DNA of 64,000 nt from a virus (taxonomy: Duplodnaviria; Caudoviricetes). Below the pieces are notes generated by a model. That model worked only from the letters and a program-made list of their open reading frames with translations, did not search any database and was not told the DNA's origin. The translations under genes and the position numbers were made by a program. Positions 1 to 64,000 of this stretch are shown here, piece by piece; the stretch's first letter is position 1, and every line of letters starts with the position of its first letter. The stretch lies in the IMG/VR virus record IMGVR_UViG_3300028591_000174, positions 1 through 64,000 of that record. One strand, 5' to 3'.

Positions 1-27
1 TCTGTATTTATATGCCTTGTAACTCAT
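1..27 (-). CDS. tnpB: 5' end of a TnpB (IS200/IS605 family), truncated by window edge
   Basis: Reverse complement of 1-27 reads MSYKAYKYR, the typical TnpB N-terminal KAYKYR(IYP) motif; an IS605-type end hairpin lies just upstream at 79-115. Confidence 0.7.
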
Positions 28-78
28 ACTACATTTCTATTCTTTACTAGAAAAATAAACACCTTAAATCAAATTACG

Positions 79-115
79 CAATTCCTCCCCCAGCTAAAGC
101 AAGGGGATTCCTTGC
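79..115. mobile_element. IS200/IS605-type subterminal hairpin (left end of the edge tnpB element)
   Basis: gcaattcctcccccagctaaagcaaggggattccttgc; closely resembles the hairpins at 10276-10310 and 11799-11833. Confidence 0.6.
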
Positions 116-318
116 TACACCAATCTTAAAATGCCGTGACAATCACATTTATAGCGTGTTGCGTAAAAATGCCACGTCTTTAGCGTGGGATAGCGTTCAA
201 TAAGAAAACTTAATGAAATATCAAGACCTTTTAATCTCGCTTGACTTTTTGTAAGTTCTTCTTTTTTAAGAACTTCAATGAGTTTCAATTCATTTGCTGT
301 GAAGAATTCATCATTCAT
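115..318 (-). CDS. hypothetical phage protein
   Basis: 67-aa ORF in a tightly packed minus-strand series. Confidence 0.55.
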   Translation of the reverse strand: MNDEFFTANELKLIEVLKKEELTKSQARLKGLDISLSFLIERYPTLKTWHFYATRYKCDCHGILRLV

Positions 319-508
319 TTTTAAGTCCTTTTTTAAGAAGTTTTCTTTTTTCTCGATAATCCCAGAAGTTATGCATTGGATTTTTAACCAAATGTTTACA
401 TTGTTTACCGAGACAGTGTTTTTGTTTAATTTGTTTTACTGTAAGATATTTGTGATGATAATTGCAGTAAGCAGCAACGTTCCAGAAATATGTTTCTGAA
501 GCGTACAA
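311..508 (-). CDS. hypothetical phage protein (Cys/His-rich)
   Basis: 65 aa, CxxH...C...C.H pattern, overlaps the next ORF. Confidence 0.55.
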   Translation of the reverse strand: MYASETYFWNVAAYCNYHHKYLTVKQIKQKHCLGKQCKHLVKNPMHNFWDYREKRKLLKKGLKNE

Positions 509-516
509 TGTTGGAA

Positions 517-759
517 CTATGTCGTTAGGGATCGTGCATCTTTTACCTCCTCCCTTGATTTTTTGTTGGTGCCTATAGGAATTGCTTCGTACATTGCACC
601 GCTTTTTATAATGTTCTGCAGAGTTCTGTACTGCCAGGATTCAATCCAGCCTACATGAGTCGTTCTTCCGTGAACCATAAAGAATGTAAGTGTCTTAGCA
701 GCGCTTTCATATTGAGCAACAGATTTAATTTGCTCACCTTGTTTATACTTTCGAGCCAT
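517..759 (-). CDS. hypothetical phage protein
   Basis: 80-aa ORF with upstream purine-rich RBS. Confidence 0.6.
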   Translation of the reverse strand: MARKYKQGEQIKSVAQYESAAKTLTFFMVHGRTTHVGWIESWQYRTLQNIIKSGAMYEAIPIGTNKKSREEVKDARSLTT

Positions 760-761
760 AA

Positions 762-1076
762 TTACTTCCCCTCATTTTCAAACGTATCAAAATTGATCCA
801 TTCTTCTTTCATAAGGTTACCGATAGATGTAACTCTATCATTAAGATGAATGTCTTTAATTCTGATGTACTTACCTTCAAGTTCTTCCCAGGTATCAACA
901 CCTACAACTTTAAGGATACGTTTAATCACGTTCATGCCGTATGAACCATCTAAAACCCATCCGCCAACTGCAACTCCACCGCCGCCTTGAATATCAAGGA
1001 TAAGGTCGAAACTACAGATGCCATTAGCAATGAAGCCAAGTTTTGTTGATTTGATTTGAGCATTTAATGTATCCAT
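762..1076 (-). CDS. conserved hypothetical phage protein
   Basis: 104 aa with GGGGVAVGGWVLD...ILKVVGVDTWEELEGKYIR, a pattern I recognise from phage hypothetical proteins. Confidence 0.65.
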   Translation of the reverse strand: MDTLNAQIKSTKLGFIANGICSFDLILDIQGGGGVAVGGWVLDGSYGMNVIKRILKVVGVDTWEELEGKYIRIKDIHLNDRVTSIGNLMKEEWINFDTFENEGK

Positions 1077-1241
1077 TATTCTTGCCTGCTACTTAAAATA
1101 TGGACAAATATCCATATCAAGAAAATTACTACTTCATCCTGTATGCTTTTGAAAAACTAGAGTTTTCTACTCGCAAGTTCTTGTACAGTCCATAGTCGTA
1201 AATTCCCGACTAACCATCGGTATATAGTCTATATGACTTGT

Positions 1242-2408
1242 TTATGCCAGTTTATAGACTTCCAAATCTCTCAAATTAAGGCTTGCATTAAAATCTCTAT
1301 CATTTTCATATCCACAGTCGCATTTGTACCAACGATCTTTAAGCCTTAAATCAAACTTAATGGCACCGCATTTATGGCACATCTTTGACGATGGAAAAAA
1401 TCTTCCAGCAACCCTAACTTCAATTCCTAATTGATTGCATTTAGCAGTAAGTCTTTCTCTGAATGTGTAGAAATTCTGCTCTGCAATAGCTTTTGAAAGA
1501 TGTCGATTCTTCATCATTCCTTTTATATTCAAATCTTCGATTGTTACGAACTGTGGCTTGGTTTTTACCACCTCTGCAACACACTGATTTATGTAATCGG
1601 AATGGATATTATTTATCCTCTGATGAAGTTTCTGTACTTCAAGTAAGTTTTTATGGATATTCTGTCTAGTAGCTTCTCCATTTTTATTACGTTCTTTTAA
1701 TGTTTCGTATTTTCTCGAAAGCGAACGCTGTTTTCTTTTAAGCTGTTTATTCAGCTTCCTCACAACGTGAGTTTTGTTGATATTCTTAAAAACTCTGCCA
1801 TCACTGAGAACTGCAAAATCTTTAAGACCCAAGTCAATTCCAATACCATCACTTGTCCGCTTAACTTTCTGAAAATCAGACTGTTCAACTAGAACTGAAA
1901 CATAATATCTGCCAGCTCTTACCGATACAGTCCCACTTTTGATAATGTGTGTATCAGAATTGGTTGGTATATATCCTTTTTCTTTTAACTGAACCCAGCC
2001 AAGTGTTGGTATCTTAATTCGATGTCTTTCACAAGGGATGATTACTTTTGAATCTGTCTTTACGAAATACATCTTTACATTAGATTTACCTTTCTTCTTG
2101 AATCTTGGAAATTTAGCCTGCTTCTTGAAAAATTTCTTAAAAGCACATTCTGCATCCATAATTGATTTCTTTACAGATTTAGAACTGACTTCCTTAATCC
2201 AAGAGTAATCAGGGTTAGAAGGAATAAAATCATTGTTAAGCCACTTTGAGAAATCCATACCGCTTACAAACTTCTTTTCTTTTTCATAAACTTCTTTGTT
2301 ATGAGCAATATAGAAGTTATAAATGAACCTACAAGTTCCAATTGTGTTATTAATTAAAACTTTCTGTTCTTCAGTAGGATTAATTTCTGTTTTGTATGCT
2401 TTCAGCAA
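1242..2408 (-). CDS. tnpB: RNA-guided endonuclease TnpB (IS607)
   Basis: N-terminal KAYKTEINPT, RuvC motifs GIDLG / IEDL / DRDFNA, zinc finger CHKC...CDC; catalytic D-E-D appears intact. Confidence 0.95.
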   Translation of the reverse strand: MLKAYKTEINPTEEQKVLINNTIGTCRFIYNFYIAHNKEVYEKEKKFVSGMDFSKWLNNDFIPSNPDYSWIKEVSSKSVKKSIMDAECAFKKFFKKQAKFPRFKKKGKSNVKMYFVKTDSKVIIPCERHRIKIPTLGWVQLKEKGYIPTNSDTHIIKSGTVSVRAGRYYVSVLVEQSDFQKVKRTSDGIGIDLGLKDFAVLSDGRVFKNINKTHVVRKLNKQLKRKQRSLSRKYETLKERNKNGEATRQNIHKNLLEVQKLHQRINNIHSDYINQCVAEVVKTKPQFVTIEDLNIKGMMKNRHLSKAIAEQNFYTFRERLTAKCNQLGIEVRVAGRFFPSSKMCHKCGAIKFDLRLKDRWYKCDCGYENDRDFNASLNLRDLEVYKLA

Positions 2409-3000
2409 TTTCTTTATCCTCCTGTATCTGTTTTTTATATTTTCTCAAACCGTATATTCTGCAGCTGAAAACATGAATTATTGAAATCAAGTCATTTACA
2501 AGTTCTTGTTCTGGAGAGTGTGTATCATTATTCACAACAATAATCTCAACCCCATTTGACTTTAGAAATTTTTCAAACCATTCATAACCGAATCTTATAA
2601 ATCTATCTTTGTGAGCTACAATTATGGTTTTTACAAATCCTAACATACAGTCCTCAAGAAGTTTGTTCCATTTTTTTCTGTTATAATTCAGTCCACTTCC
2701 TATATCTTCAAACACCTCGTCTACTATAATTCCTCTTGCGTTCGCAAATTGTTTAAGGAATTCGACTTGATTTTTCAAATCGTCTTTCTGATTACTTGTA
2801 GATACCCTTGAATATATGATTGTTTTTCCATGAAAAGAATTAGATTCTCCTATATATTCAACATATTGCTGATGGGTATAATAACGTCGGTCTGTAGGCG
2901 TTCTTTTTGCCTTTAACTTACCTTCGTTATCCCACCTCTGCAAAGTTTTTACAGAAACCCCTATCATTTCTGCAAATTCATTTGGTTTATAATTATTCAT
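2380..3000 (-). CDS. tnpA: IS607 serine recombinase/transposase TnpA
   Basis: MerR-like HTH (EFAEMIGVSVKTLQRWD) followed by YSRVST catalytic serine motif, EDIGSGLNYNRK and AHKDRFIRFG. Confidence 0.95.
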   Translation of the reverse strand: MNNYKPNEFAEMIGVSVKTLQRWDNEGKLKAKRTPTDRRYYTHQQYVEYIGESNSFHGKTIIYSRVSTSNQKDDLKNQVEFLKQFANARGIIVDEVFEDIGSGLNYNRKKWNKLLEDCMLGFVKTIIVAHKDRFIRFGYEWFEKFLKSNGVEIIVVNNDTHSPEQELVNDLISIIHVFSCRIYGLRKYKKQIQEDKEIAESIQNRN

Positions 3001-3060
3001 ATCTACAATTTATCACTATTGTCTATATTTGTCTACATTTTTTTAGTAAAACATTTCTCC

Positions 3061-3561
3061 TTATATACTTCTAATACCACCAATATCAACATCAAAGTCT
3101 GGTATTGGATTTTCTGCTGAATACCACAGATGTAAGCAATACTTAGCGATGTTTACGTAATGCTCTTCATCCGGGAAGACCATAATGGATTTCTTGTCAG
3201 TACCAATAAAATCCTTTCTTACAAGTTGAATATCTTTATAATCAGGTATTCTGCTTTTACGACTGAATGAAACATGAAGCCATTCAGTACCTTTATATTT
3301 TGCAGGAGATACAATAACGTGAAGACCATTGAAATCGTATGATCTGATGTATTGGTCCGCGTCTTTGGAAAGAATGTTGTAAATGTTTATTTTGCTTTCT
3401 TGCCAGTATGAAGGTGGATTTGGAAAAAAATCAGCATCTGCTATTTTTACACGAGTTATATTTCCATCATCTGTTCCCATAGAAACATTGCCATCTATGC
3501 CGAAGGATTTTCTTGCTTTTTCAAGAACTTCGTTTTCTTTGTCTTTTGGAATTGTTTTCAT
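3061..3561 (-). CDS. conserved phage hypothetical protein
   Basis: C-terminal EWLHVSFSRKSRIPDYKDI...HYVNIAKYCLHLW motif typical of a widespread phage family. Confidence 0.7.
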   Translation of the reverse strand: MKTIPKDKENEVLEKARKSFGIDGNVSMGTDDGNITRVKIADADFFPNPPSYWQESKINIYNILSKDADQYIRSYDFNGLHVIVSPAKYKGTEWLHVSFSRKSRIPDYKDIQLVRKDFIGTDKKSIMVFPDEEHYVNIAKYCLHLWYSAENPIPDFDVDIGGIRSI

Positions 3562-3572
3562 TTTTTATTCTC

Positions 3573-4823
3573 CTATGCAGTCATTTCTGAAAGTATTTGA
3601 TCGAACAGTGCTTTGGCAAAGTTTGGTGGAACTGCATTTCCAATCTGTTTTATAACTTCTACCTTGGTGCCGGTGAATTTATAATCAGAAGGAAATCCAG
3701 TTGCTGCGGCCAGTTCGTTTGGCTGTAACATTCTGAATCCAAGTTCAATTCCGTCTGTAACTCCGCAGATAGCAAATCTATCTTTTGTTGTTATAGTTGG
3801 AAGAGGAACTCCAATTGGATGAGCAAAACCATTACCGTAATATTCAGTAATAAATGGCTCTACAACTCCATATCTGTTACTTGTATCAAGTGTAGGAACA
3901 GGCTCTGAGATTTTGTGGACTCTTCTGTCTCCACCGTTATACCTTGCTAAGAATGGCTGAATAAGCATATGATGAGCACCACTGCAAGAGATAGTTGAGA
4001 GTGGAATATCAAGTTTTTCAGCGGTAGAATTGCCATACAATTTTGCAATAAAAGGCTCTGCATAATCACCCCAGAACTCTCTGATACCATACTCAATACG
4101 TTTAAGAGTTGCATCAGCGAGAGGTTTCTTTCTGTCTTTTATAAGTTGACATGGAATTGACCAATCTATAATTTCACTTGCTGAATGCCATTTAGGAAGG
4201 AACATGTCTCCGTCTTTTACATTAGTAGGTTTTGGCCAGATAATCCTTTTACCGCAATCTTTTCTTACTGCCTGAATAAAAAGTCTTCGTCTTGATGTAG
4301 GTGCACCGTAATCAGCGGCGCAAAGAACTCTGTATGAAACTATATAATTTAAAGACTGAAGACATCTGATGAACATATTAAATGTCTGACCTTTCTTTTC
4401 AACTATTGTTTTACCGTCAGGTGTTAGAGGACCCCAGTTCTGAAACTCTGGAACGTTCTCAATGATGATTCTTTTTGGGTGAAGAATCTCTGCAAATCTA
4501 AGTACATCCCAAGCAGGTGCTCTCATTTGTTCATTCTTTGGTTTTCCACCACGAGCAACTGAATGATGAGTACAGGCTGGAGATGCCCAAAGTAAATCAG
4601 TGTCTACTGAAGCCTTGAGCGTTTCCGGGTTGATAGTCTGGACATCTTCAACGCGATGCTCAGCAAAAGGATAATTTGCAGCATGAGTTTCGATTGCTCT
4701 TTCCCAATGGTTTATAGCACTCATATTGATATCAAAGCCGAAATCATGTGCAGCAGAGATTAAGCCGGTAGATTCACCACCACCACCACAAAACATGTCT
4801 ATTATATTTAATTTGTTATTCAT
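3573..4823 (-). CDS. DNA (cytosine-5) methyltransferase
   Basis: Motif I DMFCGGGG, catalytic SPAC, ENV, RRRLF, motif X QIGNAVPP. Confidence 0.93.
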   Translation of the reverse strand: MNNKLNIIDMFCGGGGESTGLISAAHDFGFDINMSAINHWERAIETHAANYPFAEHRVEDVQTINPETLKASVDTDLLWASPACTHHSVARGGKPKNEQMRAPAWDVLRFAEILHPKRIIIENVPEFQNWGPLTPDGKTIVEKKGQTFNMFIRCLQSLNYIVSYRVLCAADYGAPTSRRRLFIQAVRKDCGKRIIWPKPTNVKDGDMFLPKWHSASEIIDWSIPCQLIKDRKKPLADATLKRIEYGIREFWGDYAEPFIAKLYGNSTAEKLDIPLSTISCSGAHHMLIQPFLARYNGGDRRVHKISEPVPTLDTSNRYGVVEPFITEYYGNGFAHPIGVPLPTITTKDRFAICGVTDGIELGFRMLQPNELAAATGFPSDYKFTGTKVEVIKQIGNAVPPNFAKALFDQILSEMTA

Positions 4824-5113
4824 TATAATCTCCCTGTAAACATAAACATTTCAGTTTTAAGATAGTACATCATATTTTTAAGCCACACTTCTGTACTCCA
4901 TAATTCTTCATCTATTTCTTCAAGTTCTTCTTTATCCATTTTTTTTTTCTCCTTCTTAAATATTTTCTTAAAGCACTTTGTGCAGATATGTCTTGTAATA
5001 TGGCTTGTTTTTGGTGAGTGATATTTATCCAATTCTGGAAGCATAACATCAAGGTGTTTACTTGTTACTGTGAACTCTGGATATTCTGCTCCACACAAAT
5101 CGCATACCCTCAT
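4823..5113 (-). CDS. hypothetical protein with CxxC...CxxC zinc ribbon
   Basis: CDLC...CTKC; stop/start overlap with the methylase. Confidence 0.6.
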   Translation of the reverse strand: MRVCDLCGAEYPEFTVTSKHLDVMLPELDKYHSPKTSHITRHICTKCFKKIFKKEKKKMDKEELEEIDEELWSTEVWLKNMMYYLKTEMFMFTGRL

Positions 5114-5116
5114 TCC

Positions 5117-5407
5117 TTACTCCTCTACTAATATTCCCAACAATTCAAATGGTTTTTTGCACATTGAAAGTTGTGAAATATATTCATAATTAACTTCGTG
5201 CTCATAGAGAACTAAGTCTGTGTAATCTGTCTGTTGTACAGAGATGACAAGTTTGAATCTTGAATGTAAACGGTCTGAAATGATATCTTTAAGTTGTGAG
5301 ATTTTAATTCTATCGTTGTACTTAAAGTATGCGTCTACTTCTGACCAATCCGAGTACTCTGAACCGCACCAGACTGCAGAATATAAAGTGAATTTAATTC
5401 CTTTCAT
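5117..5407 (-). CDS. hypothetical phage protein
   Basis: 96-aa ORF in operon arrangement. Confidence 0.55.
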   Translation of the reverse strand: MKGIKFTLYSAVWCGSEYSDWSEVDAYFKYNDRIKISQLKDIISDRLHSRFKLVISVQQTDYTDLVLYEHEVNYEYISQLSMCKKPFELLGILVEE

Positions 5408-5422
5408 AATTATCTCTTTATA

Positions 5423-5455
5423 AATGAACCTGTAAGGTGAACTTACAGGTTCATT
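5423..5455. terminator. intrinsic terminator-like hairpin
   Basis: 14-bp perfect stem aatgaacctgtaag / cttacaggttcatt with T-rich flanks, intergenic. Confidence 0.65.
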
Positions 5456-5480
5456 GTTTTTATTCTGAATTGTTTGTTAC

Positions 5481-5855
5481 TTAAAGATCTTCAAGTAACT
5501 TTTTAAGTTCATCTGCAGATTTGCCTTCAAGTTCTGCATCCTGTTTCTTTTCAAGGATTTCAAGAATCTTCTGCTTTTTAGCGGCATTTTCTGCCTTGGC
5601 TTCAGCAGCCTTCTTTTCTTCAACCTTCTGATTGAATACGTACCTAACGAGTTCAATCTTGCATTCAAGTACAGTGTTTTCAGTTTTCTTTTCGATAAGG
5701 CTTTCAACTTCAGAAGTCTTCTTTTCTTCCATCAAACACTTGTAGATGTAATCAAGATCGCGAAGGTTAAGGTCAAACAAATCTTCAGTTGTCATCTGCC
5801 CGCGATAGCTAAATCTGATTTTGTTTTTTGCAGCAAATTCAAACATCTTTTCCAT
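5481..5855 (-). CDS. conserved phage coiled-coil protein
   Basis: KIRFSYRGQMTTEDLFDL motif and charged coiled-coil C-terminus. Confidence 0.7.
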   Translation of the reverse strand: MEKMFEFAAKNKIRFSYRGQMTTEDLFDLNLRDLDYIYKCLMEEKKTSEVESLIEKKTENTVLECKIELVRYVFNQKVEEKKAAEAKAENAAKKQKILEILEKKQDAELEGKSADELKKLLEDL

Positions 5856-5865
5856 TTTTTTCTCC

Positions 5866-7908
5866 TTAAAATTTTATTTTGAGTAATCGCTCTGTTGAGC
5901 CAATTACCTTTACAACAACTTCATCACGCTTTGTAGCGGAGAATCCAACTCCAGAGAGCTGTTCGTCACAGTCTTCTACCCTCATTTTTGAACCAAGTGC
6001 TTCAAAGACACGCTTATGTTCAACAAGTTCTGACTTGAGATACTCGTTGAAGAATCCGTTTGGATTCTCATCATTCTTACAACCCTTGAGCATAAACATG
6101 TAATGTTTGTTACCATTGCCATTCTGTTCATCCCAATAGTTAGGTGAGTACATAATTACTGAGACAGGAACAAAACTGTTTGTTTTGATGCCCCAAATAT
6201 CCTTTGAAGCAGTTGTTGACGGAAGAAGTTCTTTAATTGAGAACTGTCCGTTCTCTAATGTCACAACAGCAACATTTACGGATTCGTTCTGCTTAAGCTC
6301 TTTGTCATAAGCAAACTTGTAGATTGTTCCGTCAAATTCAATTTCAGCAGAGAATCCTGAGCGACCACCACGATGACTAAAGTTGTGAACATAGAATCTG
6401 TATTCACCGTCTTTCATTGTATTTCGGGATGTCCAGAAGATGTTTTCAACCGCAACTTTTCTTTCAGGGTAAATGATATCTACATCAAGCATACCGTTTG
6501 TAAGAAGAGACTTCCTGCTGCCAAAGTAGATCTCGTTAGTACCTACTTCTGTGACTTCGATACAGTGAGCATCGAAGTCATTGTGATTGTCAAAGTTGTC
6601 ATTCCACTGAATAGAGAAGCGAAGGTCACCTGTAACATTACCACCGGCATTCTTTACATTCTCTTTAATTAAAGAGTCTGCAATATTGCCTTTGTATGCC
6701 CAAGAGAATCCGTTGTTCCATTTGAACATTGACTTTGAGCCTTTGTTCTTTGGTGCGATAAGAGAGCAGAGATTCTTTTCCAATCTGCCATCAACGTAGA
6801 CTTCAACTTCTCTTGCAGTTGGCAGTACATTCTGAATGAACTTTTCTGGAGTAATCTCTTCAGTCTTACTGAACTTATTTGGATTTGTTTTTGCTTCAGA
6901 CTTAAGTTCACCGAATACATCCAGGTTCTTTTCTTTTGCAACATCGCGGTTAGAAAACAGAATGTTATTCACTGTAATGTCATCAAGAGTAGCAAATCTT
7001 CTTGGAAGTGAATCAGAGTATCCAAGTTCAGTAATTTTTTTCTGAGCTTCTTCAACCATCTTCTGAGTAAAGATTGCCTTTGGTCTTTTGTAGTTGGTTG
7101 GTGCTACTACTTTTTCGTAGCGAGTAACAGCAGTGTCCAAATCAACTCCATCATTAATATCAATCAGAATAGTTCCGATTGAATGATTGCGGATTTTACC
7201 AATGGCAACTCCTGCTTCAGCAGCCTTTTCCCATGCAAAGAGATTCTTTTCAGTTTCATCAAGTTTGCCGAAGTTTTTCTTGTATTCACGCAATTTCTTG
7301 AGATTTGATTCCCATTCATTGCCACGATATAAAGAGTTTGAAGCGATAAGTTCAAGAACTGTATCGATGCTTTCAAGGCTGAGCTCTGAGAGTGAACGAT
7401 AGAAGACATTGCGAATATCACGCAACTGTGACTTCTTTTCTTCAACACTCTGAGTACCCATCACAATGTACTTTGATGGAACTTTCAGATAGAAATGCTG
7501 CCAAGTTCTGACTGTACCATTTTCGTCAATTTCGCGATTTTCAAGGATTCCGGCAGAGCCTTCCCTTGAGAAGAAAAAGTCCTGAATTGATTTAGACTTG
7601 ATGTATGCGGCCATTGCGTTTGCAACTGTCTGATATGTGTCATCATAAGTTTCAACATCCCAGATAGTTTCAATAACACCGTCTTTAATTCCGACAACAT
7701 TTCCAATTGATTTGATAAAGTGTCTACAAGCAGAACAGTCATGCTCTGTACGTTTGCGGAAGATAGGATTTGTTCCTTCTGGATAACTTGCAAGATAGTG
7801 CTCATACAATTTATCCTTATCTACATCTACAACAAACAGGTCATTATACTTAGCCTGCATTTCTTCAAAATGTTTAATAATTGAATCTCTAAACTTTACA
7901 AAACTCAT
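5866..7908 (-). CDS. large conserved phage protein with C-terminal YfaP/DUF2135-like domain
   Basis: 680 aa; DLRFSIQW...DFDAHC...LDVD...VENIFW...GEYRFYVHNF pattern; N-terminal HDCSACRHF. Confidence 0.7.
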   Translation of the reverse strand: MSFVKFRDSIIKHFEEMQAKYNDLFVVDVDKDKLYEHYLASYPEGTNPIFRKRTEHDCSACRHFIKSIGNVVGIKDGVIETIWDVETYDDTYQTVANAMAAYIKSKSIQDFFFSREGSAGILENREIDENGTVRTWQHFYLKVPSKYIVMGTQSVEEKKSQLRDIRNVFYRSLSELSLESIDTVLELIASNSLYRGNEWESNLKKLREYKKNFGKLDETEKNLFAWEKAAEAGVAIGKIRNHSIGTILIDINDGVDLDTAVTRYEKVVAPTNYKRPKAIFTQKMVEEAQKKITELGYSDSLPRRFATLDDITVNNILFSNRDVAKEKNLDVFGELKSEAKTNPNKFSKTEEITPEKFIQNVLPTAREVEVYVDGRLEKNLCSLIAPKNKGSKSMFKWNNGFSWAYKGNIADSLIKENVKNAGGNVTGDLRFSIQWNDNFDNHNDFDAHCIEVTEVGTNEIYFGSRKSLLTNGMLDVDIIYPERKVAVENIFWTSRNTMKDGEYRFYVHNFSHRGGRSGFSAEIEFDGTIYKFAYDKELKQNESVNVAVVTLENGQFSIKELLPSTTASKDIWGIKTNSFVPVSVIMYSPNYWDEQNGNGNKHYMFMLKGCKNDENPNGFFNEYLKSELVEHKRVFEALGSKMRVEDCDEQLSGVGFSATKRDEVVVKVIGSTERLLKIKF

Positions 7909-7913
7909 AGCAC

Positions 7914-8117
7914 TTACTCCTTTTTTTCTTCATCAACTGTGTGTAAACCTTTTTCTTTCAAAAGGTCTTTCACTTTATTAATTGCCTGCCCCATCATTTC
8001 AATGCTTTTTTCCGGGCTGTCATATTCAGTTGAGATTTCCCACTGAATTAATCCTTTTGCATTCTGACTGAACTTAATTCTTGTTCTTGTGTTTGTTTCT
8101 GTTACTTCTTCTGGCAT
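7914..8117 (-). CDS. hypothetical phage protein
   Basis: 67 aa, good RBS (aggaggaa). Confidence 0.6.
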   Translation of the reverse strand: MPEEVTETNTRTRIKFSQNAKGLIQWEISTEYDSPEKSIEMMGQAINKVKDLLKEKGLHTVDEEKKE

Positions 8118-8169
8118 ATTATTCCTCCTTTACCTGTGAAGTTTTAATTAATATATCTTCTGACATTTG

Positions 8170-8466
8170 CTACTCCTCGTTAGCAAACTTTTGATAGATA
8201 CCATTCATTCGGTCAATACATACAATTTTTCCGCGGCCTCGTTCGCGGTAATATCTAAGATATCTTCTGATTGTTTCACCCTCTGTATTTTTACACAGAG
8301 GTTCAATTTCAGCACACATTCTTGGAAGTTCTGAACCAGAAAATTTCTGTCCAATTTCCATTGAATCCAAAACTTTATCAACAGCCTTTCTGATTTCAGT
8401 GTGTTTTGGCTTTCTTGGAAGTTCACGACAGAATGGTGCTGTAACTGCTTTTTCAGTTTTTTTCAT
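8170..8466 (-). CDS. hypothetical, possible winged-helix DNA-binding protein
   Basis: 98 aa, GETIRRYLRYYRE helix motif. Confidence 0.5.
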   Translation of the reverse strand: MKKTEKAVTAPFCRELPRKPKHTEIRKAVDKVLDSMEIGQKFSGSELPRMCAEIEPLCKNTEGETIRRYLRYYRERGRGKIVCIDRMNGIYQKFANEE

Positions 8467-8490
8467 AAAAAAATCCCCTTGAATATAAAA

Positions 8491-8523
8491 GAAAGCACAT
8501 AGATGTTTAATCTATGTGCTTTC
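8491..8523 (-). terminator. intrinsic terminator
   Basis: 13-bp stem gaaagcacataga / tctatgtgctttc followed on the minus strand by a U-rich tract. Confidence 0.65.
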
Positions 8524-8583
8524 AGTATAACATAACATACATTATGTTGTAAATAATAATAATTATAATAAGATTAACTTTTA

Positions 8584-9138
8584 TTACTTAAACTCATTCC
8601 AACTTTCTGGATTGGATATATCTTTTATAGCATTCTTTGTATTTTTAATTATGGAATAAGTGCTTACTGACGTACCTACAATTCCGGCAGTTTTGTTTGT
8701 CTTTTCTTTCTTAATCCGCTTATCACTTGCTTCTGTAAGGTCGTAATATTTTGCATCATTCACGTTCTTATATGAAGCAAACGTTAAACTTATCAAGGTT
8801 ACAATAAGAGAGCCAAGCAAGCATAATATTGCACCTACATAGTTTTCAGCTATCCATAAAAAGATAAGTAAGAATAAACCTATAAGAAGTGGTATCCATG
8901 CGATTGCATTTCTAGTTTGACATAAGTCTTCATACAAATCGTCTTCATGGCCTCCCTTAATTTCTTCTATGCGTTTTTTTTCTTTCTCTTCATAAATAAC
9001 CTTACGTTCTGACAAAGAAAGAGGTTTTTCACCATCTGTGTTTTCTGTAGGTTTGTGTTTTGGAATATTCTTGTGATGTGTGCAAATAGCAATTAAAAGA
9101 ATAACCATAACCAAACCGATAATTCCGGCAATTTCCAT
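8584..9138 (-). CDS. membrane protein
   Basis: N-terminal hydrophobic helix plus two central TM segments. Confidence 0.7.
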   Translation of the reverse strand: MEIAGIIGLVMVILLIAICTHHKNIPKHKPTENTDGEKPLSLSERKVIYEEKEKKRIEEIKGGHEDDLYEDLCQTRNAIAWIPLLIGLFLLIFLWIAENYVGAILCLLGSLIVTLISLTFASYKNVNDAKYYDLTEASDKRIKKEKTNKTAGIVGTSVSTYSIIKNTKNAIKDISNPESWNEFK

Positions 9139-9146
9139 AGGCTACC

Positions 9147-9335
9147 TCACGATACTAACCTGAATCCATTACAGAAGTTTATAGCGTTCTGACATTCTTC
9201 TTTTGTATCGTAATTACCAAAGATGTTATTCAGAATAAACGCACAACCCTCTGTATCATAAACAGAGTATTTAACAACGCAGTGAAATTCACCTTCAGGT
9301 GCGTCATTAACTAATCGTTGTTTTGGAATTAACAT
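9147..9335 (-). CDS. hypothetical phage protein
   Basis: 62 aa with RBS. Confidence 0.5.
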   Translation of the reverse strand: MLIPKQRLVNDAPEGEFHCVVKYSVYDTEGCAFILNNIFGNYDTKEECQNAINFCNGFRLVS

Positions 9336-9630
9336 AACTCCTCCTTCTTGTAATCAATATGATACATCTCCAACAAGAGTTCGCGGAGCTTTTTATTCTC
9401 CAAATTTTCTGCATTTATACGAGGGTCAATAATGTGGCCCTGCACAGCCAATATCAAATCAACCCTATCCATAGATAAGATTTTTTCTTTTGTCATATAA
9501 GTCTCCTTATATTTAGTTTAACTTACGTTGAGAAAAAAAACTCAACTTTAATTGATGGACATGGCATAATACACCATATTTTGTGATTACCCTTCCCCAA
9601 AGGCAATTTTTTGTAATCATTTTACCTCCT

Positions 9631-9963
9631 TTAAAATTCCCAGTCATAATATTTTTTCCACTGACCAAGAGCAACAAAACAGTTAGAACCTGTTTTACGC
9701 CACTGACCGTTTTTACGCTTTGTAATTTTCATTACAACACCCACAAACTCGTTTTCGTGAATAAGCCAGTTCTGATGTCCCATGCCACCTTCCTTCGTTT
9801 TGTCGTGTTCGGTTTTATTTTCACGAATCCACATCGTCTTGCCAGACTTAGAAACTCTTACTACCTGACAAGGATTTGAGTCAGAGTAAAGGTACATTGT
9901 GCATTTATCACCAACCTTTGGCATTTCAGTAGAACCTACGTTACAATATTCAGCTAAAGTCAT
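9631..9963 (-). CDS. conserved hypothetical phage protein
   Basis: PKVGDKCTMYLYSDSNPCQVVRVSKSGKT; RBS aggagg. Confidence 0.65.
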   Translation of the reverse strand: MTLAEYCNVGSTEMPKVGDKCTMYLYSDSNPCQVVRVSKSGKTMWIRENKTEHDKTKEGGMGHQNWLIHENEFVGVVMKITKRKNGQWRKTGSNCFVALGQWKKYYDWEF

Positions 9964-10155
9964 ATAAACCTCCTAATTTATCCAGCATTCAATTACATCA
10001 CATCTTGATTTCATACGAAATAGGCAACGTCTTGCACCTTGCAGAGTATTGAAACCATAACGAGAACAGGATACTTTTTGAGTACCATCTTTTAATGTAA
10101 ACAACTTTTTGACATAAACGATGTTTGTTTTGTCTTTCAAAGCCATATAAACCTC

Positions 10156-10269
10156 CTATATCCAATCAATAATTGGATTTTCTTTATTACCCTTTTTCCA
10201 AATAAACCAGGCATAACAAACAGCAGAACTTTTCTTAAATTCTTCTTCATTACCGTTTAATGCACAATT
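10156..10269 (-). pseudogene. C-terminal remnant of a phage DNA methyltransferase-like gene
   Basis: Translates NCALNGNEEEFKKSSAVCYAWFIWKKGNKEK then, after a 1-nt shift, PIIDWI*; matches the SAVAYAWFVW.KG...WI ending I recall for phage adenine-methylase-like proteins; no N-terminus, abuts an IS end. Confidence 0.4.
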
Positions 10270-10314
10270 GTTGAAGTACCCTTCCTTGTTAAAGCAAGGG
10301 GATTCTGAGAGTTC

Positions 10315-11556
10315 TCACGAAATCTCTCTTTCTGTTTCAACGGACGCTCCGAAATTGGCTAAAGCAAGATTAGCCAATTCTTCCACGCCCTCCACAGACC
10401 TAAATTCCTCAGCCTCCCTGAGTATGTTTATTGCATTAAGTTTTAAATTGATTGCCGCATTTACATCTCTGTTATGCTCTGTATGACATACAGGACATAT
10501 CCAGTGACGAATAGATAGCGTCAAATCCGTCTTCTTATATCCGCAGATATGGCACAATTTTGAACTTGCAAAGAATCTGTCAGACTTCACAACCGAACAG
10601 TCATACCTTTGTGATTTATCAATCAATTTGGTAGTGAAAGTTCCCCATGAAGTATCAATATAGTTTTTTGCGTTCTTACTGGCCCTAAGCAAACCTTTAG
10701 TAGTCAAATCCTCAATGCCTATTACATTGTAGTCTCTGACTAATCTTAGAGTTTCTTTCTCAATCCAGTCTTTTCGAGAGTTAGCAATGTGTTGTTCCAT
10801 GCGAGCAACCTTAATTCTTGCTTTTTCACGATTCTTAGAACCATTCTGTTTTTTAGCCAGTCTGCGTTCTAATTTTCTCAACTGTTTGAGATGTGCCTGT
10901 TTCTGCGGAATATATCCAAAGTCCTTGCCGGTCAATCCATTACTGTCTACATACTCAGTAGCAGGAGAGAAGTCTAAACCTATTGCTTGGTTTTCACTTT
11001 TAAGTTTAGGCTGTTCTTCTACCTCAAAAAGTATTGAAGCATAGTATTGATTGCTTGGAGATTTGCTTATTGTTATATTGCAGACTTTATCATCTGTTTT
11101 GAGCCATTTAGGTAACTCTCTGTTTTTGAACTTTATCTCACCAATCTTAGGAAGTATTATTGTTCTATGATTCCAGTCAAATTTACAGCGTAATTCTCTG
11201 TAAGAATTTTTCTGTTTCTTTGAATGAAACTTTGGAAACTTAGATAATCCCTTAAAGAACTTTGTAAAAGCACCTTCCTGATCTCTTCTTGATTGCTGTA
11301 AAGCAACAGAGCTTATCTCTTTCATATATTCATACTGCTGTTTAAGTTCTTTTTCTGTCGGTGCTTTGTATGATTTATATATTTCAGATTTTTCAGCTTT
11401 AGAAAGTTCCTTACCTTTTATGTTCTTGTCATAAAAATCTAATCGTGAAGCAAGCATTATATTATACACCTGACGACAACAGCCTAATGTCTTGTTTATT
11501 AACACTGTCTGTTCTGGAGTCGGATATATTCTTACTTTCAATGCCAAGTGTTTCAC
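10315..11556 (-). CDS. tnpB: RNA-guided endonuclease TnpB
   Basis: LKVRIYPTPEQ, RuvC GLDFS / IEDL / NRDVNAA, zinc finger CHIC...CPVC. Confidence 0.95.
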   Translation of the reverse strand: MKHLALKVRIYPTPEQTVLINKTLGCCRQVYNIMLASRLDFYDKNIKGKELSKAEKSEIYKSYKAPTEKELKQQYEYMKEISSVALQQSRRDQEGAFTKFFKGLSKFPKFHSKKQKNSYRELRCKFDWNHRTIILPKIGEIKFKNRELPKWLKTDDKVCNITISKSPSNQYYASILFEVEEQPKLKSENQAIGLDFSPATEYVDSNGLTGKDFGYIPQKQAHLKQLRKLERRLAKKQNGSKNREKARIKVARMEQHIANSRKDWIEKETLRLVRDYNVIGIEDLTTKGLLRASKNAKNYIDTSWGTFTTKLIDKSQRYDCSVVKSDRFFASSKLCHICGYKKTDLTLSIRHWICPVCHTEHNRDVNAAINLKLNAINILREAEEFRSVEGVEELANLALANFGASVETEREIS

Positions 11557-11655
11557 AGTTCTATCACCTTTTATATCACTATTATATCTAATATCTTTTA
11601 TATGTCAAGGTTATATCTACTTGCAATATTTGTGATATTGGTTTATTATTATCTT

Positions 11656-11817
11656 ATGATTGGAAAAGACAGTACAAAACTCATATTCACATTACCTAAG
11701 ACTTTATATTCTCAGTTGAAACAGGAAGCCGAAGAACAGAATAGAAGTATGGCAAACCTTATCGTTGTTATCCTCACTGATTACTTCAAAAAGAAAGGCA
11801 ATTCATCATCCACTTAA
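11656..11817 (+). CDS. ribbon-helix-helix (Arc/CopG-like) DNA-binding protein
   Basis: MIGKDSTKLIFTLPKTLYSQLKQEAEEQNRSMANLIVVILTDYF; likely starts at the ATG near 11656 rather than 11548. Confidence 0.75.
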   Translation: MIGKDSTKLIFTLPKTLYSQLKQEAEEQNRSMANLIVVILTDYFKKKGNSSST

Positions 11818-11864
11818 AGGTATGGGTTTTCTCGTCCATATCTTTCAGCCATAGAAATCTCCTA

Positions 11865-12482
11865 TTAATGCTCAGCAAACAAGATTTGCTCTTTTTTCTG
11901 CAATGACCAACAATTTCTTTTTTCTACAGAGCATTCGAAACAGTTACCAGTACAAAGTTTTGCTCCGTCACTTGCAGTTGTAGTTCCATCTCTGAACATA
12001 ACGTGAGCTTCCGGCAGATTGTGTGGATTAGGCATTTCAAGACCTTTCCACGCTGAGAATATTAAGTGCAGATTCTTTGGAAGTTTGTGATGTTCAAGAT
12101 AGTTGTTTACGATGTCATACTGTTTTGTGAAACATAAAACTTCGCAGTGCTTGTTTTTGCGAGTAAGTTCAACCATATGTTCGAAGTAATCTGCATTGTA
12201 AATATCACCACTTACTCCAAATCTGAAGTGAGTAGACATAGCCAAAGCACCGTCTACTTCACGCCAGAATTTCTCAGGCTCATTCAGTAAGATGTAAAGA
12301 TTCTTTTCGTAAGCCTCTTTTACAGTTTTACGTCTTGCAACAATTCTTCTTGCATAACATTTCTTACCGCATAACTTGCAAGCTGCAGGTGAGCAAGATA
12401 CGAAAGGTGGCAATGACAAAGACGGAATAGCACCCATCTTTGAATTACCACGACTAATACTAACGTGTAATTCCTTTTTCAT
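11865..12482 (-). CDS. phage gp88-like protein (radical-SAM-like Cys motif)
   Basis: GNSKMG...SLSLPP..SC...C..C...CYA, FRFGVSGD, C-terminal CTGNCFEC. Confidence 0.7.
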   Translation of the reverse strand: MKKELHVSISRGNSKMGAIPSLSLPPFVSCSPAACKLCGKKCYARRIVARRKTVKEAYEKNLYILLNEPEKFWREVDGALAMSTHFRFGVSGDIYNADYFEHMVELTRKNKHCEVLCFTKQYDIVNNYLEHHKLPKNLHLIFSAWKGLEMPNPHNLPEAHVMFRDGTTTASDGAKLCTGNCFECSVEKRNCWSLQKKEQILFAEH

Positions 12483-12501
12483 TTAGATACTCCTTGCGAT
12501 T

Positions 12502-12705
12502 TCACATTTCGCTGTATAAACTTCCCATTGGAAGATACGAAGAATCATCAAGTTCACCGTCTTTGACAAATCTCTTCGCAAGTTCCATATCAATATCCAG
12601 CTCATTTGATTCACCGTTGTAAATACCGGCCTTTTTAAGTAATGCTTCATGTTCTTCATCGCTTACTTCAAGAATCAAACTTATACGAGCGAATACTCTT
12701 TTCAT
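12502..12705 (-). CDS. hypothetical phage protein
   Basis: 67 aa with RBS. Confidence 0.55.
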   Translation of the reverse strand: MKRVFARISLILEVSDEEHEALLKKAGIYNGESNELDIDMELAKRFVKDGELDDSSYLPMGSLYSEM

Positions 12706-12714
12706 ATTTTCCTC

Positions 12715-13368
12715 CTACTCGCAGTCAATAATTTCTGCAATTTCTACTGTTTCCCATTTATGAATGTGAACCCAATCCTCGACATCCGATTTGTCAAGAA
12801 GGTCAAGTAACTTCTTGATATCTGTTTCATCAGAATGTAAAACACGCTGAAGGAGTTTTACAACCATTTCTTCAGTTGCTTCAAATTCACTTTCAACAAT
12901 GTCATCAAATTCTTCTGGCACATCATCAACAATGTCGATGTAATACTTTCCAATCATATCGGGATCGTTCGTCTGATACAGGTCATTACTACCTTCATCA
13001 GCGGTGTAGTAGATTTCTGCACCACGAAGATAATTTTGACAAAGTAACTGCCACATTTCGAGCATTGGACTCCATGCAGTTTCAGTGTTGATGATGATTT
13101 GATTGCCATTTAATTCAATACGAGTTAGCATTCCACGACACGTTATGTTTGGAACAAAATCTGATTCACCGTTTTCTTTTTTAGTCCACTTGGCAATGCC
13201 GGAATTACCAACAATATTGCCAAGCCACCAATAGTCAATATCGGGCTTGTCATAATCGTTGTCGAGATATTCTTTTCTTGCCCAGGTATTCACTTTCTCA
13301 AAGAATTCTTTTACTTTTCGCTCATTTTTATGAGTGATTGTGATGGTTGTAAAGCAAGTATTTGCCAT
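12715..13368 (-). CDS. YubB/DUF1281-like ferredoxin-fold protein
   Basis: MANxC N-terminus and ETAWSP motif. Confidence 0.55.
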   Translation of the reverse strand: MANTCFTTITITHKNERKVKEFFEKVNTWARKEYLDNDYDKPDIDYWWLGNIVGNSGIAKWTKKENGESDFVPNITCRGMLTRIELNGNQIIINTETAWSPMLEMWQLLCQNYLRGAEIYYTADEGSNDLYQTNDPDMIGKYYIDIVDDVPEEFDDIVESEFEATEEMVVKLLQRVLHSDETDIKKLLDLLDKSDVEDWVHIHKWETVEIAEIIDCE

Positions 13369-13537
13369 ATTACCCTCTTATATTGCGTATTTGTTTAGAA
13401 GGGCCTGCAGTTCATCTAAAAATGCGTCTGCGTTCTTCTTTGAAGGTTCATAGGTTACAATACATAACTCTATCTTCATTGTTCTTTCAGTGTAAGTAAT
13501 GTCATCAAGTTTATTTTCCTTGATTTCATATTCTCCG

Positions 13538-13759
13538 CTAATCATCTTCTTCCTCCTCATTGAATATGTCTGCAATAGCAGTGTTGATACAGGTCCAGCC
13601 ATTTTCAATACTGCTGTCTTCGATAAGTCCCCAAGAGATACTGTCGATAGCTTCCTGCAGTTCATTGTCATCAGGCTGTCTTTTGTAAGTTTCTTCAAAA
13701 GCCTTTCTTACATCAGCAACAGTCCATTTTATTGTGCATAATACTTCATCATTATTCAT
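13538..13759 (-). CDS. hypothetical acidic phage protein
   Basis: 73 aa with RBS. Confidence 0.55.
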   Translation of the reverse strand: MNNDEVLCTIKWTVADVRKAFEETYKRQPDDNELQEAIDSISWGLIEDSSIENGWTCINTAIADIFNEEEEDD

Positions 13760-13769
13760 AATTTACTCC

Positions 13770-14039
13770 TTATATGTTATATCCTTGTGCCTTCTTGATT
13801 TTTTTAGTGACACTTCCCCTATCCAGATACGTTTTGTGCATCAATCTATCGATAACCCAGCCGTTTATATAACCAAGGTCATCTAAGCGTCTTTCAGTGT
13901 GTCCACCGTCAATATCATACAAATCAACCTTGTCGTGATTGTCTGCATAATTAATGATAAGGCTTCGAATCTTATCAAGCGGTGCTTCCATTTCATCAAG
14001 TATGGAATTAAGTTGACTAACTAATTCTTGTTTTTCCAT
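13770..14039 (-). CDS. hypothetical phage protein
   Basis: 89 aa, RBS gaggag preceded by a hairpin. Confidence 0.6.
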   Translation of the reverse strand: MEKQELVSQLNSILDEMEAPLDKIRSLIINYADNHDKVDLYDIDGGHTERRLDDLGYINGWVIDRLMHKTYLDRGSVTKKIKKAQGYNI

Positions 14040-14271
14040 TGTGAAACTCCTCTAACCATTCTTTAAATGGTCAATGGTTCAGTTTATCTCCAAAATTCGT
14101 GAGCATGATTATCTTTTGCGTAAAATGCTCTCATTTCTACAGAACCTGTATTCTCATATTCTGAGATACATTCCATCTTCAATTCTTCCGCAGAAATCTT
14201 AATTTTATACTGAGGTTTACACAGTTTATTCCACCAAGATTTCAAGCCATTAAGTTTATCAGTTCTTCTCA

Positions 14272-14649
14272 TTACCACCACCTTGATGCGTCTTTTATAG
14301 AATCTGCCGTACTTTCTACAACAGAACCATCTGCATAAATCGTGCGTTCACACGGATATCTATCATCAATAATGTTGTCAGTATGAGAGATAACTGAAGG
14401 ACAAGAAGGATGATATGAGTTACGAGTTCTTTCTGCTTCTTTCTTTGCACAATCTTCACAGTAACCTGTGAAATACGAATACTCGAAGTCATATAATGTG
14501 CAGCAATCGCTGAATGTTCCAAAGTATTCACCTTCCCATTTTGTGAGAGGTTTCTTACAACAGGCACAATGTCCACGATTTATAAAGTTCTGATCTTCAA
14601 TACGGACAAGCATACGGCTTGGCCACTGTCTTTTCTTAAGGTCTTCCAT
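14272..14649 (-). CDS. hypothetical Cys-rich (zinc-binding) protein
   Basis: CACC...CC...CEDC. Confidence 0.55.
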   Translation of the reverse strand: MEDLKKRQWPSRMLVRIEDQNFINRGHCACCKKPLTKWEGEYFGTFSDCCTLYDFEYSYFTGYCEDCAKKEAERTRNSYHPSCPSVISHTDNIIDDRYPCERTIYADGSVVESTADSIKDASRWW

Positions 14650-14651
14650 TA

Positions 14652-14906
14652 CTACTCCTTGACTAAATAGTCATAAAGACAGCTTACAAAGTGTTTTATG
14701 TCTAATGAATAATCTTTTGCTAAGTTTTTACTCATAAAATCAGCCATAAATCCTAATTGCATAAAACCATCATTATTTTTATTTCTAAAGAATCTGTTGT
14801 TCAATGCGTGTAACACTATCAGTTGGTCTTTTTCATCCATATTCCAAAATTCATCTGCAAGTTCTGTAGGTGTACAATGCACCTCTTCACTAAATGTTCT
14901 TATCAT
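14652..14906 (-). CDS. hypothetical phage protein
   Basis: 84 aa in operon. Confidence 0.55.
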   Translation of the reverse strand: MIRTFSEEVHCTPTELADEFWNMDEKDQLIVLHALNNRFFRNKNNDGFMQLGFMADFMSKNLAKDYSLDIKHFVSCLYDYLVKE

Positions 14907-14909
14907 TAT

Positions 14910-15275
14910 TTACTCCTCAATGGCACAAGCCAATTTATCAATCATTTCTTCACACGCTTTCATATCGTTATAAACATCAATCATTTCATACGGTGCTCCG
15001 TTCTTTCCGTGTCCTTCACTATCAAGCCACAAAGACGCTTCATAACTTGGGTCATAACTGTCGTAGTATTCACGCAACTTATCTTCGATTTCTCCAAGAG
15101 TTTTATATTCAAGTTCAACATTAAAATCTTGTCCTGCTGGAGAATACTGACTAAAGTTAACAAACTTCGCTCCGTCATTGTTTTTATCCCAAGTAACAGT
15201 CCACCCAAGTTCTTCGGCAATCTTTTCAATTTTCTTCTTTGTCATACACTTACTCCTTAGTAATACTCTTTCCAC
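14910..15275 (-). CDS. conserved hypothetical MGE/phage protein
   Basis: FSQYSPAGQDF...GHGKNGAPY...VYNDMKAC motif. Confidence 0.65.
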   Translation of the reverse strand: MERVLLRSKCMTKKKIEKIAEELGWTVTWDKNNDGAKFVNFSQYSPAGQDFNVELEYKTLGEIEDKLREYYDSYDPSYEASLWLDSEGHGKNGAPYEMIDVYNDMKACEEMIDKLACAIEE

Positions 15276-15451
15276 ACTCTCAGATACCTATGAAACTGAA
15301 AATCATCCAACACTCTTTTTGCCCTGTTTGGTGAACTGAGGAAGTGGTAGTCAATCTGTTCGTCTGTCAGTCCCAATGTGTGCAAACAGAATACATCTCG
15401 TACTTGTTCTCGCCATTCCTTTTGCCACTCTTGGATTTGTTTTTTATCCAT
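15257..15451 (-). CDS. hypothetical phage protein
   Basis: 64 aa, hairpin plus AAGGAG RBS upstream. Confidence 0.55.
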   Translation of the reverse strand: MDKKQIQEWQKEWREQVRDVFCLHTLGLTDEQIDYHFLSSPNRAKRVLDDFQFHRYLRVWKEYY

Positions 15452-15512
15452 AAATACTCCTTGCCAATATCTTGGCTATTTCATAATTTAATAACTCTCT
15501 CCGATTTACTTT

Positions 15513-17030
15513 TTAATTCGCAAATTCTATATGACCATGCAGTCTTATAGCAGACTTAATTGCGTCTACATCAACTGTTGTCGATTCTGGTGAGTGCATA
15601 TCCATAACAGTTCTTGAAACTTTCATAATGTTCGAGATTGCTCTAGGACTATATCCAAAGCGAAGTGTTGCATTATCAAGTTCCTTTCTTGCTTCTTCTG
15701 TAAGAGGAATATAATCAAGAATTTCCTGCGGACTTAAATCCTGGTTTCTCATTCCCTGTCGCTTGTACTGTGCTTTCCAAGCGATTGTGATAAGGTTACG
15801 AAGTTCTTTGAGAGTGTAATCTTTATCAACTCCTTCACCGTTCACAGCGTCAAATCTAATAGCAACTCTGTCGAGTAATGGTGCTGAAAACTTCTTCCAA
15901 TACTGTTCAACACTCTTTGCAGAACAAATACAAATCTTATCTGGATTACCATAGTTACCACAAGGACAAAGATTAGTTGCCATAAACAACTGAAAGTTTG
16001 CAGGGAAAATAGTAGAGCGTCCGGCTCTTGAAAGTGATATAGTGCCATTTTCAAGAGGGACTCGTAACATCTGTAAAACAGAACTTCTGAACTCAGCAGC
16101 TTCATCAAGAAAGAGAATACCGTTATGAGCAAGGCTTATTTCACCCGGTCTGCAAGTAGGACCGCCGCCACACATTCCCTCGATACTTGCGGTCTGATGT
16201 GGAATGCGGAAAGGACGTCTCTGAATGTATGTTTCGCCAGGTTTATGAAGACCTGCCAATGACCATACACGAGTTACACTCTGTGCTTCATCAAAAGTAA
16301 GACGTGGCATAAGCTGAATAGCGTGCTGAAGAATCATTGTTTTGCCACAACCTGGTGCCCCATAAGTCATCAAACTGTGACGTCCGGCCATTGCAACCGC
16401 CATTGCATATTTCAAGCCAGAGTGACCTTGAAGTTTGTCAAAATCCTTAATGTCATAATCATCAAAGATTGGATTGTCACCTGTAGAAAATCCCTCAGAA
16501 AGTTCTTCAAAACTCTTCTCTTTGAAGTAATCTTCGTTATCAAGATTACGATAGGCAATCATAGCCTCTTCAAGAGTTTCAACCTCTCTTACTTTCATTC
16601 CAACAGGTGTTTCAGAACCTTTAGGAACGATTGCATAGAAGATACCTTCGGCACGAGCAGTAGTAAGAGCACTATAAGTTCCTTTGACAGGTTGTACACC
16701 ACCTGCAAGGTTAAGTTCCCCCATAACAATTACATTTGTATTAATCTTCTTACAGTCTTCGTTATTCGCAACAAGAACACCCATTGCGAGAGGTAAATCA
16801 AACCCAGCACCCTCTTTTCTCAAATCAGCCGGGCTAAGACTGATAAGAACTCTTTCTGCAGGATAATTAAAACCACTGTTGCGGATAGCAGACTGCATAC
16901 GTTCACGGCTTTCTTTTACCGCACCATCAGCAAGACCAATAATGTCAGTTGCCGGAATACCACGTCTTAAATCGACTTCAATGCTTACGAGGCTTCCCTC
17001 GTAACCAAATGGATTAAAAGAATAAATCAT
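15513..17030 (-). CDS. comM: ComM/YifB family Mg-chelatase-like AAA+ ATPase
   Basis: Lon-like N-domain (VKESRER...SLSPADLRKEGAGFDLPLA), Walker A GAPGCGKT, GEISLAHNGILFLDE, LLDR arginine finger. Confidence 0.93.
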   Translation of the reverse strand: MIYSFNPFGYEGSLVSIEVDLRRGIPATDIIGLADGAVKESRERMQSAIRNSGFNYPAERVLISLSPADLRKEGAGFDLPLAMGVLVANNEDCKKINTNVIVMGELNLAGGVQPVKGTYSALTTARAEGIFYAIVPKGSETPVGMKVREVETLEEAMIAYRNLDNEDYFKEKSFEELSEGFSTGDNPIFDDYDIKDFDKLQGHSGLKYAMAVAMAGRHSLMTYGAPGCGKTMILQHAIQLMPRLTFDEAQSVTRVWSLAGLHKPGETYIQRRPFRIPHQTASIEGMCGGGPTCRPGEISLAHNGILFLDEAAEFRSSVLQMLRVPLENGTISLSRAGRSTIFPANFQLFMATNLCPCGNYGNPDKICICSAKSVEQYWKKFSAPLLDRVAIRFDAVNGEGVDKDYTLKELRNLITIAWKAQYKRQGMRNQDLSPQEILDYIPLTEEARKELDNATLRFGYSPRAISNIMKVSRTVMDMHSPESTTVDVDAIKSAIRLHGHIEFAN

Positions 17031-17069
17031 AAATAATCTCCTTCTTGCTTATACACAAGCTGATAAACT

Positions 17070-17940
17070 CTCTCTCTGTAAATGCTCACACCGAATGGCA
17101 GTATCTTTAATGAATTGATATAATTGCAGCTCTCATCCAGGTCCTTTACTAGGATGAGAGCTGCAAATACTTGAAAGAACGGTTCTTGCATTTACACTTC
17201 TGCTCAGATACTCACAACTCGTGGCAGTGTCTTTAGTAATTTGATACAAATCCTAGTAGCCAGGCTGTTGATAATTTATCCAGCCAGGCTACAGGATTCA
17301 TTGAATTTGAGTTTCTTGTATCTGTAAATCTGCTATGGAATACTCGAACAAACGGCAGTCGCTATAAAGGTTTGATATTAGATTCAGGATCATCTGGATG
17401 GATTTCCAGATGATCCTGAATATGGGTTAAATTAAATTGATGTTCCTTGTATTCCTAAATCTGCTACACACTTAAAGTCAGTTGGTCATCTCTTTAATAA
17501 TGTGATACATAGAGATGTGGGAGCCGTGAATTCCTTGCACGGTGTAGGCATCTCTTGTTCAAATTTGACTTTCAAGTATGTTTAATTTGACTATGCACTT
17601 TGTATCTATGGTCATCACTATACAACTTCGATTTGAGAAGCAGGTGCAGCAGTAATTTCTTACACTGCTGCACCTGCTTACTAATAAAGGCAGATACACA
17701 AGTACACTTAATTTGACTTGCACTTAGACATTACGGTCATTTCTTTAATTATTTGATATATTCCATCTATTGCTGTCATATCATTTAGATGACAGCAAGC
17801 AAGGATGGGCTTTTGAATAAATGTCCTAGTACATTAAATCTGACTTGTACACTCAACACTAATAGTCAATTACTTTACAAGGCTTGATTGAAGCCTCCAG
17901 GAACCGGCGATGGTTTCACGCCGGTTCCTGGAGGGTCACA
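17070..17940. ncRNA. array of seven ~128-bp structured non-coding units, each with a distinct long hairpin (RT-associated)
   Basis: Hairpins at 17124-17166 (15 bp perfect), 17249-17298 (interrupted), 17382-17421 (17 bp perfect), 17511-17555 (interrupted), 17638-17679 (16 bp perfect), 17763-17808 (10-bp core plus 5-bp outer stem), 17894-17934 (16 bp perfect); GG(C/T)CA-like motif recurs at 17097, 17223, 17354, 17484, 17610, 17735, 17864; no ORF of 60 aa or more in the track. Confidence 0.85.
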
Positions 17941-17987
17941 TGAATGAAGTGCTTTGTGTACTAACCATTGACTTGGTAAAGCGGAAC

Positions 17988-19049
17988 TTAATACTTCAAT
18001 TCAAACTTTGTCTTTTCAACAGCCATTGTAAGAACTGAGAGTAAGATATCCCAACGTCTTTTCTTTGGTTCGTAAGCAATGATTGACTTGAATACATCGT
18101 CTACAAACTTAAGTGACTCGTTCATATCCTTACACTTAGGAATAACAAGTTCGTGAGTGCGGATAATGTTCTGTAAGGTATAGTAAGCACCTGCACCTTT
18201 GAAACAGTTCAACCAAGCCTTTGGTTTGAAAGTACAATCCCTATCAAACTTCCAAGTTGTAGACTCGATAACTCCGAGAAGTTTTTTGTAAGTAAGGCTT
18301 GTGATAATTCTGTGCTTAATGTTCTTTCTTCTTTCTTCATCAGAGCGATACCAATACCACTTATTGAAGTCCATAAGTTCAGAGAAGATTGTCTTCAAGT
18401 CTTCAAGAGTGAAGAACTGAAAACGAATGTCATTCGGACACTTCTCTTTAAGATGACAGAGCAACTTCAGTTCACGCTTTGTCTGATTGTAAACGTACTT
18501 TGTATCGTATGTCTTACGAACGGCGTGAGTCCAACCACTTGGGTCTTTAAGAAGACGGAAGGTCTGTGCACATATAAATCTGCGAAAGAGTTCAGGGTTT
18601 TTAATAAAACCACCTTTGCTCAGCTCTTCAATAACAGGGTCATTTTCTGCAAAGATGTCTTTAAGGTCTGAATTGCTCTGCATAAGTGTCTGTAACTTTG
18701 TTACATCAATGCCAGCTTCTTCCAAAGCTTTCAGACGTTCATCTTTTTTATTTTCTGTAAGATTGTCATTCCTTACAGTTTCAGGAACGAGATAGTGAAT
18801 ACCTTCGCTTAATTCTGAAACAGGATTACCACTGTTACCGATAACAAAATTAGTTTGGCAGTTAGGGCAGCGTACTTCAATTTTATTCATAATGTTAATC
18901 TCCTTTGATTTATTTTCTTTTGTATCAACTACTTTAGATTTTTTTAGTTGTTCATAGCATTTATTGCACACAAAAAGTGGCAACCCATTTGGTGCGCCTC
19001 GTGGTTTATCAGCACATGATAATGATTTTCCACAATAGTCACATGTCAT
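17988..19049 (-). CDS. RT-associated hypothetical protein with N-terminal zinc knuckles
   Basis: 353 aa; CDYC...CNKC, then a second strong RBS and ATG at 18890 (MNKIEVRCPNC); stop lies immediately before the hairpin array. Confidence 0.75.
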   Translation of the reverse strand: MTCDYCGKSLSCADKPRGAPNGLPLFVCNKCYEQLKKSKVVDTKENKSKEINIMNKIEVRCPNCQTNFVIGNSGNPVSELSEGIHYLVPETVRNDNLTENKKDERLKALEEAGIDVTKLQTLMQSNSDLKDIFAENDPVIEELSKGGFIKNPELFRRFICAQTFRLLKDPSGWTHAVRKTYDTKYVYNQTKRELKLLCHLKEKCPNDIRFQFFTLEDLKTIFSELMDFNKWYWYRSDEERRKNIKHRIITSLTYKKLLGVIESTTWKFDRDCTFKPKAWLNCFKGAGAYYTLQNIIRTHELVIPKCKDMNESLKFVDDVFKSIIAYEPKKRRWDILLSVLTMAVEKTKFELKY

Positions 19050-19067
19050 TTAATCTCCTTGGTTACC

Positions 19068-19463
19068 TTAGAACCATTTTTTGAAAAGAACCAACTTAGG
19101 TTCAATATTTGATTGCCAATACCACTTATCTCCAAAATCCCACTTGTTATTGATGATAAGTCCAAGCACATAGATTTCGAGTTTCGCTCTCGCTATGTAT
19201 CTGTGTTCATTTTCAGCGAGCTGTTTGGTGCTTAAATGACTTTCATCAAATGCAAAGAAGTATTTTGAATCTGCTTTGGCACTTGGTACTGAATACTTAT
19301 AGTTTCTGAACAACTCCAACAACTTTTCTTCAACGTTGTCCGGCAGTTCAAACTCTATATCCACTAAAAAACCATTCAGTCTAACTTCTCTTTTCTCGAA
19401 GCTGATTCTGAACGGCTGACCGTCTTCGACTTTCTCAATGAACTCTGAAACTGTCATAAACAC
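19068..19463 (-). CDS. RT-associated hypothetical protein
   Basis: 131 aa, C-terminal WYWQS...KLVLFKKWF; probable start ATG 19457 after ggag. Confidence 0.7.
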   Translation of the reverse strand: MFMTVSEFIEKVEDGQPFRISFEKREVRLNGFLVDIEFELPDNVEEKLLELFRNYKYSVPSAKADSKYFFAFDESHLSTKQLAENEHRYIARAKLEIYVLGLIINNKWDFGDKWYWQSNIEPKLVLFKKWF

Positions 19464-19466
19464 TCC

Positions 19467-19631
19467 TTATTCTCCAAGCCTATCTTTCATTTGACCAAGA
19501 ATGACGCTCAAAGTTATACTAAGAGAGTCAGAAGCGTCTTTCATACCGCTTTTAGAAAGTGTTTCTAAAAGTTTATTTGAGTAATCAATTGCATCTTGAT
19601 ATTCTTCCCAACTTACTTTCTGCTCACTCAT
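19467..19631 (-). CDS. small 54-aa protein translationally coupled to the RT
   Basis: MSEQKVSWEEYQDAIDYSNKLLETLSKSGMKDASDSLSITLSVILGQMKDRLGE; ATG overlaps the RT stop (ATGA); below the ORF-track cutoff. Confidence 0.6.
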   Translation of the reverse strand: MSEQKVSWEEYQDAIDYSNKLLETLSKSGMKDASDSLSITLSVILGQMKDRLGE

Positions 19632-20872
19632 AATGACCTCACAAGATTATCGAACATATCTCTGTTACCTAATGCTTTCTTTGCAGCATAAAGTGAGAGA
19701 TAGCCGTCAAGTTCTTTAGGAGTTCTCTGACGGTTTGTAGTTACGTTCTTACCACGACCACGAGTAACAACTCCATCTTTCTTTTCCAACTCAACACCAA
19801 GACCGCCAAGTTCAAATCGTTTAGTCTGGCTTGCCCTTAAACAATCCATAACGTAGGTGTTGAGCGTCTGAATGTCCGTTACATTATTGATGTAAGCAAG
19901 TACTCCTTTGGCCCAACAGAACTGACCGTTATACAAATAGCGGTTCACTGAATGTACTGCCCCCTTATAAGAGTTTGCTTTCTTACAACGACTAAAGATT
20001 TCTTTCTGAAAGTTCTTTAATCGTTTCTTGGATAATGAAATCTCAGTTCCACGGATCATAAAGCCCAGGAACTTAAAGAACCTGTCTTTTGTGAGAACTT
20101 CAACTTTTTTCGGATTGAGAATGAGTTCCTTTTCGTTTAATCTGCGTTCAAGTATTTCACGTCCTTTTTTCCATTCGTTACCGATAATGAGAATGTCATC
20201 TGAGTATCGAACGTAGTAAACATCAAGCTGCTTAATCTCTTCGTCCATTTCGTAGAGAACTGCATTTGCAAGGAATGAAGCGACTGCACAGCCCTGTTTA
20301 AGTGACTGATACTGGTCAATAACTTCATTTTTTTCATTCAGACATTTATTACATCTGTAGTAACGTCTAAGAAGATTGATAACCTTTGATTTACCACAGA
20401 TGTCTTCAACCTTATCAAACACTTCTTCAATGAACCGTAATGGAACACTGTCAAAGTACTTTGAAAGGTCTGCCTTAATTCCAATTGTCTGCAACTTGCA
20501 ATCTGAAATTCTGCTTACAACTTCACGAACAACTTTGCCACAAGATAAGTCTGTCTGATACGCTTTTGAACGTTCTGAGATAAGACTTCCACAAAACTCG
20601 AATAACATATCGTTGATAATTGATAAAATTATTCTGTCCAAATTTTCGTTGATGTATACAATTCGCATTGTTCCGTCATCTTTAGGAATACTCTGCTGAT
20701 GCGGCGGAACAATATCGTATTCATCATCACGAATTAAAACGTAAAGTTCTGAAAGAATCTTTGGGTCACAATAACGTTCTAGTTCGTCATAAGGTATATT
20801 CTTTTCAACGGCGATTTGAATGGCCTTTTCCCAACGTTCACGCTTAAACATTTCTTCAAGCAGTTTGTCCAT
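19628..20872 (-). CDS. reverse transcriptase (RT domain without maturase/endonuclease; unknown-group type)
   Basis: IPKDDGTMRIV, ADLSKYFDSV, LKQGCAVASFLAN, YVRYSDDILII, FKFLGF; probable start MDKLL at 20872 after agga RBS (ORF track extends it to 20932). Confidence 0.95.
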   Translation of the reverse strand: MDKLLEEMFKRERWEKAIQIAVEKNIPYDELERYCDPKILSELYVLIRDDEYDIVPPHQQSIPKDDGTMRIVYINENLDRIILSIINDMLFEFCGSLISERSKAYQTDLSCGKVVREVVSRISDCKLQTIGIKADLSKYFDSVPLRFIEEVFDKVEDICGKSKVINLLRRYYRCNKCLNEKNEVIDQYQSLKQGCAVASFLANAVLYEMDEEIKQLDVYYVRYSDDILIIGNEWKKGREILERRLNEKELILNPKKVEVLTKDRFFKFLGFMIRGTEISLSKKRLKNFQKEIFSRCKKANSYKGAVHSVNRYLYNGQFCWAKGVLAYINNVTDIQTLNTYVMDCLRASQTKRFELGGLGVELEKKDGVVTRGRGKNVTTNRQRTPKELDGYLSLYAAKKALGNRDMFDNLVRSL

Positions 20873-21062
20873 AAGCAATCTCCTTTGCCCAGTTACGAGC
20901 AATGTTGTTACATTCTTCAAGTTCACTCTCATTCATATGAGTTCCGTCATTTATGAAGACACTGAAGTCCATAAGTTCAGAATTAATAACTGAACAAGAG
21001 CAATCCAATTTGACATCTCTGCCATTAGTGAGTTTTGTGTTTAATGTTTCTTGATATTTCAT
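20856..21062 (-). CDS. hypothetical protein overlapping the RT start
   Basis: 68 aa with hairpin plus RBS. Confidence 0.55.
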   Translation of the reverse strand: MKYQETLNTKLTNGRDVKLDCSCSVINSELMDFSVFINDGTHMNESELEECNNIARNWAKEIAYGQTA

Positions 21063-21100
21063 ATAAACCTCTGCTGATTACTTCAGCTTTTAATTTTTGA

Positions 21101-21406
21101 TTACGCAGTAACTTCAATGTCAGTTGCGTAAATCATGTTTTTCTGATGATTTGAGTTTGTGAAATCTTGCTTGATGTAGCCGGTAATTTTCACCCTATCG
21201 CCAGGCTTTGCGTAGACACGACTTATACGACTTTCGTCTGTCATAACAGTTGTAAACTTGCTTTCAACACGGATTGTTTTATTACTATTACCGATAAAGT
21301 GGTCGTGCATTACTGCAATTTTTGTGATAAGAGCGTCCGACAAATTATCACGATAGATATTCAGAACCTTTCCAGTTAGTTTTACTTCGTTCATTAGTTC
21401 CCCCAA
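21101..21406 (-). CDS. ssb: single-stranded DNA-binding protein-like OB fold
   Basis: MNEVKLTGKV...AKPGDRVKITGYIKQ...IYATDIEV pattern of SSB-like OB folds; no acidic tail. Confidence 0.6.
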   Translation of the reverse strand: MGELMNEVKLTGKVLNIYRDNLSDALITKIAVMHDHFIGNSNKTIRVESKFTTVMTDESRISRVYAKPGDRVKITGYIKQDFTNSNHQKNMIYATDIEVTA

Positions 21407-21424
21407 AAATAGTTACTCTTTTTA

Positions 21425-21985
21425 TCAGGCAACATATTCTGCTGCCAGGAACTCATCAAGTTCTGCCTGAGTCATCAGATTTGCATTTCTTGAAAGCCAT
21501 TTGATGTTTTTTCTGCACTGACCCATTTTCTTTGAATTTTTGTACTCTGGATTAATCCACTTCGCATAATCGTAGTTGTACTCAGTGTCGAAGAGCATAT
21601 AATTGTCACAATCCATAGGCTCTAAGTCGCGGTTGTTTGTGAAACAATACTTTACTTCACCTTTAAGATTGACATAAATAAATGCTCTACCGTCATTCAG
21701 AAAGTCACTTGCTTTTATATGCAACTTGAATGGCTTAAAAGTTGCTGGCTCAATCTTTGCAGATTGTATATGGTCTACCATATCAAAGTTTGTTTCGATA
21801 ATCGGGATCAAATCATCTTTGTTTATTGTAGAACGGCTACGCATTCTGCGACTCAGCCACTCAGATGTATAACGAACTCTTGAAACCATGCGTTCTGCAA
21901 AATTCCAATCAAAATACCTTGCGGTAATTTTCTTCTGTCCATTTGCCATTTCAAAGGCAACGTAGATTTCACTTCTCTGTCCCAT
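21425..21985 (-). CDS. hypothetical phage protein
   Basis: 186 aa, MGQRSEIYV N-terminus. Confidence 0.6.
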   Translation of the reverse strand: MGQRSEIYVAFEMANGQKKITARYFDWNFAERMVSRVRYTSEWLSRRMRSRSTINKDDLIPIIETNFDMVDHIQSAKIEPATFKPFKLHIKASDFLNDGRAFIYVNLKGEVKYCFTNNRDLEPMDCDNYMLFDTEYNYDYAKWINPEYKNSKKMGQCRKNIKWLSRNANLMTQAELDEFLAAEYVA

Positions 21986-22510
21986 AACTAACTCCTTATA
22001 AGTCCTTTGTAACTATTGTGATATTCCCACAATTTGCTTAAAGCAATCTCTTTTGTTGCAACAGTAAAACTTATATAACTTCGCTGAGAAGGCTTTCCAA
22101 AAACATAAGACCATTCGCCATTCGGTTCTTCTTTTATAAAACCGATAATACGTCTACCGTCTCTGATAACTTCCATATCAACTCCTTAGATAATGCCGTT
22201 TTCCCTAAACTCACGGAGTAATCCGTATCGTTTACCAAGTTTTTCAAAGTGTGCAGAAAAGTCTGCAAGTTCCGACCAATAATAATTGTGGTTGCAAAAG
22301 TCAGCCTGCCAATCAATTGCTTCATTACGAGCCTTTTCTTTTTGTTCTGCGTATGACATTAGATTCCCCCTAATTCAAAAGCCCAATCTTCGATAGTCGT
22401 ATCCCAATCGCTTGGAATAGCGTCACCCAACTCTTCGTGAATACGCTCAATGATTTCCTCTTTTGTTTCACCACGAGCATTTGTTTCGACTTCTTCCATA
22501 GTCAACTCCT

Positions 22511-22894
22511 TTAACGAGTAAGAAATCTTTTCTCTCGAATATTTCCGTTATACTTAAAGAACTTCTGACCAATTGCAAAAGCCCAACCGTTTGAATACTG
22601 AGTGAAGTCATCGAATCTATGCCAGACTTCACCTTCTTTCAAGTTATATCTTGCCTTATTCAAAGCATTACAGATGAAATCCGCAGATGACTTTGAAACT
22701 TCGTGACAAGACGAAGCAGAGTAAAAGAACTCCTGACCGAGAACAGCCTTTGCAAGTACAACCATAATTACTCCTTTACAACTACTGCATAAGTACCAAA
22801 GTGATAGTGTTTCTGAAGTGAAACATCCATCCACATTTCCAATTCTGAGGGGAAGGTTTTGTCTGACTTGTAGACAACTTCCCCAGTAAGCCAA
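22511..22894 (-). CDS. hypothetical phage protein (true start probably internal)
   Basis: Internal RBS (aggagt) before MVVLAKAVLG. Confidence 0.5.
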   Translation of the reverse strand: MAYWGSCLQVRQNLPLRIGNVDGCFTSETLSLWYLCSSCKGVIMVVLAKAVLGQEFFYSASSCHEVSKSSADFICNALNKARYNLKEGEVWHRFDDFTQYSNGWAFAIGQKFFKYNGNIREKRFLTR

Positions 22895-22916
22895 GATTTA
22901 AGAACATAAGTTTTCA

Positions 22917-23588
22917 TTAAGTAATCTCCTTAAACACCTTGCGTGTTTTAGTAACTGTGTATTCTTCTTCTGTAAGTTTGTGAGTATTGAGATAGTACAC
23001 GAGTTCATTGCGGATATCGTCACACAGTTCATCAAAACGCTGAACGAGCTTTACACGCTCACGCAGACCATTAAGACTGTATTCAGACCAATCAACATCA
23101 GCGTCGACACTTCGACCAGGATATGCTCTGAAAGTTACAAGCGGTTTTTTGAGATTTACTCTTGTAGGCTTTCCGCATTTACCGCAAACATTGCCACTTT
23201 CTTCAACGGTCTTATAGTTCAACTGATAACATTCAGTGCAGCGTGATTTATAACCTAACTCTTCATAAGTTCCACTATACATCACGAGATAGCCACCACT
23301 ACGACCATTAAATCCGGCTGTATATCCTGTATCTTCTCTGAAACCTTCAATCAGCGGCTCAACATAGCAACTAAAGAATTCATCGTCATCACTTGAAATC
23401 AAGTCAAAGAACTTGTCAGTCTGTTCTTTGTTGAGATCGAGATTGTAATACTTCACGTTATGTGCATAACTTGTAGAGCCGTTCCAGGAGTTCATTGTCG
23501 AATATCTGAAATGATTTTCCAAAAAGTCAGTCATTGCCTTACGGCTACGCTTATCAACCTTTACACTAAACATAGGCTTACTCCTCAT
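22917..23588 (-). CDS. hypothetical protein with zinc finger
   Basis: GFNGRSGGYLVMY and CTEC...CGKC. Confidence 0.6.
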   Translation of the reverse strand: MRSKPMFSVKVDKRSRKAMTDFLENHFRYSTMNSWNGSTSYAHNVKYYNLDLNKEQTDKFFDLISSDDDEFFSCYVEPLIEGFREDTGYTAGFNGRSGGYLVMYSGTYEELGYKSRCTECYQLNYKTVEESGNVCGKCGKPTRVNLKKPLVTFRAYPGRSVDADVDWSEYSLNGLRERVKLVQRFDELCDDIRNELVYYLNTHKLTEEEYTVTKTRKVFKEIT

Positions 23589-23808
23589 TTACTTCGGGAT
23601 GCTCGATCTCGATTTCCTTTTCAGAACACATGAAGTAACACTGACTGTCTTTATAATCTGTGTTACTTACAAGCCAACTTTCGACTTCTTCAGTCTGCCA
23701 ACCTTTTCTGCGTTCAATCGTGTACATCTTGATTGAGCCAGAAGAGTAATCCATAACCGCAACATATACAGTTACCATACAAAACTCCTTGCCGATTATT
23801 CGGCTAAT

Positions 23809-23837
23809 AAAAAAGGCTAGGAATTAAACCTAGCCTT
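23809..23837 (-). terminator. intrinsic terminator
   Basis: aaggctagg / cctagcctt stem followed by a U-tract on the minus strand. Confidence 0.7.
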
Positions 23838-24244
23838 AAATCTTGTCTATAAACTTTTCTTTGAGATATTGAAACGCCTGTTCACCGTCTAACATTCCCA
23901 AACTGCCAACGAAAAGAGCGAATGGAATTGCTTTACGCTCTTCTACACTCTTACCTCTCAATTCCCAATAAAGTGACCACTTATCATTGAAAGTTGCGTT
24001 ACCTTGCATATCACAACTACTCATAGTTACTCCTTAAACCGTACCACTTGTTACACCAACGCTTGAACGTTTCGGGTGTACAAGGATTGCCCCAATTCTG
24101 ACACTGACGTTCTGTTATCATATGTTCGCTGAAAAGCCAATCCATATGACAAGTCCAAGCAAGTTGCATTTCCCAATAATCAGAAAATGGTTTGTTATTT
24201 GACACAAACCCTTGAATAGCATCATTTTTATTCATAGCCATAAA

Positions 24245-24610
24245 CTACTCCTTTAATGTTTCACCGATAAAGTCTTTGAGTAAACTGTCCAATTTACGCA
24301 TAACTTCTTCCTGAGAATAATCTTTGTAAAGATGTCCATAGATTTCTTTTGCCTTGTTTTCGTAAAACTGTATTCTGTCATAATCTGCGAGTTTCCCGAA
24401 AGTTCCACGGTCACCCCACATAATCAGAGTATTACCGAATACCAAAGCATCGAAATTCCAGCCGTAAACACCGCATGTATAATAATCCGGTGAGTTATAG
24501 GCGATAAGATAATTAGGTGAGAAAGTTCCTAAAGTGATAGTTCTACCCTTGAAACGTTCTCTCAATTCTTTAGCAGATACTCTTACTTTCATTCTTCTTC
24601 TCCTGTCCAA
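24245..24610 (-). CDS. conserved hypothetical phage protein
   Basis: YYTCGVYGWNFD motif. Confidence 0.6.
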   Translation of the reverse strand: MDRRRRMKVRVSAKELRERFKGRTITLGTFSPNYLIAYNSPDYYTCGVYGWNFDALVFGNTLIMWGDRGTFGKLADYDRIQFYENKAKEIYGHLYKDYSQEEVMRKLDSLLKDFIGETLKE

Positions 24611-24783
24611 TAATATTCAGCAGAATAATCACCTCTTGTTCTGCAACCTTTTTCTTCATACTCATTACGCATTTCTTCTTCGATTCTTTTTTCTGCGTCA
24701 AGAACCGCTTTTTCTTTTGTTTCGAAAAATTCTGACTTACAAACAAAACTTTCTTCACACCATAATTCGTAATACCACATGAT

Positions 24784-25626
24784 TTACTCCTTACTTAAAA
24801 CTGTCTTTGCTCTACCTTTGACCATAGTAGACGCTATGAAACGAACCTGGCCTTTGCAATTTTTGTACCAATCCGAATTCATGTGTCTAAAATAGCCACT
24901 TCTGAAATGCGGTCGAACAAATCCATGTTCGAATGTTCTGTGAGCAACTATTTTGTCACTCATTTGAATACTTTTTGCACTTGGATTGCGTTTGACTCCG
25001 TTAGGCACACCGTCAATAACGCATTCCGGGAATGCCTTAATATAAAAGAGAAAGTTGCAAACCAAGTTGAAAACCCATTCATCACCTTGATTTACTTTAG
25101 GGTCAAAGTCATCTACACAAAGCGTATAATTCATGTTATTTGCTAATACTGTTATTGTGTGCTTAGAATTTCTGAGCTTCATGTATACGATTGTGTATGA
25201 CTCTTTCTGACCGATAACGCCCCAAACTCTTTTACCTAAATACTGCTCGAATTCGTCATAATTGGAAATCGAACTTTCAATCTCATCAAGGCTTTTAATG
25301 AGAATATCAACTTCTTTTTTACGAACATCAGTCTGCTTAAAGAAGTCAAATAGACTTTCATCTTTGACGTAATATCTGTTTATGCCGTTTGTTACTTCTT
25401 CAGTAACTGCGAGCACTTCAACGAGATACTGCCACTTGTCAGCAGCCTTGAACGGATTTAATAAAGTAATTGCCATTTCTTCGGGATTGCATCTTCTTAA
25501 AAGCATTGCTCTTAGTGCTAATCTCTGCTTTTCTGAAATAGACTCAGACGGACATCTTTTACAAACTGCGTGATATGCTTTATTAAATTCATAGACCTGG
25601 TTTTGTAATATGTTTTGAAAAGCCAT
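24784..25626 (-). CDS. conserved phage protein with C-terminal PHFRSGYFRH motif
   Basis: 280 aa; basic C-terminal motif seen in phage hypotheticals. Confidence 0.6.
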   Translation of the reverse strand: MAFQNILQNQVYEFNKAYHAVCKRCPSESISEKQRLALRAMLLRRCNPEEMAITLLNPFKAADKWQYLVEVLAVTEEVTNGINRYYVKDESLFDFFKQTDVRKKEVDILIKSLDEIESSISNYDEFEQYLGKRVWGVIGQKESYTIVYMKLRNSKHTITVLANNMNYTLCVDDFDPKVNQGDEWVFNLVCNFLFYIKAFPECVIDGVPNGVKRNPSAKSIQMSDKIVAHRTFEHGFVRPHFRSGYFRHMNSDWYKNCKGQVRFIASTMVKGRAKTVLSKE

Positions 25627-25627
25627 T

Positions 25628-25951
25628 TTATATCTCCAAAATTCTGTTGATTACTTCGGACATTGGTTTTACTGTATAAGTGCAAGTCTTGTATTCCCAA
25701 TCAATAAGACCAAGTTGAATAAGGTGATTAAGAGCGAGTTTTATTTCAAAGTTTTCGTGATTTGCATATCTCGACTCAAAATCAATTTCTTCTGCAATTT
25801 GTGAATAAGTGCCTGAGAATTTAGTAAGTTGCAGCAAAAGGTCTTTTTCAAGGTTTGTAAAACTTTCCCACCTTTTCGCAAATTCAAGAATGTCTACCCA
25901 ATTGCCAATCATTAAATCCATACCGGCTTTGATTTCTCTGATTTCAAACAT
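25628..25951 (-). CDS. possible winged-helix protein
   Basis: LTKFSGTYSQIAEEI...ALNHLIQLGLI pattern. Confidence 0.5.
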   Translation of the reverse strand: MFEIREIKAGMDLMIGNWVDILEFAKRWESFTNLEKDLLLQLTKFSGTYSQIAEEIDFESRYANHENFEIKLALNHLIQLGLIDWEYKTCTYTVKPMSEVINRILEI

Positions 25952-26334
25952 TACTGCACCTCTCTTACACCGTCATAAAGTTCAATCTTAAAATCATTGC
26001 AAGGACGGCCAATACTTCCTTCATAATTAGGAGTTTCCCCATTGAACTTATCAAGCCAATGAATATTGATAGTGACATTTTTATCAGATTTCCACTGGCG
26101 TTCAGCCTTTCGGATGCCCTTAGTCACAATACTTCTTAAAGACCAATACCAAAGTTTAGAACCCTGACAGAGATACACTTCAACAGTAACTTCATCACGA
26201 CCAACATACTTTTCATCAATGTCAGCATAACCAACAAAGCCATAAAAACTTGAATGGAAAACATAAGCCTGCTTTCCATAGCCATTGAATATTGCGTGAA
26301 TTCCACGCTCTCTTGAGAAATCCAAAATCTGCAT
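25951..26334 (-). CDS. hypothetical phage protein
   Basis: 127 aa, coupled to neighbours. Confidence 0.55.
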   Translation of the reverse strand: MQILDFSRERGIHAIFNGYGKQAYVFHSSFYGFVGYADIDEKYVGRDEVTVEVYLCQGSKLWYWSLRSIVTKGIRKAERQWKSDKNVTINIHWLDKFNGETPNYEGSIGRPCNDFKIELYDGVREVQ

Positions 26335-26344
26335 AGACTACTCC

Positions 26345-26632
26345 TTATTTATTTCTAAAGTTTTCAAGTGGGTAATAATCCGGCACTTCCAAAACAAATG
26401 CATCTGTAATACCGTGTGGTATCATCAGACAAACCAACTTTTCAGCTTCAAATCTGTCATCGAAAAAATGAGCCGACTTTCCTTTATCCCAACCGACACT
26501 TCCTTTATCGTGTCCAGTAGGTGTCACATCAGTGAGATAAAGCAACTCATTACCATTGAGAATGCGGACAATTGCATATTTGACTTTAACAGTGTCATTC
26601 ATAATTCCAAAAAGTTCTTTCTTCTTAGCCAT
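26345..26632 (-). CDS. hypothetical phage protein
   Basis: 95 aa with RBS. Confidence 0.55.
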   Translation of the reverse strand: MAKKKELFGIMNDTVKVKYAIVRILNGNELLYLTDVTPTGHDKGSVGWDKGKSAHFFDDRFEAEKLVCLMIPHGITDAFVLEVPDYYPLENFRNK

Positions 26633-27319
26633 AATTTTCTCCTAGTAAACAAAGAATGTTACGTCATCTTCTGCCAAACTAGGAACAGAAACCAACTTCA
26701 AATAATCCTCGTAAGAGATATACTCCTGGATTTCGTCTGATACTTCGTACATAAATTACTCCTTGCCGATAAATTCGACTTTGTACAAAAAATAAAGGTG
26801 ACCTGAAAATAGATCACCTTAGACTAAACTCATAAACACACGTTTTGCAATTTCGTGTGAACTATAGAAATATTGTCGCACCTTGCGACCATCGTCATTG
26901 AATATAGTAATGACAGAACCTACCAAAGAAAGCCGATAGTTTTGAAAGTCAAGATAGTAATGCATAGTTACCCCCTTAAAGATTTACATTCTATCTAAAA
27001 TCTCAAATCCGTCTAAAAGACGTTTGAACCAACTCTTTCTTTTTGTTATATTGCCGACTGTATAAAATGCACCACCATAGTTCCATGCATCTTTTACAAG
27101 TAAACAACCAAAAACCAATACTAACAGAAAAGTAGTGATAATTAACCCACCCATAATTTTCCCCCTATAATGCAAAGCGGTTTTTTGAAATCCGATTTGT
27201 AGATTTTTGTACAGATAAAGTACGACTTTTGTTTTTCAGTTCTTCAAAAGCCTTGAACTTTTCAAGAGCCTTCTTTGCATTTTCAACCGCAATATCAAGT
27301 TCAATATCCTTGTTCATAA

Positions 27320-27619
27320 TTACATTCCCTCATTCCAGTAGAAGTGTTTTTCTTCTCCGACATAGTAAAAATCTTTGCTGAGTTCAAGAGTAGTGTCTTC
27401 TTCAGTCTCGACTAAAGCAACTCCAAACTTGCAATCAAAATTCACTCTGTCACGAACTTCGAATTCAATTTCCTGGCCAGGTTCAAGGTAGAACGAAACA
27501 CCAGAAAGCCATATTGAAACTTTCATTTTCTGATTTGTGTTGTTACGCACTTTCAGATTAGAACCAAATAAAAAAGCCGCCATAAAAGCGGCCATGAAAA
27601 GAGAAATTGTTTTTTTCAT
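27320..27619 (-). CDS. secreted beta-rich protein
   Basis: Signal peptide MKKTISLFMAAFMAAFLFG. Confidence 0.6.
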   Translation of the reverse strand: MKKTISLFMAAFMAAFLFGSNLKVRNNTNQKMKVSIWLSGVSFYLEPGQEIEFEVRDRVNFDCKFGVALVETEEDTTLELSKDFYYVGEEKHFYWNEGM

Positions 27620-27623
27620 AGAA

Positions 27624-27905
27624 TCACCAACCTAAATAAATATCATCGATATAATCACCATAAAAGCAATCAACCATTTGCAAATAATATTCATTATCAA
27701 CAAACCAGATGAAAAACCTTACCTTTGCCTTATGACCTTTTCCGTCTTCTGCTGAAATACGAAAATGCTGATTGTCTACATCAGCGGTATTTTCTACAAA
27801 ATCAGTTTCAAGATTAAAGGTGTAAGCAGGATAATTGCGTAAAAACAAATCAATTAACTGTCGTTCTGAGAATTTGAATTCTCTGTTTTCATAACAAATA
27901 GTCAT
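27624..27905 (-). CDS. hypothetical phage protein
   Basis: 93 aa with RBS. Confidence 0.55.
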   Translation of the reverse strand: MTICYENREFKFSERQLIDLFLRNYPAYTFNLETDFVENTADVDNQHFRISAEDGKGHKAKVRFFIWFVDNEYYLQMVDCFYGDYIDDIYLGW

Positions 27906-27925
27906 AAATTTTACTCCTTAATATA

Positions 27926-28132
27926 TTATCTTCTTACCCACTTACCGATGAATGTTCCGTATTTTGAACCATACCAATCAGCCTCATGGTATAGCGTACC
28001 ATAATAATCGAAATATCCATCACCAACATAATGACAATGACCGTTTATCTTAGTCCATTCATTGTGGATTGTCTCCTTGGACACCATACACTCTACGATT
28101 ACATACTCGTAAGTTCCTTTTCTTATAGCCAT
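27926..28132 (-). CDS. hypothetical phage protein
   Basis: 68 aa, hairpin plus RBS upstream. Confidence 0.55.
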   Translation of the reverse strand: MAIRKGTYEYVIVECMVSKETIHNEWTKINGHCHYVGDGYFDYYGTLYHEADWYGSKYGTFIGKWVRR

Positions 28133-28169
28133 AAAAACCTACCTCGCAGCTTAAAACCGCTTTATAAAT

Positions 28170-29342
28170 TTAAGAAGGGCAAGTCCTGGTAAACTTGCCC
28201 TAAAAAGTAATCGGGTTATCAAAAACCCTAAAACACTGCCCAGGGCTTGAACCTGGAGTTATTTGCTAGATAACTTATATGAGATTAATCTCAACCATTA
28301 CAGTGTTATAATGCCCTGCACTTTCGGGCTTGTGCAAAGTTTCCCTTGCACCTGGCACATTCCAGACCACTAGAAAATATAGATTGACAACCTATAAATT
28401 CCGTTTGGTGTGTCTTAAGTGACTTAAAAGATAGTATCTAACTCTTTGCATAACCTACAACTATTAATCGCATATATACTAGGCTTTCCCGATATCAATA
28501 GATGACTTTCAAAATGTGGTAAAACTTGCCTTGACTATGAGAAATTCCCGGCCTGGTGCATATTTCGTGCGTAGTTGCTGCCGTTTAACTTGTGTATATC
28601 TAAGAAGTGAGAATGATGATGTAGAATCGTGGTTATTATGAGAGAATAGATTTACCCCGATAAAGACAGATAGTTATTCTGTAAAATATCTTTTTCAGTT
28701 TCTGTACTTTAGGACAATACGCCATTAGTAAACTTTATTTGATAGTTTTGGTTACTATCCGCTGAAGTATCAACGTACAAGCGACTACCCAGAAAAGAAA
28801 CTGACTAACTTTTATTGACAACGAAAACGTGGGTAGATTTTTAAATTTGTTATATCGTGAAAGAGCTGGCCTATCCTTAATCGGTCAGAGTTGAATTCTA
28901 ACAGTAACACTATATCTTAAAAGATACTATGCACCAATTGACGCCCATTTTTAAGCGTTTCCCCTAATCACCCAGTAATGCTACTCTAGTGGAATATAGA
29001 AAGCCCTGGGTTTTCAGCGTCGAGCGTATACGAATAACTGGCGGCACAAAGGGGATTGAAAAATAGAATAGACTGGACTATACTTAGTCCAGTACTTAAA
29101 ATCTCAGAGTGAATTCTAAATTCCGTAAAATTTCCCCGATTCCCAGAAAATCGGAAATTCAAAATGCCTTATCAAAGAACGGTTACAAAAACATTAAAAT
29201 TACTAGAAATTCCGCATATTCTCGACTAGACCAGGACGGCCCGAGTCAATAGGTATGTTTCTATTAATAGTAACGTGCTTAATGCTTTTATATCCGTTCT
29301 TAAGGGCTAGACTCTGGGAAAGCCCTTAAGAACGGTATAAAA
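28170..29342 (-). ncRNA. candidate large structured non-coding RNA
   Basis: 1.2 kb with no ORF of 60 aa or more; several stems with GAAA-type loops on the minus strand; 15-bp perfect hairpin at 29294-29335; tRNA-like fold near the 3' end. Confidence 0.45.
28232..28306 (-). tRNA. tRNA-like element (atypical D-arm, no variable loop; AGC in the anticodon position)
   Basis: Acceptor ACACTGT/GCAGTGT, T-arm CCAGG-TTCAAGC-CCTGG, stem AGTTAT/ATAACT closing the loop CTAGCAA. Confidence 0.4.
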
Positions 29343-29355
29343 ACACTAATTTAAA

Positions 29356-29997
29356 TTAAGCGGATTTTTTCGACTTGCTTTTCTTTGAGACACTACCAAC
29401 TACACCCAGAGAAGACGCAAGCGACAAGAGAAATGTAGAAACTTGTTTTTTATCCTCAGCGGATAAAGAGTTACAAAGAGTCGACAAGTCATTAATAGAC
29501 TTTGTGACGTCGTCGAGTGATACGGCCTTGCTGCTTTCTTTTTTCTCTGTCTCTTCTCTGAATTTATAAATACCAGACTCACGACACAACTGTACAATGT
29601 ACACGTTTTTGTCATCTTTGCAATTATTCATTGCAAGCCCGAAATACTTAGACAAAGTAAGATGATTCTCTTTGAAATAGAATTTTAATGCCTTATCTAT
29701 TTCTTTCTCAGTTACCAGAAGATTGACAGATTCAATTAATTTTGAATTTCCCCATTCTACAAAGAGTGTCTTGAATTTCTTTGTATTAAGCATAGACCAA
29801 CTTTTAGAAGATTCTTTCTCTAAGAATTGACAGAGAAATTCATAGACTTTCTTTTCTCTCTCTGTCTTCAATTCCATACCAGGATTGACGAAACGACTCG
29901 AAAAGAGTTTCCATACCACTTTTTTATTAGTGATTCCATTCAGAGTGTCGATAATGCTTTGTTCAATAGCATTGAGCTTTACAGTAGATTCTTTCAT
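29356..29997 (-). CDS. hypothetical protein, first gene of the leftward early operon
   Basis: Start MKESTVK after aaggaag RBS (ORF track extends it to 30060). Confidence 0.65.
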   Translation of the reverse strand: MKESTVKLNAIEQSIIDTLNGITNKKVVWKLFSSRFVNPGMELKTEREKKVYEFLCQFLEKESSKSWSMLNTKKFKTLFVEWGNSKLIESVNLLVTEKEIDKALKFYFKENHLTLSKYFGLAMNNCKDDKNVYIVQLCRESGIYKFREETEKKESSKAVSLDDVTKSINDLSTLCNSLSAEDKKQVSTFLLSLASSLGVVGSVSKKSKSKKSA

Positions 29998-30103
29998 ATT
30001 TCTACTTCCTTGCCGCTTTTTGCGACTATTAAGATTTTCACTATAACTTAGGTATAACATACCTTTAAACGTTATAGCCCGAATTCTTTAAATTCTAAGA
30101 ACG

Positions 30104-30132
30104 ATTATAAAGGATAAACATATTAAAGTCAA
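30104..30132 (-). promoter_or_regulatory. sigma70-type leftward promoter
   Basis: TTGACT-17 bp-TATAAT on the minus strand. Confidence 0.8.
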
Positions 30133-30360
30133 CTTTTTTTTTTATTTTTTAATAAAAAAATTTATAGTAATATCCCTAGGGGGGAGTGCAGAAAGACGGA
30201 AATCTGCTCCTTATCCCCCTTTTTGATAACAGATTTTTTTCAGGCTGTATCATTTTGACCCAGTTAAGGTGAGTAAAATAGACACAGTAATTATAGTAGG
30301 AAAATGTAGGATTAAATTGTGGTGGTAAATAGTGGACATTTTGTGTACAGTGGCTTGAAA

Positions 30361-30443
30361 GTCTAATAGACATTGTGTACAATAGACATTGTAAGTCTAG
30401 TAGACATTAAGAGTCTAATAGACATTGTATATTGATAGACATA
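30361..30443 (+). promoter_or_regulatory. operator repeats upstream of the XRE regulator
   Basis: TAGACAT(T) at 30367, 30383, 30401, 30419, 30436; three are GTCTA-N-TAGAC palindromes. Confidence 0.65.
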
Positions 30444-30453
30444 AGGAGATTAA

Positions 30454-30843
30454 ATGTTTAATTACAGACCGTTAGCGAAGGTAATGAAGGAGAAAGGTAA
30501 GAGTACTGAAGACATTGCAGTTATACTTAATATGTCTTTGGAAGAGGTGAAGGACAAGCTGAACCATAATCGGAATATAACGATGAGTCAGTTGGATAAA
30601 CTGTGCAGTTATTTTGAATGTGGTCCTGAAGGAATTATGAGCTGGTCTCCTGACGGAGACTTAGTGAAGGTAGATTGGGATAAGGTCGCTGCGTTTGGAA
30701 AACCGCTTACTCTCTTGAGTGTTGAGTGCGGATTATCAAGGTCTGCTTTATCGAATGCGAAGAATAATAACTGCAAGATCAAATCTGAGAATGCGAAAAA
30801 GATGGCTGAAGTGTTAGGCTGCAGTCTTGAAAATTTGATGTAG
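30454..30843 (+). CDS. XRE/Cro-CI family regulator with two HTH domains
   Basis: FNYRPLAKVMKEKG...ITMSQLDKLCSYFECGPEGIM plus a second HTH. Confidence 0.85.
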   Translation: MFNYRPLAKVMKEKGKSTEDIAVILNMSLEEVKDKLNHNRNITMSQLDKLCSYFECGPEGIMSWSPDGDLVKVDWDKVAAFGKPLTLLSVECGLSRSALSNAKNNNCKIKSENAKKMAEVLGCSLENLM

Positions 30844-30852
30844 GAGGTAATT

Positions 30853-31491
30853 ATGGATATTGATTATGAGAGCGTTATTGATTTTGGTCCTGCAAAGAAA
30901 TTGATAAAAGACAGAGGGTTAAAGATTAAGTGGCTGGCTGAAAAGACTGGCCTGTTTCCAAGCAATGTATCACTGATTCTTAAGAATGAAGCGTTTCCTA
31001 AAACTGATGTGATTGCGAAGATGTGCTGGGCCTTGAATGTCCGTCCTTCTGAAATAATCAGTTTTAAGATTGATGCTGATGACAGAAAAAAGATATGGTT
31101 TGAGAGTAAAGAACTGCCTTACTTGCCTGAGCCTGGAAGTTCCGGCGAACTTACCTACGAACCTCTGAGGCTGATGACTAACATGTATCTCGATTACCTT
31201 TACGAAGAGACTGGAAAGGATAAGAGCGTGGATGATCTTCTTGATATGATTGAGCCTTACAGAAGGCGTAACGGATTCAATAATGGTCTTGATTATAAGG
31301 CCGCATTGGAAAAAAGGTTTGGTAAAGATTATGTACCGAAAAGAAGCCGGGCCGGTCAGTTTAAGGCAAAAGGACTTACCAATGAAACAAGAACCAAACT
31401 CAAGAATGACCGTCCTGTAAATATACGCACTGTATATGACATCTGTAACTTTTTCGGCTGTTCTATAGACTGGGTAATGAGCTATAAGTAG
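30853..31491 (+). CDS. XRE family HTH regulator
   Basis: IKWLAEKTGLFPSNVSLILKNE...KMCWALNVRPSEII; C-terminal VNIRTVYDICNFFGCSIDWVM. Confidence 0.85.
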   Translation: MDIDYESVIDFGPAKKLIKDRGLKIKWLAEKTGLFPSNVSLILKNEAFPKTDVIAKMCWALNVRPSEIISFKIDADDRKKIWFESKELPYLPEPGSSGELTYEPLRLMTNMYLDYLYEETGKDKSVDDLLDMIEPYRRRNGFNNGLDYKAALEKRFGKDYVPKRSRAGQFKAKGLTNETRTKLKNDRPVNIRTVYDICNFFGCSIDWVMSYK

Positions 31492-31565
31492 GCCCTGTAG
31501 AAAAAGTCAGTTTCCTGTAAAAACCAAAACATCGTTTTAAATTTTGAAAAAAAAATTTTTTTCAG

Positions 31566-31587
31566 GCCCTCTTTTGAGGGCTTTTTT
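31566..31587 (+). terminator. intrinsic terminator
   Basis: gccctc-tttt-gagggc followed by tttttt. Confidence 0.7.
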
Positions 31588-31769
31588 ATTGCTTCCTTCC
31601 AAGTCATTAAGGTCTCATTTTTCATCTGTTATATTCTAATCGTCCTCTTTAAGGTTTTGTTTGTTTTCCTTACTGATGGCCTCCTTGATGTGTGGAGAGG
31701 CAGGAAAAATGAAACTAACCTGCCTCTCCCTTTTTTAAGCATATCTTTTTTCTGCCATATCTTATAGGT

Positions 31770-32210
31770 ATGCCAATAATAGCACCAGAAAAAACTTCTA
31801 AACATAAACAGTATGTCGGCTCAAAAAAAGCCCTTAATGAGGCTATGTCTTACGCTGCAAATGAGTTTATCGAGTCTCCTTTAGACGGCTCACAGAAAAC
31901 CCGATGGCAGGCTGTAGTAGACCGTCTTTACAATACCGCAATATATGCGGAGTCAGATAAAGATGCTACTTCCGCTGCAAAGGTTATTGCAGAAAGACTC
32001 TTTGGCCGTGCACCTGTTCAGAAGCAGGAAAACAAACATGAAATACCTGCAATCATATTCGCAGAGCGTGGTGATGAACTCGCTCAGATTGCAGAAAAGG
32101 CATCTCGTGCAGAGGATGATCCTGATGATTATGAAGGACCAATGAATGTTGGAATTCAGTTCGAAGACGGTTCTGAAATGATTGTTGAAGCGGAGGATGA
32201 TGATGATTAG
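31770..32210 (+). CDS. putative terminase small subunit
   Basis: Directly upstream of terL; AAKVIAERLFGRAPVQK helix pattern. Confidence 0.55.
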   Translation: MPIIAPEKTSKHKQYVGSKKALNEAMSYAANEFIESPLDGSQKTRWQAVVDRLYNTAIYAESDKDATSAAKVIAERLFGRAPVQKQENKHEIPAIIFAERGDELAQIAEKASRAEDDPDDYEGPMNVGIQFEDGSEMIVEAEDDDD

Positions 32211-32299
32211 CTTTTTTAAGATACTGATTGCTTACGCTGTATTTATAGTCATCGCTGTTGTATTCGCAGTCCTCATTGATAAATTCGGGGAGGCAACTG

Positions 32300-33553
32300 A
32301 TGAGTGACGCGATTCCTTTTCGCCTTACAAAGCCTCAGATGACAATTCTCCGTGACCCTCACCGTTTCAAGATTGTAAACGCCGGAAGACGTTTCGGTAA
32401 ATCATTCGTATCTGGTGCCGCCATCCTTGAACAGATTTCCATTCCTAACTCAGTAGTCTGGTATGTAGCTCCGACCTGGGATATGGCAAAAAAGATTATG
32501 TGGGATGACTGGCTTCCTAAACACGTTCCAAGAGAATGGATTGCCGATGACGGTGTAAACAAGATGGACAAAACCTATAAGTTCATCAACGGTTCCATTC
32601 TTTACGTTCTGTCAGCCGATAACCCGGACCACCTTCGTGGTACTTCATTGAATCGTGTAATCCTTGATGAGTGCGGATTTATGAAGGAAGGTGTATGGGA
32701 AATCATCCGCCCTGCCCTCGCTGACCGTAAGGGAGATGCTATCCTTGTTTCTACACCAAAAGGTTACAACTGGTTCTACAAGATGTACAAAGAGGCTCTT
32801 GAACAGCCTGACTGGAAGGCATTCCAGTATACCACTATCGAAGGTGAAAACGTTGATGCAGAAGAAATCGAAGCGGCAAGACAAACAATGTCTCCTAAGA
32901 TGTTCGCACAGGAGTTCCTTGCCTCGTTTGAAAATCTTGCCTCTCGTGTATATGACATGTTTGACCGGGAAAAGAATATCTGTGAACTCGATGAGAACTG
33001 GGGTAAGGGTTCAACCGATGTTCACATCGGAATTGACTTCAACGTAAATCCTATGACCGCTGCTATTGCAGTAAAAGAGGGTGATGACATTAAATTCTTT
33101 GATGAAATCGTAGAGCCTAACTCTAATACACAGATACTCTGTAATTCAATCCGTAAGAAGTTTCCTAAAGCAGATATATTTGTCTACCCGGACCCTACCT
33201 GCCGTAAACGTCAGACTTCTGCAGCAGTCGGAGAAACAGACTATGAGATTTTAAGGCGTAACCGATTCCATGTCTGCTGTCCTAAAGCACCTTACTCATC
33301 AAGAGATAAATTTAATGCTGTAAATACTGCATTCCTCAATGCAAAAGGTGACCGTCACGCATTTATTACAAGAGGAAGATGTAAAAAGTTAAAAGAAGCC
33401 CTTGAGGGCTACTGCTATAAAGATAACGGAGAAGATACTGACAAATCATCTGGACTTGATCATATTTCAGATGCATGTGCTTATCTGCTTTGCTATCTCA
33501 AACCAATTAAAAAGTCGTGGGGCCTTAACCGCCCTAAAGTGTATGGCTTTTAA
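32300..33553 (+). CDS. terL: terminase large subunit
   Basis: Walker A AGRRFGKS, LRG...VILDE, STPKG, QEFLASF, nuclease GIDFNVNP and DHISDA; ATG at 32300. Confidence 0.95.
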   Translation: MSDAIPFRLTKPQMTILRDPHRFKIVNAGRRFGKSFVSGAAILEQISIPNSVVWYVAPTWDMAKKIMWDDWLPKHVPREWIADDGVNKMDKTYKFINGSILYVLSADNPDHLRGTSLNRVILDECGFMKEGVWEIIRPALADRKGDAILVSTPKGYNWFYKMYKEALEQPDWKAFQYTTIEGENVDAEEIEAARQTMSPKMFAQEFLASFENLASRVYDMFDREKNICELDENWGKGSTDVHIGIDFNVNPMTAAIAVKEGDDIKFFDEIVEPNSNTQILCNSIRKKFPKADIFVYPDPTCRKRQTSAAVGETDYEILRRNRFHVCCPKAPYSSRDKFNAVNTAFLNAKGDRHAFITRGRCKKLKEALEGYCYKDNGEDTDKSSGLDHISDACAYLLCYLKPIKKSWGLNRPKVYGF

Positions 33554-33565
33554 GCGAGGTAAAAT

Positions 33566-35077
33566 ATGGCTTTTGGTAAAAAGAAAAAGGAAGTTAAATT
33601 TCCAGTAATGACAACATATCCAGAATATTCTAAACTTGCGGAACGCTGGTCTGTATGTCGTGAAGTTATTGCAGGCGAAGATGTCGTAAAGGAACAAGGT
33701 GAAAAATATTTGCCTATGGCTGTTCTCCGCAACCATGACGAACAGGTTGCAAGGTATAAGGCATACAAAATGAGGACACCTTTCATTCCTTTCACATATA
33801 TGGCTTATCAGGTCCAGCACGCTATGGTCTTCAGACGTACTCCTACAGTAGTCTGTTCTGATGAACTTAAGCAGAGTGGTATTCTTGATAACGTTGACGG
33901 AAAGGGAAACTCTCTTTATCAGTTCGCATCAAACTCGTTTGATGATCTCTTGAAAACAGGATTCGGCGGCGGTCTTCTTGATATGCCTAAAGCAGAATCT
34001 GGAATGACAGTGTATGACGCTGAAAAGAAAGGTATCAAGCCTTATGTAACATATTACCCTGCAGAACAGATTATAAATAAGATTTATGACAATTCTCAGG
34101 GAGTGTCAAAACTTAAACTTGTCGTTTTAAGGGAAAAGGTAAACACATATAAAGATGAGTTCATTCTTCTTGAAAGAGAGCGTTACCGAGTCCTCGCTAT
34201 CAATGATGAAGGATTCTATGAACAGAGAATCTGGACTCCTATCTATGATGACAAAGATGAAATTGTAGATATGAGTATCGAAGTTCTTCCTGTAACAATC
34301 AACGGTGAACGGATTACTTATATTCCGTTTGTGTTCTTCCCTGTTGACTACGCTGAAAAACCGCCTTTGTATGACCTCGCAATGATGAATATTCATCATT
34401 ATCAGATTATGGCAGATTACTACAACGGACTTCATAAAGTAACAATGCCTACTGGTTATATCACTGGTTATACACCAAGTGATGACGAGGACGAAGATGA
34501 CGAAATTACGCTCGGTGGTGATGTATTCATTACTGAAGAAAATCCTGAAGCTAAGTTTGGTATGCTTTCATATGCCGGTGAAGGTATGCAGCATACAAGA
34601 GACGGTATTGATAAAATTGAGAACCTCATTGCAGGTATCTTTATGAAATCTATTGCACCAGACAAAAAGACTTCAGAAACTGCAGAGTCTGCCTATGTTC
34701 ACCGTTCTGGAGAAAATGCTCGTCTTGCAACATTTGCAAGAAACGTAAGCGAGCAACTCTCTCAGCTTATCGAATGGTATGCTGAATGGAGTAATTACAA
34801 AGGTTATGTGGAGATTCATCTTAATTATGACTATGAAACAATGGCCCTTGACCCTAACATTATCAACTCTATTGCAAATATCTCTGGACAGGGCAAGTTC
34901 CCATTGTACTGTGTATTCTACATTCTTAAGCAGCAGGAACTTATTGATCCTGATATGAACTTTGATGATTTCATATTCCTTATTGACCAGGAAAACATTG
35001 AAGGTAATTCAGCACAGGAAATCTATGAAGCATTCAAGAAAAGAATGTCGGAAAGAGATAAGAGGCTTAAAAAATAA
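33566..35077 (+). CDS. portal protein (DUF4055-like)
   Basis: Position after terL; GEKYLP...Y..YKMR, PPLYDLAMMNIHHYQ, KTSETA motifs. Confidence 0.88.
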   Translation: MAFGKKKKEVKFPVMTTYPEYSKLAERWSVCREVIAGEDVVKEQGEKYLPMAVLRNHDEQVARYKAYKMRTPFIPFTYMAYQVQHAMVFRRTPTVVCSDELKQSGILDNVDGKGNSLYQFASNSFDDLLKTGFGGGLLDMPKAESGMTVYDAEKKGIKPYVTYYPAEQIINKIYDNSQGVSKLKLVVLREKVNTYKDEFILLERERYRVLAINDEGFYEQRIWTPIYDDKDEIVDMSIEVLPVTINGERITYIPFVFFPVDYAEKPPLYDLAMMNIHHYQIMADYYNGLHKVTMPTGYITGYTPSDDEDEDDEITLGGDVFITEENPEAKFGMLSYAGEGMQHTRDGIDKIENLIAGIFMKSIAPDKKTSETAESAYVHRSGENARLATFARNVSEQLSQLIEWYAEWSNYKGYVEIHLNYDYETMALDPNIINSIANISGQGKFPLYCVFYILKQQELIDPDMNFDDFIFLIDQENIEGNSAQEIYEAFKKRMSERDKRLKK

Positions 35078-35089
35078 GAGAGGTGACAT

Positions 35090-35212
35090 ATGAAGAAGTC
35101 AAAGTCAAAAGTAGGCTTTCATAAAATTGCAGGAGCAACTCGCGTTGTAATCAAAAATGGCAAAAAGACAAAACGTTATGACGTAATGAAAGCAAGAATA
35201 CCAACTGAATAA
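35090..35212 (+). CDS. small basic 40-aa protein
   Basis: MKKSKSKVGFHKIAGATRVVIKNGKKTKRYDVMKARIPTE after gaggtg RBS. Confidence 0.45.
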   Translation: MKKSKSKVGFHKIAGATRVVIKNGKKTKRYDVMKARIPTE

Positions 35213-35257
35213 TTCAGATACTTTTTCTGAATAATATAATGTCTGGAGGAAAAGAAT

Positions 35258-35458
35258 ATGTATTCAATTCTTATTAGCAAAGGTACAAATATGTACAGTT
35301 ATGCGGTTGATGAAGTCAGCGGAGACGTATTCACTGGCACATCTGCAGAGACAAAGGTAAAGTTCAATGAACTTCTTCAGAAGTATCCAATCAGTAAACT
35401 TATTGTTGTTCATAACACCAACGTTACTGCTGAACTTTCTATTGTTGATGTTGAGTAA
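35258..35458 (+). CDS. hypothetical protein
   Basis: 66 aa, ggagg RBS. Confidence 0.6.
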   Translation: MYSILISKGTNMYSYAVDEVSGDVFTGTSAETKVKFNELLQKYPISKLIVVHNTNVTAELSIVDVE

Positions 35459-35504
35459 ATTATGACGCTCTGTTTCGGCAGAGCGTTTTTTCTTTGGAGA
35501 TGTT

Positions 35505-35744
35505 ATGAAAAGATTATTAACGATTTTATTTCTTATTATTTTTTCTTTTGTGATTTCCGGGTATTCATATCATCAGAAATGCAGGGAATGTCAGAGAGAA
35601 CGCAAGGAAAACAAAACTGTTATGTGCGAGATTGGAACGGCATGGAGAGATTTCGGCACTCCGATTATTCATAAAGACGCCCATGCATATGCAACTTACC
35701 GTTGCTGTTATGGTCATTCATATCTTGTAGACTTGTCAGAGTAA
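35505..35744 (+). CDS. small secreted Cys-rich protein
   Basis: Signal peptide, CREC...C...CC. Confidence 0.5.
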   Translation: MKRLLTILFLIIFSFVISGYSYHQKCRECQRERKENKTVMCEIGTAWRDFGTPIIHKDAHAYATYRCCYGHSYLVDLSE

Positions 35745-36310
35745 GTATAGTATTAACCCTTTCGGTCCTAGAGTGATTTAGGCAAAGTCATCCTTCCCTA
35801 ATGCAATGATTAAGGAAAGACGGTCTATGCCATGAAACATTAACCCTTTTCGGGAGCCTGTCGTTTCATTAGGACAGTCATTGTATTCAAGTACTGACTG
35901 TTAGTATCACTCTATCAACTCTTGAAAGTTGCTTGCCGCGGCATCTACTTCCGTCTCACCGCTGATGGTATGGCAAGTTCCCCCTTTTACCATCTTTTCT
36001 CACTTATTCCAAAGTGTTGACCTTGTTTTCACAAGTAAACCGTAATTAATAAGCACAGTTGGAATAAAAACAAAAACCTTTATGACACAGGCTTTGTGGT
36101 ACCACCCACACTAGTCGCTACCGTAAAAACGACTAAGATAAACCTGTCTCATAAAGGTTTCTGAAAAAAGAAGTCTTACGGTATATGTCAAAGTTGGGGT
36201 GGTTAGTTCCAACAAGAATAGAATACACTGATATGATGCAAAAATCAACTGAAAAATACATTTTTTAATAAAAATTAAGAGATATTTTTTTCTACTCTAC
36301 ACTATTCTTA

Positions 36311-36679
36311 ATGAAACTTACATTATTAGGTGAAACACCAAGTAAGAAAAATAGTCGAATTAATACTCGTTCTGGCCGTTCATTTCCTAATCAGAGATAT
36401 ACGAAATGGCATGACTCAATTGTTTCTCAGTTACATTTTCTTTTATTAAAAAAACAGTTATGTACATTCGGTAATTGCCAGATAAAAATAACAGCAACAT
36501 TCTACCACGGAGACATGAAGAGACGCGACAGTGATAATCAGATTACATCTGTACTTGATACTCTCGTGGACGCAGGTATTCTTGAAGATGACAAATGGAT
36601 GATAATCCCGGAAAAACATATTTTCGACAAATATGATAAAGGAAATGCCAGAGTTGAACTGGAAATTGAGGAATTATGA
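36311..36679 (+). CDS. rusA: RusA-like Holliday junction resolvase
   Basis: TPSKKNSR, RRDSDNQ...LDTLVDAGILEDD. Confidence 0.85.
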   Translation: MKLTLLGETPSKKNSRINTRSGRSFPNQRYTKWHDSIVSQLHFLLLKKQLCTFGNCQIKITATFYHGDMKRRDSDNQITSVLDTLVDAGILEDDKWMIIPEKHIFDKYDKGNARVELEIEEL

Positions 36680-37581
36680 ATAAAATTCTAAAAAAGACTT
36701 TATTACATTACATTGATCTCGATATGTACGCAAATGCAGTAATTGAAGCAATGATGGAAGAGTATAACCTTTGTTACACAGAGTGTGCAGAAATTCTCCT
36801 TTCTTCTGATTATTACAAAACAAAAGCAGATTATTCAAATACATACAATGCAATAAAGGAATCTGTTACTCAGTTTACTGATAAACTTGATAAAAGAATG
36901 TCTGAAGAGGCTGAAACAGTCACAAATCTTGAACTTGAATTTCTCAAACAGACATATAAAGGTATTCTTACAGTTGGTGCAGTATCATTTGCAAAAACCA
37001 TGTTTATGCCAATTGGCGGCACTGATACTACAAAGATGTTTGTAGAAAGGACTACAAAAAATATACTTCGCTCTTATGATACCGCACTTAGGTCTGGCTA
37101 TCTTTTCGGGCAGAATTCTACAGATGTGAAACAAAACGTTGATAAAGCCCTTAATCAGACAATAAGGGGAATGAAAAACGGAATACAATCTGCTATCCCA
37201 TCTTATGCAAAATCAACTGATAAAATTATATTTTTGAATAATGATAAAGAGGTTGTATGGGTGGCCACTCTTGATGGACGTACATGTATAACCTGTGCGT
37301 CAATGAATGGATTGCGGTATAAATCTGCAGCAGAAGCACCTTCTACTCCTCATTTTAAGTGTAGATGTATCTTGCAGATTGCAGATATTTTGAATGAACC
37401 GATTCCAGAGTTTAAGGATTTCATTGAAGAACTTAGTGACGAAGAGCAGAGACATGTTTTAGGAGTGAACAGATATAAGCTTTGGAAAGAGTACAATGTT
37501 CCTCTTGAAAAGTTCCTTGATAATGGGGAAGTAATATTATTAAAAGATTTGAAGAAATCATTAAATATAAAAGATATATAA
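36676..37581 (+). CDS. minor head morphogenesis protein (SPP1 gp7/Mu F-like)
   Basis: WVATLDGRTCITCASMNG...PHFKCRC. Confidence 0.85.
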   Translation: MNKILKKTLLHYIDLDMYANAVIEAMMEEYNLCYTECAEILLSSDYYKTKADYSNTYNAIKESVTQFTDKLDKRMSEEAETVTNLELEFLKQTYKGILTVGAVSFAKTMFMPIGGTDTTKMFVERTTKNILRSYDTALRSGYLFGQNSTDVKQNVDKALNQTIRGMKNGIQSAIPSYAKSTDKIIFLNNDKEVVWVATLDGRTCITCASMNGLRYKSAAEAPSTPHFKCRCILQIADILNEPIPEFKDFIEELSDEEQRHVLGVNRYKLWKEYNVPLEKFLDNGEVILLKDLKKSLNIKDI

Positions 37582-37593
37582 AAAGAGGTTTAC

Positions 37594-37899
37594 ATGAAGT
37601 TCTACATTGCTGGCAAAATTACAGGTGATCCTGATTATAAACAGAAGTTTAATAAAGTTGAAGAAGCATTGGCAAGACTTGGACATAGCGTAATGAATCC
37701 AAGCAGTCTTGGTAACTATCCAGAATTTACCTGGCAGGATTATATGTTTATTTGTAAGGCTATGCTTATGAAATGTAATGCAATCTTATTTCTTCCAGAT
37801 TGGGCCGAAAGTAAAGGTGCAACGGAAGAACATGAACAGGCATTATTAAATCATTTAGCAGTATATTATGATATATCTGACGTTCCTCCGGCATATTAA
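37594..37899 (+). CDS. DUF4406 / nucleoside deoxyribosyltransferase-fold protein
   Basis: YIAGKITG...YMFICKAML..C.AILFLPDWAESKGA..E. Confidence 0.8.
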   Translation: MKFYIAGKITGDPDYKQKFNKVEEALARLGHSVMNPSSLGNYPEFTWQDYMFICKAMLMKCNAILFLPDWAESKGATEEHEQALLNHLAVYYDISDVPPAY

Positions 37900-38043
37900 A
37901 ACCACTTTTAGGCTAAAATCGAACGATTTTAGCCTTTTTTATTGCATTTTTATTATTTTTTCTTGCTCTAAATTTAAGGTCGTTTTTTTTTAGTTCTATT
38001 CTGAACCCAGATTGGATAAAAGAATGAGGAATCCACTTGGAGT

Positions 38044-38865
38044 GTGACAACCTTATTCGGTCTTAGGAAGACACCAATTGCTAATACAGGAGTATCGCAA
38101 ATGAAAGAACCTATCTTTACAAAAGAAGCGGTTGAAAAAATTCTTGCAGGGCAGGAAGAAGTCGGACAGAAAGTGGATGCACTTTTCTCTCTTTACAATG
38201 AGGATTTGAACGGTTTGAAAATGAACCGTGATGACCTTAAGAAAGAAAAAGAAGCAGTTGAGGCTAAAAATGCTGAGTTGGTTGCAGAAAATGCAAAAAG
38301 TGCGGAAGATTTTGCAAAACTGCAGAAACAGCTTGAAGCAAACAGCCCTGATGAGATTAAAAAGGCTTACGAGCAGAAACAGGCAGAACTTGAAAGTTCT
38401 TACAAAGGTGTTCTTGAACAGAGGGATACCTCTATTAAAGACCTTACAGAAAAGTTGGCAGTGTCTCAGAAAAATGAGCACTCACTTAAATGTATGCAGG
38501 ACTTTAACAAGGCTACAGCCGGTTTTGATATCGAACCTTCAAGTCGGGATTACCTCTTTACTGCAATCTACGGACAGGACGGCAGCAACTTCTCTGAAAG
38601 AGATTTGGGAAATGGTTTGCAGCTCATAGATAAGAACGGACATACAGGTGAGGGGGCAGTTCGTGCGTTCCTTAACACTGACTTTGGAAAGAAGTTCATT
38701 AAGAACCTTTCAAGTGGCGGTGGTGCTGGAACTGACGGCAATAAGACAAACTCACAGGTTATCAATCCGTTTAAGAAGGAAACTTTTAATCTTTCGGAGC
38801 AGGGCCGCTTGCTGAGAGAAAATCCTGAACTGTACAAACAGATGAAGGAAGCAGCAAAGGCTTAA
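38044..38865 (+). CDS. capsid scaffolding protein
   Basis: Coiled coil before the major capsid gene; C-terminal SGGGAG...NPFKKETFNLSEQ; probable start ATG 38101. Confidence 0.8.
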   Translation: MTTLFGLRKTPIANTGVSQMKEPIFTKEAVEKILAGQEEVGQKVDALFSLYNEDLNGLKMNRDDLKKEKEAVEAKNAELVAENAKSAEDFAKLQKQLEANSPDEIKKAYEQKQAELESSYKGVLEQRDTSIKDLTEKLAVSQKNEHSLKCMQDFNKATAGFDIEPSSRDYLFTAIYGQDGSNFSERDLGNGLQLIDKNGHTGEGAVRAFLNTDFGKKFIKNLSSGGGAGTDGNKTNSQVINPFKKETFNLSEQGRLLRENPELYKQMKEAAKA

Positions 38866-38891
38866 TTTACTCCGATTTATAGGAGAAAAAC

Positions 38892-39896
38892 ATGGCTTCT
38901 ACAAAAATTTCTAACGTAATTGTACCAGAAGTGTACAATCCTTATGTAATTGCCAGAACAGTTGAATTGTCAAGAATCATTGCTTCTGGAATCGCTTCTC
39001 GTGACCCAGACCTCAAATTCCCTGCAGTTGGAACACAGGTAAAAGGCGGTAAGACAATCCATATTCCATTCTGGAAGTCTCTCGTAGACGCAGGTGGAGC
39101 TGACGATGAGGTTCTCTCAGATCAGTCAGGACTCACAGTAAACAACATTGAAGCAGGCGAATCTATTGCTGCTATTCATGTTCGTGGTAAGGCTTGGGGT
39201 GCTAACGACCTCGCTCGTTACTTCTCTGGTGATGACCCAATGTCTGCTATCGCAGATATGAACGCTGCTTACTGGGCAAACCGCATGCAGCATGTTCTCA
39301 TCGCTTCCCTTAAGGGTATCACTGTTGATGAAGCAGGTTCACCTGGAACAAACGCTGCTTTGAAATCACATGTACTCGACATCTCTGGCGAGAGTGCAGG
39401 TGCAGCAGTTCTTTCAAGCGAAGCAATGATTGACGCTATGTATCTCATGGGCGATCACGCTGCAGAACTTGGTGGAATCCTCTGTAACTCAGCAACAATG
39501 GCTAAACTTGTTAAGTTGAACCTTATCGACACAGTTCGCGATGCTGACTCACCTGTAGAATACAAGTTCTACATGGGCAAACCAGTAATCGTTGACGATG
39601 CTCTCGTTGCTGAATCAGGTGCAAACTCTATCTACTTCTTCGGAGCAGGTGCAGTTGCATTCAACGAAGATACAGAAGGTTTGGAAATCACAGAAACAGA
39701 CCGCGACACTCTCAAGGGTGAAGACGTTCTGATTTCTCGCCGTGCATTCGTAATGCACCCACGCGGATTGAAGTGGGTTGGAACACCAGCAGGTGTAACT
39801 CCTTCAAACACAGAACTTGCAAAGGCTTCTAACTGGCAGCTTGCAGATAATATCAAGAATGTGCCAATTACAAAGCTCGTTTGTAAACTCGCATAA
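38892..39896 (+). CDS. major capsid protein
   Basis: TKISNVIVPEVY, IPFWK, RGKAWGANDLA, RRAFVMHPRG, NWQL pattern of coat proteins. Confidence 0.9.
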   Translation: MASTKISNVIVPEVYNPYVIARTVELSRIIASGIASRDPDLKFPAVGTQVKGGKTIHIPFWKSLVDAGGADDEVLSDQSGLTVNNIEAGESIAAIHVRGKAWGANDLARYFSGDDPMSAIADMNAAYWANRMQHVLIASLKGITVDEAGSPGTNAALKSHVLDISGESAGAAVLSSEAMIDAMYLMGDHAAELGGILCNSATMAKLVKLNLIDTVRDADSPVEYKFYMGKPVIVDDALVAESGANSIYFFGAGAVAFNEDTEGLEITETDRDTLKGEDVLISRRAFVMHPRGLKWVGTPAGVTPSNTELAKASNWQLADNIKNVPITKLVCKLA

Positions 39897-39952
39897 CCAA
39901 CGGCAGGGTATCTTTCGGGGTACCCTGCCCTACTATTTGGAGAATAAGCAAA

Positions 39953-40234
39953 ATGGGAATGATGACATTTTCATTGCAGAGACAGCGTGAAGAGGAAGCA
40001 AAGAAAAAGGCTGAATTGAAGGCTGCTGAAACAGAAAAAGAAACAAAGGATGCAGATAATGAACCTGCAAAGGAACCTGTATCTGATGATAAGGTTGCAG
40101 ACAAAGAAGTTAAGGCTGATGTAAAGGCTGAAAGCAAGGATGCATCAAAAGCAGACGCAAAATCTGACGCAAAGACAGATAAGGCTGATGCAAAAACTGA
40201 AAAGTCAGACAAGCCAAAGGCTGGTCGCGACTAA
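39953..40234 (+). CDS. low-complexity Ala/Lys/Asp-rich head accessory protein
   Basis: MGMMTF..QR start and KADAK repeats after the capsid gene. Confidence 0.55.
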   Translation: MGMMTFSLQRQREEEAKKKAELKAAETEKETKDADNEPAKEPVSDDKVADKEVKADVKAESKDASKADAKSDAKTDKADAKTEKSDKPKAGRD

Positions 40235-40245
40235 GGAAGTATAAA

Positions 40246-40818
40246 ATGGCTGATGTAGAAGAAAAAGAAATACCTCTTATCGTTGAGGACGGTTCATGCG
40301 TTCCAAACGCAAACTGCTATGTCAGTCTTGAGTGGGCTGATGAGTATATGACTAATTCCGGGAAGACTTCTTGGAGTGAACTTTCTGAAAATCAGAAGAA
40401 GTCATATCTCATCAACGCCACTTCTTACATTGACAGCACATATTCAAAACTTGGCTGGAAAGGAAAAAAGAAATTTCACAGAAAGCAGAGTCTTTGTTTT
40501 CCGCGTGTCGAACTTTACGACAAGGACGGATATGAGGTTGAAGGTATCCCTGTAGAACTTATGAAGGCTGTTTGTGAAGCAGGTTTCATTTCTACTACCA
40601 CTTCCCTCTTCTCTGTAAAGGACGCTTCTGGAACCATTAAGTCTCAGAAGGTAGATGTGCTTGAAGTTGAGTATTACTCGGAGAAAGATTCTTCGGGAAA
40701 TTATATTTCACGCTTTACTGTATTGGATTACCTTCTTGCAGATTTCTACAAGACAAAAGAATCACGACATCGCTGTAAGAAAGCAGTTCATACTAACTTA
40801 ATCGGGAGTTTTGCATAA
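40246..40818 (+). CDS. head-tail connector (DnaT-like family)
   Basis: LIVEDG...ANCYVSL..AD.Y, QSLCFPR, IPVELMKAVCE. Confidence 0.8.
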   Translation: MADVEEKEIPLIVEDGSCVPNANCYVSLEWADEYMTNSGKTSWSELSENQKKSYLINATSYIDSTYSKLGWKGKKKFHRKQSLCFPRVELYDKDGYEVEGIPVELMKAVCEAGFISTTTSLFSVKDASGTIKSQKVDVLEVEYYSEKDSSGNYISRFTVLDYLLADFYKTKESRHRCKKAVHTNLIGSFA

Positions 40819-41183
40819 TGGACTATCAGTCATTACGTTCAGTTGCAGATTCTCTCATTAATGATTTTTCCAATGGACAGACTGCCGTTTTACTTAAAGG
40901 CGAAAAGGTAAAGGATTCCACTGGAAGAACTACAGTAAACTTCCGTGAAGTTGATAACGGACTTGCTGTTATGACTTCTTATTCTGAAGAGGCTATTGCT
41001 GCGAGTAACGGAGTTATCGGTGCTGGTGACGTTAAGTTTGTATGCAGATTTTCTGAACAGCCAAATGAAGTTCAGGACCGCATAAGATACGCAGGTGTTG
41101 AATATAACGTTATTCATTGCAGACCGATTAATCCTACAGGTGCTTTTGTAGTTACTTATGTAATACAAGGGAGACGAGCATAA
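40818..41183 (+). CDS. head-tail adaptor/closure protein
   Basis: Position, size and YxVI...INP C-terminus. Confidence 0.65.
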   Translation: MDYQSLRSVADSLINDFSNGQTAVLLKGEKVKDSTGRTTVNFREVDNGLAVMTSYSEEAIAASNGVIGAGDVKFVCRFSEQPNEVQDRIRYAGVEYNVIHCRPINPTGAFVVTYVIQGRRA

Positions 41184-41980
41184 TGGCTACCTTCAACGTA
41201 AGGATTAAGGCTCAAGGTGCTTCAAGGATTGAACATTTTACAGACAAGAGTGGTAAGGCATTTGCTAAAACAATTGCAGGAGCGATTGAAGAAAGAGTGG
41301 CAACCGCAATGGGAAGTGCAATTGTTGAGGAAATGGAGAAAAACAGAGCACGAACCTTATTCTTGTCAGCAGTATTCTTTCAGCGTGTAGTAAACAGAAC
41401 TCCATTGGATGAAGATTACTACTACATGAATAAGAAAGGAGAACTTGCGATTCATAACAAAGATGATGATGTTGTCCGCGACTGCTGGGTTGCAAGTTAT
41501 AACAATAGAAAGATAACTTCCAAACAGCTTCGTGAATCAGGACTTACATTTGACACTTTTAATGATGAAGGCGAAATAAGACAGATTTATGAAGTCTTCA
41601 GTAAGGCTTTCATTCAGGGTAAAGGAAAGAGAAACATAAACTCAATCAAAATAGAAAATACGAATGAAAGATTCCCAATGCTTGAATACGGAGAGTATCA
41701 GGCTGACGGAGATATAAAACGTGGCGAGTTGTATTACCACGGTGTTGAGGGCGGTTACTCAGTACAGGCCCCACACGGAATGTTGAGAATTACAGAGGCA
41801 GAGTTTGAAACTATGTCTCTTAATATGAGTAGTGATGACCTTATAAAGAATTATGTAAGTCGTTCACAAAGAACTAAGAAGGTTCCTTCAGCTTCAAGAA
41901 TGGAAGAGTTGAAGAGAATAATCAATAAAGGTCACTTAAAAGAAAGTGACTTAGACGCAGTAGAGAGGATGTATTTATGA
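41183..41980 (+). CDS. neck/tail completion protein (HK97 gp10-like)
   Basis: RVVNRTPLD, LEYG, GYSVQAPHGMLRIT. Confidence 0.7.
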   Translation: MATFNVRIKAQGASRIEHFTDKSGKAFAKTIAGAIEERVATAMGSAIVEEMEKNRARTLFLSAVFFQRVVNRTPLDEDYYYMNKKGELAIHNKDDDVVRDCWVASYNNRKITSKQLRESGLTFDTFNDEGEIRQIYEVFSKAFIQGKGKRNINSIKIENTNERFPMLEYGEYQADGDIKRGELYYHGVEGGYSVQAPHGMLRITEAEFETMSLNMSSDDLIKNYVSRSQRTKKVPSASRMEELKRIINKGHLKESDLDAVERMYL

Positions 41981-42408
41981 CAGATACCTATATTTACGAT
42001 AAAGTCCTTCAGCGTTTCAAAGAAGTAATAGACGAGTTCAATAACAAACATGGTTACAATTGTGTTGTATTTGAACCAAACGATACAGATACAAGACCAC
42101 AGAATGAACTGTGGTTTGAAATATTTCAGTTGCATAGTCAGCCGTTTCAGCAGGAGCTTGGCCGTGCTGGTCGCAACAGATGGACCTTCGGACTTCAGAT
42201 TAACATCAATGGTTCAAGGTCTGCTATAAGTGGCACTAATGCTTACGATGAGGCTTACGATTATATCGCAGCACATTTCAAGCGTGGTGATATTTTTGAC
42301 GGAATAAGAGTTCTTAAGACTGCATATCGTTCTTCCGCACGAATACAGGATGACTATTATTCTGTACCTGTGACCGTAATGGTTCAGGCAGATTTACCTA
42401 ACAATTGA
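41977..42408 (+). CDS. tail terminator protein
   Basis: Position before the tail tube gene; FEPN...LQINI...VPVTV pattern. Confidence 0.65.
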   Translation: MTDTYIYDKVLQRFKEVIDEFNNKHGYNCVVFEPNDTDTRPQNELWFEIFQLHSQPFQQELGRAGRNRWTFGLQININGSRSAISGTNAYDEAYDYIAAHFKRGDIFDGIRVLKTAYRSSARIQDDYYSVPVTVMVQADLPNN

Positions 42409-42409
42409 G

Positions 42410-44119
42410 GTGAATGAAATGATAGATAAATCAGAAATCATGCACAATATAAAAGTCGGTTCTGATACAGACATCTACCTTGCCCGAATTAATACCGATA
42501 AAGAATCGGCTAATTTTACCAAGGTAAAGACTAAAGACGGTATCTTTGCTTTCCCATATCTTACTCGAACAACCGGCAACAGTCTTAAACCGACAACTGA
42601 ATACATCCAGTCAAACGAACTGAGAAAAGGTGGAGCCGAATCTGCACCAAGACCTGGCAATACCTCTGTTGAAGGAAGTATTGACGTAGAACTTTCTCCA
42701 GATACTTTCGATGACAACCTCTGTTCTGTTTTTGACAGCGAGTGGAAACCTTGGAAGTCAGACGCTGACTCTGCAAGTAACCTCGATAAAGTTCCTTGTT
42801 CTGATGGTAACTTCCTTACAAGAGCAAATAAACTCAAAGACCCTCAAGACCCTACAAAGGGTTATGACGAAGACTCTTACAACACAAGCGAAACATTCGG
42901 TCAGCGTAAACTTCTCAGCACTGCTGATGGTGACGGTGGTCTTATCATTGTTCCTGCAGGAAGCGTTGTAAACGAAATGACATTCAGCAAGAAAAAGATT
43001 GAGTATCTTATCGCCAAGAAATACGGCGGAGTTGAAAATGAGGATATGTATCATATCTTCAAGAGACTCGCAATCGGTACTCTTGATTTGAACGCTGAAA
43101 TCGGTGCAATTGTAACAGGTTCATTCGGCTTCATGGGTGACTCAAGCTCACCAATCATGGATACTGCTGAAACAAAAACCTATATGGGCGGTTCTTCAAC
43201 AGACAAGTTTGAAGATGGTGTAACAACTGGTAACTCATTCGTTGCAAATCTCCCAAGTAAAGCAACTGATACAGACCAGTTCACATCTCGTGAGGGTGAC
43301 CTCTGGATTAACGGAAAGAACATTACTTTCGCTCAGTCTCTTTCAATGAACATTGATAAGAACCTTGAAAAGAAGTATGCACTTTTCGTAAAGAATCCTA
43401 TTTCAAAGACATCTTTGAGAAAGGCTATCACACTTAATATCAATACATACCTTGTTCCTGATGCAAAGACACTTTACAACCTTGCTAACGACAACAAGAC
43501 TTTTGAAGTTCTCTTCGCATTTGAAGATAAAGGTTACATGAACGACCTTGCTACTGATGACCAGAAACCTGAGTACATCTACCTCGTTCAGATTTTCAAC
43601 TCTAAGGCTGAAGACAGAGATTTGTCTGCTTCCGGCGAAGGCGATTACAATATGTCAATTCCTCTCCGTTCATTCGGTGAGAGACTTTGCCGTATCTTCA
43701 AGATTGCTCTTCCAAAATTCAACACTGCAAAGGCTGTTGTTTCTAACAGCGAATACAATGTTGTATACACACCAAACATCCTTCTCAGTCAGGGCGAACT
43801 TACTGCTTATGATGCTTCTACAGCACCTAACGGTATCAAACTCACAAAGAAGGTAGACGGTGGTTCTGCTACTGATGTAACTGTTGTACTCGGTTACGAA
43901 GTAAGTGACGGAGCTGGCGGTACAAAGATTGTAGACGCAAGCGGTTCAACAATTGACAATGCAAATGTAATCCTTGACCTTGTTGAAGAAGCAGATGCAA
44001 CTGATACTTACGGTCAGGTTTATGTAAAGACAGAACTTACAGCTTCAGACACTGGAAGTTATGAATACACATTGAGCTGGAACGGAAAGGATTGTACATG
44101 TAACTTCACCATTGCGTAA
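42410..44119 (+). CDS. major tail tube protein with C-terminal extension
   Basis: IQSNELR...GSIDVELSP, LNAEIGAIVTGSFGFMG. Confidence 0.8.
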   Translation: MNEMIDKSEIMHNIKVGSDTDIYLARINTDKESANFTKVKTKDGIFAFPYLTRTTGNSLKPTTEYIQSNELRKGGAESAPRPGNTSVEGSIDVELSPDTFDDNLCSVFDSEWKPWKSDADSASNLDKVPCSDGNFLTRANKLKDPQDPTKGYDEDSYNTSETFGQRKLLSTADGDGGLIIVPAGSVVNEMTFSKKKIEYLIAKKYGGVENEDMYHIFKRLAIGTLDLNAEIGAIVTGSFGFMGDSSSPIMDTAETKTYMGGSSTDKFEDGVTTGNSFVANLPSKATDTDQFTSREGDLWINGKNITFAQSLSMNIDKNLEKKYALFVKNPISKTSLRKAITLNINTYLVPDAKTLYNLANDNKTFEVLFAFEDKGYMNDLATDDQKPEYIYLVQIFNSKAEDRDLSASGEGDYNMSIPLRSFGERLCRIFKIALPKFNTAKAVVSNSEYNVVYTPNILLSQGELTAYDASTAPNGIKLTKKVDGGSATDVTVVLGYEVSDGAGGTKIVDASGSTIDNANVILDLVEEADATDTYGQVYVKTELTASDTGSYEYTLSWNGKDCTCNFTIA

Positions 44120-44203
44120 GTTTAAGGTATCAATTTTTTCAATCTAATATATATCCGAGTTTCGTATGAGGCTCGGATATTTTTTTAGGAGATAAAAACA
44201 AAC

Positions 44204-44629
44204 ATGGAGAAAACTCAGATTAACGTTGAGGATTTCTACACAGAGGAAAACGAAGATAAAGGCAGATGGATGCAGCCTGTTATCAAAGGTAAACCTTGTG
44301 GAATTGAATTCCTTGTTACTGGTATGGGTAAGGATGAAAATCTTGTAAGTCAGGAACGTTATGAAAAAGAAATGGCCAAACTTGAAGAACTCAAGGACCC
44401 GGTTGAAAAAGTAAAAAGACAGAAGAAACTTGATGCAAAACATATTGCAAGTTTTGTTCATGGAGTCCGTGCTGCAGAAGGTTGTGAAGCAACGATTGGC
44501 GGAAAACCTATTGAATATTCAGTTCCTTTTATCGAGGAGTTCTTGTTCAATGCACCGCTTATCAAGATTCAGATTGCTAAGTTCGCAAGGGAAACCACAA
44601 ATTTTACCGGAAGGGAGAAGAACGCCTAA
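44204..44629 (+). CDS. tail assembly chaperone G
   Basis: Between tail tube and tape measure; slippery A AAT TTT at 44599-44605. Confidence 0.75.
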   Translation: MEKTQINVEDFYTEENEDKGRWMQPVIKGKPCGIEFLVTGMGKDENLVSQERYEKEMAKLEELKDPVEKVKRQKKLDAKHIASFVHGVRAAEGCEATIGGKPIEYSVPFIEEFLFNAPLIKIQIAKFARETTNFTGREKNA

Positions 44630-45072
44630 AAGAAGCAGTTGAGCGTTATTTCTTCCTTAATCATTACCACCCGGTTAAACAGAAAGTCGTAAAGAACGGA
44701 AAGGAGACTACTGAAACCAAGTGGGTAAGAAACGTTGATGAAAGAGAACAGATTATCGAACGGAGAGGCGGCGGAGACCGTAAGCTCGGTGAGAAGAAGT
44801 TCTTTGAAATGGGTGAACAGGCAGAGAGATACAAAAAAATGAGGGATATCCCTCCTCCACCCGAATACGAATGGATATTCAGACAGTTCCTGAATATATG
44901 GCAGGGCTGTGAATATGATATGGCTGGGAATGCCATTTTTACTTTCAGAACAATCAATGAGTACGTTGAATGTATGAAAGTACCGCTGACAGTAGAGGAT
45001 AAAAAATGTCTTCTGAAAATGAAAGCGTGGGCCATGAACACCATATCGGAAATGAAAGACAAAGAGGAGTAA
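44599..45072 (+). CDS. tail assembly chaperone GT extension (-1 frame)
   Basis: The -1 frame is open from the slippery site through 44809-45072 (PPPPEYEWIF..FL.IW). Confidence 0.7.
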   Translation, partial: KFYRKGEERLKEAVERYFFLNHYHPVKQKVVKNGKETTETKWVRNVDEREQIIERRGGGDRKLGEKKFFEMGEQAERYKKMRDIPPPPEYEWIFRQFLNIWQGCEYDMAGNAIFTFRTINEYVECMKVPLTVEDKKCLLKMKAWAMNTISEMKDKEE

Positions 45073-45075
45073 TAA

Positions 45076-45489
45076 ATGAAAACAATCAAAATTGAAAATT
45101 TTTTTACAGATGTAAACGAACGTGAAGGTGTATGGTACGAGCCTTTTGGAGAGAAGAAATGGAATCTCCAGCTTCTTCTTATCGGCATTCACTCTGAAGA
45201 GGCTGAAAAACTTATGAATGAGTATGACGAAAAGTCAGACAAGATTCGTGATGATGCCAAACTCAGCAATGAAGAAAAGGATAAGAAACTTGAAGAACTT
45301 GACGCTGAAAGAGTTGCTTCACTCTGTAAAGGAATCAGATCAGTAGACGGTTCTGAAGTTACATACAACGGAAAACCAGTTGAGAGCGTATTTGAAGTTG
45401 CGAAAGAACTTTTCTTGAACAGCACTCCTCTCAAACTGGATTGTGCAGACTTCATTGTTAACAGTGCCAACTTTGTAAAAGAAGATTAA
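45076..45489 (+). CDS. second tail-chaperone paralogue
   Basis: N-terminus KIENFFTDVNEREGVWYEP resembles NVEDFYTEENEDKGRWMQP of 44204; similar C-terminus. Confidence 0.55.
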   Translation: MKTIKIENFFTDVNEREGVWYEPFGEKKWNLQLLLIGIHSEEAEKLMNEYDEKSDKIRDDAKLSNEEKDKKLEELDAERVASLCKGIRSVDGSEVTYNGKPVESVFEVAKELFLNSTPLKLDCADFIVNSANFVKED

Positions 45490-45562
45490 TCCTTCTTGCA
45501 ATTATCAGACTGTGCTGAAAATTGCACAGTCTTTTTTTATACATTTTTTGTGAGGTGAAATC

Positions 45563-48500
45563 ATGGAAGTTAGTGTAGTAGAACAGGAATTAAGGGTAAA
45601 AGCTGAACAGGCAATAAAAGAGATGAATAAGCTCACGGCTTCTGCACAGGGTTATGCTGCACAGCTTGCAAATATTTCAAATTACCTCGACCAGATTAAT
45701 AAAAAGTCTTTATCAAACATCAATAAACAGATTAATAATGTTACTCACAGTAACAACATTGCGAACCAGAACATTGGCACCAATTATGACTTCGGCAATC
45801 ACAGAAAAGCAGCAAAGAGTAGTACCGGGGCTGTAATGGTTTCTGATACTGGCCGAGAGAAGGTATTCCGCGATTATGAACAGGCAATTATTGACGAAAC
45901 GATTGCAATCAGAAAGGACATTGAAAGACGTACAAAACTTAGAAAACAGAGAGCTGACGCAGAACTTGTAAGAAATCAGAATACATCCGCCGCCATTGCA
46001 AAACGAGAGGATAAATCTTCACAGGCATATTCTGACAGGCAGGATATGTTAGCACAGGCTCAATTACTTAGAGCTAGAGCGGCTCAGCAAGGTGCATTAA
46101 ATCGAAACTGGAAATATCAAGCAGGCCGTGGGCTTCAAAATTTAGGTGGTATAGTCGGTGGAATCGGCACTGGCGGAAGAATGGTTGGGCTTGGGCTTGA
46201 TACTGCCGGTGCAATGCTTAAGGCTCCTGCTCTTGGTGCTACGGCTGCAATTACGAATCTTGCGAAAGGAATATCTGATTTAAGTAAAGAAGCAGTAAAA
46301 TCTTTTGCAGAAATAGAATCTATTAAAACTCAGTTAGGAGTTGTTTTCTCAAACCAGACACAAGCTGATTCAGTATTTGGAGATATTTCTCAGTACGCAG
46401 TTAAATCTCCATTCGGTGTACAGCAGACTTCTGAACTTGCCGTTCTTTTGAAACAGTCTGGTGTTTACGCTTCTGACTTGATGAACACTCTCAAAATGAT
46501 TGGAGATACCGCTGGCGGTAACATGGAGAAGATGAAGCGTATTGCAAATAACTACGCTCAGATTGTTTCCATTGGTAAAGCCTCTATGCTTGATATGCGT
46601 CAGTTCGCTTATGCAGGTATTCCTATTTTTGAAGCAGTATCAAAAGAGCTTGGTGTATCTCAGCAGGAACTCCGTAAACTTATATCTGATGGTAAGGTAA
46701 CTTCTGATATTATTGAAAAGGTATTCAAAGACCTTACAGGTATCAACGGTATCTTTGAAAACGCAACTGAAAAAGGTGCAAAGACATTAAAAGCTCGTTT
46801 ACAGAACTTGCAGGATGCTAAACAATTAGCATTTTCAGAAGGTGGCCAGTTACTGACAAATTTTGGAGCCAAAACAGGAAATGATTCTTTTGCAAATAAG
46901 TTTGTCACATGGGCTGAAAATTTCTATCAGTATGTAAAGGATAATATCAACACTAAAAACATACAGACAGATGTTGCAATAATTGCAAGAAGAAATGACA
47001 GAATAGAAACTCTTAAACAGTTAATAAAAGAAACTGATAAAAAAGAACTTAAGGAAACTTACAGACGAGAACTTGAACAGGAACTTAAAAAAATTGACTT
47101 AGATGCAGAGCGTAATAAATATGCTTTGTCTTATGATTCAAAAATGGGAAGGCTTGAAAAAGCATACGAAGCTCTCTCTGGTTATTCTGTAAACGACCCT
47201 ACTTTAAGACTTGCTGCATTAAACCTGCTTTCTGGTCCACAGCAAGGAAGAAGTTATGCAAGTCTTAATCAATACTCAGAAGAGTATAAAGGGATGTCTC
47301 AATCTGAATTGGAGCAATTATCAAGTTTATTCAAAGAGCTTGTAGATGCCATCAATGCTAACTCAACTTTAACAAATGAAGATATAAAGGCAAATAGAGA
47401 AAGGAATCTTATTGCTGAGCAGCAATTGGCATTTGATCAAGAAAACAAAAGGGCTGACCAGACTAATTCTCTTAACTCTAAGTTCCAAGAACTTTATGAA
47501 CTCTATAAGGGAAGTGATGAATATCAGAAAAAGGAAGAAGATAAAAAAATAAAATCTCTTACCGAAGCAAAAGAAGTTCTTAAACAACTTGTGCCAAAAG
47601 CAGATGAGAATGGTCTTGTAGACATGAGTAAATTCTCAATGCTAGAGTTCCAGAAATATGATGCTCAAGGTGCTTTTGTTCCAGGTGGAAAATTTGATGT
47701 AGTCAGAGGTAATAACCCAACTAATAAAGAGGATATGGCCGCACTTAGAAGTCAGTTTACCTATGCAATGAGTGAGGCTTCTAAATATCTTAATCTTTAT
47801 GATTCAAGAACTTCAACAGCACTTACTGAACAGTTAAAAGACCTTAATAGTAATCTTGATGATAATGCATACCTCGACAAATTTAGTGAAACATTTAATG
47901 CTGTAAGAGACATAATGAATGTAGCTAAAGTTCCTGGTAATGTAAGAAATCAGATTTTAGGTTGGATTACATCGGCCACCATGTCTCACGAAGTAACAGT
48001 TGGTGGTGAAAATGCAAATCCAAACGATGTTACAAAAGGTCCTAAGTTTGTGCCTCTTTGGGAACGTATCCTTTCAGGAGCAACAGGTCTTACAACCAAC
48101 GGTATGACAGACACATTGTCTACTATGGCTAATTACCGTGATGATATGGCTGTTCGCAATATGACTTCTGGTGTTCTTACTGCAACTATGAAGTCTATGG
48201 GTATTGATAAGGCAATGAGTCTTATGCGTACCAAGAGTGCTGTCCAGCTTGCAGGTGACAGCGGTAAGACTTTCCAGATTGACTGGCAGGCTACAAAAAA
48301 GGCAATTAAAGATTTCTCTACTCAATTGTCTGCTTCTACAGAAGTTATCACTGCATATAAGAAAGGTCTTGAAGATGAACTTAATACTTATGAACAGTTG
48401 GTTGCCGCCGGATATACACAGGCTGAATCAACAGATTTAGGCTCTCAAAAATTCGTAAGCACAAAGAAACTTGAGCAACTTGCTTTAGGTAACTCTTCTC

Positions 48501-50293
48501 AGTTAGTTAATGCATTTGGCGAAGTAATTAAAACTAAGTCTGGAAAGACATATAAAACTTCTGAAATTACTTTTGATGAAAATGGCAGAATGTTGGATTC
48601 TCTTGGTAATGAAATTGCAGAAGAAGTAGAAATTACAGGTAATCTCTTTGAGTTTATTAAAGGTGAATTGCCACGCTTGAGAAAAGAGTATCACGAAGCA
48701 ACTGTATCTGAAATTAATAATAAGTTCTTAAATAAGATGCTTTCTCAGGTAAGCGGAACAAGCATTCTTGCTGGAATGATTTCAAAAGAAGGAATTTCTG
48801 ATGCAACTAACTTCGTTGCCAACAATCCAGATTATGCAGAAGCGATTCTTCGTTCATCTCTTGTAGAGAAAAAGGGTAAATTTAGTTCATTAAAAGAACT
48901 TTCTATTGAGGATATCCTTTCTAATTATTCATCGCGAGATTTAAGACTCAAACTAGCAGAGGCTAAAGGAGATAAAGCTGAAGAAGGTAGAATAAAAGAT
49001 TCTATAAAACTTGTCGAAGATTCACTTAGCGATTTAGGCATTATTATTCAAACATTCATCGAATCTCCTGTATTCCAAGGGCTGAGAACTGGCATGGCAA
49101 ATCAAAACCGTGACAATGCAGTTATGTCTGCTTATATTTCAGCCAAACAATATGCTTCACACGGCTTAGCTAATCCTGATGAAACTCAGCCAAGATATTA
49201 CGAAGGTGAACGAGGGAAGCGTAATAGGCTATTCGAATTATTTACTGGAACTGAATTAAAATATGACCGCGAAGATTATATTGCTCAGGCTGTAAAAGAC
49301 CCAGAATTCAGAAAGAAAATTAATGCACAAAGGCGAGAGGCAAGTATTGAGGACAGACGAGCTGCACTTGCTCGTGGTGATGAGAATTATGGCATAGAAC
49401 TTCTTCCAGAAGATAATGAAAGTATTCTCAAGATGACTAATGAAGAACTTGCTAAGATGCTTACCACGAGCGAACAGATTGCAGTTACTTGGGAAAAATC
49501 ATCTGGAGAATTAGCAGAAGGATTCCAAAATATTGGTAAACAAGGAAGTGAAATATTTAGAAGTTTTGCTTCTTCTGCAATTACTTCAACATTTGAAACT
49601 TGGGGTAAATACCTTGGTGACAGTTCAAAGGCATCTGAAGAGATTGAAAAGAATCTTGTAAACCTTAGTTCTGGCTTGATGAAGAACATGGGTTCAATGC
49701 TTACACAGGCTGGTCTTTCCCTTGCAATTTCAAGTATTGGTGATAAAAAGAAAGTTATAGCAGGTCTTGCAATTGCTGCCGCAGGTGGCGGATTGTCATT
49801 CCTTGGTGGTATGCTTGATCAAGATAACGATGATAACAAAGAGGATGATACATATCAGAAGTTACTCAAAGTAAAACAAGACCTTGCAGACCTTCTCAAA
49901 CAGGCTCGTGAAGATGCTATTTACTACGAGAACACTGTAAGACATAAGAAAGCCATTTCTGCCAATGACTATCTTACTAAGAGTGTTCACGATGCTATTA
50001 TTACACCTCGTGGAGATGTAGTTACTACTGACCCTAAAGATTATCTTATTGCTACAAAGACTCCAAGAACTCTTGTGGGTGGCGGTGCTCCTACTATCAA
50101 CTTTAATGTAATAGATAAGTCTACAGGTATCAAAGTAACTCAGCAGAAATCTACTTACAATGAAGAGACAAATTCAATCGACTTTGAAGCAGTTATCGAA
50201 AGCAAGGTACAGGAAGTTATCGCTACTTCTAAAGGTGATGAGGCATTTGCAGCAAGACAGGCAAGATTAAACGGAAGAACAGTAGTCGCATAA
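45563..50293 (+). CDS. tape measure protein
   Basis: 1576 aa helical; tape-measure domain (YAVKSPFG...IGDTAGG...NYAQI...DMRQFAYAGIPI). Confidence 0.92.
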   Translation: MEVSVVEQELRVKAEQAIKEMNKLTASAQGYAAQLANISNYLDQINKKSLSNINKQINNVTHSNNIANQNIGTNYDFGNHRKAAKSSTGAVMVSDTGREKVFRDYEQAIIDETIAIRKDIERRTKLRKQRADAELVRNQNTSAAIAKREDKSSQAYSDRQDMLAQAQLLRARAAQQGALNRNWKYQAGRGLQNLGGIVGGIGTGGRMVGLGLDTAGAMLKAPALGATAAITNLAKGISDLSKEAVKSFAEIESIKTQLGVVFSNQTQADSVFGDISQYAVKSPFGVQQTSELAVLLKQSGVYASDLMNTLKMIGDTAGGNMEKMKRIANNYAQIVSIGKASMLDMRQFAYAGIPIFEAVSKELGVSQQELRKLISDGKVTSDIIEKVFKDLTGINGIFENATEKGAKTLKARLQNLQDAKQLAFSEGGQLLTNFGAKTGNDSFANKFVTWAENFYQYVKDNINTKNIQTDVAIIARRNDRIETLKQLIKETDKKELKETYRRELEQELKKIDLDAERNKYALSYDSKMGRLEKAYEALSGYSVNDPTLRLAALNLLSGPQQGRSYASLNQYSEEYKGMSQSELEQLSSLFKELVDAINANSTLTNEDIKANRERNLIAEQQLAFDQENKRADQTNSLNSKFQELYELYKGSDEYQKKEEDKKIKSLTEAKEVLKQLVPKADENGLVDMSKFSMLEFQKYDAQGAFVPGGKFDVVRGNNPTNKEDMAALRSQFTYAMSEASKYLNLYDSRTSTALTEQLKDLNSNLDDNAYLDKFSETFNAVRDIMNVAKVPGNVRNQILGWITSATMSHEVTVGGENANPNDVTKGPKFVPLWERILSGATGLTTNGMTDTLSTMANYRDDMAVRNMTSGVLTATMKSMGIDKAMSLMRTKSAVQLAGDSGKTFQIDWQATKKAIKDFSTQLSASTEVITAYKKGLEDELNTYEQLVAAGYTQAESTDLGSQKFVSTKKLEQLALGNSSQLVNAFGEVIKTKSGKTYKTSEITFDENGRMLDSLGNEIAEEVEITGNLFEFIKGELPRLRKEYHEATVSEINNKFLNKMLSQVSGTSILAGMISKEGISDATNFVANNPDYAEAILRSSLVEKKGKFSSLKELSIEDILSNYSSRDLRLKLAEAKGDKAEEGRIKDSIKLVEDSLSDLGIIIQTFIESPVFQGLRTGMANQNRDNAVMSAYISAKQYASHGLANPDETQPRYYEGERGKRNRLFELFTGTELKYDREDYIAQAVKDPEFRKKINAQRREASIEDRRAALARGDENYGIELLPEDNESILKMTNEELAKMLTTSEQIAVTWEKSSGELAEGFQNIGKQGSEIFRSFASSAITSTFETWGKYLGDSSKASEEIEKNLVNLSSGLMKNMGSMLTQAGLSLAISSIGDKKKVIAGLAIAAAGGGLSFLGGMLDQDNDDNKEDDTYQKLLKVKQDLADLLKQAREDAIYYENTVRHKKAISANDYLTKSVHDAIITPRGDVVTTDPKDYLIATKTPRTLVGGGAPTINFNVIDKSTGIKVTQQKSTYNEETNSIDFEAVIESKVQEVIATSKGDEAFAARQARLNGRTVVA

Positions 50294-50329
50294 ATTAAGC
50301 TCTGTTTTTTCTACGGCTAATATACTTAT

Positions 50330-51103
50330 ATGTATATTGGCTGGCCTACTAATGTAAATAAGATTGTCCTCGACTCTACAAACGTCACAGTTGGCGAAGG
50401 TGCAACTGTACAGGATAATCTTGAGTCTGGTGGAGAAAAGAAGTCTCGTCTTGTAAATGCGAATCCGGCAGACAAATTTAATGTTACTATGGAGTTCTCT
50501 TTTGAAGAAGATTCAAAAGATGAAAATAATTATACAGAGTTAGACCGCTTTTGGATTTGGTACAAATATCGTCATTGTTATGGCACTAACCCATTCAAAT
50601 TTCCTGCAATTTTGATTAATTCAAATCATCAGGAAGGAAACTCTGTAGAAAGCAGAGAGCACGCCGCTAATGCTTACAACAATCAGCAACAGCCTGTTAT
50701 TCCTCTTACAGAAGCAGATATCCCAGATACAGAATATTACAAAATAACCTCAGCAGCAAACGCTGATAAAAGCGGTCATTGTATGCGGGTTTCTATGACT
50801 TGGGAAACTGCGGCAACAGGTCCATATACAATTCCAGATGACATTTCTGAAATTAATAGAATTGAAGCCCACAATGGATATGTTGACGTTTATCTTACTT
50901 CTACTCCAGATACAGAACCAAGTGAAAATACATGGACAGTTTACTTTAAGAAAGGAAATCTGGATCCAGAGGTTCTTACAATTAACAACGTTGTTTTTGA
51001 TGGTGATACAATTGCTCGTCTTTATTTCACCCCAGAAACTGAAGCTGGAACTTATACAGTTACTATTGGAGAAGAAACTTCTCAGTTTGTTATTGAGGTG
51101 TAA
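50330..51103 (+). CDS. distal tail protein-like
   Basis: Follows the TMP; beta-rich with a C-terminal Ig-like segment. Confidence 0.55.
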   Translation: MYIGWPTNVNKIVLDSTNVTVGEGATVQDNLESGGEKKSRLVNANPADKFNVTMEFSFEEDSKDENNYTELDRFWIWYKYRHCYGTNPFKFPAILINSNHQEGNSVESREHAANAYNNQQQPVIPLTEADIPDTEYYKITSAANADKSGHCMRVSMTWETAATGPYTIPDDISEINRIEAHNGYVDVYLTSTPDTEPSENTWTVYFKKGNLDPEVLTINNVVFDGDTIARLYFTPETEAGTYTVTIGEETSQFVIEV

Positions 51104-51106
51104 AAA

Positions 51107-51652
51107 ATGAAAAACATAAATGCAGTTGCACTTGAAGAGATTTGGAAGAAAGATACTGACGGCCACATTCCTGTTCTTATGGAAATATTCAATCCAGATA
51201 TTAAATGGGAAGATGGTTCTCTTGAACAGGAGAATATGTATCTGAGAGTAATTGATGACTCGAATCCTGTTATTTATAAGGGTAAAAAATACCTCGCCTG
51301 TAAGTTTAATTACACACCGCCAGAAGAAGACGGTAAGTCTATTGGACAGGCTTCGATTACTCTTTCTGCAATTGATTCTCGTGTTGTCCAGTTGCTTCGC
51401 TCAGTGGAAGTTGAATGTGAAATTTCAGTTGTTGCTGCATTTGCGAAATCTGTAACAGTTCTTGAAGATGAAACAGAAAGAACGACATACAAGTTTTATC
51501 CTCTTGATGAACTTAAAGGTAACTTGCAGTCGGCAAGTTATAACAGAGTCACTGCACAGTTAAATCTTTCTTCTAAGAATGTACTTCAACTCAATGTACC
51601 TCGTGCAATTGCTACAAAGGATAAACTTCCTTCGGTGAATATGAATGGCTGA
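51107..51652 (+). CDS. minor tail protein (DUF1833 / gpL-like)
   Basis: LRVIDDSNPVIYKG..Y.A..F....P...GQASITL pattern. Confidence 0.7.
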   Translation: MKNINAVALEEIWKKDTDGHIPVLMEIFNPDIKWEDGSLEQENMYLRVIDDSNPVIYKGKKYLACKFNYTPPEEDGKSIGQASITLSAIDSRVVQLLRSVEVECEISVVAAFAKSVTVLEDETERTTYKFYPLDELKGNLQSASYNRVTAQLNLSSKNVLQLNVPRAIATKDKLPSVNMNG

Positions 51653-52040
51653 TTTATATGTAAATGATTTGATCGGAGTACGTTTCAAAAATCATGGCCG
51701 TTCGATTAATGAAGGCTTTGATTGTTATGGACTTGCGATTGAAGTTTCAAAAAGGCTTGGACATACGCTTCCTGATTTATGGTATCAAAGAGCGTGTCCA
51801 GAAACATTCTCAACCCACGTTGATGATGTTTATAACCAGATGAGTTCTATGGTTGAAGAAACTGAAGAACAGAATCTTGGAAACCTGATTTTATTTGGTG
51901 ATGACAAAGGAAGAATGGTTCATATAGGAGTCATTCTTGAAGAAGGTGTATTTATTCATGCTGATAATGGTGGTGTAAGGGTAACTGCACTTGATAATTA
52001 TTACAGAAAAATATGGAAGGTGTACAAATGGCTACAGTAA
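51645..52040 (+). CDS. NlpC/P60 tail tip protein (gpK-like)
   Basis: GRS...GFDCYGL, HIGVIL...FIHA. Confidence 0.88.
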   Translation: MADLYVNDLIGVRFKNHGRSINEGFDCYGLAIEVSKRLGHTLPDLWYQRACPETFSTHVDDVYNQMSSMVEETEEQNLGNLILFGDDKGRMVHIGVILEEGVFIHADNGGVRVTALDNYYRKIWKVYKWLQ

Positions 52041-55000
52041 AGTTCTTGAATAATATTTTTTCAAATGATGTAAAAACTTTCTCTGTAAACGAGGGTACAT
52101 CTATTGATGATATTCTTAAACAAAATACAAACGATACTGTTTACGATGACGTTCTTGTTGAATGTTATGATCTTGAAACTGGAAAAACATATTATGCTGC
52201 TATCTGTGAAGATAGAGAAACATTAAACGCAGTTGTTCAGGTAAACGGAAAAGATGTAAGCCTTGATTATGAAGTAAAAGTAAATGACATTGTAGAAATT
52301 GTTATTACACCTTCTGGTGGTAAAATAGGTGCTCAGATTGCAGGTGCTATAGCTGGAATATTCATTGGTGCTATAGCAATTGCTTCTATTGCAGTTACTT
52401 GGGGTGCAAGTACTGGTTTAGTTGGTTTCCTTGCTTTTGTTGGTGGTGTCGGTGGAGGTATTGCCGGTGCTAAAATTGCAGGTGATGCCTGGGATATGAA
52501 ACATCAAGGAAATGGGTCATCAACTAAAGGTAAGGACTCTGAAAGACTTCCTGATGTTCGTGGTGCTACAAATCAGGTATTAACTGACCAAGCATTTCCT
52601 GCCGTATTTGGCAAACATTTGGCTGCACCATTTATAATTGGTTCTCCGTACAACGTTATTACAGGAAATCGTGGACAGGAAAATTATATTCATGTTCTTT
52701 ATGAGATTGGATATGCTCCATTAAGAATTACAGATATCAAACTTGGTGACCAGTATCTTGCTCATAATAAAAGGTGGTCTGGCAATCAGTGCATGAAAAA
52801 TATCTGGTCCGGCAAACTAGAAGGTATTGATGAAGGAACGAACCATTATGATATGGAGTACTTTCAGCAGAATACAAGCATTCCTTTATCATCAAGACCT
52901 CAAATTACAGCAAGCCAAATGATTGCTGCAGGTTGGGATGTTCCAGATGACGATTCAATTTATACTGTATATTCCTCTTCATATTCAAATCAGAATGGAA
53001 CAAAAACTGTTCTTGTAACTCCTATTCTTAACAATGGGACTGTTTTATCACCTGCTCAGCTTGAAACAGATGCAAATAACATTCTTTCGGACCAATCTGC
53101 AACACATGATGTTCTTCTTAACACCTTTACAGGTACTGACTCTATTGGACAAGCAGATGAATATGCAGAAGAACTACACGCTGCTCAAGGAAGTTATTAT
53201 GGATTAAGTGGAGATATTGTAAACACTTGGAAAAATAATGATGTATCAGTTGAGATATTACAGCAGATTCCAGGTGAAAATGTGAATTACGGAGACGTAT
53301 ATCCACACGCAAGAATTCAAAATGACATCAATGCTGATGTATTGTTTATTGCTGACGGTTCTCTTGAAGATATTGATTCTGGTAAAAATATTTCATATAA
53401 GGGGGTTGGTCTTAAGGATGGCTTAAGAAATAATCCTATATACTTTACAGAACAGTATCCTAAATCTGCTACTGTAGAGCTTGATTTTGCACAGGGTCTA
53501 TATAAATCAAGAAGTGAGACTTCAGATGAAAAGAGTGAAGTAAAGAATTATAAGATACCGATGTGGATTGGTCTTCAGTGGCGTATTTACTCTGATGATA
53601 ATCCTATATGTGACGGAAATACAGCAGGTGATGATGTTCCGTTCCCAACATGGAATCAGGAAACAAAGTCTTACAATCCAGTTACATATAAAGGAAAGAC
53701 TGGTGTTATCAGAGGCTGGAACTCTTTTGATTCTATCAATAATACTGTAAATGCAACTGCTTATACAGCAGAAGATCGTTACCTTGATATTGCTGCACAT
53801 ACTGGAAATAACCTCAAGAATGAAAAAACAAGGTCTGGTCAAACTGAAACTACAGTTACGATAACTGGAAGTATATCATATTTACCAGCTCCTTATGATA
53901 CTAATCCTTACAAATTAACAAATCTCACACTTGCCGTTTCTTCTTCTTATAGTGATGTTATAAAACTTCAGGCTTATGATAATTCTTCATGGATAACAGT
54001 TCTTGAATTACCAATCGGCGGTTCAAGTACATCTGTTCCAAGTACGTCTGTTCCTAATAACAAATGGCGTATAAAGATTGGAGAGTGGACATCAGGTGAG
54101 TTCAGTTTAACAGGTTCAACAAAAACTATCCCAATTTCTGGATATGTATATTCTGCAGATATAAATAATAACTGGCTTAATTCTAAAGCATTTAATCTTC
54201 AGTCTTTGGGTGGAGACAATGAAGATACAGATGGTATTAATGAAATCAGATGTATAACATCTATTGATTTTGTTGAATGGTCAAGGGCAAATCTTCTTTC
54301 TGAAGATGAAAGAGAATCGGAATATGTTGAAGATATTCTTGCAAATAAAATGAGATCTTATTTTTATGACGGAACAAACTCAACCAAGTCTATAGAAGTT
54401 CGCGTTGTAAGAATTTCTCCATGTTATCTTGATGAAGTTAAATCTACAAAAGAAAAATCTGCATTTAAATTTAATGATATATTTACCTGGAAAACACTGT
54501 CATCAACAATGCTTGATGGCGATGCTCTTATTAACAAGAGTGCTATCATTCAGAAAAGACCTTTGTCAGAAGAGTTAATGAGAGGACATTGTATTTTGTC
54601 ATTAAAGGCAAAAACTGATACTGTAGACCAGTTATCAAACACAATCAGAAAACTCTCTTGTATCGCAGAGTCTTTTGCACCTTATTATGATAAAGAACAA
54701 AAGAAGTGGTTCCCGGAAAATGTTGTAAAGCAGAAGCGTTATATTCGTTATGATGCAGGAAACAATGTATGGAATGATATCACAGAACAGGAATATTACC
54801 AAGACCGACAGAATAGACAGACTGGAGTTAGGTCCAAATGTATTGCTAATGGTAACAACTTTGTTTCTCAGATTATTGATGTAATCAATACAAATGCTCA
54901 TAAAGATGAGAAAGGACGTATTTTTATTCCAAATGATGATATGGACAATGGACAGTATAAGACTGGCTGTGATGGTACATTGAAATATTGTAATAATAAT

Positions 55001-57085
55001 GTAGCGTCAATATTTATGCTCGCAGGTATTGGACCTCACCTTGGAAAAGATGCTTTAGGATATACTCAGAGTCACTTTGATGTAAATGGTATTGGTGATT
55101 TTAATATGCTCTCAATGTCAAAATGGCATAGTTGGGCTGAAAGGGTCACAGATGGTTCTACTTATGCTTCAGATGGCTATCATTATAATCATAAAGGCGT
55201 AAGAATTCATCATAACAAAGGTGATTTAGTTGAGGTATATTTTGCTGCAAACGCCTATGTTTATAATCAGGAAACACTTGAGTCAATCTTTGCTAATATC
55301 TCAATTGCAGGCCGTTCGGTTTATACGAAAGATAATAAAGGCAGAATTACAGTTGTTATTGATAAACCAGAAAAATATCCTGTAGCACTTATCAATCAGC
55401 AGAATACTCTGAAGTCTTCTTACACAATTTCATATGCAGAGTCACCATCTGGAATCCAGGTTTCTTTCCCGGATGAAGATGATGGTTATGAAACAAATCA
55501 GCTTTATTGTATGGCCGATGGTGAAGACGAGAAAAACCCATTCGGAGCAATTGAACCTTATGGATTTAAGTTCGTTACAAACAATATACAGTTATGGTCT
55601 TTAGGACGATACATTCTGGCAAATAGAATCCTCAATAAAGAAGTTGTAACAAAGCAGCTTGGAATTGAGGGTGCTTCTATTACTCTCGGCGATCTTGTAC
55701 TTGTACAGGACGATACAATGCTTATAGGCACTGATAATGGTGGTAGAATCACTCAATTGATTGAGAATGAACAGGGTATTTACGGTTTTGTAATAGATAA
55801 TATGTATCACTTTACTGGTGAGACTGAAATCGTTGATGGAGTTGAAAAGAGTTCTCAGGGCGTTGTTGTAATGCAACCATCTCAGTATAAAGAGTCGAGA
55901 ATTATCACATTACGATTGATGAAAGATGGTGGAACTGCATATGTAAATGGAGTTCTTTATACAATGACAAAAGGAATGACAAATACAGTTTTATTTGATA
56001 TTCCTATCTCAAAAAATGCTGATAATCAAGACGGTTCAGATTATTATATCTACAAGCCTGAAGCTGGAAATATGGTTGGCTTTGGAAAAATTGGAAAGGT
56101 TACTTCAACTTATAGAGTAATAAAGATTAAGGCTTCAGAAAAACGTACTTATGATTTTACTCTTATGAAGTATCAAGAGGACTTGTATAACTACGGTGCT
56201 CAGTTACCTTCTTTCCAGAACCATATGACAATTCCAGATAGAAGCGGCGAGAACTCATTCTCATTGTCAAATAATGTAAATCAGAATGATTTGACAAAAA
56301 GTCTCAATGAACTCTCAGATCAGGTTCAACAGCAGATAGGAACAATAACAAGTTATGAATGCTCTTTGTCTATGTCATCAATTGGCTCTGCAGTTTTAGG
56401 CAATGTATTCAAAGATGGTTCAATTGTTGAAGGAACCCTTTATTATAAAGATTTTTATGGAACTTCTGGTCAGCAACCTACAACAGAAGGTGGCACAGGA
56501 ACTGTAATTGATGGTATAATTAACATACCTGCGGTTCAAAACGCTGATAAACATATTGTAAATATCTACTCAGATGCTCAGTATGAAAACATTGTTTGTT
56601 CAAGTTTTGTTTCGTATGGTGCTACTGGAAGTGGTTCTTCTTCTTACTGGCTTATATGTGATGCAAGTTCTGTTAATAAAGATGTAAACGGAAACTTTAA
56701 TCCAAGTTCTATTAATCTTGTCGGAATGACACAGAGTGGAACTTCTGCTCCAACTACATATTCAGGAAGAATTGGAATTGCAGTTGATACAGGCAGCGGA
56801 TATGGAAATGAAACTACTTATGATGATTATTCAAAGACGTTTACAATTCCTGCTAACACTAAGAAGATAAGATGCCGTCTTTATCTTGCCGGTGGAACTT
56901 CTGTTAAACTCGATGAAGAGATTGTAACAGTAACAAGTGACGGCGGATATCAGGATTACAAGTTTGCAGTTGGGGCCTTCGACCTTGATGATACTGCACT
57001 CAGAAATCTTGATTGGCAGGAAACACCACCACCTACAACAGAACAGGCACCTTGCTTATATATGGCTACTAAGTGGATAAACTAG
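52013..57085 (+). CDS. central tail tip / host specificity protein (gpI-gpJ-like)
   Basis: 1690 aa; ubiquitin-like N-terminus, TM/Gly-rich segment, PAVFGKH, GDLVLVQDD; probable start ATG 52028. Confidence 0.8.
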   Translation: MEGVQMATVKFLNNIFSNDVKTFSVNEGTSIDDILKQNTNDTVYDDVLVECYDLETGKTYYAAICEDRETLNAVVQVNGKDVSLDYEVKVNDIVEIVITPSGGKIGAQIAGAIAGIFIGAIAIASIAVTWGASTGLVGFLAFVGGVGGGIAGAKIAGDAWDMKHQGNGSSTKGKDSERLPDVRGATNQVLTDQAFPAVFGKHLAAPFIIGSPYNVITGNRGQENYIHVLYEIGYAPLRITDIKLGDQYLAHNKRWSGNQCMKNIWSGKLEGIDEGTNHYDMEYFQQNTSIPLSSRPQITASQMIAAGWDVPDDDSIYTVYSSSYSNQNGTKTVLVTPILNNGTVLSPAQLETDANNILSDQSATHDVLLNTFTGTDSIGQADEYAEELHAAQGSYYGLSGDIVNTWKNNDVSVEILQQIPGENVNYGDVYPHARIQNDINADVLFIADGSLEDIDSGKNISYKGVGLKDGLRNNPIYFTEQYPKSATVELDFAQGLYKSRSETSDEKSEVKNYKIPMWIGLQWRIYSDDNPICDGNTAGDDVPFPTWNQETKSYNPVTYKGKTGVIRGWNSFDSINNTVNATAYTAEDRYLDIAAHTGNNLKNEKTRSGQTETTVTITGSISYLPAPYDTNPYKLTNLTLAVSSSYSDVIKLQAYDNSSWITVLELPIGGSSTSVPSTSVPNNKWRIKIGEWTSGEFSLTGSTKTIPISGYVYSADINNNWLNSKAFNLQSLGGDNEDTDGINEIRCITSIDFVEWSRANLLSEDERESEYVEDILANKMRSYFYDGTNSTKSIEVRVVRISPCYLDEVKSTKEKSAFKFNDIFTWKTLSSTMLDGDALINKSAIIQKRPLSEELMRGHCILSLKAKTDTVDQLSNTIRKLSCIAESFAPYYDKEQKKWFPENVVKQKRYIRYDAGNNVWNDITEQEYYQDRQNRQTGVRSKCIANGNNFVSQIIDVINTNAHKDEKGRIFIPNDDMDNGQYKTGCDGTLKYCNNNVASIFMLAGIGPHLGKDALGYTQSHFDVNGIGDFNMLSMSKWHSWAERVTDGSTYASDGYHYNHKGVRIHHNKGDLVEVYFAANAYVYNQETLESIFANISIAGRSVYTKDNKGRITVVIDKPEKYPVALINQQNTLKSSYTISYAESPSGIQVSFPDEDDGYETNQLYCMADGEDEKNPFGAIEPYGFKFVTNNIQLWSLGRYILANRILNKEVVTKQLGIEGASITLGDLVLVQDDTMLIGTDNGGRITQLIENEQGIYGFVIDNMYHFTGETEIVDGVEKSSQGVVVMQPSQYKESRIITLRLMKDGGTAYVNGVLYTMTKGMTNTVLFDIPISKNADNQDGSDYYIYKPEAGNMVGFGKIGKVTSTYRVIKIKASEKRTYDFTLMKYQEDLYNYGAQLPSFQNHMTIPDRSGENSFSLSNNVNQNDLTKSLNELSDQVQQQIGTITSYECSLSMSSIGSAVLGNVFKDGSIVEGTLYYKDFYGTSGQQPTTEGGTGTVIDGIINIPAVQNADKHIVNIYSDAQYENIVCSSFVSYGATGSGSSSYWLICDASSVNKDVNGNFNPSSINLVGMTQSGTSAPTTYSGRIGIAVDTGSGYGNETTYDDYSKTFTIPANTKKIRCRLYLAGGTSVKLDEEIVTVTSDGGYQDYKFAVGAFDLDDTALRNLDWQETPPPTTEQAPCLYMATKWIN

Positions 57086-57094
57086 GAGGATAAT

Positions 57095-60000
57095 ATGGCT
57101 TTACCAGAAGGTTATGCTATTTCAGCACTTACAGGAAAAAAAGGAGCAGACGGAACATCTGCTAAGTTTATAGAAATAGAAGCACCAAACGGACTTGTTT
57201 TCAAAAACGGAAGTCCTAATAGTTTGACACTTAATGCCATTGCTATAGGCTTTACTCCAAGTTCTTATAAGTGGTATAAAGACGGTACTGTAATCAGCGG
57301 TGCAACTTCACAGACTTACAATGCAACTACAGCAGGAGTATATAAAGTTGTCTGTGGAGACTATTCAGATATCACAACAGTAATTGCAGTGTCTGACGGA
57401 CAAGATGGTACATCACCTTATTCCTGCTCTGTAAGTAACGAAAACTTTACAGTAGCAACTGGCACAGATTTAAAACCTCTCTCTGCGACAACTTACAGCG
57501 TAAAGTTTCAAGCATATAAAGGAAGCACACAACTTTCTCCTATTGCTCCGTCAGCAGCTATTGCAAGTGGTAAGTTTAAAGTATCTACTCCAAATGCTTC
57601 TGGATTCACTGTTGCACAAAGCACAGCAGGAACATTGACATTTAAGACTGCAACTGGCACTGCTATATCTGCAAACCTTACTGTATCTGTTACTGTAACT
57701 TATGATAACGGTTCGACAGAAACAAAAGTAATTACTATCTCTGCAAGTAAAACTGGAGCAAAAGGTGAAGATGCTTCTCAGATAGGAGAGAACTTACTTC
57801 ACGATTCAAAACTTTTTGGTTCTGTATATGGTTCTTCATATCCATATTATAAATACATTGATAATGGTGCTCATACAGCAAACGCTTTCAATGGATTTAC
57901 ACAGACTTACTGTAACAATTCTAGTGGAACTTCAACAAAAGATTTTTTAGCTTGGAAAAACATCAAAGGTTTTACTCTTGGTGATAAATATACATTAAGT
58001 TTTTGGGCTAAAGGAAGTGGAAAATTTTATACTTATTGGTATGGTGATTCTGGTTACGTTCAGACTAAGAGAATTGCATCTTCTGACGGTCAGGCAGCAG
58101 GCAATTTTGGTGATGGCTCAACTACATTTACTCTTACATCAGAATGGAAGCAGTATTGGGTTACTTGGCAACTAAATACAACAGGAAATAACACAGTATC
58201 TAAGATTATTCTTTTTAGAGCATACGCAGATGCACAAGTTTATATTGCAGGCCCTAAATTTGAGAAAGGAGAAACAGCAACTGCTTGGGTTCCTCATGTT
58301 GATGAATATAAAGGAGAAACTGGCAATACAGGAACTAAAACATTTTTCTCTGATTACGCAAGAACATGGACTAACACAAACTGGAATACTTATAAGACAG
58401 CAGGTTATGCAACTACATGGAATAACAGTACCGTTGAAGGAATGCGTGTTGGCGATATATTAGTCATAACTGCAACCTTATCTGAGCAGGGAAATATTAT
58501 TGGTACCGTCTATACTCAGATAACTTCAGTGCCAAGTTCAAAAGTAGATGGATATTACAAGATTGGTTGTACTACTCTTTACGGTATGGTAGGACAACGT
58601 GGTCAAACAGGTGCAACAGGTACTCGTGGAACTTTAACTTTTACAGGTACAGAAATCTATAATATTAGAGCAACTGCTGTTGTATATACACTTACAACTG
58701 CGAGTACAGGGATTACTAGCACTAATATGAATATTCTTGTAGGTGACAGATACATTAACTCTCTGACTGGCGATGTATGGAAGTGTACTACGGCAGGCAC
58801 TGCTTCAACTGCTAAATGGACTTATGAGGGTAGACAGGCTAAGGATAGTGATAGTTCTAACCAATTCAGATTCTTTGGAGAAGGAACTAAAACAAAATAT
58901 AACACTGGCGGAACAAATATATCACAGACAGAAGTTACTGGTGAGGGTCCTTTTGGCGGTAATACTTCCCTATTGAAGATTACTCGTCCTGCTAATGCTG
59001 CCTCAAATGGCAGAGTAACACCATATTCAAAAACCATAAAACTTGAAGCTGGTGTAAGTTATCGTTATGCCTGCTACGCAAAAAAAACAAACGATGGCTT
59101 TATTAATTATTTTGGTTGTAGAGGTTGGGAACAGGTTTCTGAAACAGTAAAAAACAGTCAGATATTAGCATTAAATGGTAGCGAAATAAACAGTGGATAT
59201 TTTGTAAGTTCTAAAAACTTCGGAACAGTAGGTAGATGGTATCTTGTAATCGGATATGTAACCGCAAACGGTGTAACTACAGCACCTGCAAATGATGCAG
59301 GTGTTTATGATATGGTAACTAAACAGAGGGTTGCAAACTGTATTAACTACCAGTTTAAAAATATTACTGAGTTTACTCACAATGGAACTTTGATTGAGTA
59401 TACTGAAAGCTCTTCAACTCCAACTGTTGAGAATACTACATATATCTATGATATTCGCTTTGATAAAATGGATGGAACTCAGCCTACCTTAAATGAACTT
59501 TTGAATCTTGACAGTGAAGCAAAGGGAAAAGGAACGTGGGCTAGTGGTACAAATTATATTATAGGCGATATTGTTTTTTATAGTACAAATGGGTGTTCAT
59601 ATATCTGTAAATCAAGTCATACGTCTTCTAGTTCTATTGTACCAACAAACACAACTTATTGGGATAAAATTGCAGATAAAGGTGAAAAAGGTGATAGAGG
59701 TTTCTCATCACGCACAATTGCATTTAGAGTAAACTATTCGGCTTTTTCTACAGCAAATGACGGAGAAGTTTATGTATGTGGTTATAATGCAAATGGTGCA
59801 GAAGCAGATACATATGGCTATGTAATTATAAACGGAACTACATATTATGCTAAGGGAATGTTGAATAGTAACTGTGCTATGAATGGTTATATGGCTATTC
59901 AGAAAAGCGGTGCAACAAGTTCTGGATCTCCAGCAACGCCAGTTTATGTTTTTGAAGATGGCTCAAACACTTGGTATCAAGTTGCAAATGGTTTAACTAC

Positions 60001-62293
60001 AGTTGTTAAAAGTGCAATTTCTTCAAAAGCAGATTGGATTGTATTGGCTAAAGTCCACTCTCAAACAGGAGAAGGGAAAGTTTCTCTTGAACCAATGACT
60101 CCTTGTTTACTTTCAGATATAAACAGTGTTATTGAAATGAAGTATGAAGGAATAGTCGCAGCAGTCACAAATTATACAAGTGCACAAATTACTCCATACA
60201 AAATCACAGGAAGTAACGGTTCGTTTAGTAAAACAGCATTAACTGCAAGATATGTTGAGCGTGGTGCATTGGTTCTTAATACAAATGCAGTTACTCCAAC
60301 ATCAAGTACTGCCCAGGCTAGAATGATGTTGTTTGACGGAACAACTTGGACCGAAATTAGTTCTAGTGATGCTCGTTATAATGACGCTATATTGTTGTGT
60401 GCCGGTGCACTTCCTTCTCTTGCTGGATATTATTATACACTCGGATTGGCAACTCCAAACATTTGCGGAACTTATATTGATACACTCACAACTAACAGAG
60501 CGTTTATCAATGAAGCGATGATTAACCTTATCCGTGCTTATGATATCAACTTCAAGAACTCTGTTTCAAGTTATAAGGATTCTGGATATGTCGCAGGAGA
60601 TCTTGCTATATCTATGGGTAAGAATCCTAAAAACACTTCTGATACAGAAAATAACTTTATAATACAATCGTACAAAGGTGATGTAGTTAAATCTGGAAAT
60701 TCTGTTCCAATTTGGAAAAAAGAGTTCTTTACAAAAAAAACTGACAATGGATTAATAGATTTATTTATTAATGGAAAATTAAATTTAGCAGGTGATTTAG
60801 AAATAAGTTCTCCTTCGTTGTACGTTGGAGTTGAAGCAGAACCAGTCTGTAAATGTTCTGGGTCTGGCACAGCTGTATCTAACTACAACTGTGCTCAAGT
60901 GTTTTATAATGACAAAATATACTTATTTCAAAGTTCAACTTCCAGCACTGTAATGGTGTCTGTTTGTAATTACAAAGGAAGTAATACACCAAGTTTTACA
61001 CAACTTGCAGAAATTAGCAGCAAAGGTCTTGTTTATGATGCAACAGTTTACAAAAACAATATCTATGTCTCTTTTAGTACAGGTGTATATAGATTTAATG
61101 TTTCTAATAACTCATTTACAACAATAACAACTACTTATAAACCTGTTATAATGAACATTGTAAATAATTTATTAAATCTAACCACTGACAATAATATATT
61201 TGCTTTCTATAATGGTTCTTCTGTTATTACAAAAACATCAAATGGCAATTGTTTGTGGTTATGTAATTTTACCCAAGATTTATTAGTTGCTTGTAATGGA
61301 AGTTTGTCACCTTCTGGCACTGCATATGCAACAAATAGCCTATCATTTTATAATCCTGATTTTACAGAACTTGGAAATCAACAAATTACTGGTAAAACAG
61401 TTACGAAAATTGATGGAACAACAACGACTATTTCATCAGCCTGTGGGCTATTTGCTTATAATGGCGTTTTAATAACTTGTGCATTAAATTTAGGAATCGT
61501 AATAAGTTATGACTGTGGACAAACGTGGAAGCAGGTTTTCTCACGGACAATACTTTCATTTAAGGGCTATGCGACTCAAAATATTATTATATTACATAAT
61601 GATGCCGAAGTAATTTATAGTTTAGATAATGGTGTAAATTGGAATGACTTTAATTTACGTTATAACAGTACATACAGAATGGGTAAAGCATTCTTAGCAC
61701 AAACAACCTTATATAAAGATATATTAGTGCCAGTTGGCTTTGACAATAGATTGAGTTTTTGTAGAATTAGACAAAGAAATATAGTAGAACAAACGGCTAT
61801 ATCAATTATTGCCAGCAGTATAAAAGATATTAACAGACCATTTGGGTTATCAATGTATGATGCTTCTATAGAGCTAATAAAGTTTGATAAAACTTATAAT
61901 GTTGGAGACATTATTTATAATGGTGCTAACACTATTGGTAATTTTTACAAATGCATACAATCAAGTAAAGCAGATAAATTATTTGACCCTGCTTATTGGC
62001 AAAACGATATTGGTGACAGTGGTTATATAGTCTTTTCGAACGGTTTAAAGATACAGTGGATTAGGACTACTCACACTAATTCTACAAAAAGCCTTGCATT
62101 TGATTTATCATTCAGTAACAAAAATTATTTTGTTTTTTGTCAAAGCGAACGAACTGACAATGGATACCCAAATACGTTTGTAGGTGGTGTTTATAATAAA
62201 CAAAATGATAACAGAACATTTACTTATGCAACTTCATATAATTCGCAAAGCGAAAGTGTTACTAATGACATTTTTTTTGCTATAGGATACTAA
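57095..62293 (+). CDS. long tail fibre / receptor-binding protein
   Basis: Ig-like, carbohydrate-binding-like and short collagen-like segments; BNR-like SxDxGxxW motifs; C-terminal NGLKIQW...FAIGY (gp53-like) domain. Confidence 0.88.
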   Translation: MALPEGYAISALTGKKGADGTSAKFIEIEAPNGLVFKNGSPNSLTLNAIAIGFTPSSYKWYKDGTVISGATSQTYNATTAGVYKVVCGDYSDITTVIAVSDGQDGTSPYSCSVSNENFTVATGTDLKPLSATTYSVKFQAYKGSTQLSPIAPSAAIASGKFKVSTPNASGFTVAQSTAGTLTFKTATGTAISANLTVSVTVTYDNGSTETKVITISASKTGAKGEDASQIGENLLHDSKLFGSVYGSSYPYYKYIDNGAHTANAFNGFTQTYCNNSSGTSTKDFLAWKNIKGFTLGDKYTLSFWAKGSGKFYTYWYGDSGYVQTKRIASSDGQAAGNFGDGSTTFTLTSEWKQYWVTWQLNTTGNNTVSKIILFRAYADAQVYIAGPKFEKGETATAWVPHVDEYKGETGNTGTKTFFSDYARTWTNTNWNTYKTAGYATTWNNSTVEGMRVGDILVITATLSEQGNIIGTVYTQITSVPSSKVDGYYKIGCTTLYGMVGQRGQTGATGTRGTLTFTGTEIYNIRATAVVYTLTTASTGITSTNMNILVGDRYINSLTGDVWKCTTAGTASTAKWTYEGRQAKDSDSSNQFRFFGEGTKTKYNTGGTNISQTEVTGEGPFGGNTSLLKITRPANAASNGRVTPYSKTIKLEAGVSYRYACYAKKTNDGFINYFGCRGWEQVSETVKNSQILALNGSEINSGYFVSSKNFGTVGRWYLVIGYVTANGVTTAPANDAGVYDMVTKQRVANCINYQFKNITEFTHNGTLIEYTESSSTPTVENTTYIYDIRFDKMDGTQPTLNELLNLDSEAKGKGTWASGTNYIIGDIVFYSTNGCSYICKSSHTSSSSIVPTNTTYWDKIADKGEKGDRGFSSRTIAFRVNYSAFSTANDGEVYVCGYNANGAEADTYGYVIINGTTYYAKGMLNSNCAMNGYMAIQKSGATSSGSPATPVYVFEDGSNTWYQVANGLTTVVKSAISSKADWIVLAKVHSQTGEGKVSLEPMTPCLLSDINSVIEMKYEGIVAAVTNYTSAQITPYKITGSNGSFSKTALTARYVERGALVLNTNAVTPTSSTAQARMMLFDGTTWTEISSSDARYNDAILLCAGALPSLAGYYYTLGLATPNICGTYIDTLTTNRAFINEAMINLIRAYDINFKNSVSSYKDSGYVAGDLAISMGKNPKNTSDTENNFIIQSYKGDVVKSGNSVPIWKKEFFTKKTDNGLIDLFINGKLNLAGDLEISSPSLYVGVEAEPVCKCSGSGTAVSNYNCAQVFYNDKIYLFQSSTSSTVMVSVCNYKGSNTPSFTQLAEISSKGLVYDATVYKNNIYVSFSTGVYRFNVSNNSFTTITTTYKPVIMNIVNNLLNLTTDNNIFAFYNGSSVITKTSNGNCLWLCNFTQDLLVACNGSLSPSGTAYATNSLSFYNPDFTELGNQQITGKTVTKIDGTTTTISSACGLFAYNGVLITCALNLGIVISYDCGQTWKQVFSRTILSFKGYATQNIIILHNDAEVIYSLDNGVNWNDFNLRYNSTYRMGKAFLAQTTLYKDILVPVGFDNRLSFCRIRQRNIVEQTAISIIASSIKDINRPFGLSMYDASIELIKFDKTYNVGDIIYNGANTIGNFYKCIQSSKADKLFDPAYWQNDIGDSGYIVFSNGLKIQWIRTTHTNSTKSLAFDLSFSNKNYFVFCQSERTDNGYPNTFVGGVYNKQNDNRTFTYATSYNSQSESVTNDIFFAIGY

Positions 62294-62296
62294 ACC

Positions 62297-62512
62297 AACG
62301 GTTTACATATACAATGGGGACAGAAGCCTGGATATACAAAACATATTACTTTTCCTATTGCATTCTCTAGTGGCTGTATGTACTTTAACTTTATAGCATA
62401 TCGTACTTCAGCTACAGAGAATGGCTGGCATTATTACAATAATCTCACAAGGACAGATGTTTATGTAATGCAGAATGATGAAACTGTATTATGGATTGCT
62501 ATAGGTTATTAA
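62297..62512 (+). CDS. silent tail-fibre C-terminal cassette B
   Basis: No start codon; NGLHIQWGQKPGY...LWIAIGY*. Confidence 0.85.
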   Translation, partial: NGLHIQWGQKPGYTKHITFPIAFSSGCMYFNFIAYRTSATENGWHYYNNLTRTDVYVMQNDETVLWIAIGY

Positions 62513-62754
62513 TAGCCAATTGCAAAAAAACTATACGAACCTCCATTTGTAATTGCTTTAAACTGATTTGTATTATTTCCACTCAGTCTTGCTCCAACTT
62601 CCGATTTTGACATTGTACCAGCAGAATTATCATAATAGCCAAATATAAGACAGGAGTCTGGACTTGTAAAATTAAGTGGTAAATATAAATCAGTTTTTAC
62701 ACCTCCACTAACAAAGCCATCAGCATATTTTATCCATTGTATCTTTAAACCGTT
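62509..62754 (-). CDS. silent tail-fibre C-terminal cassette C
   Basis: NGLKIQWIKYADG...SFFAIGY*; stop overlaps that of cassette B (TTAA). Confidence 0.85.
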   Translation of the reverse strand, partial: NGLKIQWIKYADGFVSGGVKTDLYLPLNFTSPDSCLIFGYYDNSAGTMSKSEVGARLSGNNTNQFKAITNGGSYSFFAIGY

Positions 62755-62810
62755 CGATAACTTATAATAATTATTAAGTCGTGCTATAATCTATTTAGGT
62801 GGAGGTATGT

Positions 62811-63191
62811 ATGTATTTCGGAAAAATCAAAAATACTGATGATGAATGGGGCTTTGATGTTTTTATTTCTAACTTTGAATCTTATGTAACGGTCGATGAT
62901 TCAGAACATCTAAGCATTGTAAATCAAGCAAACAGTGAAGGTAAATTAATCAAAGGAGATTCTGACGGAAATCCTATTCTGGTAAATCCACCAGAACCGA
63001 CTGATTATGAAAAAGCACAGAGCCGAATATCTGAACTTGAACAATTTCTTACTGAAACAGACTGGTATGCAATCAGATTTGCAGATACAGGCGAAGAAAT
63101 CCCTGTTGAAATAAAAAATAACAGACAGGAAGCAAGAGACGAAATATCAAGATTACGAACAGAGTATCCAGAGCCTAATCAAAACAACTGA
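62811..63191 (+). CDS. tail fibre assembly chaperone (XkdW/Tfa-like)
   Basis: ELEQFLTETDWY...IP.EIK..RQEARDEI pattern; ggagg RBS; extended -10 TGCTATAAT at 62782-62790. Confidence 0.7.
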   Translation: MYFGKIKNTDDEWGFDVFISNFESYVTVDDSEHLSIVNQANSEGKLIKGDSDGNPILVNPPEPTDYEKAQSRISELEQFLTETDWYAIRFADTGEEIPVEIKNNRQEARDEISRLRTEYPEPNQNN

Positions 63192-63406
63192 ACGGTTTGC
63201 GTATACAATGGGGAAAAGATTCTGGTTCGAACAGAACAGTTAATTTTTCATTAAGTTTTACTCAAACGCCTATAATTGTCTGCGTTCCACACGCAGGAGA
63301 AAGCTATTCACCTGGATACTTTTCTTTCGGATATAACATCACTAATTCAAGTTTTACTGCTTACAAAGCTGGTGCAAGTATAGACTGGATTGCTATAGGA
63401 TATTAG
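63191..63406 (+). CDS. silent tail-fibre C-terminal cassette D
   Basis: NGLRIQWGKDSG...IDWIAIGY*. Confidence 0.85.
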   Translation, partial: NGLRIQWGKDSGSNRTVNFSLSFTQTPIIVCVPHAGESYSPGYFSFGYNITNSSFTAYKAGASIDWIAIGY

Positions 63407-63657
63407 TAACCAATTGCAATCCAAGACATTTGTTTTTTTGACAAACCAGAGACTCCACAATAAAAACCGCTAACAGATATACTGTCAATAAAAGTCCAAG
63501 AAGATAAGTAATTTACATATAATGTATTTGATGATGTGTCAGATTCAATTACTGCTGTTGATACAAATGGAGGAGTAGTAAAATTCAATGCAAAGGAAAC
63601 AGATTTTCTTCCTGCACTTTTATCAAGTTGCTTTCCCCATTGTATCTTTAAACCGTT
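63403..63657 (-). CDS. silent tail-fibre C-terminal cassette E
   Basis: NGLKIQWGKQLDK...MSWIAIGY*. Confidence 0.85.
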   Translation of the reverse strand, partial: NGLKIQWGKQLDKSAGRKSVSFALNFTTPPFVSTAVIESDTSSNTLYVNYLSSWTFIDSISVSGFYCGVSGLSKKQMSWIAIGY

Positions 63658-63661
63658 CAGT

Positions 63662-63874
63662 TTAATAACCTATTAAAATAACATCTATTTTGTTTGAACC
63701 ATAAGAACATCTTATATTAATATGTCTTGCATCTTGATGTTCTACCGCAACGTGATAACCGTTTTGAGTGTGAGATTCTGATATTATATAAGAACTAACA
63801 CTTGAAAAAGACAATGGAAGTTCTATGCTAGTGCCATTACTTAAATTATAAAGCCACTGTATTTTTAAACCGTT
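63662..63874 (-). CDS. silent tail-fibre C-terminal cassette F
   Basis: NGLKIQWLYNLSNG...DVILIGY*; 71 codons open. Confidence 0.8.
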   Translation of the reverse strand, partial: NGLKIQWLYNLSNGTSIELPLSFSSVSSYIISESHTQNGYHVAVEHQDARHINIRCSYGSNKIDVILIGY

Positions 63875-63922
63875 CCTTAATATTTTAATATCTTTATACT
63901 ATTATTAGAGGTATTAAAAAAT

Positions 63923-64000
63923 ATGAATTATGCTTACATCAGAGTTTCAACAGACAAACAAACAGTACAGAATCAAAGGCTTGCAATTAAAGAATATGCA
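63923..64000 (+). CDS. serine recombinase / DNA invertase (5' end, truncated)
   Basis: MNYAYIRVSTDKQTVQNQRLAIKEYA: YxRVSTxxQ catalytic motif. Confidence 0.9.
   Translation, partial: MNYAYIRVSTDKQTVQNQRLAIKEYA

Follow-up and report, generated by a model that had tools for sequence, protein, structure and literature searches.

A probable multiple-inversion tail-fibre switch with six alternative tips in a sheep-gut phage

Does a phage of the sheep gut, whose host is most likely a rumen Treponema, exchange the tip of its tail fibre among six versions by DNA inversion? Phages Mu and P1 and plasmid p15B have long been known to carry host-range switches of this kind, and the locus described here is a further example of this long-established principle, which is not new in itself. 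Switching of host range by inversion of the 3' end of a tail-fibre gene is in fact widespread (PMC9881135). The initial annotation of the 64-kb window (the whole stretch of DNA that it covered; the 13.5 kb by which the virus record continues were searched here as well) read its end as a six-cassette tail-fibre shufflon driven by a serine invertase.

Fibre gene, cassettes and crossover sites

The features of the locus are collected in Table 1. Six matches to the pattern AACGGTTTNNNNATACARTGG, and no more, occur in the 64-kb window, each with 0 mismatches (shuffled sequences give 0.00), and no seventh copy was found in the last 13.5 kb of the record, beyond the window. The consensus, AACGGTTTnnnnATACArTGG, is 21 nt long and its six copies lie within 62039-63874, three per strand, and every copy marks where the coding sequence of a complete C-terminal domain begins. 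The open frames running from sites A to F are start-less and have 84, 71, 81, 71, 84 and 70 codons; at the local base composition, frames of such length have a chance of 0.001-0.004 per cassette. The initial annotation had described the C-terminal domain of the fibre itself and five more start-less cassettes in the order B+, C-, D+, E-, F-, and all six were recovered. They share both ends, starting with NGL(K/H/R)IQW and finishing with (A/L)IGY-stop, which agrees with the core and endings that it had listed. The tail-to-tail overlapping stops that it mentioned are two 4-nt overlaps, between B and C (62509-62512) and between D and E (63403-63406), both made of the TATTAATA/TATTAGTA motif, which reads Tyr-stop on either strand. 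Treating the cassettes as independent small genes, as in the NCBI annotation, was rejected: where the domain begins, both a start codon and a ribosome-binding site are lacking.

Table 1. Position of the features of the locus (numbering of the window; for the invertase gene, of the record)
Feature	Position	Strand	Remarks
J-like central tail-fibre gene	52013-57085		1690 aa; 5' of fibre gene; phrog_31 'central tail fiber J'
Tail-fibre gene, whole	57095-62293	+	1732 aa; from ORF list
Tail-fibre gene, constant part	57095..62038	+	N-terminal Hoc-like Ig domain
Proposed 26-bp site A	62027-62052	+	AA core 62039-62040
Site A	62039-62059	+	pattern match; expression-site crossover site
Cassette A	62039..62293	+	84 aa + stop; tip expressed in assembly; 3' end of fibre gene
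Site B	62297-62317	+	pattern match
Cassette B, silent	62297..62512	+	71 aa + stop; oriented as A
Cassette C, silent	62509..62754	-	81 aa + stop; inverted relative to A
Site C	62734-62754	-	pattern match; inverted repeat I3, 93% complementary to site A
Tail-fibre-assembly-like gene	62811-63191	+	126 aa; between cassettes C and D
Site D	63191-63211	+	pattern match
Cassette D, silent	63191..63406	+	71 aa + stop
Cassette E, silent	63403..63657	-	84 aa + stop
Site E	63637-63657	-	pattern match; inverted repeat I7, 95% complementary to site A
Cassette F, silent	63662..63874	-	70 aa + stop
Site F	63854-63874	-	pattern match; inverted repeat I6, 92% complementary to site A; invertase-proximal
Serine DNA invertase gene	63923 to 64522 (window holds 63923..64000)	+	199 aa

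The C-terminus of the fibre protein is a Gp53-like_C domain. The corresponding Pfam family (PF21882) was matched across the whole profile by five of the six cassettes, with a best E-value of 1.1e-9; cassette A scored 35 bits, for a cut-off of 24.9, over profile positions 4-84 of 84. Among PDB profiles, 4mtm (gp53 of AP22) was matched (4e-4) over the entire span from GLxIQW to the IGY-COOH end. Structure prediction, which had been proposed as a check, gave for cassette A an AlphaFold model with a pLDDT of 80, whose best Foldseek matches were 6cl5, 6ct8, 6cl6, 6cxb and 4mtm (TMq 0.63-0.70), i.e. the tips of the R1 and R2 pyocin fibres and gp53. Each cassette is a complete lectin 'foot' domain of the gp53-like/R-pyocin type, of about 80 aa.

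The sites are conserved at the DNA level beyond the needs of the protein: in 22 of 22 sites from three loci the Asn codon is AAC and the Gly codon is GGT, versus a usage of 32% and 42%, respectively, in the fibre genes of the phage. In the hix sites, 26 bp long, a 2-bp core is flanked by imperfect half-sites of 12 bp each (PMC3798978). Judged from its sequence, the crossover site here is probably also of 26 bp, with a 12 + AA + 12 layout. Dyad symmetry was best around the AA core, weak but significant (5.5 of 12 positions versus 3.3 of 12 for the null, z = 6.7); the right half-site is strongly conserved and the left one poorly so.

A tail-fibre-assembly-like gene, located midway through the array, was overlooked by the initial annotation. 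Its product matched two PHROG families annotated 'tail fiber assembly' (phrog_4912, 1.1e-8, and phrog_188, 3.6e-7), and had no match in Pfam or NCBIfam. The gene is preceded by a Shine-Dalgarno sequence, GGTGGAGG, and its TGA stop overlaps site D. Promoter and terminator scans gave results at chance level only. In a shufflon-less relative (L161), an orthologue lies 15 nt behind the stop of the fibre gene. This position directly behind a fibre gene, together with homology, places the predicted 126-aa protein among the Tfa/U-type assembly proteins. A fusion of this ORF with cassette D was considered and rejected, the two being in different frames with an intervening stop in both relatives.

The invertase and comparison with known systems

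A serine recombinase had been predicted from 63923. The ORF found there starts 48 nt past site F, is full length and matches both the Pfam Resolvase family (PF00239, 3e-35) and phrog_125, 'DNA invertase' (3e-49). Its YIRVSTDKQ segment lines up with the motif that holds the catalytic serine in Gin, which is also its best relative of solved structure (4m6f). The best curated family was the NCBIfam Mpi family (NF009949; 235.5 bits, E-value 4.5e-70, positions 1-197 of 203), but since the equivalog cut-off of 272 bits was not reached, the sequence places the enzyme as a relative of the Mpi family and not as an equivalog. Identity was 32-34% with the Pin-like invertases of E. coli phages, 48% with that of Bacteroides phage B124-14, and 64-80% with the products of Treponema genome loci; by sequence comparison, the enzyme is nearer to the Bacteroides Mpi family than to Gin, Cin or Min. 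The B124-14 gene, the closest in deposited phages, lies among early genes, away from the fibres. No Fis orthologue above cut-off was found in four Treponema genomes carrying related invertase loci, the host of the phage being inferred and E. coli being the only control genome above cut-off. Because these four genomes lack Fis, the classical Fis-enhancer mechanism probably does not apply.

The closest counterpart in organization is the p15B system, in which the serine invertase Min acts on six mix sites (Sandmeier et al. 1992, summarised in PMC6109161). The two systems have in common a constant 5' part of the fibre gene, alternative 3' parts in both orientations, a neighbouring small serine invertase, and six crossover sites placed in coding sequence at the boundary between constant and variable parts. 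The present locus differs by the sequence of the sites, by a single shared assembly gene located mid-array, by an enzyme which best matches Mpi, by cassettes that are single gp53-like domains of 70-84 aa, and by an inferred host genus, a spirochaete, without Fis. As with Gin (Mu), Cin (P1) and Pin (e14), a serine invertase would exchange the C-terminal part of a fibre, and the swapped part is from the same domain family as in e14, whose inverted product StfE2 has a C-terminal gp53-like domain (PMC12529663). However, Gin, Cin and Pin operate on two sites, giving two states, with one assembly gene per variable part, whereas there are six sites and one assembly gene here. They also depend on a Fis-dependent enhancer located in the invertase gene, as does Hin (PMC3798978), whereas the phage described here probably does without Fis. 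The likeness to Gin, Cin and Min put forward by the initial annotation holds for the way of working but not for family membership, since the invertase is closer to Mpi and the likely host genus lacks Fis.

Mpi of Bacteroides fragilis is a multiple promoter invertase (PMC10403206). There too, one small serine invertase serves many sites, but what it flips are promoters around the bacterial chromosome, whereas the sites of the phage are clustered in coding sequence and would serve to exchange protein domains. The PilV shufflon of R64 and the Rin shufflon of Bifidobacterium prophages (PMC6109161) likewise give a receptor-binding protein one of several C-termini, stored as multiple cassettes, by inversion at short repeats; these rely on tyrosine recombinases (Rci for R64), whereas the enzyme here is of the serine type. 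The locus falls outside the strict shufflon class (R64 Rci type, Rin), and the word shufflon is used here as a description only.

Related loci and the search for alternative arrangements

The same design was found in at least 16 related loci. The number of cassettes is 12 in a Treponema bryantii prophage, six in one other locus (L017), and two to three elsewhere; in those loci with Gp53-like cassettes that were measured, about 33-52 nt separate the last minus-strand site from the invertase start that follows it. Used as a DNA query against 401 Treponemataceae genomes, the T. bryantii locus matched through its invertase gene only, in 106 genomes, T. bryantii itself not being among the matches. 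Cassette A shares 90% identity with cassette 12 of the T. bryantii prophage (the last one, silent and inverted), with a dN/dS of 0.07, which indicates that cassettes silent in the arrangement as assembled are under selection at the protein level. Cassette B, which also has a T. bryantii orthologue, is 73% identical to cassette 2 of locus L008, with a dN/dS of 0.13, and is silent in both. Near-identical copies of cassette E, with other neighbours, are present in further gut metagenome runs.

Isomers were searched for in assembled Logan contigs from four runs. In the probable source run, a contig spans the locus in the same arrangement as the window. Neither the contigs of the four runs, from which assembly drops minority forms, nor the collections contained an alternative junction of this phage. 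A search with the fibre-end junction gave 0 matches in IMG/VR, and among metagenome contigs a single distant relative (L159); the C-terminal 380 aa of the constant part matched nothing in IMG/VR. Protein searches for the fibre carrying another of the six tips returned none, the matches being the fibre itself, one relative at 54% and isolated cassettes. The other short contig pieces were 88-95% matches to the sites themselves, and come from related phages. Three candidates were set aside. In one run, a joint '1060 to 1524, opposite strands', of depth 3.7 and with a 33-nt side, was not counted because it falls on the near-palindromic motif of the cassette ends, off any predicted recombinant junction. 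The joint 'skip 1049 to 2855', from the source run, belongs to a different relative of lower depth, and two contigs of one MAG (L084 and L085) turned out to be collinear duplicates.

Predicted switching and competing explanations

The constant fibre gene, the six sites in both orientations, the start-less 3' ends and the neighbouring small serine recombinase all argue for a multi-site serine-invertase shufflon, as do the identity of the cassette domain, the recurrence of the design among the relatives, the purifying selection on cassettes silent as assembled, and near-identical fibres whose tips differ from a break exactly at the site onwards. The reading of the initial annotation is thereby supported, and the locus is read as a real Min-like multi-inversion tail-fibre switch that is probably active; that it changes the host range of a phage from the rumen or sheep gut by multiple inversion, with Treponema as the most likely host, we consider to be likely with good confidence. 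Points against it are the lack of isomers in the contigs and collections searched, the constant orientation of the assembly-like gene relative to the fibre, the poorly conserved left half-sites and an enzyme score below the Mpi cut-off.

The switch could operate as follows. The DNA for the first strand of the foot domain (NGLxIQW) doubles as the conserved right half of the recombination site, and the five further complete foot domains, start-less and each headed by a site, are stored downstream in both orientations. The 199-aa invertase would pair two sites of opposite orientation, cut at the central dinucleotide and invert the intervening DNA. Because the right half-site keeps its cassette, the fibre would in every case continue in frame into another complete tip, and different tips would presumably recognize different receptors. 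Repeated inversions could reach 320 arrangements, and all six tips would be expressible by inversions alone: one step for C, two for B, E and F, and three for D if the assembly-like gene is to finish forward. This gene forms a block flanked by two left half-sites and can thus flip; it would do so with every inversion that spans it, and D, E and F would reach the fibre only through such inversions.

This dependence could restrict the switch in part: only A, B and C would be exchanged in practice, D-F being a reserve that is rarely at the fibre, because bringing them in would flip the assembly-like gene out of the late operon and lead to defective fibres. All three shufflon loci with the gene have it co-oriented with the fibre, perhaps because inversions across it seldom occur or are counter-selected, and its position in the shufflon-less relative is as if it were co-translated with the fibre. 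Were the spanning inversions left out, 16 states would be available and only tips A-C expressed. However, agreement in three loci out of three would arise by chance with a probability of 1/8, a second spanning inversion after the first would return the gene to forward, and a TATAAT box upstream of it, kept in two of the three loci, could free it from orientation dependence. Moreover, the T. bryantii counterpart of cassette A is the final cassette of the downstream cluster, so that cassettes have moved between clusters. A switch limited to A-C appears somewhat unlikely.

The array might instead be mainly a landing pad for horizontal exchange, co-infecting phages or prophages swapping tips by recombination at the common 21-nt site while the phage is effectively fixed in one arrangement. 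Exchange between genomes is indeed suggested by three near-identical phages (L013, L015 and L019) with non-homologous cassette sets, the breakpoints being at the first and last sites, and by a bovine-gut contig which is 99.5% identical to the fibre and diverges exactly past site A into a seventh tip type. Such exchange is nevertheless compatible with inversion within a genome, and would leave unexplained the storage of start-less cassettes in both orientations, tail to tail and beside an intact invertase, in every locus; as the main role of the array it is improbable. A decayed or frozen shufflon, with an inherited architecture but an enzyme or sites no longer functional, would fit the lack of isomers in the contigs and the degenerate left half-sites, but it is highly improbable given a full-length invertase with its catalytic-serine motif, six exact sites, silent cassettes that are all open, and the dN/dS of 0.07-0.13 of A and B (T. 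bryantii orthologues).

The multiple-inversion switch would extend Min-type inversion to a different, Mpi-related branch of serine invertases, in hosts without Fis. One could go further and propose that Treponema phages harbour a separate clade of Mpi-related, Fis-independent invertases driving unusually large shufflons of coding sequence, with the single shared assembly gene as a flippable block. We regard this broader proposal as distinctly unlikely; if true, the choice of the tip would be coupled to chaperone expression, and some of the progeny would carry immature fibres, the locus acting as a combined specificity and on/off switch.

To our knowledge, next to nothing is known about the phages of rumen and gut spirochaetes. 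The locus provides a concrete and testable handle on their host range, with interchangeable lectin-like tips on one fibre: six in this phage, and twelve in a prophage of T. bryantii, which can be cultivated. The existence of an Mpi-related branch in Fis-less hosts would also bear on how these enzymes stay restricted to inversion without the classical enhancer.

Organization of the array

Six perfect matches to the 21-nt pattern AACGGTTTNNNNATACARTGG are present in the window and none in shuffled sequences, and no seventh copy is found anywhere in the whole virus record (the parent IMG/VR record, of which the window is bases 1-64000, is 77,549 nt long, with a CheckV completeness of 74%). The initial annotation had described a tail-fibre C-terminal domain starting with NGL.IQW and, in both orientations after it, five more start-less cassettes with the same core and ending; the six exact sites and the open frames behind them bear this out. 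From sites A to F, the frames run for 84, 71, 81, 71, 84 and 70 codons before a stop, lengths expected by chance with a probability of 0.001-0.004 given the local base composition. Every cassette has NGLxIQW at its start and (A/L)IGY at its end, and outside these motifs pairwise identity is ~23-31%. The tail-to-tail arrangement with overlapping stops was also found as described, for the pairs B/C and D/E, with a 4-nt overlap. Near-palindromes at these junctions (GGTTATTAATAGCC and GGATATTAGTAACC, window positions 62505-62516 and 63399-63410) encode Gly-Tyr-stop on both strands across the overlap.

Features of the array (positions in the window)
Feature	Position	Strand	Remarks
Site A	62039	+	21-nt pattern match
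Site B	62297	+	21-nt pattern match
Site C	62734-62754	-	21-nt pattern match
Assembly-like ORF, 126 aa	62811-63191	+	two PHROG tail-fibre-assembly families, 1e-8 and 4e-7
Site D	63191	+	21-nt pattern match
Site E	63637-63657	-	21-nt pattern match
Site F	63854-63874	-	21-nt pattern match
Serine recombinase, 199 aa	63923-64522 (end beyond window)		start 48 nt after site F

Site A lies in frame within the tail-fibre gene (57095-62293, 1732 aa), itself preceded by a J-like central tail-fibre gene. The serine recombinase announced at 63923 is indeed there, as a complete ORF. The assembly-like ORF, whose stop codon overlaps site D, is an element absent from the first reading of the array. The whole window is present in one public run only, a sheep-gut metagenome, and pieces of it in bovine and other gut runs. 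Two ORFs lie beyond the window, in the continuation of the record (L007). One, of 322 aa (L007:3526-4494, record 64525-65493), is directly 3' of the invertase gene and has weak matches to family-2 glycosyltransferases (3.9e-5) and to Imm43; the other, of 509 aa (L007:9818-11347, record 70817-72346), consists of some six ~70-aa repeats in which the motif ...YTTDGS/YSTDGS... recurs.

Cassette domain, recombination site and predicted states

The Pfam Gp53-like_C profile is matched over its entire length by five of the six cassettes (35 bits for cassette A, cut-off 24.9). A profile built from all six matches the R1 pyocin fibre and gp53, the tail fibre of Acinetobacter phage AP22 whose structure has been solved (4mtm); the gp53 alignment spans GLIIQWG to ISWIAIGY-COOH, with the same first and last motifs as in the cassettes. 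Structure prediction, which had been proposed as a check, was carried out with AlphaFold, with 48 cassettes of this locus and its relatives as input: cassette A was modelled as a six-strand beta domain (pLDDT 80). Among PDB structures, its fold is closest to those of the R1/R2 pyocin fibre tips (C-terminal) and of AP22 gp53 (TMq 0.63-0.70, probability 1.00), with H-type lectins next. Because profile, 4mtm and fold matches agree, we read each cassette as one complete 'foot' domain, predicted to be of the sugar-binding type; the recombination site falls within its first beta strand.

Conservation of the site extends to the DNA level, beyond the protein: AAC encodes Asn and GGT encodes Gly at every one of 22 sites from three loci (usage of 32% and 42%, respectively, in the phage). 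Similarity among sites drops away immediately after TGG. The left flanks (fibre end, cassette end, assembly-gene ends or invertase leader) differ because each is whatever sequence happens to be upstream. A weak dyad symmetry nevertheless relates them to the right half, with an optimum at 12 + AA + 12 (5.5 of 12 positions versus 3.3 by chance, z = 6.7); this candidate layout is how the 26-bp hix sites are built (PMC3798978). Where the cut falls within the site is presumed.

If two oppositely oriented sites recombine, the DNA between them would be inverted. The right half-site would retain its cassette and the left half-site its upstream context, so that the fibre end would always be fused in frame to an entire cassette. 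With the locus divided in the model into blocks at the crossover points, breadth-first search gave 320 arrangements within six steps, with all six tips expressible. If the assembly gene is to end in the forward orientation, tip C would be a single inversion away, tips B, E and F two inversions and tip D three. In this model the assembly gene is a block between two left half-sites that can take either orientation, and it has to lie between a minus and a plus site, as it does in three of three loci; if inversions spanning it are disallowed, only A, B and C are expressible. The gene is forward in all three loci (chance 1/8). A TATAAT box upstream of it, kept in two of the three (promoter scans were at chance level), might free it from dependence on orientation. 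No flipped form of this phage was found among assembled contigs, which lose minority forms; we infer both inversion activity in this phage and distinct receptor specificities among the tips.

Related loci and exchange of cassettes

The largest related array is in a Treponema bryantii prophage (L008, IMGVR_UViG_2623620477_000002), whose recombinase (WP_074643486.1) and assembly protein are identical to NCBI records of that species. Its 12 sites and 12 cassettes are ordered + + + - - - / assembly gene / + + + - - - / invertase, i.e. two mirror-like gp53-like clusters around one assembly-like gene (L008:2647-6600), followed by a 79%-identical invertase; single cassettes are annotated at NCBI as free-standing 'gp53-like domain-containing protein'. 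Two other loci read + - - / assembly gene / + before the contig end (L159) and + - - - - - / invertase (L017), and ten further loci have one to three cassettes each. At L161:4749-5351, the same fibre end carries one gp53-like tip, with the assembly-like gene 15 nt downstream and no extra cassettes, shufflon or invertase within the stretch covered: this looks like the ancestral simple state, or else a deletion product.

In loci with gp53-like cassettes, the last minus-strand site is ~33-52 nt 5' of the invertase start. Elsewhere in the invertase clade, inverted-repeat partners share an AACG core and the cassettes belong to different families. At six loci of this clade (L010, L012, L083, L096, L101, L102) the invertase-proximal site is 30-70 nt before the start codon and its inverted partner 0.5-3 kb upstream; site sequences differ (e.g. 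AAAAACGGGCGAATTAATT, AAACGACCGMTTTGAATGTACAAGG), and the cassettes there are of a kind other than gp53-like.

Cassette A, the tip expressed in this phage, shares 90% identity with cassette 12 of the T. bryantii prophage, which is silent, inverted and adjoins the invertase; the fibre shafts of the two loci differ. For this pair dS is 0.77 and dN 0.056 (ratio 0.07). Cassette B and cassette 2 of the prophage, both silent as assembled, are 73% identical with a ratio of 0.13. Selection at the protein level on start-less cassettes is indirect evidence that they are at times expressed, after joining to a fibre gene, this being the sole sensible account of it.

One contig from the bovine gut matches the constant part of the fibre over its final 1060 nt (99.5% identity), then diverges exactly past site A and continues with a seventh type of tip. 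Cassette E recurs in other runs as near-identical copies with different neighbours. Three IMG/VR contigs (L013, L015 and L019) are 92-98% identical in fibre shaft and invertase and carry unrelated cassette sets in the 2.5 kb before the invertase, with breakpoints that coincide exactly with the first and last sites. This suggests that cassettes have been exchanged between phages at the recombination sites.

The invertase and known inversion systems

Among solved structures, the invertase is best matched by Gin from phage Mu (4m6f, E 3.5e-13, catalytic-serine motif aligned). Of the curated families, Mpi ('master DNA invertase') fits best, over its full length and at 235.5 bits, which is short of the 272-bit cut-off. 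The nearest enzyme in deposited phages is that of Bacteroides phage B124-14 (48%), whose gene does not adjoin fibre genes. The nearest genomic relatives of the present invertase (64-80% identity) are nearly all from Treponema genomes or MAGs of ruminant and other guts, and DNA similarity to the gene was detected in 106 of 401 sampled genomes of Treponema's family. Two MAG contigs with 79-80% identical invertases (L079 and L080) stop within 83 nt and within 1.95 kb on the 5' side of the gene, where a shufflon would be expected; this fits assembly breaks in repeated or heterogeneous DNA and is no evidence for inversion.

Fis-enhancer control is a defining feature of Hin, Gin and Cin. No Fis orthologue was found in four Treponema genomes with a related invertase, E. 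coli being the sole control above the cut-off. Provided that the host is Treponema, control of the Hin/Gin/Cin type could not operate as such. Independence of the invertase from accessory factors is presumed.

The initial annotation had likened the locus to Gin, Cin and Min. The likeness to Min holds for function; the enzyme is nearer to the Mpi family, has 32-34% identity to the Pin-like enzymes of E. coli phages and would work in a host that is probably Fis-less. Min of p15B (Sandmeier et al. 1992, summarised in PMC6109161) is its counterpart in function, with one constant fibre part, six crossover sites and a serine invertase. Gin, Cin and Pin are two-state relatives of Min. In Pin/e14 the swapped part already includes a gp53-like domain (PMC12529663), and the Rin shufflon performs the same task by means of a tyrosine-type recombinase (PMC6109161). 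Programmed inversion in bacteria has tail fibres and assembly genes among its most frequent targets, and Mpi-family recombinases are enriched next to such targets (PMC9881135). The present locus differs from the known systems by its branch of enzyme, its site, its single central assembly gene, its host clade (Spirochaetota, probably Fis-less) and the larger array in its T. bryantii relative; we found no paper combining Treponema, prophage, tail fibre and invertase. To conclude, the reading as a tail-fibre tip switch is supported by the sites, the gp53-like cassettes, the invertase, the same design in relatives and the dN/dS ratios, and the locus is probably an active, multi-inversion tail-fibre switch.
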